A stretch of DNA of 64,000 nucleotides. It comes from Patellaria atrata CBS 101060 (lineage: Eukaryota). The DNA lies in the NCBI GenBank assembly GCA_010093705.1, contig MU006110.1, positions 142,377 through 206,376 of the forward strand, given 5' to 3'. The position numbers and the translations under genes were made by a program. The notes under the pieces are model-generated. The model worked only from the letters and a program-made list of their open reading frames with translations, did no database searches and was not told the DNA's origin. Shown piece after piece: positions 1 to 64,000 of the stretch (the first letter of the stretch is position 1; the number at the start of each line of letters is the position of its first letter).

Positions 1-177
1 GACGCATCTAACCGTCCGTACCCACTCCAGTCATCTTAATCCTGTTCTCGTCTAAGGTTGGAACGCGCCTTTGTACTCCATCTCACCTAACCCACACGTG
101 CGTGGCGGGGCGAATGTGGAGGACTATCTTGCCTCTAGTTTCGCGCAACGATTTGATCGATCTATGATTATCTTGTC

Positions 178-3100
178 ATGGACGGTTCGAATCACCCTAA
201 TGGCTTTGGAACACCTCCTGGAACCCATCCTCAGGCTTTGAGGCATGATGGTCAACACCATGGTTCCTTCTCTCTGCCTTCCGGTCATTCCCAACAGTTG
301 AGCCAGCAGCAGTCCGTTTCACAGCATCAACTTCAACATCAGCATCAAACTCAGAGCCAACATCAGCATCAACATCAGAATCAGACTCAGCATCAACATC
401 AACATCAACAGCAGCAATCACTGCAACAACAGCAACAGAACCAGCAACAGCAGCAACCGCGTTACTCCATTCAAACTGGGCGGCATGCAACACTTCCTCC
501 TATTAATGGCATGCCCACTCAGTTTCCCCCGATTTACAGTCAGAGTGCGCCACAGACGCCATCATCAGGCAACAACTCCGCAAGCCAAAATAGCAACTTT
601 CCTCCAATCGCACCTCAACCCCTTCCACCGCCAATCCAGCCATCACCATATCTGGTCAACACCTCTTCGTATCCGGTCTCTCAATCTCTTCAATCTATCA
701 CCACTTCGGCGTATTCGAACCCTCAAACCTTGGCACCAGCACCACTTCCGAACCACCTGCAGAACTTGAGACCTTTGCCCCGAGGTGGGCTAGGTTTGGC
801 ACACCCGTATGGCTCGAATCAACTACCATCACAATCTCAATTCCTCCCAAACCAGGATCCGGAACCTACACACGTTGTAGGACAGCAAGGACGTCGTGGT
901 GTGTTACCTCCTGCTCCTGGTAGAGTAGCGCCTGGATCCGGTAAAGCTGCTCCTACCCCAACGAAGAACGCAGATGGCAAATTCGATTGCCCGCATTGCA
1001 CAAAAACTTACTTGCACCTGAAGCATCTGAAGAGACATTTGCTACGCCGTAAGTAGTGGCATCCTATACATACTGAAGTAGTTACTGAAATGATACAGAC
1101 ACCGGTGACCGTCCATACCAGTGCATACTGTGTAAAGACACGTTCTCACGTAGCGACATTCTCAAACGTCATTTTCAGAAATGCTCCCTTCGACGTGGTA
1201 ATCCAACCGGAGTTACACACCTTCAAGGTTCGAGGGCAAATCTCAAGAAGAACAGACTCTCGGCAGGTAACGCCGATCAACATACGTATCTTAATCCGGT
1301 GAACGGCCCACCAAACACTTATGGAGAGACCTCGTTCACTTTCCCTTCGAGCAGTTCAGGGATCAACACACTGTCATCCGAAACAAATCTCCCCTCGTTC
1401 CCGGATTCCAACAATCTACCTGCTCTATCGAACAGAGCCTCTCGCGCCAACAGCGATATCCGCCCCATAACTACGTTCCACGAGAATCGCCGAAGTATGT
1501 CTGGCCTGGACGCCTTCAGGACCGAAAAATCAGGTCTAGAGACGGGATTTGACGGTATGGGTAACCGAGGCCTCTCTGATGGGCTTTCACGGCAACTAGA
1601 TGCCTCTGCTATGTCGCAAGGTCAAGGATATAACCAGATCCCTCAGATGTTCCACCAGGATTCTGCTCGATCTGGTGGTGAGTCACACCACCTAGTGAAG
1701 ACGGAGGATCCCAATCAGCTTACTTTTGGTCGCAACAGCCTTTCCAATTTCGACAATGCCTCAACCGGACAAGGAAATAATTTAACTTGGGATGAACCTT
1801 TCCAGCAACAGCCCCAGGAAACCTTCATGTTTCAGTCGACCGTCCCGCCAAACTCCAACTCCCTAAAAGCAGAACATCCTTTAAATGCTGATGGCACCCA
1901 AGCGACCGCGGACATGCCATTCAGCGGCCTGTACTCCCTGTCCAACAATTTTGGAGGAGAACAGATACTCAACTGGGGCTTGGCTTCAACCATCGAACGA
2001 GACCCTTTGCAACAAAAAGCAGATAGCCTATTAGCCTTCTGCTCCCCACATATCACCCAAGAGCTGACGGTCATCTTATCTATGGATAACATCACGCACT
2101 TCCTGGACCTATTTAAGAACTTTCAAGCTCATTGGCCTTTGCTTCATATGCCTACTTTCGATCCGGTTCAGGCAAGCAACAGTCTACTTCTAGCAATAAT
2201 ATGCGTTGGTGCAGTCTACTCCGACCGTCTAACCAAAGAACATGTCAGAAACGTCATGGAGATCGTCCGAACAGTCGTGCAGAGATCTTCCCCGATATAC
2301 GCCCGCGTCAATGTTTCGAACAGTTCTCCAGCATCTTTCGAACCCGAGGTCGAAGACATTCAATCGCTGATACTTCTATGCAATTTATTCTTATGGCACG
2401 GTACAAAAGCACAGAATCAGTGGGCTAGGTCCGAGCATCCGAAGATTGCAAAATATCTCTCGTCTTGGGTTTTCTTATTTCCAAAGGGACTGGACCGTCC
2501 GGGTGCTAGTATTCTTCATCAGCCTAATTACTCCTTCTCCCAACAGTTAACAGACAATCGTCCTTGGGACTGGTCCCTATGGGTGGAGCAGGAGAAGTTC
2601 TCAAGAGCCATTTACCAAACATACCTGACCGATACCGCCATGGTGATATTCTTCAATTATACTCCTAAGTTCGACGCGAGCAGAATTCAACTTCCTCTCC
2701 CGGCGGACGATGTTGCTTGGGAAGCGAAGAACGCAGAGGACTGTGCTTCTGCCATCGGGGCGAACGGATACAAGGCTGCCCAAATAAACGTTAGCGGTAC
2801 GAATTCCCCGACACAGATGACTTTACGTGACGCTCTGGATATCTTAATGGATCCAACGAAAGAATTCGAACCACGAGCGACTAACGCATACTCGAAATTC
2901 ATCCTGATACACGCCTTGTGCGTGTACATCATTAAGGCGCATCGGGAAAGAACGGTGCACAATAACGGCTATCAAACTTCTCAAGGCTATATGTCAAGTG
3001 GTCCAAGCACACCGCGATCATCTGGTGATTGGGGCATGGCCGAGGGATCCGTTGGCACCATCAGTAACAATAATAGCGGTCCCGTGACGCCCATTGAAGG

Positions 3101-3548
3101 CCACTTTCCTCACACTCATGGACAGCAGTATATGAAGACACTAACTCATGCACTTGAGAAGTGGAAGAAGCATTGGGATAGCGATTTGACGTCGCAATAT
3201 CCTTGGCAATCTGTGTTCCGTAGGATTGGCTTCTGCCGGGATGCTGTCCATTTCTATTACCTGGCCTACCACTTTCTCAACAGGACCGGTCCAGCTGAAC
3301 TCACCCTCCCCCCTGAGCAAAGATATGGGCAAGTTTTCAATCTGCTCAAGCAAATCACGTCGCAGATTGCTTCAGGCCAGTTTGCACAGGACTTCAGTGC
3401 CGTTGGGGCTATAGACGAAAATTACGGCGTTAAGGACCTCACTCTGGACATGAAACTCTTATTCACGCCCATCCAGCAGCACGTTGATCATTCTGTTGAA
3501 ACTGTTCGAAATTTACCTCTTACGCACCGCGTTGCACAATATATTTAG
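178..3548 (+). CDS. C2H2 zinc-finger transcription factor with C-terminal fungal-specific TF (middle homology) domain
   Basis: Intron 1049-1098 (GTAAGT...CAG) joins CPHCTKTYLHLKHLKRHLLR to HTGDRPYQCILCKDTFSRSDILKRHFQKC, giving two C2H2 fingers. Q/H-rich N-terminus. FQAHWPLLHMPTF...LLLAIICVGAVY is typical of the fungal TF domain. Confidence 0.9.
300..460 (+). repeat. Coding low-complexity CAR/CAT repeat (poly-Q/QH tract)
   Basis: Runs of cagcatcaacat and cagcaacag encode QHQHQ...QQQQQ. Confidence 0.8.
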
Positions 3549-4469
3549 CACCGGGGAATTATATCTCATGTTCCTCTTGACGAATCCGTTGGGTATCTCT
3601 ACACCTCCATTGATCCTACCAAGAGATATGCTAGATTAGATGCTCTCTTCACTAGAACCATTACTCCGTTACTTGTTTTATTTGCGCTTGCATTTTAGAC
3701 CCGATCAACCAACCGAAGACGGCCGATTGATTTTACTTATCAGCATTCGAAAACGATAGACTGAACAAGAAGAGCAAGACTGGTAAGAGCAATCTGACAG
3801 ATTCATCATTCTGACGGCCGAATTATACCATGACGATTCATGCAGGTGTTCCGGGCTCCTGGTTACGTTTGCTTTCTTGCGTTTGAATACGCATGCTTCA
3901 TTTTTTTTTTTTTTTCATGAATTCCCTTCTCATCAAAAGTTTTAAAAGTTTAGATGGCATCAGCATTCTCGACGTGGCGTTCTGCAAATTGTACTTGTGG
4001 TTTTCCTATATGATTCTTTTTCACACTGGGTGGAGTGGGCGGGGACAGTTTCAACATTTTCTGCATTTCTACACATTATGCTTTTCACGGCCGGGTGGAG
4101 TTCTTGAGTTTCCCATCATCACATGATAGAAAGGTAAAGGACTTACATAGACTGGAGGAAAGCCACTCAAAAGAGAAAGAGACCCTTTGACTTGACTATG
4201 ATTACATCGGCTGCGCACGCTATGGGCTCAGCGCAGATGCTTCGTGTATTTAGTGGTTACAGAATTTTAGTGCGACAGTAAATATTTACATTGAATCTCT
4301 TTTCTCTTTTCCGTTGATGTGAACGTAATCCATAATATCTTTCTTGCCTATTTCATTTCTCTCTTGCGCTCGAAACTCCGGTGACCATTGCCTTCTGTGT
4401 GCTCATGATAACGCCGTTCGGTTGAGATATCTCTTCCGTGTCTGCCTTTTTGTGCAAAGTTGTTCGAAC

Positions 4470-4990
4470 CCCCCCGAGACCACCTCTCTCAGACGTTTAA
4501 TAGAAGTTACCTCAGTTTTACTAAAGAAGGTACCTGCTCTAAGGATATTTTGTGACTCTTCTTCTAAGTACATGTAAGGTAGGAATATCGAAGCCCCGAC
4601 ATCGCTTTCCGAAGATGTTCGACGGAACTGAGCTCGGTTTCCTTAATAGATGTCTTACGTTATACCCTCTTTGATTCTCTATTTGTGCCGGTTCTGTAGA
4701 TGCCTAGAGTTACTGCGTTCGACGACGAAAATTCAATTGACTTCCGTAAAGGGGCAGAACCACGTTCTCTAAACCTTGCGACTATCGAGTTGGTTCTGGA
4801 TGTGTGAATGCCCTAGAGGCGCTACGTTCGACGAAAATCATATGCGCCTCCGTAAATGGTTACTATATTTGAACACTTCAACTGGACTGTTTGTCCACTG
4901 CGTTGTAGCCTGGAGCCCGACGTTCGACGAAACTTGGTTCTCAGAGTTACCTACCCCCTTTTTAGGTCACTCGTTACTTTCTCAGCGCTA
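4470..4990 (+). repeat. Array A of a degenerate ~100-120 bp repeat (core GACGTTCGACGAAAC)
   Basis: Core GTT(C)G at about 4495, 4617, 4717, 4826 and 4922. The same motif occurs at about 47.0-47.5 kb and 56.2-56.9 kb. Confidence 0.7.
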
Positions 4991-5089
4991 ACTGACAAAC
5001 CCCATCCTTACAGCACCCATCTTTATATCACCACGCTTACAGCACCATTCTCGTAATACCACCCTCATGATAAACACTCCGGTTGCTTT

Positions 5090-5700
5090 TCTACTCTCCC
5101 CGTACGTCCCTTATAATAATTCTCTTATAACCCCCTCTAATAAACCTGTAAAAGCCCCCTTAAGTTATTTTATTAACCTAGGGATATCGTGTATCTCCTT
5201 CTTTTATTTCTCCACGGCGTGATAGCATAGGTAGAAAATCCTAAGGACGAAATATAAAAGAATGAAACGAATATCCTAAGGTATACTTTTATCCCCGCGG
5301 GAAATAAGGATAGGAAAAATTAAAGTTTTTATTAAACACCATTTAAATCAAAGTAAGTTAATCTAGTATTAATAAGAATATTAACCTAAGTATAGAAGGG
5401 ATTAGGAGGGTTATTTTAAGGAAAGGAAGATATAAGATTTCTTTACTTGAGTAGTTATAACTTAGGAAAGTAGTAAAGGTAGAACTTAAATCTTCGCTGC
5501 GATTTTACAAAGGCGAATTAGTTACTAGATAAAGTAGCGAGGAGCCGTGCCCAGTTAAGGCTATCGTGATCGAGAGAAGTGTATTAGGATAATGATTTAA
5601 TAAGTAGGAAGAATAGTTGGGATGCCCCCGACTATAAAGATACAAGGAGAGGAAATAGCACGATCACTTACCAATACCGCGCCAGAAGGGGTCCCGAGGG
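5090..5700. mobile_element. AT-rich, RIP-like degenerate repeat or transposon relic
   Basis: Sharp rise in AT and TpA with scarce CpA/TpG (ttataataattctcttataacc, tagtattaataagaatattaacctaagtatag). No ORF; family not identifiable. Confidence 0.5.
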
Positions 5701-5966
5701 TTAAGTCTGACTCGAAAATCGTGCAAATAGGTAAAAGGAGAAGAAAAGGTTATTGGGGAAATTCAGATAGACACGGGCTGACGGACGAGTAGATTCAAGC
5801 GGCTGGTACCCGAGGAAGACGAAATTCAAGACCATTGTACAAAATCTTATAATTGCCAATTCAAATGCATATATAGTTCAAAATCAACAGTCAGCAACTA
5901 AAGAAGCTCTAAAATGCAGAAGGGGCGCTCTGGCCGTCCAAATCAATCATCTGCTTCAATATTGAT

Positions 5967-6884
5967 CTATCCAGTCCACACAGCGGGTCCGGGAATGATG
6001 TACTCGGTGCTGGTCATGGAAGAGGCGGAGTCGATGTTGACGGCGATACCCGGGTCAGAAGCCTTGTAGGCACCTGGGAAGCTGACGAGGTAACTGCCAG
6101 AGGGTTGTGCGGAGCCGGAACCGGTAACGGTGACTTGGGCGCATTCGGGGTAGACTTAAAGAGAAATTTTAGCACTATTTCCACATTTCGATTGTAGATT
6201 TCACGAAGTCTTAAGAGAAACAGAGGTTTTTGGGGAATAGGGAAATGGACAAAGGGGTAAAGGGACTTGGACATACATTGCGGGTTTCCGCCCTGGTGCA
6301 AAGCTAAAAGCTCGTGTCTGACGAGGTACTCGCCCGGTGCCAGAGACGCAGGAACCTTGAAGGTCCACTTGAGGGTATCGACGATCTGGTCGCCGGCCCA
6401 GATGCCCTTGTTGAGAGTTCCGGACTTGAGACCTGCGTGGTCGACCTTGAACCAGACGTTGCCGCTACCGTCCCAGCTGTTGCATGCACCGGGGCATTTG
6501 GCCATGTAGCTGTTGATTCCTCGTCAGTATCTTGACAGACTAGAAGGGTTAAGAAGAGGATATAACGTACATCATAACCGCTGCGGGCCTATGGGTCCAC
6601 TGCGTCCAAGTGGCCGTCATATCCGTACCAGCAGTGATCGTACCGGTAAGACCTGTTCCCTTGGCACCGTTGTTATTGCAGCGGATGTTCACACTGCTGA
6701 GGCCGGAGTTGTAGATGGGGTCGAATGAACCATATTGTCTCTGGATGCTGCTCTGGCCCGAAGCGCTGTTGTACGGCTGCCATCCCTTGTAGCTTTGGCC
6801 GTTCATGGTGTAGGTGCCGACGCCACCGTGGGCACTGACGAGCGACACGATGGACGTGATGGCTGCTGCGGCGGAGAACTTCAT
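5967..6884 (-). CDS. AA9 (GH61) lytic polysaccharide monooxygenase
   Basis: Signal peptide, then His1 (VSA-HGGV). WTHRP; YMAKCP...[14 protein letters not shown]...PQFYPECAQ across an intron; ends IPGPAVWTG*. Two introns at about 6510-6570 and 6156-6276. Confidence 0.93.
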
Positions 6885-8040
6885 GGTTGCTGACTTATCT
6901 GACTATCCTCTTACGAGACAAAAGATCTCACTGAGAGAGAGAAATTAAGACAAAAAAGTGAATGAATGGACCGACTCTTGTTGTGCTACCAAGCTTTGCG
7001 GGGAGGAGCTTATAAGAGATATAACCTACAGTCCCAAGTCTTCTGGAATCGGGCTTCTCGAGCCCCGAAATTCTGGGGTAATGCACGCCAAATGTGGATG
7101 ACATCAAATTACTGCATTGTTCCCGCTTCAGGAGGTAGACGCCGGCCGCCATACCCACCGCTAGGGTCCACTCCATCCAGTCCCAGCGCCGTTACATCCT
7201 AGAAGTGTGGAGCTGGCCAGCGGGCGTAACGGTCTGTCTAACCGTGGCAAGGGTGGATTATGAGAGCGTGCTAGGCGGAGGGAGGCTCCGTAATATAGAA
7301 AGTATCGATTGCATTTAGAGGGTAATGAAATGTGGAGGGAGGTGGTTGAGAAAACCTGGATTTGATGATATGTGATTGGGGAAGGGAAGGGTGAATGATG
7401 GGGCTAGATAGGGGTAGGTTAATAGGAACAGGCTATAGAAATAAGCTCAGGTGATCCGAAGATCTTTCTGCAACGACGCTTTCATCCTTCTCGGTGAATT
7501 TGGAGGGAAATGCATTCTCATATCTTGCATGATGGACTACATGATCTACTAGCAAAGAACCGGGAAGAAGAAGGTCTCCGAAGCAATCAAAGAATCGAGT
7601 CTTGCATGTTACTGTAAGGTAGAAGAGGCAGAAATCAAAGGACTTACATCCTCACCACCTCGATAACACGTTGTTTTAAGGTTGCATGCCGTTGGGCTTG
7701 CCTCACTCTGGGAAAGCGGACCGACAGGGTTGGAATTGATTGCTCAGATATTGCGGGGTATCAAACTCACGCCCAAAGCAAAAATTACTCGAGCAAGGCA
7801 CAAACCTTGGCACGTTGGAATGTCAGTCTGTCACCCAGATTGGCAGTCTTTGATATTGGTTAGCATTACTGATGTAGGACGTTCTGGATACAAGTTTCTG
7901 CCCCCTCAAGTCTCGTGCTGAAGACAAAGGTAACATCCCCCAACTCCTAACTATGTGTCTACGAAACCTGAAAATGAGCAAAGAAGACCCAGATCCTTTA
8001 GAGAGAATTCTTGAATTATGGTGTAAGAGAACTCTACCAT

Positions 8041-11000
8041 CTATTTCCAAGCATTGAGACCAGCCCAAGGATCTGCTGACGAGTTTGGTGGCTGTTGACT
8101 ACTCTGTCTCGGATTGTGTGCATAACCACCCGGCCCCGATGGAAAGTTACCAGTAATCGCCGAGAAATCTTGCTGTTGAGCAGGTGGGGGTCCAGGAGGA
8201 GGTGGTGGTGGATTCCAACCTGGAGGCATATATTGTGATTGTGTCTGGTGTTGGGCCTGATGTTGAGGCTGTTGCTGGGCTCCAGGAAAAGCTCCAAACT
8301 GACCTGGCGGAGGAGAGAAGAATTGCTGATGTGCAGGCGGAGACACTGGACCGTACGTATTAGGATTGTAAGGTCGAGACTGATCAGCATAAGACTCTCG
8401 CCTTGGTGGACCTGGCTGATACGGTACACTGGAAGAAGGCTGAGGATAGCCTGACGCTGGAGGCGATTGCATATACTGCGAGCTGGTCGCTGGGACCGGA
8501 GGGGGATAACGGGGAGTTATAGGAGGTGATGCAGCCGGGTTGTAGGAAGGTTGGTATGCTGGCGTCTGTTGAAGAGGCGCAGGCCGGTTCTGAACCTTCT
8601 TTGGGGGAGACTGCGGAGACTGAGTAGGGTTGACGGACATTCTCTCCATGAGTTCGTTCAATCGGTCCCTCTCCTTGTCTGCATTGCCGTTCGACTTGCT
8701 GGCTTCGATCTTGGCGAGCAACTGTCCTCCTTCCGACCTGCGATTGTTTACAAACGTCTCAACATTCTTTAGAAGACTTTGCACCGTATCGTTCATTTCA
8801 GAGTAAAAGCCTTGTGCTCTCATCAAACCCGCCTCCAGGTCATTGAATGCCTGGTAGACCTTCTTGTATTTGCTCATCACAGCGCTTCGTTGCCTGTTGA
8901 ATGCTTCGTACTTGCTTTGCTCAGATCGTACCCTCTTATCCTGCAAAAGATCGCTGTAAGTCCTTGTGAGCTCCTTCATCAAGGAAGCTTGCTTATGGTT
9001 TGCTTGGAGAAGTCGGTTTTGATGCGGTCTATACTTTTCCAGCTCTGCTTTGAAAAGCTGTTGCTCTTGATTGGAGATCGACTTCTTGTTTAGAATAAGA
9101 ACATTTGATATGTCGTCGTTGTGAACCTACGTGGAGTCAATATTGTACTATGGATTTCACTGAGAACTTTCTTACCTTCTCCTTAAGATCTTTCAGTACC
9201 TGTGCCCGCTCTCTCTTGATTAGGTTCAATTTCTTGAGCATTTCCTCCACATTTGCAATCTGTTCTGCAACACTAGGCCCTCCTTGGAAGTCGTCGTCCA
9301 ATAAGTTACCTTCCGCACCAGCCGACAAGGGGCTATTGACGCCTTTACCTTTTCCTCTCGATGCGCCGGCTTTAATCATTGCACGCTGGTAAAGGACATC
9401 CGCCTCGTCTGTCTCGCCGGCTGATCGCATCTCATCGAAATCGGATTCATACTGCCTGAAAGTACTGTAAAGCTGGGCATCGCTCGTACTCGCTTCTTCA
9501 ACGGCGGTACGGTAGTTCTTGATATCGCTCCTTAGTGTTGCAGTCAATCTCGAGCTGGGCTGCTGTGTCCAATCAACCCCGTATTTCGAGCGCATCTTCT
9601 CGCAAACACTCTCCTCCATATCCAACTGCTTCATACTCGAGTCGAGCATGCGGGTTATTTCCGCTTTGTCCGTGCTTAGTTGGTCGAAAGGGATACTGAA
9701 CGGAGCGTGTCCTGCCAACTCTTCGCACCACCTCCTAAATTCCTCGTCGACTATCATTTCTTGATCCATACCTCCCTTCAAGATATTAAGACTATCCGGT
9801 AGCTTGAGATAATCCAGACTCGCCGCCATTTCATCATTCGCAATCTCCACCCTCTCTGTTTCTGCACGGACAAGTTTGGCCTTTTCCTCGTCGTACAAGC
9901 TGGCAGATTCTGTCACGGCCATAGGGACGATCTTCTGGAAAATATCTGGGCCAATGATTCGCTGGATATCTTGTCCCTGGTACAGTTCACTAACAGGAAT
10001 TGCTTTCGCTGCTGGAAGCTTTGGTATTGCCGTTAGGGCCGCCTCTGCTGGAACTGGTTGGTGGTAAATGAAATCATTGTCTTTAATGCACTCTATAATC
10101 TTCTCCTGAATATTTGCTAGATGACGTTTTACGATGTCAGCCAGTGTGATACCTGTCTCTGCATTCATATTCGAGTTAGTAGGGACAGATCCTGGAAAAG
10201 CATTTGCTATCCGGCTCGCATCTCGTGCTTGCATTTCTGCAACTTGTAGTCGACATATTGCAATTCCATGGGAATTAGCGTCATTGTCTGCCAAGGCCTG
10301 GTAGTACTGAGCAAGAGATGACATGTAATTTGCCTTGATCTGAACCACATGTAACCAGACCTTTTCAAAGATGGCTTTGTTGACGTTCTCTTGTACACCC
10401 TCTGTAGCTTGCGTATATAGAAAGGCCGCTTGGCTGGCGAGTTTAGCAAGAAGGCCAACCTTTTTGCCGTCGGCAATTTGCTTTTCTAAGAATACTTCCT
10501 GGCCCTGGGCTAGCATGATCGCTATAAGTGTCTTTACAGTCTCTCGGCTTAAATCCGTTGACGGGGCATGGAGGAAGTTTTCGTTAATATAGGTGAACAT
10601 TCCCGCAGCTGCTTGGAATGAATGGTAAGCGGTCTTTAACCCTGTATCTTCATGCCGATTTTGCAGTGCTGCGTGACATGACAAAACCGCCGAGATATTA
10701 AATATTATGGACGCTTTCTCATAAGCTAGAGAGTATTGTGAAGTGGGTTTGTGGGTGAATGCGTCGAACCTGGTTTAATCGTCAGTAACCCAAATCTTGA
10801 TTGACTACATTAGCTGGAGGAGGGTAACTGACCAGGTAAAAGCTATCTTGATATGGTTCTCGTCGACGGGAAACCTCAAATCTAGGAGCTCTAGTTGACC
10901 ATAATATCTGTATAGTAGATCCCGTCCGGCAGCACTATCCTTTCCCGCACCTCTCATATCCTGCCGTAGCCTGTTTAGGGTCGCGCATTCTTCTGCATAT

Positions 11001-11107
11001 CTCTCTGGGTCATCTCCATATGTCTGTCTTATGTAGCCCTTCAGTGGTTGGATCCAGTCGATCTCATTCGTCTGTTTCAGCGGGCTTGATATCATAGGAG
11101 CCTGCAT
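8041..11107 (-). CDS. BRO1: ESCRT-associated vacuolar protein sorting protein Bro1 (BRO1 domain, V domain, Pro-rich tail)
   Basis: MISSPLKQTNEIDW...RYYGQLELLDLRFP; KDNDFIYH; IIGPDIFQKIVP; Pro-rich C-terminus. Introns at about 10770-10832 and 9127-9176. Confidence 0.92.
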
Positions 11108-12100
11108 TTTGGCACGGTGCAGAGGCTGGATCGCCCGAAGAGATCAGATGCAGTGGTGAAGGAACTAAAAAGGAGATGTCGGAGGAGGTCCGTCTGAAGT
11201 ACTATGTATTGATCTTCTCTCCAGCTTGTCGGGTTTCCTGGAAGTCTCTCGAATAGCGGTTGCTCAAGGTCCGCGTACGTTGTTTACAACAGATCGAGGT
11301 CCCACACCTGGTATTTGATTAGACTGATCTAATCATGGATGCAAGGCGGCCTCAGCCTCTGACAGCATTGGAGAGAATATGGTCCACTTGGTCGGGATGC
11401 AGTTGGGCAAGGATGATGTGTTGTTCGCTGACGTTGGGATAGCTCTATGCAGGAACAGTACGAAGACTTGTACTGTACAACGCGTCTTCGCCGATTACTT
11501 GGTGCCTTTTCTATGGAAGTGTTGGTCAGCCTTGCAGATATAATTCTCTCTCGATATCCTTTACGGACTAAGGGACGTGAGTATCTATGAGGTTGCCCCT
11601 TGGAAACTGAGTGAAGCCGGCCGCAGCGTCACTTGGTGGGGCTCTGGTTGGTTGGGGTGTTGATATGGCAAGTGAACGAAAGAAAATAACACATGTGATT
11701 CTGTCACGACGCTGTAGTAAAGATTTACGGTCTTCGAGAAGTTTGGATATTTTGTAAATCACAGAGGCCCAAAATGCGGCCAAAGGAAGAGGCGCATTAT
11801 GATCGATATTCATGCAGTAGTGGTATGCTGAAAAAGGCCCCCGTACGGTCCGTACCAGAGTGGGTACATAAGCGCCCACGGAGTGGTGAAGGTCTTCTAT
11901 AGCGGCTAAGCCATACTCTACATGGTATAAACATGAATTACAACGCTTTCCAATGATACTACGATAGGCTGATACGCCTGCAATGCAATTCTACCCCCAA
12001 CCAGCTTCTACCCGACCCCCATCTCCTGGACTCCATGAATCTTCGACCAAATTGCACAGTATGATACAAGTATATAGATAAGGGGAGATTCACCGGAAAC

Positions 12101-13767
12101 CTAAGATGATCCGGATGCTTTCTTCTTCGGTTCTTCGTCTGTGGAGGATTCGTTCGAGTCGGATTTAGTATCATTATCGAGATTCTCGTGTTGACCTGTC
12201 AAAGTGTGCCATGCCGACTTCAAAAAGCCTTCGTTCTTATGAGAGTCAGTGCTCTCCGGTTGTGAAGTTGCTGTACCGGCTTTGGTGATCATAATCCTCT
12301 TCGCTGTCTTATCCCCCATCTCATCGGCGAGCATTTCGATTATCGTCCGTTGATTCGCGCTGAGGTACTTAGGCATACCAACCTTAAACTCGACACGAAG
12401 GTCACCCTTGACTCCCCGGCGACTATTCAATTTCTTCATGCCCATTCCACCTAACGTAATCTTATCCCCAGTACCTGTACCCGTGGGAACCTTCACGTTC
12501 ACATCACCATCGAGAGTGGGGATCTTGATCTCTCCTCCTAGAATAGCGGTCGTCAGGGGGACGGTAGCTGTGTAGAGGATGTCTGACCCGCTACGACCGA
12601 ATTTAGGATCTGCGGCTACTCGAATAAATACGTATAGATCTCCTGGTTGGGAACGGATATTTCCGCCGGTCGCATGGCCAGTAGCAGGTGCATCGCCTTC
12701 ACCTGACACTCGCAATCGCATTCCGTCCTCGACGCCGCCAGGTATATCAACTTTTATGGTCTTGCGCTCTCTGTGCACACCCTCACCGTGACATGTATTG
12801 CACTCTCCTCCTCTAGGGACCGTTGAACCCGTCCCACCGCATGTTGTGCAAGTGCTGACCATGTGGAACCCGCCTTGTAGAATCTGTGCGCGTTCTCCAG
12901 TTCCATTACAGCTCTTACATTCTGATTTCTTCATTCCCTTTTTCAATCCACTGCCTGTGCAAGTCTTGCATTGTACCGTTGGTGTGATAAAGATTTCCCT
13001 GGTTACACCTTTCGCGGCATCCATAAACGAGATATTGGTCTGTACATCAATGTTGTCGCCGACAAGAATCTGTTCTTGCTGAAAGCCACTCTGATCGCCT
13101 CTTCTCCCCCTGCGGCTCTGACCGCCTGTGAAAGCGCTGAAAATATCTTCAAAATTGAATTCAGCGCCAAATCCCCCCTGAGCGCCTCCTCCAAAACCAC
13201 CAAAGCCGTGAAATCCTCCGGCTCCAGCGAAAGGGTTTCCTCCTGCGGCCCCGGGATTGAACCCACCAGTTTGATCGAAAGCGGCAGAGCCGTAAGTATC
13301 GTAAGCCTCTTTCTTCTTAGGGTCAGATAAAATTTCATAAGCATTTTGCGCTTCCGTAAACTTCTCTTTAGCTCCAGGATCTTTATTTGTGTCGGGGTGA
13401 TATTTTTTGGCGAGGCCATAATAAGCTTTTTTGACTTCAGCGGCAGTAGCATTCTTATTGATATTAAGTGTTGCGTATGGATCTTTCTGCGTGAATGATT
13501 TCGGTGATGGATGGAAACACTATCCACAGTAAGTTGGAAAAGTTCAATCTAATTTAGATGAGAACTCACCCTTCGCTGACTCTTGATCTGCGGCACCCTT
13601 TGAGGCTCTATTAATGTTTTTCTTGGATGTATACATGTGGATAAGCTTCGAGATGTCTGATGTTGTGCGCGGGGATGACTTCTTTCAGGAAATAGATATG
13701 GTCGTGCCGCAATAATGCGGAGGGGAAGGGCGGCCTTTGAGGACAGCCCCGGGCTTGCGATGCTCAT
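12101..13767 (-). CDS. MDJ1: Mitochondrial type I DnaJ/Hsp40 co-chaperone
   Basis: Presequence-like exon 1; J domain with HPD (tatcaccccgac on the minus strand); G/F region; four CxxCxGxG repeats; C-terminal domain. Intron at about 13521-13570. Confidence 0.9.
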
Positions 13768-14432
13768 ATTTGTATAGGTCTGTCCAAGATCGTGTTTTGA
13801 TGCAATTCGTTTGATGGATAGAGAAACGATAGATCTTGCCTGCGTGTTTACATGAATGGGGATTCGCGCAACAAGGAGCTCGATGGGTTCTGTAAGAAAC
13901 TGTTTGGCCGAGCTGAAGATCGGGGAAAGATCCGTGCCGAGACCAATTTTTCTAGAAGATGCGAGAGCTCAGCACTCGAGGGACAACAAGATATAATTCA
14001 CAAGATATACTATCTTAATCACGATTTTTGATTTCGAAAATCACTATTACCCTATCGATGAGCATGTATTAAAATACTGCACTTTTTTCGATACTAAGAT
14101 AGAGCACAAAACCCCTTGTGGTATGACGCGATGACCATACATACTCTTAAGTATTCATCTTCCCAAATGCATACAATTGAATTCACGCCATATGCTGATC
14201 CAGCAACGCTTTGGTATAGACCAGAAATACCTTCCTTCCAAACCGGTTATCCGTAGCAATAGATACACATGCTCCTCGAGCCCAACTACCGGATGACTTG
14301 TTGGCACCATGCTATGCAATTCTAATATCCAGCACCGGAACGCCAAACCATATACATAATATCAAACCTGGCCCGCATATACCGCGATAGTAAACACAAT
14401 GTATGATAGAGATCGCGGTGTGCTGTGTTTTC

Positions 14433-15125
14433 TCATCGTTGCCCATACTCTTTTGGAGCAATGAGTTTTTGAGGACCGAAATGCATTCGAAACGCCTTGT
14501 CTAAATCGAATGTTAGTATTAGATGGAATATCTATCATTCAAAGGCGAGTATGTCTCACCTTGAGACTTGACTTTGTACAGAAAGTCCACTATGACCTCA
14601 TTTTCATTTACTGCCAACGCGTTGAAGTTCTTTCTAACTGCTAAAGCGAGTTGCTCCTTCCTTACACGCCTTTGAGCTCTTTTACGGGCCATTGTAGGAG
14701 AAAGGGGGCCAATTCCATGACTTAATTGTATGTGACTGAGTGGACCTTTGAAAGATGAAGGGGTATCGAGACCGTAGGCGGAGCGGTAGCTTTGGAGCAG
14801 TTGAGGGTCTTCAGAGGCCCAAGGGATCTGTGTGTAGAAGTTAGTTAGAACAAATAACATGAAATGAAACCTTGTTCACATTGTGGAATGGAATACTAAC
14901 TCTTCCTGTACCATTCTGCAACGAGGAATTGCTGTCGCCATTGGCCATGGTGGCAGCCTCTTCAGTAGTCATGACTTCCTTCAGAGAACTTCCATTCTGA
15001 ACGCCATTATGACCATTTCTGCGACCTCTAGCAGCTAGTAGATGAGCTGCACCGGACTTTTCCTTTAGAAAAGGTGGTTCGGGTTTTGAATCGTCCTGTT
15101 GCACGCGTATCTTCGCAGGAGGCAT
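14433..15125 (-). CDS. SAP30: Sin3/HDAC complex subunit with SAP30 Sin3-binding domain
   Basis: LLQSYRSAYGL...KEQLALAVRKNFNALAVNENEVIVDFLYKVKSQ-DKAFRMHF. Two introns. Confidence 0.8.
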
Positions 15126-16139
15126 GGTGTAAGGAGAGTGAATAAAATTAGGACATTAAAGGGTATCTCAAGCAGGAATAAAACGATAGTTCAAGATCAC
15201 AGTATGACACCGAGTATTGTCTATGAATTATGGATGTAAGTGTGCAAAGCATTGCTGACAATCCGAAGAAGTACTTATGGAGCTCCTGAGAACTGTACTG
15301 TACACGGTTCGGGATGTTGCAATTGGCGGCACTTTTCTTCGCGGCTGGACCCTGAATGAGCAATGACATCGTAGGGGAAAGGGAAAGGGAGATCTCGGGG
15401 AATCTTGTCATCCGATGTCACTTTAGTAAGTGCAGTAATAACCGATAAGGGGTAGTCATACCATAGGGCACGTGCGAGTGCTGGAGTACGAAAAATTTGA
15501 GAACTCCAATCTCCCAACACATCTAGAACTACATCTTCCATCTATTCCAATGTTCTGAGATAATCGCTACCTCTATCCTACTCCAAGGGCTCTGGTTCTA
15601 TCTTTTATAGGGTCCGCTATCACATTCACTGGTGTTGTACTCTTTCTCCCCCTTATTTCGGTTGTACTACGTGTACTGTACAGGATCAGATATTGAGATT
15701 ATTAGGACTCTATCCTACTTGACCACCTTACAGATTCCCCGTCATTTAAGCGGTACCTACTATACTATGTATCCTGTTAGCCGTAGACATAGGGCGTTTA
15801 TGTCCTGCTACACCACCAATAAGCCATTATACGAATGGAATGTCCGCGGATTCAGATAACTTTTTCCTAGGGAGATATGGCAAAAGGATAGTCTTACTGA
15901 TATGCATCTAATATTCTATAGAGTTGGTAACTATGAATAGGCTAACCCGGACACGACTTGGTTGCTGAAGGTGCTTCAACGACCGGTAACTATCAACAGT
16001 GCGTACGCTTTTCCAGGATAGAATTCTTTTGGTACAAACTATGGATTGCATGAAAGAATACCCATCCAATTAGGAAACCTTAATATCCCATTCTAATTGG
16101 GTTCCTTACTTAATTACTTCCACTTCATTTCCTCAGTAT

Positions 16140-16440
16140 ACTCCCAAAATACATACAAATTCTCGTCAGTTCCAGACCTTCTCCAAGTATCATTCATGAG
16201 AGGCGCGGAGCCAATTGAGGTAACTGCAGATCCCGATCAGGATCTAGGGCTAAGTGTTCTATTCATGGATGTAGAGTATGACCTACTCGTTCGTATTCCA
16301 AAGAAATCCTGTATCGACCCATCAGAAGCTCGGATTTGCGAACCACTGATTCAGCGTTCTCCTTATATTCTGTTGCTCCCTTTCGAAGTTCAACTTCTAG
16401 TCTACCACAAGGATGAAAGATTGGATAATGTCTATCTGGT
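16140..16440 (-). pseudogene. Possible stop-riddled gene relic
   Basis: One minus-strand frame reads protein-like (KLNFEREQQNIRRTLNQWFANPSF*WVDTGFLWNTNE*VILYIHE*EHLALDPDRDLQLPQ), with stops explainable as C->T changes in CAR/CGA codons. Confidence 0.3.
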
Positions 16441-17151
16441 GAAACCGAAGATATATTAGATTGTATGTTCTAGTTGGTTACTATATGCATCGTCCGCTCA
16501 ACACTCTCCAACACTCTCCTGTTTAAAGAAGCATCCCATCTACTGCGACAATAGATATTTCTCAAATTCGGGATCATATGACGGTCCATTGCGGCAATTT
16601 TCCTTCAGTGGAAACTTTTGTTTACTGACTCCCTTGGCATATTGGTTTGTAATTGTGGAGGATTAGACTGGTGCAGCAAGACAGTCGCTCGTACGGTTGA
16701 TGACTTTCGTAGTCCTTCTATAGACTATTTATCTTACATTATTTTCCCTGCGACGTTCCTTTTTTAATACCTCAATCTCGTTGTAGGAGAATATCTTCGT
16801 GTTAAGATTCTGACTATTTGAAATTCCAACCCCCCTCGTTCATTACGCAGTTGAGTGACCCGCTACAAGTGCATTCGTCGGAACGGCTCAGGTGATCAAA
16901 CAGAGATTTGAGGTGGGTAATATTTCGTTTGTAGATTTTATTTTTGTCTGGTTCCATTGAACCTTATTATTATCTTTCGGTTTGCACTTAGGTGCCGTTG
17001 GCTGCTTAAAAGCTCTTCAACCCCCAAGCCGCTCTGAGCTTCTTACATCCACAAATTGTCTCACCATCACATCTTTGCATCCACAGCTTCAACTGAAGCA
17101 AAGAGCTGCCTTAAGCAACTCTTACACTCATCCAAGAGGCAGTCCCAAGCC

Positions 17152-18759
17152 ATGAGCAGTAACAACGGCATGCCCACTCGCAGCGTGCCACTTGACCCAA
17201 ATGCCGGCACCTTTAAACCACCTCAAACTCCTCAAACACCCCCCCCCGACAGACATACCCAGGTAGCTACACAGACCAATACTACAGATGTTGGTAATCT
17301 TAAAGGTTATGTCACCAAGGAGTTGTTCGAGCGCATGACGGCAAGCATGACCAATATCCTAGATATCTACGGCAAGGACATCACCACCTTAAACACGCGT
17401 CTTGGAAATCTAGAAGAAGGATCTTGGACCGTCAAGGTTGGGCCATTTAAGAAGGCTGATTCTGACGTCACACCTGAGCTTCTCTCAACTACCGTCGCCC
17501 TTGACTCTTTGAATATCAAACCCGATATTGACGAATTCGAAGTCATCGATTCAGCTGTTCCAGATATGGATAGAGTCACTAGTAATCACAGAGATGAGGG
17601 TATCAGCAATGGAGTATCTGAAGATAAGGCGAATCGGTATGTTGCAACCTATTTTTATATGCTTATAACGCTCACAATGACTAGTCTTGGACTTCCCCAT
17701 GTTAAGCATCAACAAGATGCGATGCACGCTGCTACGGGTAGTGATGCCAAACCTGATGCCCCTCCAGTTGTCAACCCATCCAAAGAGGCCACTACTTCTA
17801 TTTGGCAGCCCCGTTTCATCCAGCAACTTGACCCTCTTAACGAGTCAATCCTCGCTGAAATTCCCCCTCAGAAAGAAACCCGCGGGTTCACCCTCGAATT
17901 TCTCATCGACCTCTTTACCGGTATCTGCTGGTCACCAGGCGTGTATTATGCGCCAACCAAGTACGGCGAAGTACTCTTACCTGGTCGTTGCTTCTGGGTC
18001 CTTGATGCAACCTACGAGCCCTACCTTCCCCAGAAACCTGGCCAACACGGTGCCAAATTGACTCCCTTCTTCAACGACAAGCTCGACGACGCCAACAGAG
18101 GTCCTGACTACGACAATGTTCCGGTTTTCATCACTGCATCTAAGTACTATCCCAATAGTGAGAACCGTCGCAAGCCTAAAGAGTATGTTTACTTCGGTCA
18201 ATACTCGCAAACTCGCTGGTCTGATAAGCTTGACTATGACCGCCAATGTGAATTGGTTCCGAACAATGTCAAGGAGTACTGGGCTCAGAAGTTGTCTGAG
18301 GTTGGCCGTCCCGCATGGGTCACTGAGCAAATGATGAAGTTCTTCTGGCCACCACCAGTGTATAATGGTGAAATGCCTAAACTTGGTGTCCCTACCGGTA
18401 GTGCGCACAATGATGAGACGGAACGCGAAGAGCAGAAATGGGTAGAAGACATGAAGAAGCACTTGGAGAAGCTTCGGGCCTGGGAGAAGGATGCCACGGT
18501 CAAAGTTACCCTTCTGAAGAAGGAAAACATCATGGACGCATTTGAGGCGGTAAGTACTACTGCGATTGTGTTGCTTTAGCTCGTCTTGCTTTTAAATGCG
18601 GAAACTAATATTCTAAAGGCTGATTGCGCTTACCCTCCCGGTCTCCGTATGTGGTGGGAGTACTTTGAATGTGTCGGCTATGATAGAGGTTTCAATAATA
18701 TGCTTATCCGCCATAAAGAAGACCTCGATGAGAAGAAAGCAGCACAACGTCGCTTTTAG
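17152..18759 (+). CDS. Fungal hypothetical protein, DUF6697-like C-terminal domain
   Basis: Long ORF with PYLPQKPGQHGAKL, YVYFGQYSQTRWSDKLD and last exon GLRMWWEYFECVGYD. Probable introns at about 17636-17685 and 18551-18618. Confidence 0.7.
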
Positions 18760-19908
18760 GCATATTCTTCAATAGGCTCATCAGATCCTTCAACTTGGTG
18801 ATATCATAGCGATATGTCATCAGCACATCCTTTCCGTTCCATTTCTTCTACTAGTAACCTCCATGGTCTGATGGTCTTGGAGATACTTTCTTGGTGGATA
18901 TGGTTCAGAGTGAGATACATTTGGCGACTCTCCGTCCAATGGCGTTTCTCACATTCATCACATTGAGTTTCACACATCCCTGATTTTACGAAATCAATTT
19001 TCCCCCCTTCCCCTTTTTCAGTAGTTGGGCTTATACCTTAATACTCCTTCTCATTTTCATTTTCCGTGTCAGTTCGGGCGATGGTTGCTTTGCACTTTCA
19101 CTCTTACTGTTTGCGGTCTTACACCAGATTGAGAACGTTCATGAGAGAACGAGCGATAACAGGGCGAAATAGGAGCGTTGGGAGTAGATAGAACTTATGA
19201 GGCAATTTCAGATAGCAATCGATGCCTTTAACCAATCTTTCATTATCGACTTTGATGATTTCCTCTTAAGTGGTCACGTTCATCATCACGATGGGAGAAA
19301 ATATATTAAGTGAGCAATCCTTTGACTTTGTCTGCTCAGATTGATGATAAATATTGAATAAATTTGAAGTTGCGCCGTTGAGTCTACAAAAAGCGTATGG
19401 TCGTTGAGGTAAGTGAACCATACTGTAGGTTGTAAGAGACTGGTAGTAAAGCTCTAAGTCACCGTAGTGCTCAACTCCTAAGATTTACGTCTTAGTGTAT
19501 AAAGAAAGATGTGTACCAGTCAAAATTCGATGATATACACTACACTATGAAAACCATGCCTTGAATCTGTAAGCCCATTTCAACATATGGAACCTCTTTG
19601 CTCCACTAGGTATCACTAACTCCTAAAGCGCCGAAGACTCTTTTCGGGTCCAGTTTGACTCTCCTCAGAATACATTAGTTTCACTCCTCCTTTGCTTGAA
19701 GATATCCAATCTCCCGTTGCACCCACTACAACTGACACTGTAATAGTCGGGCATTTACTGCGTTGAAAGCTCTATCAACCAATGTAATGCTGCCGTGACA
19801 GCGCTACGGAGAGACAATATATCGTCTCTCTTCTGCGAATACGAATCTTCGTTGGCGCAAAAGCCCTTCACCGTATAGGGAGCTAGGGGGTCGAACGAAA
19901 GCCTTCAA

Positions 19909-20688
19909 TCACCACCACCTAACTCCAAACATCTTTCCCCCCTCCTTTCGCGCCACCGGCCCCTCTTCCTTCTCCAAATACACCGTCTGATGTTCCGGTA
20001 CTTCAAGCGCGAGATATCGATACCGATACTCTTTCTCCTCCTTCCTCTTTACCAAATGTATTCGCACCGTCCCCTTATTCAGGGGCCCCGTCACATAGAA
20101 GCGGATATTCAAATGCTCGAGCCCTGTTTTGTCAACTTCATGTTTAGAAGCGATGGTACGGTTGCGAGCCCAGCGCGACCAAGAGGGTTCACCGTGGAAT
20201 TCGAGCTGGTTTGAGGGGCCGAGGAGGGATGTGCAGGCGGGGGAGGACTTGATGCGGGTGATGGCGCGGGAGAAGTGGTTGGTTACGGATTCCGGGGCGA
20301 ACACTTCGCGATATAATACATAGCCCACCGCACCCTAGAACATATAGATAGATATTAGCATTCTGGTTCTCCAGTCGTCAATAATTGTGGAGAGAGGAAG
20401 AGGGTAATAGCCCCATACCGTTGCTGCCATCCCAGCTATTATCACAAGAAAGTTGACCGATTGCTGTGTTGTCCGCGCCGCTTTCTCGCGTCTGCTGAGT
20501 TCTCCCCATTGAACACGGCCGTCATCGTTTGCGATTGTGACCTGCCTTCGAGAGGAAGCGCTGCCCGAGGTAGAAGCATAGCTTCGAGGGAGGGGTATGA
20601 AGGCAGGTTTGGAAGCGATGGGTTGAAGAGAGGCTCGTGAGGGGGTAGAGTAGGGGAAAATGAAGCTTCTACACGCAATTTTCGACAT
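19909..20688 (-). CDS. TIM21: Mitochondrial inner-membrane translocase subunit Tim21
   Basis: Presequence, then WGELSRREKAARTTQQSVNFLVII TM segment; GEPSWSRWARNR; FYVTGPLNKGTV; ends MFGVRWW. One intron at about 20336-20418. Confidence 0.88.
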
Positions 20689-20935
20689 TTTGAGCGAACT
20701 AATGGGTGAATATATGGAGAATTGAAGCTCATAAAGCTCGTAAGCTCTGATACGTAGTCGCATGTGAGGCGGAACAATCCCGGCCGCGGACTCCAGTTTC
20801 AATCACCAAGGAACAACGCAACCAGGAGTCAACCACAATCACCAACACACAAATTTTCCCAAGGATCGGTGTCCACAATCCAAAGCCGAAATTGAACTTA
20901 TCATACCATCGATTTACTATTATCTACCATATATA

Positions 20936-22430
20936 ATGGGTGATACAGGGAAGAGAAAAGGGTTGAATTTCATACAAGACCTTATCATCGTTGCTGCCGC
21001 CGTAAGTACCCACAACATCAACGCGTCCCATCTATGTTAGGACAGCACATGATGTACAGGGCTAACAGTATAATCTCTATAGCCATTTCTAGCATACTTT
21101 CTCGCCCGCTCTATCCTCGCCAAATTCGACCCGGAAGCTTCACAAAAAGAAGAAGCCCTTCAAAAAGCAAAAGCAGCCTCCCGCAAACTTGATGGCATTC
21201 TCGCCAATAAATCCAGCGCCGACGATTCCGACGAGGAATATGATAGACGGCGTCGAAGACCGCGGAAAGAGGATCTAGTGTTGACCCCGTATGAACAGAC
21301 GATAGCGATGGAGGTGGTGGCACCGGAAGAGATTCCTGTGACGTTCGAGGATATAGGGGGGTTGGATGATATTATCGAAGAGTTGAAAGAGAGCGTGATA
21401 TATCCACTTACGATGCCGCATCTGTATGCGCATTCGAGTAGTCTGTTGAGTGCACCGAGTGGGGTGTTGCTTTATGGACCCCCTGGATGTGGCAAGACGA
21501 TGTTGGCGAAGGCTCTGGCGCATGAGTCCGGAGCGTGTTTTATCAATTTGCACATCTCCACATTGACGGAGAAATGGTATGGTGACTCGAATAAGTTGGT
21601 CAGTGCGGTGTTTTCGCTGGCTAGGAAACTCCAACCCACTATCGTCTTTATTGATGAGATTGACGCGGTATTGGGGCAGAGAAGGAGCGGCGAGCATGAG
21701 GCTAGTGGAATGGTGAAAGCAGAGTATGTTCTCTCCTGAGCCCCTTTTCGATTATTGAGCACTTGATACTCCGAAAGCATTCCAGCCTGTGGGAGCACTC
21801 AAGATCGTTGAAGCACGTCAGTCCTTCAGAATACTAAGTAACTTGAGAATGGCCGATTTGTATATACAATGCTAATTGAGTATTACCTCCAGATTCATGA
21901 CCCACTGGGACGGCTTAGCATCCGCCAACACAACGGGCGAACCTCAACGGATCTGCATTCTAGGTGCAACGAACCGTATTCAGGACATTGATGAAGCTAT
22001 CCTCCGCCGTATGCCGAAGAAATTCCCTGTATCGTTACCATCATCATTCCAACGACGAAATATCTTCAAGCTCATTCTCCGCGATACTAAAGTCGACACC
22101 GCAAACTTTGATCTCGACTATCTCGTCCGTGTCTCGGCAGGTATGAGCGGCAGTGACATCAAAGAAGCGTGTAGGGACGCAGCAATGGGTCCTGTAAGAG
22201 AATATATCAAATTTAAGAAGGCACGGGGCGAGCTGATGAGGGGCGTGGATCCTGATGATGTAAGAGGCATTCAGACAAGCGATTTTTTTAGCAGAAAAGG
22301 GGGCGCGTTGAACTTAAGGGAGTCTCTAGGGAGAGATGGTGAAGTTGATGAAAGACAGATACTAAATGATAGCGGAGACACATCTGATGAGGAAATCAGA
22401 GAGCCGCTCAGCGAGAATCGTAAGAGATGA
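20936..22430 (+). CDS. MSP1: Mitochondrial/peroxisomal outer-membrane AAA dislocase Msp1/ATAD1
   Basis: N-terminal TM segment; VTFEDIGGL; Walker [21 protein letters not shown]; Walker [34 protein letters not shown]. Introns at about 21002-21082 and 21724-21892. Confidence 0.93.
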
Positions 22431-22979
22431 GAGGGTAATTGCTGGTTGATTTCGCGGCGTTCACGCATTGAAAGCGAATGGGAACTGCTCAGAATACCCA
22501 GTGAGCATAATAGGTCTCGCACGGGACGAGTAGCTGAACGTATCCATTGTTCGGCAGTAGTGTTCGTGTTGTCTATACTGGCACCTCTTAGATCGGTCTG
22601 ATGACGGGCATGTCTACGAACTGCTCATCAACGTAGTAACGTACTGAGCTATCCCTACAACTCGGATGAACTAGGAACAAAGTCAACATGATCAAGGAAT
22701 CGTTCAGGACACGGCTACCGCACAGGTTCGATTCGGTAAGGAATTCTCTGCTTATAAGCAGGAACTTTTGAAATATTGGCGGAGAAGAACTCTACTCCAG
22801 CGTATCTACACTGTTATAGACATGTAAAAATCAAGACCTACTTTGTATGCACTATCCCATCTTTTAGGGACCTTTTCGAAGACATAGTCAACTAAATCCG
22901 GCAAGCAGGAAGATTCGATTCTACAAAAGAGGAGCTCTAGCTGACGAATCTAAGATAGGCAACAATCCAAAAACAATAT

Positions 22980-24850
22980 TCAAAATGCGTTCGTCCGACT
23001 ATAAGGAGATACTGGAGGGAAACGGCCGTATTGACTAGCAGGAGCTACAGACCACGAAGGGGACTTGGAACTGTATTTTGAATCCTGAAAATCTCCTGGG
23101 GACCGATCGGAGGGAGGACGTGGAAGCTCGCAGGTAACCGTACTTTTAACAAGAACCGTCTTCTGGTCATAATCTCTTCCATCTAGAGTCCCAACCTTTA
23201 TCAGTGTTGGGGAGATTATCAATGTAACAGGTGTACCCTCCTCGACAGATTGACCATCTTCTAATTCCATCACACTACTGGCAAAGTTCATGCCGAACCT
23301 CTTCCCTGCAGGGCTTGTATATGAATGTGTTAGGAGGGAAGCTTTCTGCTTCTTCATTTCCCCGTCCAGTTCGATTGCAATTCGAAGAATTTCTTTCAGT
23401 TCTTCAAGAACCTTGTATTCTGGACTTGACGTGAAGTGCTTCGTTGCTTCAAATATCTTCCACGCGACTTTGTTGACCTTTGGCTCGAATTTACTCTTAG
23501 GTGTTTTCTTTATGATGAGATCTGTAGTCAATGACCTCCATAGGTGGTAATCCCGATGCTCCGTGGGAGTTAAGGGACGTTCTTCTGTAAGACATCAAAG
23601 ACCATTCATCTCATCCCGTCTACCAAAGTTAACTTACTACTTCTGACATACTTCATCATATCACGCAGTTGTTCTTGCATATCCCCCGACCAGTACACCC
23701 CACCTTCATCAAACTCCGTCCCAAATACAAAAGAACGGAGCCTTTCCCAGACCAAAGATTGCACCAACATCGGTCTGAAATTGTTAGAACGCACGAAATT
23801 CTCAGGCGATTCTACGAGTCTCTTCCATGTTTGACCCTTGGAAGCCCACTGTCCTCTCAAGCGCGATGATTGGGGCTCACTGAAATGTTGAACTCCCCAG
23901 TTTCTGATCATGTAAATGAGCCCTTTCCACTCTGAGATGAAATGCTTGTCATCTAACTTGAAATGAGCCATCGCTTGCATCTTTTGCAAATCACTTGCCG
24001 CTTGCCTCCATTGCTTTTGCATCTTTTCTTTATTTTGTTTCATGACCTCCAAATCCTCATGTAATCTAGATATGTCGTGTTCTTGTTTGGCTAGTAAGTC
24101 GTTGTAATAGGATTCTAAACTACCAGATCGGCATCCGTTCCCAGAGTCTGGGTTGTTAATTTCCGATGACCCTTCGTAAGTATAGCCCTCCTCTCTCCCG
24201 TCCGAGGGATTTGACTTTGAAAGGTCCCCGAATGCCATATCCAATCTTTGTGGTATTGATACTGACAGAGAACTTTCAGGAGACATTGCGTTGAAATTTT
24301 GACTCATATCCGACTTCTCCGAGTTGACATCTGTTGGCAGGGCCTCAGGGCTGCTCAGTCCTGAAGTTGAGCGACTCATTTCCATTGAACTGCGATGAGG
24401 AGGTTCTGAACGTAGATTAAGCATTGATATCGGCGGTCCCTGCTTCATATGTCCCCCTAATTCTAGAGAGGATGATTCTTGAAGCTTTGGTCTGTCCAGA
24501 TCATCGGATGGTTCAATGTAGCCTTCTGGTCGCATTTTATCTTGGATGTTCGGGTCTAATGGAACTTTTGTAGGGAGTAAGTTCTCTTTCGGGTTATGTG
24601 GCAGAGAAGGCAATTCTCCTATCTTCATCTTCTTCGACTTGTCGTCTTCCTCATGCTTGTCTCCATTGTTCTCTATTTCAATTGGATTAGATGATGGACT
24701 TTCAGACACCGAAGAAGCCCGAGTTCAAATCAAGAACGTACCTGTGTTTTGAAAAGACTTTTTACGACGTAACTTACCGACGAAGCGGCCAATAGTCCGA
24801 GTCTCTACATCTATCGCGGGACTTTTTACACTATTTTGACGTTGAGCCAT
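22980..24850 (-). CDS. Hypothetical coiled-coil protein with GrpE-like/Mieap-like C-terminal beta region
   Basis: Three exons (introns at about 24675-24741 and 23585-23638). Disordered N-terminus, heptad region (LLAKQEHDISRLHEDLEVMKQNKEKMQKQWRQAASDLQK), helical core, and C-terminal GMNFASSVME...VTLIISPTLIKVG...KTVLVKSTVTC. Confidence 0.8.
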
Positions 24851-25109
24851 ATTGTAGATGGGATAGTTGTCGGAGAAGAGAGGGGAATAGCCTTGCTGAA
24901 GATGAGACACACACTCTTGTACGTAGGACATTACACGAAGATCCTGAAAGGCGAGGCTGCAGCCACATGCATGCATCTATGCATCTCGAATTATCTCAAG
25001 GTTTTTGAGTGCATTTAGCCAAGGTTCTCACCCTACATTTGGCAATCAATGGAATTATAGGATGGTCTGGTAGAACATTGACTAAGCTCTGGGCTGACAT
25101 TTACTCATG

Positions 25110-26149
25110 CTATATCGAAACCCCAAACAAGGGAAGTATGTTGAAGACCAAGCTGACACTCAATCCCAAGACTGCCGCAAACAATTGCAGTCCGTCTGTC
25201 TTTTTACTGCTTTTCCTGGCGTTGTCAATATTATCTTTCGTCTCCCTCCCAATCGCAGCTTTGAAACGATTCTGCTTTTGACTCTCTCGGGCCAGTTTAG
25301 ATTCAGCTTCACTTTTCTCTCTTTCACGCTTTCCTCTAACTACTACGTCTTGATTCCGCTCTGCCTCCGCGATGTACCGGTCTAGTGTAGCTATCTCATC
25401 TTCGGCTTCCATTATTCTTCCATAGATTGAGGGTGCTACTAGACGGCCAGCAGATGTATCTTCAAGTGTTTTACCGTAATCGTTGACTTCCCTCTGGATA
25501 CGAAGAACAATGTCCTTCTTCCCCGCAAGTCCTATAACAATGCCCTGGGCCATTGCAGAGCTACCATCGAAGTTGTATATTTGGCTTCCTCCCTTCTCCA
25601 TCATGCACCAAAACTCTTTCCGAAGCTCTTGATCCCGTTTTAACCCAATCGAAGGGTCTCTCAGTTGATCCCACATCGTCGTTACCAGTACGACATTTCC
25701 GAAAGCTTCTTCTCCGCATATCTTCTGAAACATTTGGAAATAACGTAGAGCACTTCCTTGCATTCTCATATCGGTTATGCGATGGAGATATATCAATCCT
25801 CTCAGAGGGATTCCCAGCTGATATTGTGCAACCAGGAACTGTGTTATTTCGTCGAGAATCTCCGCATCTGATCGCGTCGTATCATCAAATCCGGGCGTAT
25901 CGACAATTGCTATTGACATTTCATCCCCTATCTTCGCCTGAACTATGGCACAGTCCCTGGTTTCTGTTCCAAATAGTCAATCTAAATGATCTTAAGATGT
26001 TGAAGTCTTGAAAGATTACCTGAATATAGATCATCCCCCTCTACGACTGAATCCTGGACTAATCGATTAATGAAATAGCTCTTTCCAACACCCGTGACAC
26101 CCATCACCACTATCATCCCGCTCGGTTCATTACGTGTTTCGGAAACCAT
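25110..26149 (-). CDS. Tail-anchored TRAFAC P-loop GTPase (septin/GIMAP-AIG1-like) with coiled coil
   Basis: G1 VMGVTGVGKS in exon 26149-26020; intron at about 25965-26019; G3 IVDTPGFDDT; IYLHRITD; G4-like VTTMWD; coiled coil; hydrophobic C-terminal LFAAVLGLSVSLVFNILPLFGVSI. Confidence 0.88.
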
Positions 26150-27226
26150 GCTTTCATCAAGTCTGCTTCATCTTCATGAATTTTAATAATGAACTCTCTT
26201 TTGAATAATAAAATATACCTGCAAGGAGAGACAAGGCTCGGGGGCGGCTAGAACTCCTTCTGAAAACACACGCCAATATTGCAAAGTGGTTGGTGGTGGA
26301 ATCTCTGCATATGTGTGATGCCGTTTCCGGTGAAGAGATGTTTTAGTGGGTAGCTTATCCTCACTATTGGTCCTACAGATCCTTCAGCCTTACGTCTTAT
26401 CAGAACGACCATCCTATTGATCTCAACCGAGTACAGTATTGAAAATCCTACCCCGTACCTAATCCATGCGAGTCAGGTATAGTTCAGCTCCGAGCTTACA
26501 TGGTACAGGGAGCGTTCTAGGACACCTCCATGCTTGAATTCTTGGAACTATTGCTTCCCCTCATGAACAGAGTGGTTATGTTGAGCACTGCAGACTTGAT
26601 TAAACCGGTACAACGACAAGGCCCAGGCTAAGTCTTACACTGTTCATCAGTTGTCAGTAGTAGATTTACCATTTTGCCCGGGCATTTTCCACCAAGGGAT
26701 CCGCAAAATAATCAAACTATCAACGTGAGGATAGTCCTCGGATTCTCCGATAATACCTTTACACCCAACAGCTGTGGCAATGAAGAAGCAAGTATAACGC
26801 GCGCTACACAAGGCTGCGACTCTAGAACTCCTGCTGCCTGAGAGCCTTATTACCATTTGGTGGTCAATTTGCTGTTTTGGGACTTGCATGCGTGCGGAGT
26901 CTCTTTTTCTGGGAGCTACGAACTCTGGATAAGCCTATGTTACTGGAGACTTGTTCACCGGAATGCACTCCTTCAGCCGAAATCCCGCCTCGAGAGATTG
27001 GTGTGGGTTCACAAGCGTCAAGAAGAATTACCGTCTGGGTTCTATCCCGTCTTTAATCGAGAGATCGTAGTCCTGGCTATCCTGTCCATCCAGTAGGGCG
27101 GTTTCTGTGGATCCAAATGTCCTATGCTCAGTGTTAAGAGCCAACGGATCTCTCATTTCACTTTTCAGCTCTCATTCACACATTTCGGTATTTTTTACCA
27201 GTTCATTTCTGAATCACTCTCACACT

Positions 27227-29454
27227 ATGGATGACGATATGTTTGACGATACCTTCCTGCTGATTGGAATTGATTTTGGAACAACGTAAGTTAGGGAGTT
27301 CCCACAGCAAATCGTGAAACTGCTAATGACATAGATACTCTGGGGTTGCTTGGGCATGGTCAGGCCGACCTGAGGAGATCAATGTCATTACGAACTGGAA
27401 GACCGCCTTAAATTTTAATGCGGACAATGCCAAAGCACCAACAGAGATCTGCTATTCTGGAAGCGAGATATTCTGGGGCTACGATATCGCCCCAGAAGAT
27501 GAGCCCCTTCGATGGTTCAAGTTACTGTTGGTAGATGAAGCGGACTTACAACCTGAAGTCCGCAATGCGCCACAAATCTTAAGAGCTCGACAACTTCTAC
27601 AGAAGTTAGGCAAGAACGTCGTAGATGTGGTAGCGGACTACTTACGCCTGCTCTGGCAGCATGCTATCGAAAGCATAGAGAGGGAGAGGGGTAAGACCTC
27701 AGTTAACGGTCTTCCATTTAAGGTCGTCGTTACTCTACCAGCTATTTGGAAACCAAATTCTCAGAATAGAATGCACGAAGCGGCCCGGAAAGCGGGTATC
27801 TTGGATGACAGACTCTGTGGAGATACACAATTACAGTTTGTCCCTGAGCCGGAGGCTGCGGCACTAGCAACGTTGGTGGATTTTAGAGGAAGATCTGATA
27901 TCAAGGTCTTTATTGTCTTCCCATCTACGGAATCCGAGATTACTAACATGAAGTAGAAAGGAGATGTGTTTGTCGTCTGCGATGCCGGCGGAGGTACGGT
28001 TGTAAGCATCCCATCAGAGTCCCTCCTTCTCCTTTTGTTGATAACTTACGAAAATCACAGGATATAATCTCGTACAAGATTGAAAGCACAAAACCAATGA
28101 AGGTCAAAGAATGTGTCGAGGGAAAAGGTACAGTCCTATATTTCTTTGTAACTAGCTGTAACGCGGCCTGAATTCCTCTCCTAGGGGCCATGTGCGGCGC
28201 AATCTTTATTGATCAGGAATTCGAGAACATGGTTAAATTGACCATGGGTAAGATGTGGGCTAAGTTGAGCAGAGGAAGTATCAAGACGATGATGAACAAC
28301 GAATGGGAAAACGGTATCAAACGGAAATATGACGATTCCGATAGGAAATGGAACGTTGTCCTTCCGGCAGAAGCATTTCCTAGGTTTGCTCGTCGGCCTC
28401 TGGATGATAATAAACATAGTATTGAGCAAGGAAAGATGCAACTTTCGCGGTATATCCCCATCTAGCTCTTTTACATAAAACTTGATAGAGAGACTAACAC
28501 ACTACAGTGGCCACATTCGATCAATATTCGAAGGAGTCATCCAACAAATCAGAGGGTTAGTCAACGAGCAAATCGCTGCAGTGAAGAGGAAAGAGGGTGT
28601 CCTTCCGAAGGTAATACTCGAACTAAATGAGCATAGTTCAGCCCAATAACCAAGTAAACAGGGCATAATGCTCGTGGGAGGATTGGGTGCATGCAACTAC
28701 CTTTACCAAACGCTCAAGACAGAGCATGAACCCTATAAGATCAACGTACTACAACCACGTGGCGATCGTCCGTAAGTGATTCTCATAGTCCTACTGGAAG
28801 GAAAGTATTCATGAAAATAGATGGACAGCAATCTGCCGTGGGGCTGCGATCAAAGCCATGGACACTTCAAACGTCAACACAGACCTCAAAGTTCTCGTCA
28901 GCTCGCGTGTCTCGCGTTTCAACTATGGAGTCGAATACTATACCACCCCGTTTATCGACGGCATCCACGACGAGCGCGACCGGAAGTTCAACGCGATCGA
29001 AGGCTGCGATGTCAACGCGCACCAGATGGAGTGGTATCTCAAGCGGGTAAGCTCCTAAACCTCATGTCAATATAATATATCAGACGGGTAAGCACGCTTG
29101 CTGAAATGGTTTTCTCTTCAGGGCGAAGATATCTCGGACCTTGCCCCTGTAATAATGTCGTGGGTGCGCAAGACGCGCTGGTTCCAATCCCGCTACTCGA
29201 CCAGCATCCTACACTGCGAGGACGAGCAGCCACCCAGACGGCGCACCGAAACCGTAAAATCTCTGTGTGACATTGCGTGGAAGTGCCACGTCCCGTATGA
29301 GGATCTGGATGTGAATATTAACTCCCAGGGAGAGGAGTATAGACAGTTGAATTATGATCTGAAGATGACGGTTACGGGAGCGAGTCTAGATTTTACGGTG
29401 AGCATGGCAGGACGACAGCTCGCACAGAGGAATGTGCAGGTGGATTTTAAGTGA
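27227..29454 (+). CDS. Atypical Hsp70 (HSPA12-like actin-fold ATPase)
   Basis: Multi-exon gene: IGIDFGTT|YSGVA, VVTLPAIW, EPEAAAL, VVCDAGGGTV|DIISY, CGAIFID, LVGGLG, SRFNYGV. No canonical lid or EEVD end. Confidence 0.9.
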
Positions 29455-30455
29455 AGTATCTGGGCCCTCGGAAGCATCTGATGTTGAGGCAAAGAAATAT
29501 GGCGGCGTTCCAGCGAAATTATTTAGGGTACCATTTTTTGTAGCATTTTGGTGGTGGGTAGCTGAATTGCTACTTTATAAATCTAATCATCTAGCGTTAC
29601 ATTTTAGGGTATTCGAGGTGGAGTTTGTGTACGGAAGTACAATCCCTGGATATACGGATACTGTAAATCAGATTTCGTACGGAGCACATGGGGGATTCAA
29701 AAGATACTGTGCGATTAGGTTAACTCGAATACGAAAAGGACTCCAATAAGGGAGTAGATCTTACTGCAGTGAAGAAGTGAATAACTTGACATGTCTTTAA
29801 AGCGTAACGATACGCACGTGTCTGTCCAAGAAGAGGGGAAGGATGATAAATATCCTTTTAGAGTGATACAAATCAACAACGTCCACTCAAGCCTATCCAA
29901 AGATATCCCGAACGTCGATCAGGTCGCCATAAACAAGACTAACCTGGACCTATCCTTCCGATCCTTACTGCTTAGAACAAGAGAAAATTCGTGTTCGGGA
30001 AGACCGGATGATTCGTTAGAGGGAGACTTGTCACGCACTGACGTATGGGGTGGTGGTTGGGGGCCAGCCACCGGGACTTTTTAGGTGCAGTAACATCTTT
30101 ATGTCGTGGAACCTGTCAGCTGAGTATTTTTAGCAGGTTTCTCTGAGTATATTAGGTTTTGAACCTCTGCTGATCGAGAGGAAACAAAGGTCATTGACTA
30201 TTTCAAGGTTCGAAAGAGCATTACAGTACTCCGGACAGCAATTCGGTTCGCAGACTACTCAATTCGGCGCTCTATTGTCAGGCCGTCCACCAACGATCTT
30301 GTTAACAGAAGGATTTAATAAGTCAATTGAAATTTCAACAACCTACCTCGAGCCTCACACTTGGATAAATCCTACGAAATCTAAACTTCGATTTTAAAAA
30401 CTCTACATCGCCTCACAAATCGACCAGACTACCATCAACTACCAAAACCACAACC

Positions 30456-30950
30456 ATGTATACCTCAACCATACTCTCATCAGTCCTCCTTCCGCTCCTG
30501 GCTTTAGCAACACCTATCCGTCCCCGCGCCGGCGGACCCGCTATAGTCCCCATCCCATCAACGTGCTCCGTCATCTCCCCCCTTACGGACGCCTCCGTCT
30601 ATCCTCCCCCCTCGACAACAACCTCCCCTTCCACCACAACGACACCCTCCCCACATTACTCCCCGGCGGCCTCGCTCTTGGCAAACCAGATCTACGCATA
30701 CTACCTCGCCCCGTCCGACGCCCCGGGAAACTTCACGCAGTGTCTGGAGCAGTGCTACGGCTTTGGGGAACGTGGAACGTGCAAGAGCGCGTATATGGCG
30801 ACGGGGGTGCCGAGGCCGCCGATGTATGGACTCCCGGGCGGAGATGAGTCGATCGCTTGTCTCATGTACGGTGTGGAGGTGAAGGAAACGGATTTCGTGC
30901 TTGTTGAAGAGGGGTTCGGTGATCCGAGGGTCGGGGTCATTGAGTGCTGA
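30456..30950 (+). CDS. Small secreted Cys-containing protein
   Basis: Signal peptide MYTSTILSSVLLPLLALA; S/T/P linker; CLEQCYG..TCKS..ACLMY; ends in Cys. Single GC-rich exon. Confidence 0.75.
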   Translation: MYTSTILSSVLLPLLALATPIRPRAGGPAIVPIPSTCSVISPLTDASVYPPPSTTTSPSTTTTPSPHYSPAASLLANQIYAYYLAPSDAPGNFTQCLEQCYGFGERGTCKSAYMATGVPRPPMYGLPGGDESIACLMYGVEVKETDFVLVEEGFGDPRVGVIEC

Positions 30951-33107
30951 GATCAAGGACTGGACTGAGGAACAGAGGATTTGGGGACGGCATTAGAACA
31001 TTATTGGGCGTTAAAGCATATATCAAATCGGGATGGGCATAATTGTCTGGTCTTGGGACTATAAGGCGTTGAAAGGGGAAAAGAGAAAAATGCAGGATTG
31101 CCTGGCATAGGTGATGGTATATGTACTGTACAATACGGTTAACGAAGACCATGATAGATGGATACGGATGTAACCCGGATGCTGCATAACGATCAAACAC
31201 AATACGAAGATATACTATTCAATGAAAAATTTTGAACTGATTATTGAGGTGTTAACTTCTTTGATAGAGTGGAAAATATGTTGATGGTGGGGAAGGCAAT
31301 CCCTCGGTTCGGACGGAACGGAGCGGGAACAACCCCTGAGTCAGGGAATGATATCAGTCAACCAGTGTAGTTCATGTTATCGAACTCGATCCTCCTTCCA
31401 CCCTCAAGAGACATCTTCGAACCGCTCGAAAATGGACCTTTTCAATCCATAAAGACTCAATTTTTAATAGTTCCCCCAATTAGCCCCCACCACGCCCTCC
31501 TCTACATCCCCCAACGTCCATCTACGCAGTCCTCTACATCAACAGTTCCATACTAGGTCGAAAATACAGCAACGTCAGTACCGCCAGAAAACCCTCTCCC
31601 TATGTGAGGACCGCCCGACCGCAACCTATGATACCGCTCAAACTTCTGAGCTTAGAGCATGGTCGAGATAAAACTACCCTCCGCTGTATAATGGACCCGA
31701 CCCATACCTTAGCATGTGCTGTTACAGATTAAAATGCCTAAGATTCAGTAAAGCAGCCCTCGAGTAGAGAGGAACATACTCCGAAGCCCTTATTCTCGCT
31801 TTACGAAGAAGATTCCTGTAGCACAAATTCCAGCCTTCACAATAAGATTGCTGAGTCAGTGATCAGTCCCTGCTGGGGTTAGGTCAGCTTACAAGTATTG
31901 AAGCAACCCAGAATACCCATTTCCAACCCGAAGCACCAGTTATAAGACCTCCAAGGACTGGTCCTAAAGCTGGAAATTGTGAAAATTAGGAAAAATGATA
32001 TACAGATCTTCAATATCCATGTCATTCCATAGAAATCGGATAATGGGCCAAGGAGAAAAGGACCGACACAAAATCCAAGGATCTATACCGTGACACAGAA
32101 TGATCCAAGGCGCTTATCTCCACCGTCAGGACGAAAGGTTTGAAGAACCTGCGGCACACTTGGGGCCAACATCATTGCCACAAGGAACCTGTATTCTCTC
32201 GTTGAAAACAACTCTGACATAACTTTGGATGGTGTACTAACGTTAGAAAGTCGCAATATGAGACATTTGAGACTGAGAGCCACTTTCGCCATCTAGCCCA
32301 TTGGCGAGGTTTCTCAACGTAAAGCTGTTTTGTTTGGTTATCGGCCTCGTTGCAGACACCTGGTGCGAGAACATTGCTTGCTTGATTAGAACTAGGAGAC
32401 ATGGGAGGTTTTCAAATGTACAAAGACGGATTTCTCTCTTGGTGAAATCTTCGGGCAAGAGTAAGAGGGAGAATAAGTGTCAGAGTATAGTGCCTATTTG
32501 TCTATTTATGTTGCACAAGGTAATTGTGCGGGAAAACATCTGGACATGTACCCGCTTTTCTGCGTACTGTACCTTAATGGATCGAATCAATTTTGTACGG
32601 GGAAAGTTGCCTGTCTCTCGTTTTGCTGCTCGAACGTGCCTGAAGTAAACATGCGCTCGTATCGATACGGCAACATGTGCGTATGAGAGCTGTTTCGACA
32701 CCGGGAAGCGTTAGGTTCCTAGTTCCGTGCCTAGGAATTAGGTCCGCTTATAGATTGTTGAAGCGAAAAAGAATTACAGAAAGCTTACTAGTATTACAGG
32801 ACTGGAATGCTGCGTTGTCTTCTATACTTTATATTGTCGTCTACCTGAAAGTAGCAAAGAATGGATGGGACACCACCTTTTCCCACGTGCAGCTCTTTAC
32901 TGCTACATACCCAGCTCGTATGTTCGGTTTAGTGTCCCATTGAGAACGTTACGCACCCTGCAGATGAGCTTCAATACTGTCTTTTTCCAGTCTTCATGGG
33001 TGGTACAGTCACCTCAGAGGCTATACTGAACGAAAAATTATTCCATTCCGTAATGCTATTGAGTAGTATCCGATGATCAATCTACCAACCTATTACTATC
33101 CCCTTAC

Positions 33108-34930
33108 CTAAGCGTGAATGGCCTGCTGGACATGCGGATAAACCTGCACCATCTTCTGGTACAACTCTGGATGATCCCTCACCAAGACCTGCGGATCCCA
33201 CGCCGACGCCACAAAAATCGTATCGATGCCACTACTTAACGGTGTCGTGAAAATATGGCATATCTGGAGTCCGATGAGGAACGCGAATGCCACGACGACC
33301 GGTGTGAATTCCTGGCCTTCGTTGTACGCCGGGCGGGTGAAGAGGAGATAGCAGTATGCGAGGAGGGCGCAAGCGTAGGCGATGAAAGTCGCGCCCATGG
33401 TGAGGACGGGACCGATAAGGCATTCGTTCACAAGTGCATCGATGCCACGGTCTTTGATCATCCTAAGGGATGGGGTGTCAACATTGTAAATGAGAGATCG
33501 AGAAAGGGGTCGGAATGGCTTACTTCCACGTATCTTTTGCGGCTGCGATGTACGCCTTTCCGTATAGCGCGATGTGAGAAAATGCGTAACGGTTGATGAA
33601 TTGGACCGCCCAATCAAGTATACCGATGATACAGCCCAAGATGCAGAAGAGGATGACGCCAACGATGTTCCCCTCCTGAGCCTCCTGACGCTGTGCTACT
33701 GAGCAGAGCTGGCGGAGGAAGTTGATAATGGCGACCAGAAGGCTGCCAAAACTGATGCTACCGAAACTATAGGTCATAGACCTTCTGAACGCTCCACGTG
33801 TGGCATTTTTGGGAAAGTTCTGCGAGCAGAAGTACCAGGAACCGTATACACCTGAGATGGTGGTGTGGATGACATTCTTCAGAACTTCGGTAATCCAATA
33901 TGCAGCAAATGTAACGAAAACGATAAGACCAATAACCTTTCCTGTGCCACAGTTCCCTACACCTTGGCTGCAGGCGGGATTATTTCCAGGCTCGTATTTG
34001 ACGTAGATGGACACCAATGTGACCGAGAAATAGGCGCCAAATGCAGTCGCGAGAAGGCCGCCGATGAAACTGACAAGGTAAACATGTCCATACTTCTTTG
34101 ATACGTCGATAGCGGTCTGAAGCATCAGAGCGCTAAACGGAATCCTTGGGATCCAGGTGATGAAGCAGATTAGGGTGAAGATGGAGAATATGAGGAAGAT
34201 AATACCCCCGGAGTAGTATTTTCGGGACAACATATAGATGGCAGTTGCGAAACCGAAGATGATATTCAAGATGCCAGTAGCCCAGATGAACTGTTTAGTG
34301 AAGGCTCGCGCCAGCCAGATGTATCCATAACTGAGGACTAAGGCAACGGCAAGGCAGAAAGCGAAGAGGACCAGGGTGTTGGTGTCTAAACTAAAGGTAT
34401 TGTTGCTATCGTAGATACCTCCGCCATTGAAACCTTTTGTAGCAGCTAGAATTTGAAGAATCAGAAATGCAGACGAGCTTCGAGTAGATCTCTATACTTA
34501 CCATAACCCTGGATTGCAATTCCAGATACCGCCACGAAACCCGCACAAACCACTAGAAACTAATTTCGCGTCAGCAATCGTGACATGTTAGAAGTCCTGT
34601 CGCGTCCTATTCGCAATATAGATCTACCGCCAGTCAAACATCGTGCTGACTTACCAAAATCGCAGCCCAAAGATCATTCCATTTGGGCTTATCAAGCTTG
34701 AAAGCTTGCTCGAACGTCTGCTTCTCTCCTCCGTGCGAATACCCATTCTGTGCCCCATAATTCATTCCATACTGCGGAGGTTGCTGTGGATATTCTGGAC
34801 GAACCCCATTCTCCTTGAATTGCTGTTGCGGCTGCTGCTGGTAATATGTATTGCCGCCAAACCCATTTCCGTTGCCATTGCCCTGCGCGCTGTTGTAATA
34901 ATCTGCCGCCTCACCACGCGTAGCTGCCAT
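33108..34930 (-). CDS. PNS1: Choline transporter-like (CTL/DUF580) membrane protein Pns1
   Basis: KQTFEQAFKLDKPKWNDLWA; SFGSISFGSLLVA; FINRYAFSHIALYGKAYIAAAKDTW; DRGIDALVNECL. Three introns. Confidence 0.92.
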
Positions 34931-35749
34931 TGTAGGCGTGGAATTCGCTAGAGCTAACAGACGTAGAGAAGCCTGAGCGATCTCAGGATGGAGGTGATAA
35001 ATTGGAAGGAGTGTTGATAGGATGACTTCTACAGAGATATATTCATAATCTTCATCATCTTCTGCTGCTTGTTGATCCATGTTGACGTAAGCGAAATTCA
35101 AGCTTTTATATCGATCAGTGTGATGGTAGAGTTGGTGCAGATCTGCGTCATCATTCCTTGATAATTCATGCCCACACGGACCCTTAGTTGATCCAACTAT
35201 TTTACCCGAGATCGGTTCCGTCCTCATACGGTTAGCGTTAGATTCGCTTCACTTGGCTGCTTGGGGGAACGCGAATGCATGTGAATTTCCTGCTAAACCA
35301 AATACAGCTGTTGCTGGTTGGGGATGGTCAGAATGTAATATCCCCTTTCCTCACTTTGGAGATTAAATCGGACGTCTTCGTTTGTAAACCGATATATCTT
35401 GAACTGTGTGAACCCACCATTAGACCATCTAATCTTTAATATAAGGCATAGTGGACTTAGAATGGGCTGAAAAGAGTAGTGCTTGGTATATACTGTCCAT
35501 TGCATAGTAATTGAAGAGTATTTATGCATACGAAGGGGAACATTTAGAGATTAGTTTGGAGAGAATCAAGAATCATCAAAGAACATATTTTACTAATTAG
35601 GGGTACTATTACTATATATCAAACAAATTTCAACTTTTGATTACCAAATTACCCAACTTCTTCATCAAATTCATCCACAACTTCACCCATTACAGTTTCA
35701 ACTCTACTCCCTTCTCTTCGACTTTAGGTAGTATGCTATACGTATGAAT

Positions 35750-38700
35750 CTAGCATTGTCTAAGATACAAACCGATAGGTTCAGGATTGTAGTCTTGGAA
35801 ATACTCAAGCTCGATACCTTCCGACTCGAGCTCGAATCCAATCCTCATGCCGTGTCTGCAAGGATATGTGTCCAAGACATACTCATGGCCTGGTTTGATA
35901 TCGAAGGAGCCGAAGTCCCTCTTCTTAGCGGGCGCGTTGGCGTAGGTGGTATGCTCATCAGCCGGTGCCCATAGGACTGAGGCTCTGATTGAGCCGTGGC
36001 CGTTATACTTGTAGTCACTAGATATACGTTAGGAAGTTATGTTGTATCCCGTGCTTGTAAATTTCTTACCTAGTCTCCATATGACCCTTCTTCGGGAAGA
36101 GGAAAATCAACGAGCAAGTCTTGCCCTTGTATGACTCTGGAATGTCGAAATTGTAGATAGTCGACTTGGTAGCAGAGCAGACACCATTGTATTGGGTTCC
36201 ACACGCCTTGTGCGGTTTGCTCGCATCGATGGGGACGATGAGATGAGGGAATTGGAATGGACCTTCCAAGTCAGCTGGGCAGTCCTTGGGCGCAGGAGGA
36301 TGGGGAGGAAGCAGAGGAAGATTGTGCTTATCCTGGCAGTCCTCGTGATCTGGTGTCTGTTCACACAAGGGTGGAGGCATAGGCTTTGGCTTTACATTAT
36401 GGCACTCGTCATGGTCTGGAAGCTCGTCACAGTTGACTTTTGGCTTACAGTCCTCAACATCTGGGTGCACCTCGCAATCGGTTTCGCAGTCATCCCCTGC
36501 ACACCTCTTTTGGACCTTTCCGACCTTGCCGAACAGGTGATGACCCTCTGGGGGACACCCACACTTGTCCTTTTGCCCTACCCAAAACATGCAGCACACC
36601 TTGACTATCTCTTCTTCTGCTGGAGGAGAGGGACAATCGGGGTGGTGAGGGTGATGATGGCAGTCTAGCTTTGGCGGATGGCATCCATGGTGGTGAGGAT
36701 GGTGTTCGCAGTCAAGCTCTGGCGATGGTTCGGGGCAATCCTCGAGATAAGGGTGATGATGGCAATCTGGGGGGTGAGGTTCACAATGATCCCCAAAACA
36801 TCGCTTTTGGACCTTTCCAACCTTCCCGAACAGATCATGTCCCTCAGGTGGACAGCTACAGTGGTCTTTTTGGCCTACCCAGAAAGCACAACAGACCTTG
36901 ATCACCTCAACGTCTTCATATTCAGGCTCGGAATGACAATCGTGGTGATGAGGATGTTTCTTGCAGTCAGGCTTTGGGGGTGGACATCCATAGTGATATG
37001 GATGCTTCTCGCAGTCGACTGGCTTTGGGGGCGGTGGAGGAGGGCACAGATGGTGATGCGGATGCTCATCACAATTCGGCTTAGGACAACCCTCAAGGTA
37101 TGGATGGTGACGGCAATCCGGAGGATGTGGTTCACAGTGATCCCCCAAACATCTCTTTTGCACCATTCCAACCTTCCCGAATAGATCATGCCCCTTGGGC
37201 GGGCAGCTGCAGTGATCCTTTTGGCCTACCCAGAAGACACAGCACACCTTGACCACCTCAACCTCTTCATATTCCGGTTCCGAATGACACTCAGGGTGAT
37301 GCGGATGGTGGTGGCAATCTGGCATTGGTGGTGGGCACCCATAGTGGTGTGGATATTTCTCGCAATCGACTGGCTTTGGTGGAGGAGGAAGTGGGCATCC
37401 GTGAAGGAAAGGATGTTGATGGCAATCAGGCGGATGAGGTTCGCAGTGGTCTCCTAAGCACCTCTTTTGCACCTGACCCACTTTCCCAAATAAATGGTGA
37501 CCCTTAGAAGGGCATGAACAGTGGTCCTTTTGTCCTTCCCAAGACACACAGCAAATCTTGATCACCTCAACCTCCTCTGGTGGTGATGGTGGATGAGGGC
37601 ACATGTGGTGGTGTGGGTGATTTTCGCAGTCAGGTTCTGGGGGGTGATGATGATAATGATGGCAGTCCTCATGATCTGGCTCTTCCTCGCAGTGAACCGG
37701 CCTTTTTGGTTTACAGTCCTCAAGGTACGGATGGTGGTGACAATCAGGAGGATGAGGCTCGCAATGGTCGCCCAGGCACCTTTTCATAACCTTACCAACC
37801 TTTCCAAATAGGTGATGGCCCTCCGGAGGGCAGCCACAGTGGTCTTTCTGTCCTACCCAGAAAACACAGCACACCTTAACGATCTCTGTCTCTGGAGGAC
37901 AGTGAGGATGGTGCGGATACTTCTCGCAGTCAACCTTCGGAATTGGGGTATAATGATGATGATGATGATGACACTCCTCGTCATCTTCTTCGCACAATGC
38001 CTCTGGCTCTGGCTTATGGTGTCTACATTCCTCGTGATCCGGCTCATCGTCGCAGTGATCTGGCCTCCTCGGCTTGCAGTCCTCCAAATAAGGATGGTGA
38101 TGACAATCAGGCGGATGATGCTCGCAATGATCCCCAAGACACCTTTTCATAACCTTCCCAACCTTTCCAAAGAGATTGTGGCCTTCTGGTGGACAGCTGC
38201 AGTGGTCCTTCTGTCCAACCCAGAACACACAACACACCTTCACAACCTCCTCTTCATGATGACAGTGAGGATGGTGTGGGTGCTCGTGGCAGTTGATTGG
38301 TCTGCACTTCTCGTGATGATGATCAACCTCGCAATCGGGCTCTGGTTCCGGATGATGATGATGCGAATGGCATTCCTCGTCGTGTTCTTTGCAGTGCTCT
38401 GGCTCCGGATGATGATGATGATGGTGTAAATGGCACTCCTCGTCGTCCTCTTCGCAGTGCTCTGGTTCCGGGTGATGGTGGTGCGAGTAGCACTCCTCAT
38501 CGTCCTCTTCACAACGCTGTTTGTGCGCTTCCCTGCGTTTAAGCTCAGATGCTTCCACTGCCGCATACTTCAGCCTGACCTCGACGCATTTCAGCTGTCC
38601 TTTCAGAGGTTCTGTATAGACGTTCCACTCGCCGAAGTCGTTGACCGGGCACGCCCAAAAGCAGTCCTTGCCGTGGTACGTTACGAGATCTCCAGATTCG

Positions 38701-39049
38701 CAGCTGAAGCCAGGGGTTCCTATAAGTCGACCGTCAGTCAAAGAAATAGAAATTCAGCGGCCTGACACTCACCTTTTGCACCAGCATCACATTGTATCTG
38801 GGACGTCTCAGGAGTAACGATGCATCCCCTGCCGTGAGAATCCGTAACGACGCCGTCCTCAACGCAAAATGTTGATACTCCATGACCTCCGCCAATGCGG
38901 ACTTGACCATCATCGAGCTGTCCGAGAGCAGACCATGCTCCGTCTACGGCATAGACGTTGAAGCAGTGTTTTTCTCCGTAGCCACCTCTCTTGATGGCCG
39001 CAGCAGAAGCACCAAGGGCGAAAGCGAAGGGCGTGAACGCTTTCACCAT
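35750..39049 (-). CDS. Secreted/cell-wall protein with PIR-like N-terminal domain, long His/Cys/Pro-rich repeat region and But2 C-terminal domain
   Basis: Signal peptide; LGQLDDGQVRIG...GRGCIVTPETSQIQCD; central repeats; FQFPHLIVPID...STIYNFDIP..TCSLIFLFP and YFQDYNPEPIGLY. Introns at about 38722-38772 and 36019-36070. Confidence 0.88.
36300..38520 (-). repeat. Intragenic tandem repeats: six KVCCxFWVGQKDHCxCPPxGHxLFGKVGxVxKRC units plus many CxxHPxHxxC motifs
   Basis: Visible directly in ORF 36066..38741. Units are about 300-360 bp apart. Confidence 0.9.
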
Positions 39050-40198
39050 GTTGAGGAGATGAGCTCTCCGAAGCAGAGGGAAGAACAGAAAACAAGGACA
39101 ACGTGCAGGAGGGGGAGGATGAGATCTCTAAAACTGGTGTGGAAGTCGTACATTTATTCTTCTCCTGGAACTGGGCCTTCAAAATCCATGACGCAGAAAA
39201 AGCTATGAACTAAAATACTCAACAGAAGACAATGTACCTACGTCGAGACTACAAAGACTAATTGAGACTGTTGAGAACTGGAGGATGTTGTACTCGCGAT
39301 TCTACAACCATGAAGGAGTAAGATGCTCATAGTCGAACATCAGCGACCCATTCAACCAATAATACCGTCCTTGTGACTGAAAACTTTTCGGAAGCCAATT
39401 CAGGGCTACTGCGGCATCGAGAGGTATATTATCATCATCGAAAGGATCGAAGTATACATAATCCTGCATGAACAGTTATAGATATATCAGTACTAGGTAG
39501 AGAGGAAAGCCAACACGTGCCACACAATCCAGGAACCGGAGAGGAAACATAATTCGCTACAGCAGATCAAGAAATATTAGCAATAGTGGTACCCGACAAT
39601 GATCGAGAGGTATTGCCGTTGAGACTGTACAGATACAGACAAGGGGATGCAACTGCTGATACGAATCCATGGTATAACTACCCCATCTAACGCTAGACAA
39701 AGTCGTTGCTGATGGTGCAAAGGAATGAGAACGTTAGGACTTTGGTATGCCCCACAAGAACTCCGCTAGGATTGTATTATGAGCAAGATATTTCACACTC
39801 CTGTGATCGTTCACAGATGCATGTAAGATCCACAAACCATCCCGGGAACCTGAGAGAGGACTAAATTGGCGGAGAGGAACAGAAGCGGAAGTAGGAATTG
39901 AAGAGAGAGGTGGGTGGAGATGTGGGAGCGGGAGTTCTTCAGGCCAGGAACGGTATTATTCAGGGGTTATGCCAAGTATGCTTCTAATTGGCCCCTTAAC
40001 CCTCCCATTTCTTCACCTTAACGACCACCCAAAAGGGAAATCAGAGGGATACTTCACCACGAACGCATGCTTCAAGAAATACACAATATGAGCTCTCGCC
40101 CGCACCACAAAATGACAAACGGCCATAATCTAGCGAGGCCGCACAACTTTATCTTCGCGCCTCAACTCAACAAAACCTGATCAACCATTTCTCTCTCT

Positions 40199-40220
40199 AC
40201 ACAACAACAACAACAACAAC
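40199..40220 (+). repeat. (ACA)n microsatellite just 5' of a small gene
   Basis: acaacaacaacaacaacaac immediately before the ATG at 40229. Confidence 0.8.
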
Positions 40221-40228
40221 GATTCGAA

Positions 40229-40613
40229 ATGGCCTCTTTCTTCTATCCACCCGGTACCAACCGCTCCTTCGTTGTCGACGTTTCTGTCGACCCTTCAGGA
40301 AATGACACTCCCGGCCAATTCGAGCTCCCTGACTGGGAGAGTCAATTGCACCACCGCCACGCCGACGTCGAAGTCGGCCCCGCTCCTCCTCGCCGCACAT
40401 TCCTCCAATGTGTGCGAGGTACCGTTCTTCCGTCGGGAACTTCGCGCTGCTGGCCCGGTACCTACGGGTGGACGTTTATAGGGATCTCCATTGCGGTCAT
40501 CATCTCCTGTGTTGTTGTTGGGTCTATTGCATACGCAACAAGGAATCAATACAAGTAAGTTATGCGTCCAATACTTATAAATTCTATATCTAACGTCTTA
40601 TTCTAGCTTTTGA
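40229..40613 (+). CDS. Small protein with a single C-terminal TM segment
   Basis: ORF with WTFIGISIAVIISCVVVGSIAY. Intron 40555-40606 gives the end TRNQYNF*. Confidence 0.6.
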
Positions 40614-41246
40614 GCTCCGTCTATGGCTGCCGTTGGAGGCTATATGGACTGCTGGTGGTATTTCTGGGTGTCTCTGTGTGATGCTTCTTGGGCGTTTCTG
40701 TGTGGTGTTTGGCGCTAGGCTAGGGCGTATGCTATTTTATGGTTGCTCTCTGGGTTCAGTCATTTTGTATAGATACCCTTGATACGATGAGATGACTGAT
40801 GCCCAATCAATGAATTCACGCTAAAGCTGTCCCTTTACCATGAGTGCTTGGTCCATTTGGTGATAATTTTGCATTTTATAATATCCAAGGTATGAAATAG
40901 ATGAAGTCTTCTCCATGGGTTTCCATAACACCTCTAAATGCGTAAGTTCTGCTACAGTCTACTAAGTAAACTGGGCCTATCACGCAATACTGAATGTTGA
41001 AGTATATGGTATCACTCAAATAGATTCCGCGAAAAAAAACTATATACAAGTCGAAATCTTAAAGGAAAAGTTCGTACTCCCCGCCATCCAAATCTTTCAA
41101 AGCCAAATATCTCAATAAGACCATTACATAGTTCCCTCACTGACAGCGCGCTGTTATGCTTGCTTTGCCATGAATCCTAAACCCTTTTGACTAATCAGTA
41201 CAAAATGAATAAAACTTCGATCCAACCCTGAAAAGAAATACACCAT

Positions 41247-42378
41247 CTATATATACCCCGGCCTCCAAGAACCAGGTGTACCTGCCGACACCGGACTCTG
41301 ATAACTCTCTCTCATCCCATCCTGCGCTGGACTCGCCCCCACGCCCGGCGCCAAACTCTCTGCCGGTAGTTCCGCTAAGAATTGCTGCTGGGACGCACGG
41401 AATGGTTCTCCCATGGAAGGATGAGAAAGGTGTGAAGGGTCGGGACTGGGATAGTAGGACGAGTGTTGCATTTCGGGGGAGAGGTTTGTTTTTGATGTTT
41501 GAGTTTGGGAGGCGTGGTAGGATGACGGGGACCAGATTGTCTGGTCAGAGTCTACGGTGATGTTAGCATATACGTTTTGTATAAGGATGGGTGGATTTGT
41601 ATGGGGTGGAATTATGCAGAGTGAAATCGTACGGATGAATAGTCAACCGATGTAATTGTATACGAGAAGTTTGTTTGGATGGATAGGGATCTGGTTTACC
41701 TCTAAAGTTTTTGGATGGGGTTATTGTATCTGCTGGCATTTCTGAATATCTTTCACGATTGGGACTTGTGGTTTGCTCTGCCATGGGAGGTGGAATAACC
41801 CCTTCGTGGGATGCTGTATGAGGGACTCGAACGTCTCGCCGCTTTCGTCGGCGGTGGATGTAAAATATCACTAATGCTACTATGATAACGACCACGCCAC
41901 CGACCGCGGCTCCTACGATACCTGCTACGGGAAATCCTCCATCATCATCATCTGAATTTGGCGGAGAAGTGGATGTCGAAGTTGCTGAACTTGTAGAACT
42001 CGCAGTTGTCTCACTCGCCGTACTCGTTGCATTCTGTTCCACCAAAAAGTCCGCCGCAAAAGAGGGATTATTACTCAAGAACGCGGCCGTTAAATCGTCA
42101 TCTGGACACCTCCCTTGCGTACACGGATTGCTATGACAGCACCCCAGAAACGGCGGATCGTTTGAGGCACAGGTATAATAGTCGCCACTCGAGCACTGCT
42201 GATCATGGAACTCGCCAAAGAAATTCCTGTCGAAGCTCGCTGGTCGTAAGTCTGTAGAAGGACATCCGCGATTGCATGGATCGGAAGTGCAGCAGCCGAG
42301 AAAACTGCTACCGTCGGCACAAACGTACCAGTCTCCTCCGGAAGGGCAGGTTGGGGAGAAGGGGAGGTCATTGGCCAT
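41247..42378 (-). CDS. Single-pass membrane protein with duplicated Cys-rich ectodomain (Mid2/Wsc-like layout)
   Basis: Two FLGCCxxxPC units, S/T stalk, TM segment IVGAAVGGVVVIIVALVIFYI followed by HRRRKRR, and a cytoplasmic tail with AELPA. Intron starts at about 41699; 3' structure is approximate. Confidence 0.8.
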
Positions 42379-43814
42379 AGTGGACGGTCAATGGAAGGAG
42401 AGTCAATCAGCGGGATGGATGGGGTATCGACTATCAAAATGGGTGAAGCATAGAGTATCAAAACGAATAGAGGATTAGGAAAACAGTATCATCGACCACG
42501 ATTCGCGAAACTGGAAGGGAAATGGAGGGTCTCGCGTTTATAGGATAACAAATGGGGAATGGAAAATCTGGGAACTGATGATTATGGGCATTCAGAACGC
42601 CTAAAGCTTTTGAAAGTCTTCGAGGTCAACAAGGCAACCCATAGTTACAATTGCTCCGGCTTATTCTTTGTGGGCTTGGTCAGTTCTACCGTTACATTTA
42701 GATGTTCAAGATGGCGGAGAGTTTAATTTCGATTCAACTCAAAGGATGTAGTTAAGATTAACTGCGGATCAGCACCTGCTGTGCCACATCGTGGTCGAGG
42801 GTGTTTAAGATTGAGGCGTGTTTTCTTCCCATCAATAGTTCTACTTGACCGTTTCCCGACTCGCAAACTGGCACAATATTTCCATTTTTACCTTCAGCGT
42901 GGCCTTAAAAATATTATAAGCAAATCAAGCTTTCGAAGTAGAGGACTGTATACCGAGGAGAGTTAGAGTAAAAAGAGAAGACGTGAGATTTGGGTCCAAG
43001 ATAAATTCCGAGGAGTTGGTGGTGGCAGGGAAGTGAATCCGACGCTAACAGGAAGTTTTTTTGGACTTTCTTCAGCTTCACAGCCCAGCTTTTGACCTCG
43101 TATTTCTTCCTGTTCTTACACACTTTTATACTACACCTTCCTGTACAGTACAGAGTGCACTTCTACTAAGAAGATCTTCAAATAATTGAATAGAAAGCGT
43201 GCGAACTTGTAGAGTGTCCCATCAGCGGTATCCCTTTAACTGTACTAAACCTGTAGAGCGCCCGGTGAGGTCCACAGTAGGGCGAAGAGGAAAAGACCGT
43301 ACTCAGATGAAGTTATTAACGAGTAAATCAACTGGTTCTGCGGAGAATTACAACGATGAGGTAACGTCATCACATTAATTATGACTCTAGATCTAGATAT
43401 TTTCTAGATCCATACCTACTCACTTGTGAGAAATATTCACAACAAATATGTTATAGAAGAATCTTCAACCTGTTGAGTTCATCATGGTCCTTGGTACTCT
43501 AACTCGCGATCAAATTCGTACCATGAAGCCCAACCAAATGGCGCACAGCTTTTCGCAGATCAACACAATCCGTCTCAAAAGGTACTTGGCAAGTCGACAA
43601 CACTTTGAAAACTCTACTTCTTGTTTACGACTTCTTGAACCGCAAGAAGTTTTATACATCAAAACCGCACTCTTCCTAAAGTGTACGGTGTTTCTGTTCT
43701 TCAGGATCACGGGTGGACACATCAAGTCCTCAGGCAATCGGGTCTTCAGAAAATTCCTAAACACCTAGAATAAGTGAGAAGGTGGAGTGCGGGGAAGTCT
43801 CAATGAATGTTGAA

Positions 43815-44890
43815 AACGAGTTGTACCTGAATCTCGTGTTAGAGTACGTCCTTGGAGCCATTTCCCTTTCAAAGGCACACCCAAGGGTTGAAATCCCTTT
43901 GACCACCGCGGACTTGGACTGTTGAATCCTCCAAAATTCTGCACGATTAGTTTCTTCGGTATACCAGGCCACAAAATTAGAGCGTACACTGAAAACCTAG
44001 CGGCATTGTTATTAGCAGTGTGCTCTCTACATCAGATTTCGCCAAAGTGTTATCTATCATCAAAATGACCCGAAAAGTTTCTCAGATGATCCTATTTTGG
44101 TGATGAGTATCAGCCCTCGGGGGCATGTGCCAAATTCAGGATACTTCAACAAGCTGAAGACGGTCATGCCAGCTCTGGGGGTGAAGGTGTCCATTTACCA
44201 GCTTTTTCGCACTCTTGCCTGTATCTATTTTAGAAGAGTAGACCCGAGTTCCTACTACCTGATTGACACGTCAACTGAAAGACAAAACAATGGAAAATAA
44301 GTAAGCAAAAAAGAGAGGCAGAGAATGGACCCAATTCCAGGGGATACGTCACCAAGACGTGAAATAAAACCTCAGGAAATCCTGCAGGACCTGTTCACTG
44401 GTATACTGAAGCTTTGCGACTGTGGAGACAAGCGCGAGAAGCAAAGCATGACCGAGCTCGAACCGAGACGATTGACTAAGGAACTCTCGTCTCTATTCGG
44501 GATCTCTTGAGCTCAAAGCTGTCATTATGATTCAAGAAACACCACAGTCATTGCGCTTCGGTTTGAGCCGTAGTAAGCAATGGAGAACAATGAAGCAAAA
44601 GTAAGAAGCAAGGCATGGCCGATCTCAAATTGAGACGATCGACAAGCCTGAATAGTTCTCCACTCACCTGGAAAATTGTACCGTGTTGAGAATGAACCCA
44701 ATGTCTCCTACATTTGCTCACTGTACTATCGCGCCCCTGAACTCGTCTTTAGGGCCACCAATTATACGACCAAGATCGGTAAGCAGGATTTCCCTTTGTA
44801 CTGACTATTTACTGACCATACCCTCCAGATGTTTGGTCAACCGGCTGTGTCATGGCCGAATTGATGCTGGGACAACCACTTTCCCACCAC
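43815..44890 (+). pseudogene. Fragmented GSK-3 family (Rim11/Gsk3) protein kinase pseudogene
   Basis: Colinear pieces: ELYLNLVLEYV (~43818), YFNKLKTVMPALGVKVSIYQLFRTLACIY (~44140), REIKPQEILQDLFTGILKLCDCG (~44358), [31 protein letters not shown] (~44685), intron 44779-44828, then DVWSTGCVMAELMLGQPL. Confidence 0.85.
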
Positions 44891-45610
44891 GCCCCCGAAC
44901 TTGTCTTTAACGCGAGAGGAACAGCTGGATGGCTCCAATCTCTACCTGCCAGCTCTCCAGATCGAAGCCGGTTCACAAAATCAAACATTCGTGCAGCCGA
45001 CTGGTGGAGGTTCACTACCCTCAGATACAGATGCCGGCGACTATCATCCAATTTTCATACCAACAAATCTCTCAACTCGAACATCAGAGGTCAAAATCAC
45101 AATGAGACCCGATTGAGAAGAGCTCACCAGACTCTAGACCCAGATGCCGAGTGTTCATAGGAACTAGAAGCGACACAGCTACCCAGTCCCCAGAAATCTG
45201 GACAGTTGCGCAGGATACCTACAGAGATAACCAGTTACCAGCAGCATGCTTTATATCATTGCTATATCAAGAAGGGATCACTGGATCAAGTACGCCACTT
45301 CCTGGGTCGCAGCTTCCAACTGCTCCTGTATCATGGAAGCAGACGCTGAAGCATCATCACAAGACTTAATGGATTCAACCTGCTAATAAAGAGTATGATA
45401 CCCTCAAAGAACGAGGAACGTCAAGGATCTGGTGTTAGCTTTTTCGTTCTGTTTGAATCAGTAGCGTCGTATTGTTTATAGCCTGTAGCTCTTTTGGTAG
45501 TTGCAAATCAAGAGATATACTCCGTGCACCTGTAGATCAATATTATCTTGTTGCTAATGTACAAGGCTGGCTGTGACAAGATCTGACAAGCCAAAGAGGG
45601 CCATGGTGAT

Positions 45611-46758
45611 TTATATGACAAAGTGGTCTAAGTTCCGGTGCAACCTGGAGCAAATCTCCACAAATTTACTTTCATTTTCCGCATCTATCTCTCCATGCCG
45701 AATAAAGTAATCGACCCAAGTCATGGCGATATTGGATTTAAAGTCTTGCTGCTCTAATGCCATTTTGATCTCGCCCAGACTCATCAACTTGAAAGCCTCA
45801 ACCTCGTCGTCGCAAGGCCGCGGAATCATATCAACAGGCAATTCCAACTCGTAGACAAACTGTGTCTGCGGTCGACTTGCTGGCCGTCCGTAGTCATCTA
45901 CAGCCATGTGATATGTCAGTGCTCCTGAAGCTTGAATGGCGGTCCTCGTGTGCTTGGTGGGAAGAGACGATTCCTCCGCTGCTTCTCGGACTAAACAGTC
46001 GATAGGAGCCTCGTCCGCACGCAAACTACCACCTACACACATGTCCAACTTGCAGGGATATGTCATTTTACCCCTTGATCTTTGAGCAACCCAGAATTTG
46101 CGACCTTGTTCGGTATTGACGTACGCAATCAGAAAAACACCAAACGTTCGGATCCCGAATAATCCTGCAGCAGAACGATTCATCCTAAGCACGAGCTCGC
46201 CGCTGTTACTAAACGCGCCGTAGTATTCGTCGGATAGCTTGCGGAGGTCAGATATCTCGCCTCTTTCGTGGATCTGTTGGATTGTAGCCTCCATAAACCT
46301 ATCCCTTTCCTCTATTCCCGACCCTTGGGAAAGTACGAGAAGTCTTTTGTGAAGATCGACGGTCCAGAACTTGGGCCATTGGATTTGATTAACAGATGTC
46401 TCGAGGATGTAGCCTAAAGGATGCTCATAACCTTCAACTAGGAAGTAGAAATATTTATTCAAGTGCGTCCGGTATCCGTCAAGGCTTTTTTGCAGGTATG
46501 GCCATCTGTTCGTAAAAAATTAGCTCGAAGGCACGAATTATTGGTGATTGCAATGCGGAAGAAAAGAACTGCTCACGCGTCAACTTGGTCAACGAGCTTG
46601 TAAATGCTCGAAAGTGTTTCCTCGGCCAATGGAACTGCTTGCTCACGATCCACTGCTGTTAGATCTGACAATAGGTCAACCCGAGAGAGAGTATCAGGAT
46701 TCTGTATATACGATCTTTTCCTCGAGCGACCAGATTTTGCACCACGGGATGGCATCAT
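45611..46758 (-). CDS. Nudix hydrolase (YJR142W / thiamine-pyrophosphokinase-associated type)
   Basis: Nudix box GGSLRADEAPIDCLVREAAEESSL; RSAAGLFGIRTFGV; WVAQRSRGKMTYP; PCDDEVEAF. An intron at about 46507-46576 joins VDQVDA to WPY. Start codon uncertain. Confidence 0.85.
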
Positions 46759-47009
46759 ATATCTCTCCAGGCAGATAAAGACGGGCATTGGCCTCGGACA
46801 GGCGCGAACTTCGCGATTCCCAAGTAAGAAGATGCTTCGTGACACTGCAGTATTCCGTGTTAAATTCAAGGATCAGAAAGTCATGTTCTAAAGCTTGTCT
46901 CAACCGGTAAAGCTCTTGAGCAATGCTTCTGAGATAAAGAGTTCTCGGGTATTCGATGTCCAGCGAAGAAGGGCCTCTATTAAAACGTGACTCTCCTTCG
47001 GTCGAAGAA

Positions 47010-47550
47010 TCAGAGCCACTGCTGCATAATCCAGCGACGTTCAACGAATATTTCAGGTGATTACCCTTTTAAGCTTAGTACTCCCTTTCTTCGTTCGTAG
47101 ATATCGGAGCCGCGACAGGGGTTTAGACGTTCGACGAAACCCAAGTCTCTCTTGACACTTCCTTCTTTGGGATCAACTGTGACTTCCTCTCTCTTTGTTT
47201 GCAAGAACGGACCCGTTGCTACCTTCCTGAAGACGTTCGACGAGACATTGAAGGTGCTACCCTTTTGGTTAGTCCCCATAATGAAAACAAAGGTACGTAG
47301 TCCTAGTGGAAGCCCCGGACTGCTTTCCTAGGGTTTTCTTCTTCGTTTGTCCTCATTCTCACAGTTCGGACCGCGGCTCCATAGACGTCCTACAAACTTT
47401 GAAGAAACTTACCCATTTCGACCTCCCTTTACCCGTGTCCTCCTTTGTTCGCGCATATCGATATCATAGCTACCTAGCCAACTGACGTTCGACGAACTTT
47501 GGACGTAGTTACTCTTTCTAATATTCCCCCTAGTGACTTACCCCTTTCTC
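47010..47550 (+). repeat. Array B of the degenerate GACGTTCGACGAAAC repeat
   Basis: Cores at about 47039, 47129, 47235, 47387 and 47487, often preceded by a (C)GGAGCC(C)G-like block. Confidence 0.7.
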
Positions 47551-48211
47551 AGATCTCACATATCGATGCTAATGAGTTACCGTTTTCGACACCTTACGTG
47601 AGGCCCGTGACTGCACACTCTCTCCTCTTTCTTTTTCACGCTCTGGTCATATGGAGTACACTGGTCCAGACGTTAGATGAGATTTGAACCCGCTCTCCCT
47701 TTGGTTCTCTTTTTTGCGGCACCGTGGGCCCTCTTTCTGTTTGGTGTAGAGAATAATATGGAGTGCGAGAAAGAGAGATATAAGGAGAGGTTAGCTTTAG
47801 TTCGTTTCCAAAGTAGCCAATAGTGATGATAACAGCGCCTAATTCGGTTCTGTCAGCGATCGGAGAGTGAAATATCGCAGCTAAAATAGTGGTTATGGGA
47901 ATAATGTCAGAAGGAATTGAAAAGGATTCACAGTTTGGGATCTTACAATCTTAAATAGTAGTCTAATCACCATCACCTTCACAAATCACTCAAACCGAAA
48001 AAGTCAAGTAATGCTTTAAAATATGATTCAGCTATATACAATTCCTAATTACATCCCGCCTCGCAATGCACCCCCGGAGATACAAAGTACAAATACAAAT
48101 ACTGCTACAGTACAAGTACAAAAGGAACGTCGTCGGCATGTTGCCCGCGTAAACTCAGTGATTACCACTATGTGGTTTGAATCAGCTTCGTACTGATGCT
48201 GTTAAATGCAT

Positions 48212-48661
48212 CTATGCGGCAGGGGCTGGAGCAGGAGCAACGATGTCGTTGCAGATGAGGCCTTGACCAAGCTGTGAAAACGTTAGTACTGGGCTGAGGA
48301 GGTGAGGAGGGAGGCTTGGTGGGACATACGATTGGGAGCAAGCAGCACTTGGCTTGCTGGCCGATGGCAGAGCAGATGTCGATGAAGTCCTGAGCGCCGC
48401 TTGGGAGGGATGGGGCTATTTTACAGTTAGTAACTTCAACTTCAAACTCATAAAATGATGGAGAGATGAGAAGAAGGAGAACATACGAGTAGAGCAATCC
48501 AAGTTAGCGAGATCCAAAACATCAGTCGCGCAGCAAAGAGGAGTGGTTCCAGGACCAGTGCAGAGAGGGGATTGGCGCGCTGCGAGTTGGTTGGCATCGA
48601 TGGCCGGGAGGGCAGCGGCGGAAGCGGCGAAGAGAGCAACAATGACGGTGGAGAACTGCAT
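48212..48661 (-). CDS. Class II hydrophobin (cerato-ulmin family)
   Basis: Three exons (48661-48487, 48415-48330, 48271-48212). Signal peptide and eight Cys: C..CCATDVLDLANLDC..C..CC..LGQGLIC. Confidence 0.93.
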
Positions 48662-49699
48662 TTCGAATGTGGTGGTTTTGGATTTGAGTTTGGAGCTGGA
48701 AGCTTAAAAATGTTGTTTGGATTGGATTGGAGTGAAAGAGGCTGCTGATTGTGAAGCTGTTGATGCTGAATGGAGTTGATTTGGGAGGTACTCAGGCCTC
48801 TCTTTATAGACTTCGAGTCCTCATACAAAGGTATGGAAAATAGGCATCGTCATCCTCAACTCGCAAGGAGAAAGATGATCGACAGTCTCAGCTACCTTGA
48901 TGTTGAGAATTGCCATCGATCGACGTCAGTTCCGGCAAAGGGGTTCGAGCGTTCCATTGTGGAGCTCGCTACTCCACTACTATGACTGCCGATCAATATA
49001 TCTCAGCTTGTTTGAAAGAGATTAGCAAGTTGTCAAGACTGAAGAAAGACATCATCGTTGGTCAAGGCGTGAAAGATCGCTCAAATCGATAAACACTTGC
49101 GACTGACGGTCTTTTCGGAATAACTATCGCATGCAGATCGATCTCGGTGTTGTACTATTCTGGAAGTGCTACCTGGAATGACATCTAAGAGAAATTCGAG
49201 AAAGAAAAGGAGATTTTCCAAGTCAAAGGCCACCACTGAACGAATATCTCTACATATCCGTCCTATGACGAGGAGAAAAAAAGAAGCCAATAGGAGGATA
49301 TTCCTTTGCTCTCAAATGCATGACCATTCGTCCCTGAACAGGATAACCGCTGTAAATAGAGAAGAATAGTGATGGAATTTCTCGAACGCGCATAAAGGGG
49401 AATCCAATCGTAGTCTAGGGTAATCGTATGGGTAGGCGACAAATCTAGGTTCCCCCATGCAGCCCTGGGGAAAGTACTCGCATAAAACTGCCAGGGCAGT
49501 TTGAAACGGTGCAATCGTAAGCTTATTTTGTCTTGTTTGTCTCTACAAGTACAAGGCGGAAAGAAGTTGTGGGGCTTAGGCGTCGCCACATGTTCGCCGA
49601 TTGAAGATCGTCGGAAACGGGCTTGAGGGTTGAGCGGCTCGAGATGCTAGAAAAAACAAGACGCTGTCGATCCTCTGGCAGACGTCAGTATGGAGAGCG

Positions 49700-50117
49700 C
49701 TTATACTTGAACAAGTAGAATGACCGTTATAAGCGAGGGGATATTGTTTAGTATGTCCGTAGTTGAGTGTAAAAGACCTGGAAGTCCCTTGTTTTTTTTT
49801 TGTTTGAATTGAATTAAATTATCCAATCGAATATCAAGAATATCAATGCACATATCGTGGTTCAGGTCTACGATGTACAGTACTCCAAGTAGATCTCCGC
49901 ACAAGTCTCTAATAATAACAATTAGATGGAACTTGCCTTGAATATCAATCTTACTGTTGTATTTGATAACTCGAATACCCGCTGTGGCAATCACACGTTG
50001 AGTGATGATCCTGATGATCTCTGTTACTATTTCAGCTGTACAAGCATCGTGAACACCGTTAATCTTGGTATTGAGAAACGTGGGTTTGGGCTTTGGCGAC
50101 GGTCCTGTAAGAGATAG
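49700..50117 (+). pseudogene. Possible RIP-inactivated gene relic
   Basis: One frame reads protein-like with seven internal stops at plausible Gln/Arg positions. Confidence 0.3.
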
Positions 50118-51429
50118 ACCCTAGATCCTAGATCAAGCCATCCACGATGAAAAGCGTGTCCATATGCGGCTTTCTACACGGTTTACATGAGTCGTAGCCA
50201 CACTTGCTGCCCAGCTGGTGCAGGGTCTGGGGAGAAGGCTTGAGAGGCATCTTTGCCCTACAGCATCATAAGGAGTTCGACGAATTGTTCTTACGGCGTG
50301 GCTTGAGAGACGTGATGCATTCGTGGCCTAACGGCTATCACAGGTGGAGACCGAGGGGTTTCTTTTCCAGGATGGATGTCCTACGGTAACTCTCACGACT
50401 CCCAAGGGGAAAACAGAGAATTGGGAAACGAACATTAAGCGGCGTCCTATGATCATGGATTGAAACTTGGATGGAATCGTACGGGGATTTCTCAGGATCT
50501 GGTTTTGACTTGTTGAAGCGAGGCATGACGTCCAAAGGGAGTTCGGGTTACGGCTGGAGATTCCCGGCCGTTATGCGTCAAGCCCCTAACTGGTGGGAAA
50601 GGAACAGGAACGGCCCTATTATGTTCTCCAGAATTTACATAGAGTACCTTGAAAGACTCCAAAAGATTCTAACCGAGCTCCCCGCTTCTCCTTGTTTTTC
50701 TAGAATTTCATACCGTACGTCATACTAAGGATGTTAGTGATACAAGAGTTTCAGCATTCTAGAGCATTAACAAAATATGTTTCAGGAATTGACGACGATA
50801 CAGCACAGTAGAACTAATTGCTCGCTTGCGGAAATGCGGGAATTAATCGGATCAAGATACTGTACTTTTCGTGATTTTGGTCGCCGAACATTGTCTGATC
50901 TTCCTTATTATCTTAACTTGCCATGACTCCGAGTACAATAATATGCTATGACGATTGCCAATTTCTTCAAGGAGTTCATTGCTGAGTGCGACTTTCTCGT
51001 TACAATTATTTTTCTCAAAAACTATACTCATCATCATTCTTCCGCGTCTGTATCGATGATTGTGGCGAGTGATAGAGATGTTGGGCTTTGAAGATGGCTG
51101 ACACAGTAAAGATCAACCATCCAACGATCATCATCATGCAAGTCTCTTCGTTAAGGTAGTATGTAATTCTATCTTTAGCTACTCAAGTTAGGCGGCTTTC
51201 CGAATATGAGTACGAAGGCGTCGAAACTTATAGTACGGGAGAGTTCAGTACCACTGTGTATACCATTTGTAGTATCTCCCTTTCGACCGTATCGTCTCTT
51301 TGACTCCCTTGACTATTCAGTTAACAGAGCAAAAGGTAACTCCTATGGTAAGTACAAAAAATATATTGGTATTCATCATTGCTCATTATCAGCACCAACC
51401 AGAGTCACCGTATACCCCTTCAGACGACA

Positions 51430-52182
51430 TCATCTACAGAACTTAACTCCATCCCGATCCACACAATTGCTGGTCCGACATCTCGTCCACATCAATCGGT
51501 ATGTCTGTCTAAACGTCGAGTCCTCTCCCAGCGTCCCTGCAGCTGTTTCTGGAGCACCGTCATCCGCACTTATAGTGAATATTGTCCTGAGGCTCAGGAT
51601 TGCTGAACGGACAAAATACTGGCAAGGTGCGAATAAATCCGTAGTATTAGATCTCGACAACCTAAACCTCTGGCTTCCATCCACTGTCGGACCGTTGAAG
51701 ACGAGAGGTTCGAATTTATCCTACGCGTAAACATTAGAAACACACAAAGTCCACAGTAACGATCAATTCTCAGATATCCACAAACTCACCTCCCTCGTAC
51801 TTCCATCCCAGACAGCCCCCATCTCCACCGTCGCACTCACTCCATCCTCCAGCTTCACCGCGCCCTGTGCCTCCACTCTAGCCACCTGGACCGTATAGTT
51901 ACCCCCATCATACTCCATCTCCATGGTCATTCGACACATCTTGCTATTCTCGCTACTTTCGATCCCTTGACCGAAGGAAACTAGAGCACGGTCGGCATTG
52001 TTGTAGTGGACCTGTATCTCTTCCCCATCGCTGCTGATTGAGGCGCCGATGTTGGAGGGGCAGCCGGGGCCGAAGTAAGAGATGCGGGTGACGGAGAAGG
52101 GAGGGGCGGGAACGGGTTCTTGGGCGGTTGTAAGCTGGAGGAGAGGTAGGAGGGCTATGAGGGTGAAGGCACGGGATATCAT
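51430..52182 (-). CDS. Secreted DUF4360-like protein
   Basis: Signal peptide; ISYFGPGCP; ENSKMCRM; QTYRLMWTRC. Intron at about 51721-51790. Confidence 0.75.
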
Positions 52183-52677
52183 CGTGTCGACTAGGGCGTA
52201 AAAGCTTTTTGAGAAGAGTCTTCTATTAGGTAGGACCCAAAAAGTAATGAGAGCTTTGTAATTTGACATTTACAACTATCCGGGCGAGCTAAGAAACATA
52301 TTGAGTGTCTTCTCGATAACCGAGATGTACTTCGACCGGGCTAGACTTCCGCAACTTAGGTAACTCGTGCGAATTCTACGCAAAAATATGGAGTTATAAA
52401 ATGCGGAGAAGTACTATAAGAATGTCAAATGGGAGGCGTAGCCGAGTCTTTATATTGTGGCCCGATATTCGACCCCGGAACATGCAGCGGCGCCGTTATT
52501 CCCGCTTACTGACTGCATCGGCTGGGGTATTTACCCCGGATCTACATCGCACATGGAGCAATACTAGATTTAAAGCCCCCAAAAAAAGTATGGTAACATT
52601 ATGTCCCTACAATTACAGAGCTCAAACGAAGTTCATGATGTATCAAGAGCCATGAGACGAGCCACATAATTAGGCTA

Positions 52678-53814
52678 CTACCCCTTCCACGGAGCTGGAC
52701 CAGGGACCTTATACGAGGATAAGTCCCTTTTCATGTTAATACTGTCATCTACCCAAACACCTGTTGTGCTATTAGAACTTGCTTGCCAATATTGGTCGGA
52801 TGGATATACCAGGATCATAATTATCATATACTCCTGGAAACTTTGCGAATGGACCAGGTTTGCCTTAGTTACATTTCTTTGTCAGTTTCTGCTCTATAAA
52901 TACACTTGGGGTTGGTAGTAGTGCGACAAACGCCTCAAATATGAGTGCAGATAGGAGATAATGGTCAACTTACCTCCTCCAGGGCCTACTACATCAATCT
53001 GAGCGCATGAGACGTAAAACTGCGACTCGTTGAACATGACGCGCGGCCAGAATTGCTCTACTCTGAGGAGATACTGGCCAGGTGGAGTTTTCCTTGGGAT
53101 AGTGAAGTTATACTACAGTTTACATAATCAGTCTAAAGTTTAGAAAATTTTATAAGTATCTCCAGGAACTGTTGTTCACGTCTTACCTCTGCAGGCACAT
53201 CACAACTGAAAGGCCAGCAGGTCTTGCTAATTGGTCCAGCTTCGTGGATCTTGAACCAGTTTCCATCACCTGGATATTCTTTCACGTTTCCAGGTGCTTT
53301 CGATAAATAAGCCGTTCCGGGGCCATCGTGGAATATCCCTACCGCCTGGCCAGATGTTAAGAGAACGCTCGTAGAAGGTAGACTCTTTGCAAAGCTCATA
53401 CTGGATACTCGATCCTGAAACCAACTTTCTCGCCAGCAATGACCGTCGCAACCTTAGTTGTGGCTCCACGCTCAGGTTTCCAGGCGTCTCGACCGCAACG
53501 CATATCTACGGATTCAAGATTGAACATAGGATTGTAGTTCAAGGGTTCCACCGCCGGGTTGTGCGGATCGCGGCTGAGTGAGAGGTTCCTTCATAACTTG
53601 AGAACCCGTTACATAAAAAGCACTTAAAGATTTTTCATACCTGACATATTGCCATTGCGCAGTCTCTGTGTTGTTGACTAAAAACTTGGAAAACGCATCT
53701 GAAATAGGGGGTCAGCAATATTTAGAAGAATACCTATTTGGCCCACCTACAATGAGCCGAAACGGAATCCAGCAATAAGCTTAAACTGATTGTGAGCAAT
53801 AATGAAGGTTTCAT
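52678..53814 (-). CDS. Divergent AA9 LPMO (seven small exons)
   Basis: MKPSLLLTISLSLLLDSVSA-HYAFSKFLVN...QWQYVR; DMRCGR; FHDGPGTAYLSKAP; GDGNWFKI; TPPGQYLLRVE; QFYVSCAQI; FPGVY; PGPAPWKG*. All joined by GT-AG introns. Confidence 0.85.
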
Positions 53815-56179
53815 TTTGTTTACATGGAATACAATATCTTAAAGGTGATTTGGCGTTCATCAATGAGTTCTTGGGGGAATTGGCGTCTCTAAATGCCACT
53901 ATTCTCAAAGCTTCATCGTGTCCCGACATAATGGGAAATACCCTCCCTACTCTTTGTCGACCACGTGTTGTAACTTTAGGAAAACGGTTGAATCTGGAGT
54001 GTGGTAATTGCTACGATGCTATATTCAAATAGATTAATACTCGGCGGGGAAGCAGCTCCTCCAATGTGCGGCGAGCCCGCCTTCTCCAGCCTTACGGAAA
54101 TCGTCGCACTACATGCTTCCCCAGAAAGAAAATAAATAGAAATTGGACAAGATATTGAAGAGATATTGAGTAGCTTAGCGAAGGGATGATCGCTCCATTG
54201 AGATGTTTTCCATTATTAATCGCCTTGTTCGAGTCTCTATACGTCTGATAGGAAGTTCGGTTGATGTCTGTACCAGACTCAGATCTTATAACTGAAAGGA
54301 CTATCCTCAGTTGTTATACGCACAAAAACTATGTTATTCAACCTACGGGTGATACCGTTCATCAAGTACTTTGCGCTTGATCCCCCGACGACTATGTAAA
54401 AATACGGTAAAGAAGCAAAAGTATAAGAACGAGAGATATAAAACCTGAGGAAGGTTTGCTAGAAGCAAAGAGTCTATGTCCGTAAAATTGGATTGCGAGG
54501 AGTAAAGAGCTCAGCATACTTATTGTGGCTGAATAGCTGGAAGTCACTGGTACCTCAGAAGGAGGGTCCTCGTATTGGCCTTTCTATTACTGTCATAGTA
54601 AGAGGACGCAGACAACTACATTTTGTCAGAGGAGAGCAAAGGAAGCGAAGCTGACTGGAATTTTAATGGACGTAGAGAAATTTTCTTTCCTGTAACAAAT
54701 TAAGAGAGAGTTTGAAGGAATGAGTTGAAAGGGAATGGCGCTCCACCGGAGACGACCCGGTGGAGTCTCTTGGCCCAGCGCGGCGACAGTTAAGGTATCC
54801 ACAGCCGCTACCGTGTTGTTTAAGTTCGTGCAGCATAGATAACAGGAGGTGAATATGTTACTAATTAGTTGTCTCATTGGCCATTCGGTTCTGCTGACAA
54901 TACCTGCGCCAGAAACTAAGAATATACTTTCATAGGGACTTTAAAAACAGATCGTGCGAGTTCTCAACCTCCTGCGCCCCTTGAAGTACGGATACCCGCT
55001 GCTATGACCTCTATTATATCTCCCAATAGCTTTTCTTCTCGCGGTCTTTCTGTTATTGCGGATAGGTATATGCCGCTCGCCGTATACCGCAATCACTCGC
55101 CGAGACCTACCCTCCTATAACCTTTATATCTTGATTGGTGCTATAAATCGTATGGGCTGGCATGCTTTTGTGGCTCTGGAGGGCCCGTTGTACAGGGTAT
55201 TCCTAGGCTGGCAAAAAGTAAGTCCATTGCATACCGTGAATAGGAAACCGTATTATCCCCTCATTGCGAGCCTTCGCATGATTGTAGCAAATGTGGTGTA
55301 AGGGTTGTTGAATGAGGTGCGTAAAAGGGGGTGGATATTAGAACTAGATAAATCAGCGCTTCTCTTGGACAGTACTTCTTGATTATCGGTTTCCTTGCTT
55401 TGTATTTTGGTCATTCATCAATTGAAATCCGCAGTGATCCATCGAGCGGCGTGTCGTTTACACTATCATCCTTTCATGGACGACGGCCATGCCACACGCG
55501 TTCCAGTGGCGAGATGGATCATTGGAGCCTCGAAGTCCGTCAATACCGCATTCTATTAATGCAAAACATATGGCCTTTCAATGCTCCCCGCGCAAAAATG
55601 ACGTGGTTATGATGGAAAAGTTATTAGTACCCTTTGTCACAGGTGGTAGGGCGGTGTCCTCCGCGAAATATCTTCGTCATTCTAATTTTCGTGTTTGCAT
55701 TATCGAGCGATTGATAAAATTATATGCTGAAACTATTCTTAGATATTGCCCGACCGCATCTAAAGATAGGATCTATGTAATCTAGATACGATACTTTAGA
55801 CCTTAGACTCATAAGGCATCAGCTCAAGTCCATACATTCTAAAGATCAACAACCTCAGACAACAATTTAACCCAGCAGTTAGAAACGCCCAAGAGGCGAT
55901 TCCAAACCTGTAGCTGAGCCAACTGCTAAATCATCATACGGTTTGTCTATCACCAGACGCTAAGAGTGATAGTACTTAAGGTCTTGTCAGAAAGAAAGGA
56001 AGGGAAGCAAGAGCTGAGCTGAACTCGTAAGATTTATATATTTACACCAAGCCTTCTGGCAGTAATCACGCTAACGCGGATTCAGATCAAGAGTACCGGC
56101 TTAATCTAAATATCAATTGCTAAGCATTAGAGTTATGAATGAATTGTATGGATTATGATCCCTTTGTTTGTACAGGCTA

Positions 56180-57020
56180 TCGGAACCCCGATCTCGGCTC
56201 ACCGAAGACGTTCGACAAAACTTACTTTTGTTTCCATAATGGGTTACTTTCTTTCAACGTATTCATGATTGGGTGACTTTACCTAGGAAGAGGGCCTACT
56301 TCCTTTCAGAGACCCGTGATTACTAACTTCACTTGCCACCTAGGAGCTTTGACAGGGTTCCGAAAGCTATCAACTGAATTCTATAACTTCAAAGTTACCC
56401 TTTTGGAATACCCGTGACTACCTTCCGAGTTTATAGAGACGCACCGGAGCCCCGTAATCGGTTACTAAAGACGTTCGACGTGTTCTAAATTGGTCTCCCT
56501 TAAAGGTTACCTCCCTTCTATATACTTATGACTACTAGCTTGTCTCAAGGGGTAACCCAACTCAGAAACAAGTCCAACTTTCGTAGAACGTCTCTCTAAC
56601 AGGCAGCAGCGGCTTCCATATGTCACCTCAGGCATCACCTAGGGGGCATGGAAGTTCCGACAAGGGTTTGAAGGTGTTCAACTGAAACTTTCTTTCTGAT
56701 TACCCCTTTCGGATCACTCGTACCTCCTTTCTTTGTTCAGCAGCGTGAACCTCGACTCTATGCTCCCGAAGTGGTTCAACGAGACATATCAAGGTCCCCG
56801 AAATACCTACCGGCGTTGAGTGGGTCCGTGATGCCGTGATTCCACTACTGAGTCATATGGGAGCATCGGAGTCCCGATACTGACTCCCCGAAGACGTTCA
56901 ACGAAACTTGTCTTTGTTTCCTTAAACAGTTACTTGCTTTAGGCCGACCCGAGACTTGTCCCCGAAGACCATTTAATGGAAACTCGCGTGCCCTGGGAGT
57001 TACTCCTTTTGGTCCACTCG
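56180..57020 (+). repeat. Array C of the degenerate GACGTTCGACGAAAC repeat
   Basis: Cores at about 56210, 56473, 56676, 56774 and 56896, plus one inverted copy at about 56576-56593. Confidence 0.72.
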
Positions 57021-58631
57021 ACCTTGCCGCATCCAATCTCAAGTTCCAGGAAGAGAAAATAGAACATCACATCTAAACAAGATCGTTGGACATAAGCAGT
57101 AACGAAGAAAGTGATCGAAGCAAGACGAATATTCAGAATATCTATTTTGGGTGCTCACGTTTGTTGAGATATCAGAGAGGCACTGTTCAGAGATACGAAA
57201 GATATGTGACAAATTACGCAAAAGAGACCCCTAATACGGACCCATCCATAGAATTTTCAAGGGATATACCCAGAGTTGTTTCATGCGAGTTACTTCAGCA
57301 GCGTATTCAACACTTCCTCCTTGATTAGGTTTCATGGGTACCATGATTGATAATATTCGCCCGAATATCTCTTTCCAACATAACAACTTGGACTGTATTC
57401 TCAAAGATGACCGCCGCCGCAATGGATTCACCTTCTAAAACAGATCCTAGCAATCCTCCAACGAGTCCCGGTGAAACGTCGACAAATACGACATGCACAC
57501 GTTACCACACACACTAAGATAGTAATAGCGAGATAAGACGGAGATCGTCCATGCTTGACTCCAAGCTGCTACGGCAACCTTTGATAAGACGTCAATTGAC
57601 AATATCAGTAGCAAGTGCTGACCAGGTCCTCCACTGTTAGTGGATGAGGTGAGTTGGAGGTAATCTTGAAATGATAGTTCTAGAGTTTTGTAACAGGGGC
57701 TTGCTGAACGCCGTCTTGAAGGATCTCGATGATATCCTAAACACTCCTGCGCAGAAGTAGCTGTGGCCTTACTGGAGATATTGGGCATACCATATCGGCC
57801 GTAAGGGGACGTATTCCTAACATCAGGGGTACCTGTATAGAATGCCATTTTAGGCGTCTATCCTTCTTAGACTTGTCTTCAACTAGGTCCATGTAGATAT
57901 GCTGGGATGGTTCCTGGCGTTATTGGAAGCATCCCTCCTTATTTCCCGAATCTGCGTATGGAGTCCGCGATACATGGACACCCCCCTATTTGAGGTTGCC
58001 GTTGAAGGTACTCGAAGAGTAATATCCCCATACGCCCACCATACCAGAAGCATATAGGCATACTCTATAGATATAGGTTCTATGTACGGAGTACAGTCTT
58101 CCCTTCGTAGGCTTTCTAGGGGTAGATCCTACTATGGTACCAGTTGTTCCACATCGGGTATTCCCACTCAATTTTCGAGAAAACATCCAGGGGTCATAGA
58201 CTCGGATGAATATTAGAAAAGTGCTTTCCATTATACTGCACCAAAACATGCATCGTACGCGTAGTGAGGTTCTCATTTTCTGCTATTGCGCCGCGTAATG
58301 AAGCGGTGTAATCAACCCCCGTCCCATGTTGCGGGACACTAAAATGACCGCAGGATTACAAAGAAAGGTAGCTTACATGACCAGAATGTCGCCGGCATGA
58401 TGTTTGTCAGGCGATATCGCATGAGAGCTCTCAACGTCGTGCTTGACATAAAGTTGGAGCTATGGAGCTTCCATATGATTTTTGGTCTGGAAGCTTGAGT
58501 ATAAAGGACGGGCAGTCCGCAAGTCTGTAATGGCTATACAGGCTTCAATCAATTGCGAAGAAGATTATATCAACTGATACAGTTACAAAGAATTGGATCC
58601 ATAGAAGAATAATAGCCAGAAGAAATACAAG

Positions 58632-59836
58632 ATGGTCAAGATTTTCGTGTACGTGCACACCAGCCACAAACCGTGGCGTAGGATCCCTCCTCAGTTTGAT
58701 TCCGTATTATCTCGAATAGAATTTGACACCTTACTAACACCCCATTGCCAGTCAAGGTATTACGGGCTACATCGGTGGTGATGGATTCTATGCACTGGCC
58801 ACCGCCCATCCCGAGTACGAGTACACAGCTCTCGTCCGAACCACCGACAAGGGCGCAAAAGTCGCTGCTCAATTCCCCAGCGTGAGGCTCGTCTACGGAG
58901 GTCTCGACGACCACGATCTTCTAGTCGAGGAAGCCTCAAAGGCTGACATCGTAATCAGTCGGTATCCTTGACTCCACTCATAGCTCGTTCACCGCTGACA
59001 ATGGTTATCACACAGACTGGGCGGATGCAGACCACGAGGGCAATATCAAAGCGCTCCTTGAGGGTCTCGCAAAACATTCCTCCCCGGGATACTTCATCCA
59101 GACCTCGGGCACCGGCATTTTGATGTACCCCGACATGCAAACAAAGACATTCGGTGAAGGGTCCAACAAAGTCTTTGACGACTGGGAGGGCATCAATGAG
59201 GTCACCAGCATACCCGATTTCGCACCCCACAGGGGCGCAGACAAGCTTGTGATCGAAGCGCACAAAACTTCTGCGACCAAGACAGCCGTCGTATGCCCAC
59301 CATGTATCTACGGAACGGGCCGAGGAGCCGTCAACACGCGCAGCATCCAAATCTACGATCTTGCAAAGATTGTTCTCGAGCGCGGAGCGGGCTTCACAAT
59401 CGGCAAGGGCCTATCCCAATGGTCACAAATCCACGTCCATGATCTTTCAGACGCGTATGTCAAGCTTGTGGAGGCAGCTGCCGCTGGTGGGGGTAACGCG
59501 ACTTGGGGTGCAGAGGGCTACTACTTTACTGAGAACGGCGACTTCGAATGGGGTCAGATGTCCAAGGCTGTGACGGAAGAGGCGCACAAGAGAGGTTGGA
59601 TCAAGTCAACGGATCTTGACTCTGTTACACCTGATGAGGCTAATCAGCTGAGGGGATTCGGTGCGTATCTCTGGGGTGTGAACTCGAAGAGTAAGGCTAT
59701 CAGAGCTAGGAAGCTGTTTGGGTGGGAGCCTACGCAACCCCTAATGATCGATCTTGTTCCCAGTATTGTGGAAGGAGAGGCAAAGGCTTTGGGTATTCTG
59801 AAGAGCCATGCTGCTGAAGCAGCTGGGGATGCTTGA
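58632..59836 (+). CDS. Atypical/extended SDR, NAD-dependent epimerase/dehydratase family
   Basis: Spliced MVKIFV-QGITGYIGG Rossmann motif; FIQTSGTGIL; VCPPCIYGTGRG; WSQIHVHDL; ARKLFGWEP. Two introns. Confidence 0.88.
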
Positions 59837-60122
59837 GACAATCATGGATTTAAGGTTTGTTCACGGTCTTCTTCCGTATATCAACAGCAAATTAGCATAT
59901 AATTTCCTACTACTACATACACCCAAGCTAACTCCGATGCAAACTCAAATTCAATATGTGGTATCGATCCTCTCTGTGCAAATCAGCTCGATAAGACAAT
60001 TGACGCTGTGATGAACAAAAGCTTCCGCTTCCTCATGAACCATTAACCTTATTCCCATCTCGTATTCTTTGTTGATGGCGTTTGTAGAACAGTAATGACA
60101 GATATACTTTATATTGTACAAG

Positions 60123-60861
60123 CTAACCGCGAGGGAAAGTGATGGTGGCGGTAAGGCAGGTGATTTTGTCGCCGTCTTTAGTGAAGACATCGGCAAGGAC
60201 AGTGAATTTCCCCTATAGAATTTGATGTTAGCATATCATATACCATAGCAGACAACAAGAGAAGAGAAACTTACTGGTGGGATCTCCTTGGGGAGATCGA
60301 CTTCCTTCGACAGCGTCAAGTCGCCCTTCTCAAGCGGGCATTCTAGATCAATCTCTCCAACTTGATCGCAGAGCTTGTATTCCTGGTTGATCAGAGTGAT
60401 GAGACCGTATTTGACTTGCACGTGGATCTTAGCGCCCTCCTCAATCTCCTCGGTGAGATTTCCTGATGCTTTGATACTGAGGGTTTTACCACTATTCAGA
60501 ACACTACGTGTCAGTATACACAGAATTACAACCCGCTATACTTCTCACCATAGTTGTGTCATGGTGAATCGAGCACGTGCACTATACAGACTGGTACTAT
60601 TGTACTGAGGGATGTTATAGAGATAGAAAGTGTTGCTTACGCTTTGGGGGGGTTAGGATCCAAATCCACCTTCTTGATCTGCAAGATATCATCGTCCGGC
60701 TTCGAGCAGAAGTATAGAGGATTCTCCCCCGGAACCTTCAAGCTATCATCTTGTATCACGGCCTGCGAGTCGGTGAACCAGTTGCCGCGCTTATCGACGT
60801 TGATCTGGATGGCGCTTGAGGTGGTTACCAGCAGGGAGAGGAAGATGGTAGAGAAGTGCAT
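60123..60861 (-). CDS. NPC2: ML-domain sterol/phospholipid transfer protein Npc2
   Basis: Signal peptide; [55 protein letters not shown]. Two introns. Confidence 0.9.
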
Positions 60862-61873
60862 GGTGAGAGGTAATTATAGTGTTGGGTTGAGCGTTGAGAT
60901 GAAGAAAGAAGAGGAGCTTGAGGTTGCGTGGATGATGAAATGCGATGATGAGGCTAGTGCGTGGCTTGGCCCCGTAATCGTCGGGGGATGATGGGAGTGA
61001 CATCTGTGACCTCTTCTAAGCTACCTTCTGTATAAGAAAAGCTTCATACGTATTGAGGCACTAAAAGATAATGTCCGAGTACGATATCGTATCAGCTTTA
61101 TTTTGTACAGTCCGCATACGAGATATGGCCACGAGCGTATCTTACCAAAAGGAGCTCTTCTGGGGCCTTTGGAACGGTGTCTAACATCTAACACTAAAAG
61201 TACACTACAGCAAATGGAACTACAAGTGTACATCTCTGTATCCGGGACAAGAAGCAAATACTAATGTCTAATATTCAACCCTAGATCTTATACAGTACTG
61301 TACCGGTCATCTCCCATATACAACCAGAAGTGTACAGATAATCCAGAAATGATTATCAAGTCCAAACAGAAATCTGTACCATCTAGGAATTAAATACCTC
61401 CTTCTCGTACGATTTAAATGCTAAGATACGCCAGTTGTATACAGATCATACGCAATTAGTTCTGAAGCCTTAGAGGCAATTGGCATCCTTCAATACCTTG
61501 ACTACTGGACATTGTACGGTCCATTTGAGTACGTGACCGAAAGTCCGTATACTTGTCTATTGTACGTTTCCTCGCTGCATATTTTTTCACTAGACATTTC
61601 CTCACTGTACGCCTGCTTTTCAAACATTCCCTCTTCGCATGACGGCCTATTATATGAGTTGGCTCTTTTATCATATTACCTGAATGGTGAGTCAAGTCCT
61701 AAGCCTCCGAATGGGATCAACGTTCAAGCATGCCCGGGCATACCGAGCATTAAGACTTTATCACCAGAGTTTAAAGACTAAAATTTCATGAAACACAACA
61801 ATCTGATTACAGTATCTACTTGGTATCTCACGTACTACTTGATACAACCACCTAGCCCACAACTTTTTACCCC

Positions 61874-63895
61874 TTAACCCATATTGCTCCCCCTCCTCTT
61901 AACCTCCTCATCCTCCTTATCCAAATCCTGCTCTAGCCTATTCATCTCATCCTCGGTATAATTATACTTATGAAAGAAAATCCACACGAAGCATCCGAAC
62001 CCAAAGCTCCCAACCGCCAAGCCGGTATACATCCACATGATGGCCGGATCGTACAGCACCGGATTGAATGCCTCACTGATGGCCGACCCAAACGCGTTCG
62101 TCAATAAATACATGCTCTGCACGAAACTCTTCATACTAGGGGGCGCCTTCGTGTATGCGTATTCGAGCCCCGTGACAGAGGCAAAGATCTCGGCGATCCC
62201 GATGAAGACGTACGCGGGAGTTTGCACGGCAATATGCACGTTATTGCCCTGTGCGACGCCATTCTCATCAACTGAAGCAGGGCAGAAGGGAGTACCGTAG
62301 CAAGGACCCGCTTTGTACACGAGGTGCTGCACGATGGCCGCGTAGGCCATACTGAGCGAGGCAATGCAGAACCCTAAAGTGATACGGTTGATGGGCGGGA
62401 AGGGGATGTGAAGTTTGCGCAGGACGGGATAGAGAACGCGGTCGATGATGGGGATGAACACGATAATGGAGATTGGATCGAAATTTTGCATTAAATCGTT
62501 AGGGAGGCCGTGGCCGCGCATTTGGGCAGCTATGATAGAGGTTAATGAACCGCTGACTTCTAAGACAGAATTTAAGAGGTACTACCTTGTGAGACGAAGT
62601 TACCGCTAAATTGCCCATACACCACCCAGAAGATGGGATAAAGCGTGAAGACCTTACAAGCGATAAGGGCCCGCTTGACCTCATCGACGAAGTGGTCGTT
62701 CCAGCGCTCGGTCACAGGGAGACCATGTTCCCTTTGGTAAGATGGCTTTGCCGCATTCATGTCACGGCGCTTGATCATTTGCCAAATGATGCGGAAAGCA
62801 TCAGTGATGACCGAGCCCTGCGGTGGACGAACAACGTAGTATTTGCGCCCGAAGACCAGAACGACGAATCCGCACAGAAACATGCAGAGACCAAGGAGAT
62901 ACGCCGACCAGAAACCTACGTCCCGCTCCATGTATGGTGTTGCTAGGAGCGAAAGAGATCCTACGTTGATACAGAAGTAGAAGATCATGTAAATCCTTTG
63001 GATAGTAATGGCTGGGTCAAGAATGATTCTCTCCCCGGATTCTAGCGTACTGATAGCCATCTGTCTACGCTTGTATTGGTCGGCGATGAGCGGTGCGACG
63101 TTGGATTTGATACCTCCAGTGCCGATACCGATGATGAGGATGGAAGCGATGAAGCCACCAGTACCAGATCCCCTTTCGAGCAGAGAAGGGATAGATGTAA
63201 TGGTGAGAATGAGGAGACCAACTATGTATACTCCGCAGAAGATGACAATAGTTTTGTATTTTCCTAGGTACTGATCTGCGATGATTGCGCCGAAGATGGG
63301 TGTCACTAGGACATGTCAGGAAATTTTCGCCTTCAACTCGATGGTTCCACCTTCACAAGATGGCTTCTCACTAGAGGGAAAGATATGTGGGCTTACCATA
63401 GCACCAGAACTGAAAGAATGTTGAGAGACCAGTGGCACCTTGGTGGCCCATACCAAGAGCACCACGCCCTAGACTTCCGTCAAATGGACGCTGAATGTAG
63501 TTTTGGAAGAGACCAGAAACACCATAGTACGTAAATCGTTCGCAGAATTCGACGAAGGCAACTAGGAACGCCGACCAAGGTAAACTCTCTCCAACATGTC
63601 GTAGTGTCTTTTTTTCTGCTTCCGTGGGATAATCACCGTCCTTTGTTTGGAAAGAATCTCTATCACTGTCATAGTGCCCTGATGAGCCATGCTCTTTCTC
63701 ATTTACACCAGGCTTCTCAACAACGGAGTTACTTCTATCGCGGAGTTCACCACCGAAGATATCTTTCTCCTTGTGTTTGTCCTCGGGATGTGGCAGCACA
63801 TGATGGAGACTAAGAGCAGGTTAGCCACATTGAACCGTATAATAAGTGAGTGATCCATACACTGCGGTATCGACTGTATGGTCTCCAGTCGCCAT
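61874..63895 (-). CDS. PTR2: POT/PTR family di-/tripeptide transporter
   Basis: EFCERFTYYG; GAIIADQYLGKYKTI; GTGGIKSNV; FYFCINVGSL; EYAYTKAPPSMKS. Inferred first exon MATGDHTVDTA at 63895; three introns. Confidence 0.92.
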
Positions 63896-64000
63896 GACGA
63901 AATACGAGTATGAACTGTGTAGACACGAGCAGAGGGAGGGCTTGGTGCACTATCAAGGGGGGGGAAACTCAATAAATATATCATCTGCAATATCACACCA

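Follow-up and report, generated by a model that had tools for sequence, protein, structure and literature searches.

A conserved three-gene module of filamentous ascomycetes encodes a divergent Hsp70, an AIG1/GIMAP-like GTPase and a protein whose predicted fold weakly resembles GrpE

Bacterial GTPase-centric conflict systems of the GAP1-N2 type, as presented in the part of Kaur, Burroughs, Iyer and Aravind (2020; PMC7159879) considered here, combine a GTPase with HSP70 and GrpE, and in some of them the HSP70 family protein is devoid of a peptide-binding domain. The initial annotation of the locus described below had appealed to a bacterial precedent of this type, and it does exist in the form of these GTPase-centred systems. 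In animals, the Hsp70 and AIG1 families were found to be expanded jointly in a nematode and in oysters (PMC6872716, in the sections drawn on here), while the function of HSPA12 is stated as unknown in a 2026 review (PMC13580251, in the passages used here).

We analyzed a 64,000-nucleotide stretch of DNA of Patellaria atrata CBS 101060, referred to as the window. Three intact, intron-bearing genes with standard GT-AG splicing, A, B and C, occupy positions 22980-29454, with the following features:

22980..24850, minus strand: gene A, 570 aa; splice model with exons 24850-24778, 24672-23638 and 23584-22980
23022..23576, minus strand: conserved C-terminal domain of A, comprising the last helices and a small beta domain; the part with the predicted GrpE-like fold
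24851..25109, no strand assigned: spacer from the stop codon of B to the start of A, 259 bp; A and B are in tandem on the same strand
25110..26149, minus strand: gene B, 327 aa; exons 26149-26020 and 25963-25110
25128..25184, minus strand: putative tail-anchor helix in the B protein, spanning residues 304-322 of 327
26150..27226, no strand assigned: divergent B/C intergenic region, 1,077 bp between start codons; B and C are head-to-head
27227..29454, plus strand: gene C, 592 aa, nine exons
Gene C, exons 1-5: 27227-27285, 27335-27905, 27957-28001, 28061-28127, 28185-28449
Gene C, exons 6-9: 28508-28610, 28662-28771, 28821-29046, 29122-29454

These coordinates and the open spliced frames agree with the initial annotation, which had described three apparently intact genes, with about 260 bp separating tandem B and A and about 1.1 kb between head-to-head B and C. 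Gene A forms a single open frame across introns of 105 nt (GTAAGT...CTAAT...TAG) and 53 nt; the spacer of 259 bp applies to the model with a short first exon and would be 481 bp if A started at the alternative ATG at 24628. The spliced translation of gene C is identical at every letter to KAF2835264.1 (P0121; Patellaria atrata CBS 101060, 592 aa). The region between B and C is presumed to act as their shared promoter. Trimers of heat-shock elements were not found, and STRE were not in excess. The left neighbour of the trio is an AAA ATPase (PF00004 with AAA_lid_3), and a choline-transporter-like gene (PF04515) is located at about 33.1-35.2 kb; this domain content is consistent with the MSP1 and PNS1 flanks named previously. 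A small ORF (30456-30950) lies between gene C and the choline-transporter-like gene. Profile scans of the 64 kb window detected no further copies of the A, B or C families.

Of the checks suggested with the proposal that the three genes form a unit, a gene-neighbourhood survey and a co-phylogeny were carried out. For the survey, 75 metagenome loci anchored on B were scanned with the A, B and C profiles. Eight loci (L001, L003, L004, L006, L011, L015, L019 and L022) had C(-), B(+) and A(+) in precisely the layout of the window. B with A was seen in L010, which has just 1,057 bp of upstream sequence, and C with B in L014, with just 841 bp of downstream sequence, and in L016, from which A is absent. 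The head-to-head B/C spacers measured 443-1,309 bp (window and 10 loci), and A in every case followed B immediately downstream, in the same orientation. A tree of 108 B genes placed every linked gene in a single clade of 21 (SH-like support 0.998), composed of nine C-B-A loci (window included), two C-B, one B-A and nine contigs too short to judge. All 12 clade B genes with visible context, the window included, adjoin C and/or A in the same order and orientation, whereas none of the 87 B genes outside the clade had C or A within 4.5 kb. The latter comprise 53 GTPase pairs, 7 solo genes and 27 short contigs, the related GTPases forming head-to-head arrays.

Flanking ORFs were common only to L003 and L016 among 12 loci compared; the trio has therefore been kept in at least 10 different contexts. 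Identity of B between loci drops to 31-40% with order and orientation unchanged. For A, B and C, the same groups emerged from identity matrices as from maximum-likelihood trees (the window with L001; L003, L004 and L016; and the rest), and bootstrap values for the main splits were 95-100. Mantel correlations (r), inflated by shared ancestry, were 0.96 for B-C, 0.87 for B-A and 0.78 for C-A. The arrangement was also traced in named genomes, where adjacency was read from consecutive accessions, locus tags or a shared contig and not from coordinates. In Cenococcum geophilum, A (OCK99572), B (OCK99573) and C (OCK99574) are consecutive, as they are in two more annotation sets. Partial sets are represented by Glonium stellatum (C OCL12175, B OCL12176), Mytilinidion resinicola (C KAF2814349, A KAF2814351), Microthyrium microscopicum (C KAF2675108, A KAF2675110) and Neoarthrinium moseri (B JX265_001107, A JX265_001108). 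C and A share a single 9,850-bp contig in Polyplosphaeria fusca, and B and A are merged in one 879-aa gene model in Meristemomyces frigidus.

Eukaryotic gene order is often kept between close relatives without functional meaning, and A, B and C might be mere neighbours, brought together by chance or local synteny and functionally uncoupled. We regard this as highly improbable and strongly disfavour it: the linkage is complete within the clade and absent outside it, the flanks differ in all but one locus pair, order and orientation persist at the low B identities given above, and the gene trees are congruent. The three-gene arrangement far exceeds chance expectation. Conserved non-metabolic gene clusters are, to our knowledge, rare in fungi, and the maintenance of order and orientation at such divergence therefore points strongly to shared function. 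The window carries one copy of an old module of three genes, conserved among filamentous ascomycetes, for which composition, linkage and co-divergence are shown, and the earlier view of the genes as a unit is upheld by conserved order, differing flanks, congruent trees and consecutive accessions. Their joint occurrence in many fungi of distant relationship makes it probable that A, B and C act as one machine.

Gene B encodes an AIG1/GIMAP-like G domain (G1 GVTGVGKS, G3 DTPGFDD; TTMWD in the G4 region), together with a stretch of coiled coil and an anchor at its C-terminus; many GIMAPs likewise combine coiled coil with a C-terminal membrane anchor. The best sequence matches of the B family profile to solved structures were GIMAP4 (2.6e-11), GIMAP7 (3.6e-10) and Toc33. 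With Pfam AIG1 (PF04548), the window B exon alone scored 22.2 bits, below the cut-off of 27, and the cut-off was passed by the relatives P0008 (31.5 bits) and P0019 (40.5 bits). Judged from these relatives, the profile matches and the G1 and G3 motifs, the G domain of B is assigned to the AIG1 type. The Kyte-Doolittle 19-residue maximum of 2.21 falls on residues 304-322, and a hydrophobic C-terminus is retained in most of 30 aligned family members. With a single hydrophobic helix at its extreme C-terminus, B is classified by sequence as tail-anchored and is predicted to insert into a membrane. The GIMAP profile matches and the hydrophobic C-terminal anchor both favour the original assignment of B to membrane GTPases of the GIMAP/AIG1 class.

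The product of gene C combines a divergent Hsp70 nucleotide-binding domain with a C-terminal part of about 170 aa that is not canonical. The protein scored 23.4 bits with PF00012 (cut-off 20.6), the Hsp70 ATPase motifs are kept (DFGTT, DAGGGT and VGG columns invariant or nearly so), and the C family profile matched the nucleotide-binding domains of BiP, DnaK and mortalin with E values down to 1.7e-14. By these signatures, C is a member of the Hsp70 superfamily (PF00012). Matches of the profile to solved Hsp70 structures were confined to positions 13-416 (listed ends 391-423 of 589, mostly about 416), and the last approximately 170 positions had no match in solved structures. Classification of C as a canonical DnaK/Hsc70-type protein was rejected, as the substrate-binding beta domain and helical lid were not matched after the nucleotide-binding domain. 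Source annotations of several closely related fungal proteins carry the name 'Heat shock 70 kDa protein 12A/12B'. The atypical Hsp70 announced in the initial annotation is thus a divergent Hsp70 with the nucleotide-binding domain only. When prokaryotic genomes were scanned with the C family, only seven loci came up, all of them weak, and the trio had no bacterial equivalent there.

Gene A encodes a disordered, S/P/E/D-rich N-terminal part of about 200 aa (a 0.675 fraction of residues 1-200 is S, P, E, D, N, K, G, Q or T), followed by a coiled coil and by a helical bundle with a beta domain. No Pfam family was found in the window exons of A, which gave only coiled-coil matches, each under the cut-off. 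The conserved C-terminal domain scored 222.7 bits with the family profile, and 172 relatives of it were detected at E<=1e-3 among 1.84 billion representatives. The full model of one relative, P0246 (pLDDT 81), consists of a disordered head, a 66-residue helix, a helical bundle and a beta domain; the order of parts in GrpE is the same. A domain-only model of another relative, P0277 (pLDDT 86, pTM 0.87), was compared with 48,161 chains. The first rank was taken by GrpEL1 (9bls_B; Z 5.5, rmsd 4.9, 108 aligned), and the top three also included E. coli GrpE (1dkg_B; Z 4.7, rmsd 4.9, 104 aligned) and Geobacillus GrpE (4ani_A; Z 4.7, rmsd 3.3, 100 aligned); Z>=5 was reached by one chain only. In a second search, against the 994 top chains from Foldseek, Z>=5 was reached by only three, all of them GrpE (9a81_A, 9blt_B and 1dkg_A). 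Both fold searches used the single model of P0277 and not the A protein of the window, and Z values of 4.7-5.5 are low, as according to the tool a Z under 8 can reflect a common arrangement.

Foldseek itself gave no match to the A models at E<=0.001. Pfam GrpE (PF01025) was not detected in the window exons nor, at E<=1, in any of 112 family members, and GrpE was absent among the 94 solved-structure matches of the A family profile at E<=10; membership of A in GrpE by sequence was rejected on these grounds. Moreover, A contains additional helices, about 170 residues, that GrpE does not have. The models weakly suggest that the predicted fold of A resembles GrpE most. Of the 'GrpE-like' label given to A in the initial annotation, a weak fold resemblance is left, with no sequence or Pfam signal. 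The evolutionary rate of A is also some 2.5-3 times that of B and C (in the window, branch lengths of 1.54 vs. 0.55 and 0.62), with an identity of 51% where B has 81% and C 77%. Its absence from L016 makes it dispensable in at least one locus, and its presence or absence distinguishes two otherwise collinear loci.

The module could be real and A still not be a GrpE-type partner, associated instead chiefly with the GTPase, as an adaptor of coiled-coil type, a substrate or an effector, with the GrpE resemblance reduced to a coincidence, a hairpin of helices lying against a small beta sheet. Such a role fits the low Z values, the lack of a sequence signal to GrpE, the constant position of A behind B together with the merged gene model in Meristemomyces, and a rate of evolution unusual for a housekeeping co-chaperone. 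However, the top three chains of 48,161 are GrpE chains from three different sequence clusters, the sole Z>=5 rows of the second search are GrpE again for a protein encoded beside an Hsp70 gene, the structural alignment spans 100-108 residues of the GrpE C-terminal core, and the parts follow the GrpE order. We consider this alternative rather unlikely.

We put at about one in two the probability that the module is an Hsp70 machine that is tethered to a membrane, coupled to a GTPase and equipped with a GrpE-like partner of its own. In this machine, B would be held by its C-terminal anchor in an organelle or ER membrane and would assemble in a GTP-dependent manner, as in GIMAP GTPases. A would dimerise via its long helix and be brought to B, probably via the coiled-coil stretches of both, and its GrpE-like helix-plus-beta domain would engage the nucleotide-binding domain of C, A being a dedicated nucleotide-exchange or regulatory partner. 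The outcome would be a GTPase-controlled, Hsp70-type ATPase cycle at the membrane. What remains of the initial interpretation is the unit, the divergent Hsp70 and the GIMAP-like GTPase, with the GrpE-like component retained weakly.

Compatible with the Hsp70 machine is the possibility that the module serves in cell-autonomous defence, allorecognition or conflict, by analogy with the bacterial GTPase-centred systems and with the part played by GIMAP/AIG1 proteins in plant and animal immunity. The closeness of B to GIMAP4 and GIMAP7, the fast evolution and variable presence of A, the different genomic contexts of the trio and the head-to-head arrays of related GTPases would all suit such a role, as would the description, as conflict systems, of bacterial neighbourhoods that unite GAP1-N2 GTPases, HSP70 and GrpE (in the part of PMC7159879 considered) and the joint Hsp70/AIG1 expansion in a nematode and oysters. 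Yet toxin, nuclease, pore-forming, HET or NLR-type domains were not seen in A, B or C, and the sections of PMC6872716 drawn on here interpret the animal co-expansions as heat or stress adaptation, not immunity. A defence function is, in our estimation, unlikely. We likewise give little credence to a broader, speculative view, in which the GTPase-gated, membrane-anchored fungal Hsp70 machine with its GrpE-derived exchange factor would be a cell-autonomous surveillance or defence device that mirrors, in eukaryotes, the logic of bacterial GTPase-HSP70-GrpE conflict systems, and the same Hsp70-AIG1 partnership would underlie the repeated joint expansion in stress-exposed animals. If true, the HSPA12-type Hsp70 branch would gain its first cofactors and a first functional context. 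Through the module itself, a divergent Hsp70 branch acquires a protein of putative GrpE fold and an AIG1/GIMAP-like GTPase as candidate partners, and the joint expansion reported in PMC6872716 a possible explanation by physical linkage.

No description of the trio was found in the literature. Animal HSPA12A/B, to which C is putatively tied by the source names of relatives, resemble it in having a divergent nucleotide-binding domain and a non-canonical C-terminal part. The GIMAP/AIG1 (IAN) GTPases of animals and plants resemble B by the GIMAP4, GIMAP7 and Toc33 profile matches; B differs from GIMAPs in the sub-threshold Pfam score of its window exon, in its G4 sequence and in its linkage to Hsp70 and gene A, and no report of GIMAP linkage to Hsp70 and A-type genes was found in the literature. 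DnaK-GrpE and mitochondrial Hsp70-Mge1/GrpEL1 resemble the trio, in which the gene for an Hsp70-type ATPase is accompanied by A, with GrpE and GrpEL1 as the best fold matches of its model and with the GrpE order of parts. In contrast to DnaK-GrpE, A has no GrpE sequence similarity and carries the extra helices, C is without the canonical substrate-binding domain and lid, the fungal module has no J-domain gene, and a GTPase is its obligate neighbour. The GAP1-N2-type systems, in the part of PMC7159879 considered, encode a TRAFAC-class GTPase, HSP70 and a GrpE-type partner together, a combination mirrored by the trio with A as its putative GrpE-type partner. Their FNIII, DnaJ and TPR components and effector domain were not seen in the trio, whose GTPase is AIG1/GIMAP-like and whose genes are eukaryotic, intron-containing and separate transcription units. 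Membership of the trio in the GAP1-N2 type was rejected, B being AIG1/GIMAP-like and the locus fungal and spliced. The likeness is one of logic, not membership, and the fungal module would extend the bacterial GTPase, HSP70 and GrpE design to eukaryotes.

Under standard fungal GT-AG introns, a splice reading of the region gave three intact genes, encoding a coiled-coil protein with a conserved C-terminal region (A), an AIG1/GIMAP-like GTPase (B) and a divergent Hsp70 (C). These and their neighbours are arranged as follows.

Left of the trio: AAA ATPase
24850-22980, minus strand: gene A, three exons, 570 aa
26149-25110, minus strand: gene B, two exons, 327 aa
27227-29454, plus strand: gene C, nine exons, 592 aa
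Between gene C and the choline-transporter-like gene: small ORF
About 33-35 kb, right of the trio: choline-transporter-like gene

The spliced translation of gene C is identical, letter for letter, to the database protein P0121 (GenBank KAF2835264.1, Patellaria atrata CBS 101060, 592 aa; record name 'actin-like ATPase domain-containing protein'), and together with the splice models this confirms the intact three-gene set that the initial annotation had placed here. The starts of B and C lie head-to-head, 1,077 bp apart, and A lies downstream of B on the same strand, separated from it by a 259-bp spacer if a short first A exon is assumed. The intron after this exon is a textbook one (105 nt; GTAAGT, CTAAT branch site, TAG); an alternative A start at ATG 24628 would give a B-A gap of 481 bp. 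A search for transcript evidence turned up no RNA run; two runs containing the stretch are probably DNA contigs, possibly those behind the assembly, and have no splice junctions. A family profile scan found no further copies of the A, B or C families elsewhere in the 64 kb window. The small ORF right of gene C, at 30456-30950 (plus strand), encodes 164 aa and has a local GC of 0.60 vs. about 0.45 around it; its product begins in signal-peptide-like fashion, includes an S/T/P-rich segment and matched no Pfam family. An 895-aa open frame at 36069-38753 (minus strand) has a But2 C-terminal domain, shows a weak PIR1-like match and is unrelated to the trio.

The linkage survey was anchored on the central gene B. 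Metagenome contigs yielded 75 loci, with flanks of up to 10 kb to the left and right, and their six-frame translations were scanned with the A, B and C profiles. Results showed C(-)/B(+)/A(+), the order and orientation of the window, in eight loci. Partial sets were seen in locus L010 (B and A, with just 1,057 bp of upstream sequence), L014 (C and B, with just 841 bp downstream) and L016, which carries C and B with A absent across 10 kb downstream and is collinear with L003 save for a clean stretch of ~2.5 kb at the position of A. All linked genes fall into one clade of 21 in a 108-gene B tree (SH-like support 0.998), in which 9 genes belong to complete trios (the window among them), 2 to C-B sets and 1 to a B-A set, the other 9 being on contigs that are too short to judge. 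Outside this trio clade neither C nor A occurred within 4.5 kb of any of the 87 B genes (53 paired GTPases, 7 solo, 27 short). Flanking ORFs are unrelated between trio loci, the sole exception being the pair L003/L016. The neighbourhood survey, in which C/A linkage is found in the trio clade with order and orientation kept, supports the proposal that the three genes behave as a unit.

For the pair differing in gene A (L016:10821-11302 vs. L003:7668-10620), nucleotide identity drops from 92.7% in the left flank to only 79.1% in the Hsp70 gene and 83.5% in the GTPase gene. Related AIG1-like GTPase genes from outside the trio clade form head-to-head pairs, often in arrays of three or four (L020, L021, L026, L027, L029, L045, L047, L048, L051, L052, L057-L059, L062, L065, L067, L068, L070, L071, L075); these account for 53 of the 108 B genes, none of which has an Hsp70 or A-type neighbour. 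This suggests that a sister family contains obligate GTPase pairs.

Independent support for the trio came from the accession, locus-tag and contig data of named genomes, in which adjacency was inferred from accession or locus-tag numbering and shared contigs rather than from coordinates. Three annotation sets of Cenococcum geophilum number A, B and C consecutively (OCK99572/73/74; XP_067509068/69/70; XTI90976/75/74). Consecutive numbering also links C and B on a single 48,064-bp contig of Glonium stellatum and the locus tags of B and A in Neoarthrinium moseri, and a 9,850-bp contig of Polyplosphaeria fusca carries both C and A; the accession numbers of C and A are two apart, on the same contig, in Mytilinidion resinicola and in Microthyrium microscopicum. 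The Meristemomyces frigidus protein P0384 is a single 879-aa model with AIG1 at residues 19-154 and the A domain at 746-879, running through the usual tail-anchor segment. It may be a true fusion or an annotation read-through, and B-A adjacency follows either way. Both Dothideomycetes and a Sordariomycete are represented among these fungi.

No prokaryotic counterpart of the trio was found in a C-family scan of 185,579 species genomes, which gave 7 weak loci, six of them ordinary short Hsp70-like matches. The seventh, L076 (6511-9463), lies on a contig titled as a deltaproteobacterial MAG and has A-like pieces at 6511-7031 (minus strand) and Hsp70-like pieces at 7868-9463 (plus strand) that cover profile positions 209-594 only. 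These head-to-head pieces lack an intervening GTPase and are split into short ORFs; the locus looks like a decayed or intron-bearing eukaryotic one, possibly on a mis-binned contig.

A co-phylogeny check of the proposed unit showed that the maximum-likelihood trees of the three proteins are concordant at all well-supported nodes. Identical locus groups were recovered for A, B and C, with between-group pairwise identity down to 31-40% (B) and 25-37% (C). Mantel correlations were 0.96, 0.87 and 0.78; as they are inflated by shared ancestry, we take these values as description only. Gene A is the fastest evolving: in the same comparison its identity is 51%, against 81% for B and 77% for C, and its window branch length is 1.54 vs. 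0.55 and 0.62 for B and C.

In gene B the motifs GVTGVGKS (G1) and DTPGFDD (G3) are accompanied by a stretch of coiled coil and, at residues 304-322 of 327, by a hydrophobic helix. The Pfam AIG1 score of the window exon is below cut-off (22.2 vs. 27 bits), and relatives score above it (31.5 and 40.5 bits). The best matches of the family profile among sequences of solved structures were GIMAP4, GIMAP7 and Toc33, then septins.

Gene C narrowly passes Pfam HSP70 (23.4 bits vs. a cut-off of 20.6). A solved-structure relative was not found by phmmer with P0121 alone, but the family profile (70 relatives) matched the nucleotide-binding domains of BiP, DnaK and mortalin with E down to 1.7e-14. These matches are confined to profile positions 13-416, the last ~170 positions having no match among solved structures. 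Across the family, the Hsp70 phosphate and adenosine motifs show little or no variation. Some relatives carry the name HSPA12A/B in their source records. PF27033 is listed among the database's precomputed domains of P0121 and several relatives, and is absent from the output of the local Pfam copy.

Gene A begins with ~200 disordered polar residues, followed by a coiled coil and the conserved C-terminal region. A word-based homologue search with exon 2 (340 aa from ATG 24628; lengths 187-595 aa) gave nothing at E<=0.001. Exhaustive HMMER searching with the last exon gave 172 relatives at E<=1e-3, the best with only 33-36% identity; the A domain forms the C-terminal end of 400-880-aa proteins, and all organism-named ones are fungal. 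Atlas returned unnamed Ascomycota clusters (0.92-0.95) and weak leads to GIL1_IRKI_C (0.80) and MIEAP (0.78). Pfam on A and 112 family members gave coiled-coil families only, mostly below cut-off, and no GrpE, MIEAP or GIL1_IRKI_C. At the sequence level, then, the 'GrpE-like' label of the initial annotation did not hold: neither Pfam on the window exons and the 112 members nor the family profile against solved structures linked A to GrpE.

In the full-length model of the A relative P0246 (pLDDT 81), a disordered head leads into a single 66-residue helix, followed by a helical bundle and then a small beta domain. A wide structural search with it returned coiled coils only, and since these swamped the search, the globular part was modelled alone, using P0277, a 299-aa relative that begins at the domain boundary (pLDDT 86, pTM 0.87). 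Against 48,161 representative chains this model ranked human GrpEL1 first (9bls_B; Z 5.5, rmsd 4.9, 108 residues), E. coli GrpE second (1dkg_B; Z 4.7, rmsd 4.9, 104 residues) and Geobacillus GrpE third (4ani_A; Z 4.7, rmsd 3.3, 100 residues), with the caveat that at Z below 8 a match may come from an arrangement that is common among folds. Only one of the 48,161 chains reached Z 5. After re-alignment of Foldseek's 1,000 best chains (n=994), Z>=5 was seen only for the GrpE chains 9a81_A, 9blt_B and 1dkg_A. The alignments run from GrpE residue 76-104, depending on the entry, to its C-terminal end, and in the model from the first helix to the beta domain, with ~170 residues of inserted helices unaligned. 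Foldseek with the P0246 and P0277 models gave no match to solved structures at E<=0.001. The GrpE-like part of the proposal therefore stands on the predicted fold, where GrpE is top-ranked at Z of only 4.7-5.5, a weak but specific signal; with Z under 8 and no Foldseek match, the fold is a candidate GrpE-like one. As the top fold match coincides with an adjacent Hsp70 gene, the odds that A is an Hsp70 partner are raised, and we put them at roughly one in two.

The analysis shows the composition, conserved linkage and co-divergence of the trio; its most likely mode of action is an inference. B would be tail-anchored in a membrane and might assemble with GTP in the GIMAP manner. A may dimerise via its long helix, its GrpE-like part touching the nucleotide-binding domain of C, and could meet B through the coiled coils of both. 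Together, the three would run an Hsp70-type cycle at the membrane under control of the GTPase. The module includes no J-domain gene. The 11 B-C spacers contain no heat-shock-element trimers and no STRE excess over shuffles, and the missing trimers give no sign of classical heat-shock control. A possible role in defence or allorecognition, as proposed initially, fits several observations: B has affinity to GIMAPs, A evolves fast and is occasionally lost, the trio sits in varied genomic contexts, and bacteria offer a GTPase-HSP70-GrpE precedent (PMC7159879). None of the three proteins, however, has an effector domain.

Full-text literature searching, with few subscription journals covered, found no published account of a fungal Hsp70-AIG1-GrpE-like cluster. 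The function of HSPA12 is unknown according to a 2026 review (PMC13580251), and a nematode genome paper (PMC6872716) describes Hsp70 and AIG1 families as jointly expanded in a nematode and in oysters. Among known pairs, DnaK-GrpE comes closest. The known system nearest in logic is bacterial, a GTPase-centred conflict system that includes HSP70 and GrpE; the trio is not a member of it, since its GTPase comes from another family and its genes are eukaryotic.

Follow-up and report, generated by a model that had tools for sequence, protein, structure and literature searches.

A Patellaria atrata PIR1-like/But2 secreted protein with six KR-containing His/Cys-rich repeats: a candidate Kex2-processed polyprotein

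According to the available parts of three papers (Le Marquer 2019, PMC6339444; Umemura 2020, PMC7329392; Vogt 2022, PMC9769878), fungal Kex2-processed repeat proteins (KEPs) combine a signal-like N-terminus with at least three similar fragments bounded by KR dipeptides, the repeats being short peptides (PMC9769878). In Ustilago maydis, Hum3 and Rep1 also carry Kex2-punctuated repeats, amphipathic and 31-55 aa long (35-53 aa in Rep1); Hum3 joins them to a folded C-terminal surface domain, and the peptides released from Rep1 stay at the wall (PMC4617103, accessible sections). The PIR proteins of yeast and Neurospora possess a four-cysteine PIR-type domain, an N-terminal Kex2 site and repeats of the canonical consensus Q[IV]XDGQ[IVP]Q (PMC12359137; bioRxiv 10.1101/2024.07.18.603779; accessible portions of both). 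A gene of the wood-dwelling fungus Patellaria atrata CBS 101060, located in the 64,000-nucleotide stretch analysed here (the window), shares with KEPs the signal-like N-terminus and the similar KR-bounded fragments, and with PIR proteins the four-cysteine domain and the N-terminal Kex2-type site. By contrast to KEPs, its predicted fragments are 99-130 aa long with 12-14 cysteines, far longer than typical KEP peptides such as those of Rep1, and the array sits between two folded domains. Compared with Hum3 and Rep1, its repeats are long, acidic and His/Cys/Pro-rich, with no sequence relationship found; compared with PIR proteins, it has neither the canonical repeat nor a GPI-like tail, and its tandem repeats are unrelated.

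The gene occupies the minus strand in three exons and encodes 1064 aa, from an ATG at 39049 to a stop codon ending at 35750, exactly where the first-pass annotation had placed it (Table 1). Its spliced translation is identical to database protein P0001, with a signal-like N-terminus followed by the PIR1-like_C domain, a 772-aa linker and the But2 domain; the gene contains an open frame of 895 codons. Contigs from both of two sequencing runs (one sample, probably DNA, possibly the source of this assembly) cover the stretch unbroken and show no differences, and the repeat array is not a simple assembly error; nor is it a collapsed or duplicated assembly, because the units are only 67-85% identical as DNA.

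Table 1 Features of the gene, in window coordinates.
Feature	Residues	Position	Strand	Remarks
Exon 1		38773..39049	-	ATG; signal-like peptide and propeptide, then degenerate PIR motif and N-terminal half of PIR1-like domain
Intron 1		38720..38772	-	53 nt, GT-AG; predicted, splice model reproduces P0001
Exon 2		36070..38719	-	Remainder of PIR1-like domain, entire repeat region, first half of But2
Intron 2		36018..36069	-	52 nt, GT-AG, within But2; flanked by Pfam But2 positions 1-61 and 62-141
Exon 3		35750..36017	-	C-terminal half of But2 and stop codon; hydrophobic GPI-like tail absent
Predicted signal peptide	about 1-17 (boundary inferred)	38999..39049	-	Hydropathy 1.89 (10-residue window); layout as relatives' N-termini
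Short propeptide	18-21	38987..38998	-	Ends A-I-K-R, Kex2-type site
Degenerate PIR-like motif	44-51	38897..38920	-	QLDDGQVR, single; Arg replaces third Gln
PIR1-like_C, PF22799	66-140	38577..38854	-	51.5 bits, cut-off 27.6, E 1.7e-13
L-K-R-R/E-A	152-157	38526..38543	-	Kex2-type site and Ste13-type dipeptide, right after N-domain
Acidic His-rich segment	156-249	38250..38531	-	Self-match only in genome
Core unit 1	250-292	38121..38249	-	KR at 38142-38147
Core unit 2	371-413	37758..37886	-	KR at 37779-37784
Core unit 3	477-519	37440..37568	-	KR at 37461-37466; most diverged before KR
Core unit 4	580-622	37131..37259	-	KR at 37152-37157
Core unit 5	697-739	36780..36908	-	KR at 36801-36806
Core unit 6	796-838	36483..36611	-	KR at 36504-36509; diverged after KR
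But2 C-terminal domain, PF09792	915-1054	35783..36254	-	165.1 bits, cut-off 24.2; across intron 2

PF22799 followed by PF09792, both above their curated cut-offs, places the protein in the PIR1-like_C + But2 family, and the PF22799 match gives it the four-cysteine PIR domain. Secreted proteins in which PF22799 likewise precedes PF09792 occur in filamentous ascomycetes (P0005-P0007, L021-L100 and the paralog L019); they are about 46-57% identical to it in these domains and share a signal-like N-terminus, a propeptide ending in Arg and a degenerate GQL.DGQ.R motif. An aliphatic-x-x-R pattern, permissive and without a chance control, stands at the propeptide position in 36 of 40 relatives' N-termini. 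The first-pass annotation had overlooked that the N-domain is PIR1-like, as well as the two further Kex2-type sites that follow residues 21 and 155. What sets this protein apart is the linker: among 39 distinct complete linkers from relatives, lengths range from 25 to 361 aa, His reaches at most 4.1% and KR or RR occurs in none, versus 772 aa and 17% His here. The Ser/Thr/Pro/Ala low-complexity spacer devoid of dibasic sites, typical of the family though not strictly defining, is replaced by one with 3% Ser+Thr and ten KR/RR. The compact paralog on contig C13 has a linker of about 30 aa. The linker-repeat gene was found in one genome; the N-domain homologue searches, which recovered just two candidates out of 215 and two out of 162, are insensitive and may miss orthologues with unusual linkers.

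The linker extends over residues 143-914/915 (772-773 aa), longer than the roughly 700 aa first proposed, and has the His/Cys/Pro/Glu-rich composition that had been described (17.3% His, 16.0% Pro, 11.5% Cys and 11.3% Glu in residues 156-905). It also holds the reported poly-His runs (four of at least four His) and CxxHPxHxxC motifs (eight in the strict form, 17 as the looser C-x8-C). Residues 156-249 comprise three acidic C-x6-C modules interleaved with runs of His and, after these, two C-x8-C modules. Six units follow, starting with K[VI]CC at residues 253, 374, 480, 583, 700 and 799, and each, as had been claimed, carries a KR dipeptide, in the form V-[MQ]-K-R-C (6/6), inside a 43-aa core with six cysteines spaced CC-x9-CxC-x17-C-x4-C. 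Units 2-6 are 73-90% identical to unit 1 over 62 aa, beyond chance, and the unit sequence originally quoted is a consensus only: unit 3 departs from it at several positions, and units 5 and 6 have CFGDHC and CAGDDC, respectively.

The initial impression that the repeat fits no recognised family was supported by every search run. A word-indexed search with residues 165-780 of the exon-2 frame confirmed one of 2829 candidates, the protein itself. The profile of the six units, proposed at the outset as a check, gave four matches among 1.84 billion representatives and no credible relative: besides itself, an algal low-complexity repeat protein, a PAS histidine kinase and an EsV-1-7 repeat fragment were rejected as additive repeat noise. 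Pfam and NCBIfam yielded no family for any of the six units, a metagenome scan with the core gave 222 pattern matches of which none was confirmed, and two segments found no usable match in the ESM Atlas, which is not evidence of absence. Sequence matches in the PDB were rejected (the lowest E was 0.49 with the unit profile and 0.0067 with the whole protein), and a likeness of the cysteine spacing to a cystine knot was dropped as no profile matched. Within the same genome, the repeat is confined to this gene. No paper on the gene or repeat was found in a literature consisting mostly of non-subscription papers, with Table S2 of the bioRxiv PIR survey outside its scope, and the organism's name is absent from the main texts and examined supplements of two KEP surveys. 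The 43-aa six-cysteine core appears to be an orphan and a candidate new mini-domain.

Between copies, synonymous sites are saturated (pS 0.86) while the protein is conserved (pN 0.098), and the repeat is therefore old and selected; the selection is strongly purifying, not diversifying. Specifically, 28 of the 43 core columns are invariant, 25 of these 28 vary synonymously, and the Lys and Arg of KR use two and three codons, respectively, with the amino acids unchanged.

The explanation we favour, on which our confidence is evenly balanced, is a Kex2-processed polyprotein within a PIR-like/But2 scaffold, from which six modules of 99-130 aa, acidic and probably rich in disulfides, would be released. 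A spare copy of a common fungal PIR1-like/But2 secreted protein would have been converted into such a polyprotein, the ordinary job possibly remaining with the compact paralog. The product would enter the ER, where cysteines would pair locally (C-x4-C, C-x6-C, C-x8-C and CC with CxC), and cutting by Kex2 in the late Golgi would yield a 134-aa PIR-like module, six His/Pro/Cys-rich modules of 11-16 kDa, each with a conserved CC...CxC...GH.LFGKVG.V block at its end, and a 233-aa piece that carries But2. Eight Kex2-type motifs lie in register (after residues 21, 155, 285, 406, 512, 615, 732 and 831), that after residue 155 additionally parting the N-domain from the array. At the repeat sites P4 is Val, P2-P1 is Lys-Arg and P4' is Asp in all six units, and P2' is Leu or Ala in five; in shuffled sequence, such sites arise at a rate of 0.26 per 750 aa, or about 0.04 for each unit. 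At the remaining two dibasic sites within the array Pro comes next, and Pro at P1' blocks Kex2 cutting. One P-domain subtilase, a Kex2-like gene, is present in the genome. The P4, P2-P1, P2' and P4' residues match the Kex2 preferences in the accessible parts of PMC8528282 and PMC2515848, and the dipeptide after residue 155 is of the XA/XP type given for Ste13 (PMC9769878, in part). The Le Marquer pipeline (PMC6339444) looks for four or more fragments upon KR/RR cutting, at least three of them similar; plain cutting here gives 12 fragments, six with the core, although at 99-130 aa these exceed the short peptides of KEPs. Cysteines per predicted fragment are all even (8, 14, 14, 12, 12, 14, 12 and 14, the leader being Cys-free), a pattern that fits release, though local pairing would produce it in a cut and an uncut chain alike. 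The release of modules of about 100-120 aa envisaged in the first-pass annotation is plausible by its extended motif, with fragments of 99-130 aa, but the unbroken conservation and the residue at P1' speak against it.

These two features are what a beads-on-a-string structural protein would explain, a serious if somewhat doubtful alternative in which KR lies inside a six-cysteine domain and is either buried or, at most, nicked without the disulfide-bonded chain coming apart. Cutting would be confined to the scaffold sites (21, perhaps 155), and the long His/Cys-rich chain with its But2 end would be a protein of the surface or matrix, possibly cross-linked through metal or quinones. Conservation shows no break across KR (0.82 before, 0.87 after) and exactly six blocks, all complete, span it, as expected for one continuous domain; the relatives' linker is a mere spacer between two domains. 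P1' is Cys in all six units, which argues against cleavage, as acidic or small residues are favoured there; a third of predicted substrates stay uncut, including a conserved KR, Pry proteins keep an uncut conserved KR and Ccw14 is structurally protected (PMC2515848, accessible part). Conversely, the extended Kex2 motif fits on both sides of KR while the off-register dibasic sites precede Pro, the Gly/Lys-rich segment around KR is likely exposed, and unit 6 has diverged past its KR, in a segment that would remain on the But2 piece. The six KRs derive from one ancestral site and thus count as one event, and the chance that any two core columns are both invariant is about 0.4; since KR makes up just two of the 28 invariant columns, conservation alone cannot decide on cleavage. 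The disulfide pattern across KR is unreadable because AlphaFold2 reaches a pLDDT of only 42.6 for a single unit and 35.3 for the full protein.

Metallothioneins are small and rich in metal-binding residues, held as thiolates, unlike the cysteines of a secreted protein, which are likely oxidised. In the modules, the 15-32 His together with acidic residues may instead bind Zn, Cu or Ni, or may act as cross-linking sites in an extracellular matrix or fruit-body wall; metal handling as the physiological role, suggested by composition, is possible but doubtful. The zincophore Pra1 of Candida albicans (PMC12663325, accessible part) is likewise secreted and rich in His and/or Cys, residues that bind Zn and Cu, but neither the whole P. 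atrata protein nor any of its six units matches a Pra1-like or metallothionein family in Pfam. A scan of 27 other frames in the window revealed no metal transporter. A ZafA-type zinc motif occurs eight times in the window versus 10.6 expected, with none upstream of the gene, and a Mac1-type copper motif nine times versus 4.6, with none upstream and one inside the coding region. By analogy with the His-rich hard tissues of invertebrates, a wall-protein gene might have become a protease-punctuated factory for a new class of 11-16 kDa disulfide-stapled, His-rich modules; deposited together with the gene's PIR-like and But2 modules, these would harden or protect the fungal surface through coordinated metal or cross-linked His, an unlikely proposal as a whole. 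If true, fungal extracellular material would be built in a new way, and from a small fold that is itself new. A secreted wall-type family has gained a selected orphan repeat domain where a disposable spacer was. If KR is cut, KEP biology widens from short peptides to disulfide-rich modules of 100-130 aa between folded domains, which surveys based on short repeats may overlook, and if metal binds to the modules, extracellular metal buffering or biosorption becomes a candidate role for them.

It is improbable that released modules are antimicrobial or anti-grazer peptides of defence or competition, their His-richness being secondary. They are small, Cys-rich, lineage-specific and present in multiple diverging copies, and every one ends in an amphipathic-looking Lys/Val/Gly stretch, but they are acidic (net -5 to -22, pI 5.7-6.4), match no Pfam family and evolve under purifying rather than diversifying selection; the antimicrobial role raised at first is, if cationic, unlikely at such a pI. 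Neutral slippage expansion, a pseudogene or an assembly artefact would suit a repeat seen in a single genome and a family whose linkers vary freely in length, yet is very improbable given the long open frame, the low pN beside saturated pS, the synonymous variation at invariant columns, the DNA divergence of the units and the letter-for-letter agreement of both runs' contigs. Least probable, and already largely excluded, is a precursor of dikaritin-type RiPPs (small cyclic peptides): a signal-like N-terminus with KR-separated repeats is the dikaritin layout (PMC7329392, in part) and UstYa/DUF3328 genes exist in the genome, but none of the at least nine matches listed lies on this gene's contig (C22), let alone within about 15 genes, and fragments of 99-130 aa compare with repeats of 8-14 aa in known precursors (same source).

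The protein is at most a candidate wall protein, for the C-terminus lacks a GPI-like tail and the PIR motif is non-canonical. PIR proteins are attached to beta-1,3-glucan through an alkali-labile ester. The But2 region was modelled as a generic beta-sandwich whose best structural match (Z 7.9, rmsd 4.6 over 109 residues) is not diagnostic, and several CBMs appeared at Z 6.2-7.1 amid unrelated folds in this search with a low-confidence model. QLDDGQVR departs from the canonical PIR consensus (PMC12359137, accessible part) by Leu at position 2 and Arg for the third Gln, an Arg also present in all 42 of the relatives' motifs. Canonical PIR repeats are present in other genes of this genome (L014 and L016).

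The repeat-protein gene encodes a 1064-aa product identical to P0001, a database entry labelled hypothetical protein of Patellaria atrata and the only member of its cluster in the database clustering. Contigs of both public runs (2/2) span the gene without any difference; the runs come from one sample, are probably DNA and possibly the source of the assembly, and thus test the assembly and not expression.

Coordinates of the repeat-protein gene (window positions) and features of its product (residues)
Feature	Position	Strand	Remarks
Gene	ATG 39049 to 35750	minus	three exons
Exons	39049-38773, 38719-36070, 36017-35750	minus	
Introns			two, 53 and 52 nt, GT-AG
PIR1-like_C	66-140		Pfam, above cut-off
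But2	915-1054		Pfam, above cut-off
Six unit starts at K[VI]CC	253, 374, 480, 583, 700, 799		
Kex2-type site A-I-K-R	after 21		N-terminal side of N-domain
Kex2-type site L-K-R-R, then E-A	after 155		C-terminal side of N-domain

PIR1-like_C and But2 are separated by 772 aa; the first-pass annotation was right to report a long stretch in place of a short linker, and its ~700 aa was too low. Residues 156-905 consist of 17.3% His, 16.0% Pro, 11.5% Cys and 11.3% Glu, with Ser and Thr nearly absent from the linker and no N-glycosylation sequon in it. All six units contain V-[MQ]-K-R-C, in agreement with the six KR-retaining repeats originally described. The 43-aa conserved cores are separated by His runs and a variable number of small C-x6-C and C-x8-C modules, and the array holds 8 strict CxxHPxHxxC motifs (17 under a looser pattern). 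AlphaFold2, proposed earlier as a check on one unit, gave no usable model (pLDDT 42.6; whole protein, 35.3).

The repeat is, by sequence searches, an orphan within the databases and genome covered. The six-unit profile suggested by the first-pass annotation recovered, among 1.84 billion representatives, P0001 itself and three weak matches, all rejected as unrelated repeat proteins, and a word-indexed search confirmed a single candidate of 2829, again P0001. Pfam and NCBIfam yielded no family for any of the six units, bearing out the earlier statement that the repeat belongs to none recognised; PDB sequences gave no credible match, none of 222 pattern matches in a metagenome scan was confirmed, and searches of the P. 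atrata genome met the repeat in this gene alone. Literature searches turned up no publication on either the gene or its repeat. Across the 43-codon core of the six copies, pooled uncorrected pS was 0.86 (saturated) versus a pN of 0.098, with dN/dS of 0.01-0.06 in the 4 of 15 unit pairs that permitted correction. Codons vary in 25 of the 28 invariant columns (of 43), the K and R of the KR site among them. Comparison of the copies thus shows an old repeat under selection: saturated pS, low pN and synonymous change at invariant columns exclude recent slippage and show that the amino-acid sequence of every copy matters. Overall, the orphan repeat is real and under selection; the scaffold around it and its putative processing logic are of known types.

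Its domains place the protein in the PIR1-like/But2 family; the scaffold is ordinary, and it is the linker that stands out. Scanning metagenomes with an alignment of the family returned 123 relatives, the best 80 of which gave 53 complete linkers (39 distinct) and 19 partial ones, 8 not being parsed. Among these best 80 of 123, the 39 distinct complete linkers measure 25-361 aa (median 136), all with at most 4.1% His and none with KR or RR, which occurs in 1 of 15 partial linkers of at least 40 aa; the linkers of three database relatives agree. Two metagenome relatives (L044 and L045) have E-H-P-E-P-E-H-like Pro/Glu/His stretches similar to the P-E-P-E-H spacers of the repeat protein (residues 175-220), a possible origin of the His-rich expansion. 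A compact paralog (L019; G000:C13:334600-336200, minus strand) combines PIR1-like_C and But2, 46-47% identical to those of the repeat protein, with a KR-free linker of ~30 aa; its retention leaves the repeat-bearing copy free to change.

The strict PIR-repeat test does not place the protein among PIR proteins. Its motif reads QLDDGQVR versus the consensus Q[IV]XDGQ[IVP]Q, in which three Gln and the Asp are crucial for yeast Pir4 wall linkage (available text of PMC12359137); Arg replaces the third Gln in 42/42 motifs of relatives (best 80 of 123). Given this degenerate motif and the lack of a hydrophobic C-terminal tail, covalent wall anchoring is unproven. The But2 model, a generic beta-sandwich (best match Z 7.9, rmsd 4.6, 109 aligned), is compatible with carbohydrate binding without proving it. 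A 587-aa frame (L008:199-1959; G000:C19) fuses a glucanase-like N-terminal domain, presumably GH17-like, to But2, which hints that But2 acts together with wall glucan. There are three further PIR1-like_C genes (G000:C2, C8): L014 has numerous Q-I-S-D-G-Q-P-Q repeats along with a GPI-like tail, L015 a Ser/Thr stalk and a GPI-like tail, and L016 three canonical PIR repeats ahead of the Cys domain. In the literature searched, But2 turned up solely as an annotation of listed secretome proteins (accessible part of PMC5816826), and the available main text of a PIR survey (bioRxiv 10.1101/2024.07.18.603779) makes no mention of it.

The protein shows the in-silico layout of KEPs (Kex2-processed repeat proteins; PMC6339444, in part), although these are described by short peptides and its units greatly exceed these in length. 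In architecture, the closest precedent is Ustilago Hum3, where a hydrophobin comes after the Kex2 repeats (PMC4617103, in part); the accessible supplements of two KEP surveys mention neither Patellaria atrata nor But2. Available text describes Kex2 sites as having P1 Arg, P2 Lys and aliphatic P4 (PMC8528282), with a preference for acidic or small residues in the P1' and P2' positions and for an acidic one in P4' (PMC2515848). The six repeat sites all read V-x-K-R with Asp at P4', five having Leu or Ala at P2'; P1', however, is Cys. At the position of A-I-K-R, 36 of 40 relatives have aliphatic-x-x-R (permissive pattern), and the E-A after L-K-R-R is a Ste13-type dipeptide (motif: PMC9769878, in part). 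Shuffling gives a chance rate of 0.26 Kex2-type sites per 750 aa, or ~0.04 per unit. The remaining two dibasic sites in the array are both followed by Pro, which blocks Kex2 cleavage, and one KKR lies within But2 (residues 1007-1009). Eight cuts would give fragments of 21, 134, 130, 121, 106, 103, 117, 99 and 233 aa, each of the nine with an even Cys count, and the genome's one kexin P-domain gene, with subtilase motifs in its frame, is inferred to be Kex2. We consider the chances of module release by Kex2-type cutting evenly balanced. It is possible, though not probable, that the chain instead stays continuous and disulfide-held. All six KR sites derive from a single ancestral one and supply only 2 of the 28 invariant columns; each conserved block continues unbroken through KR, which would be expected were CC-x9-CxC-x17-C-x4-C a single domain, with identity between copies of 0.82 before KR and 0.87 directly after. 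Even Cys counts arise from local pairing whether the chain is cut or intact, and one study found that a third of predicted Kex2 substrates escaped cutting, a conserved KR of Pry proteins among them (PMC2515848, in part).

For any modules released by Kex2, function is the weakest step of the interpretation. They are acidic (pI 5.7-6.4) and carry 15-32 His apiece; Cys in the secretory pathway should be oxidised, so that His and Asp/Glu remain as ligands, and their composition makes in vitro binding of Zn, Cu or Ni likely. A physiological metal role is possible, though less likely than not, and a structural or cross-linking role in the extracellular matrix is about as likely. The gene's context lends the metal role no support: a Pfam scan of 27 other frames in the window, the longer ones, identified no metal transporter, the genes recognised being housekeeping or otherwise unrelated, and ZafA-type zinc-response and Mac1-type copper-response motifs are absent upstream of the gene. 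A dikaritin RiPP precursor is unlikely, as none of the nine UstYa matches listed lies on the gene's contig and known cores span 8-14 aa (PMC7329392, in part).

Downstream, the adjacent gene is choline-transporter-like (PF04515; window 33111-35248, minus). A frame at 41566-42387 (minus), with weak Pfam matches only, combines a Cys-rich N-terminal part with a Ser/Thr stalk and a single transmembrane-like segment, as wall sensors do. A weak AIG1 match in Pfam (25113-25976) is unrelated to the repeat gene. Some 29 kb away lies a fragment (6017-6523, minus) of an AA9 lytic polysaccharide monooxygenase, a copper enzyme.
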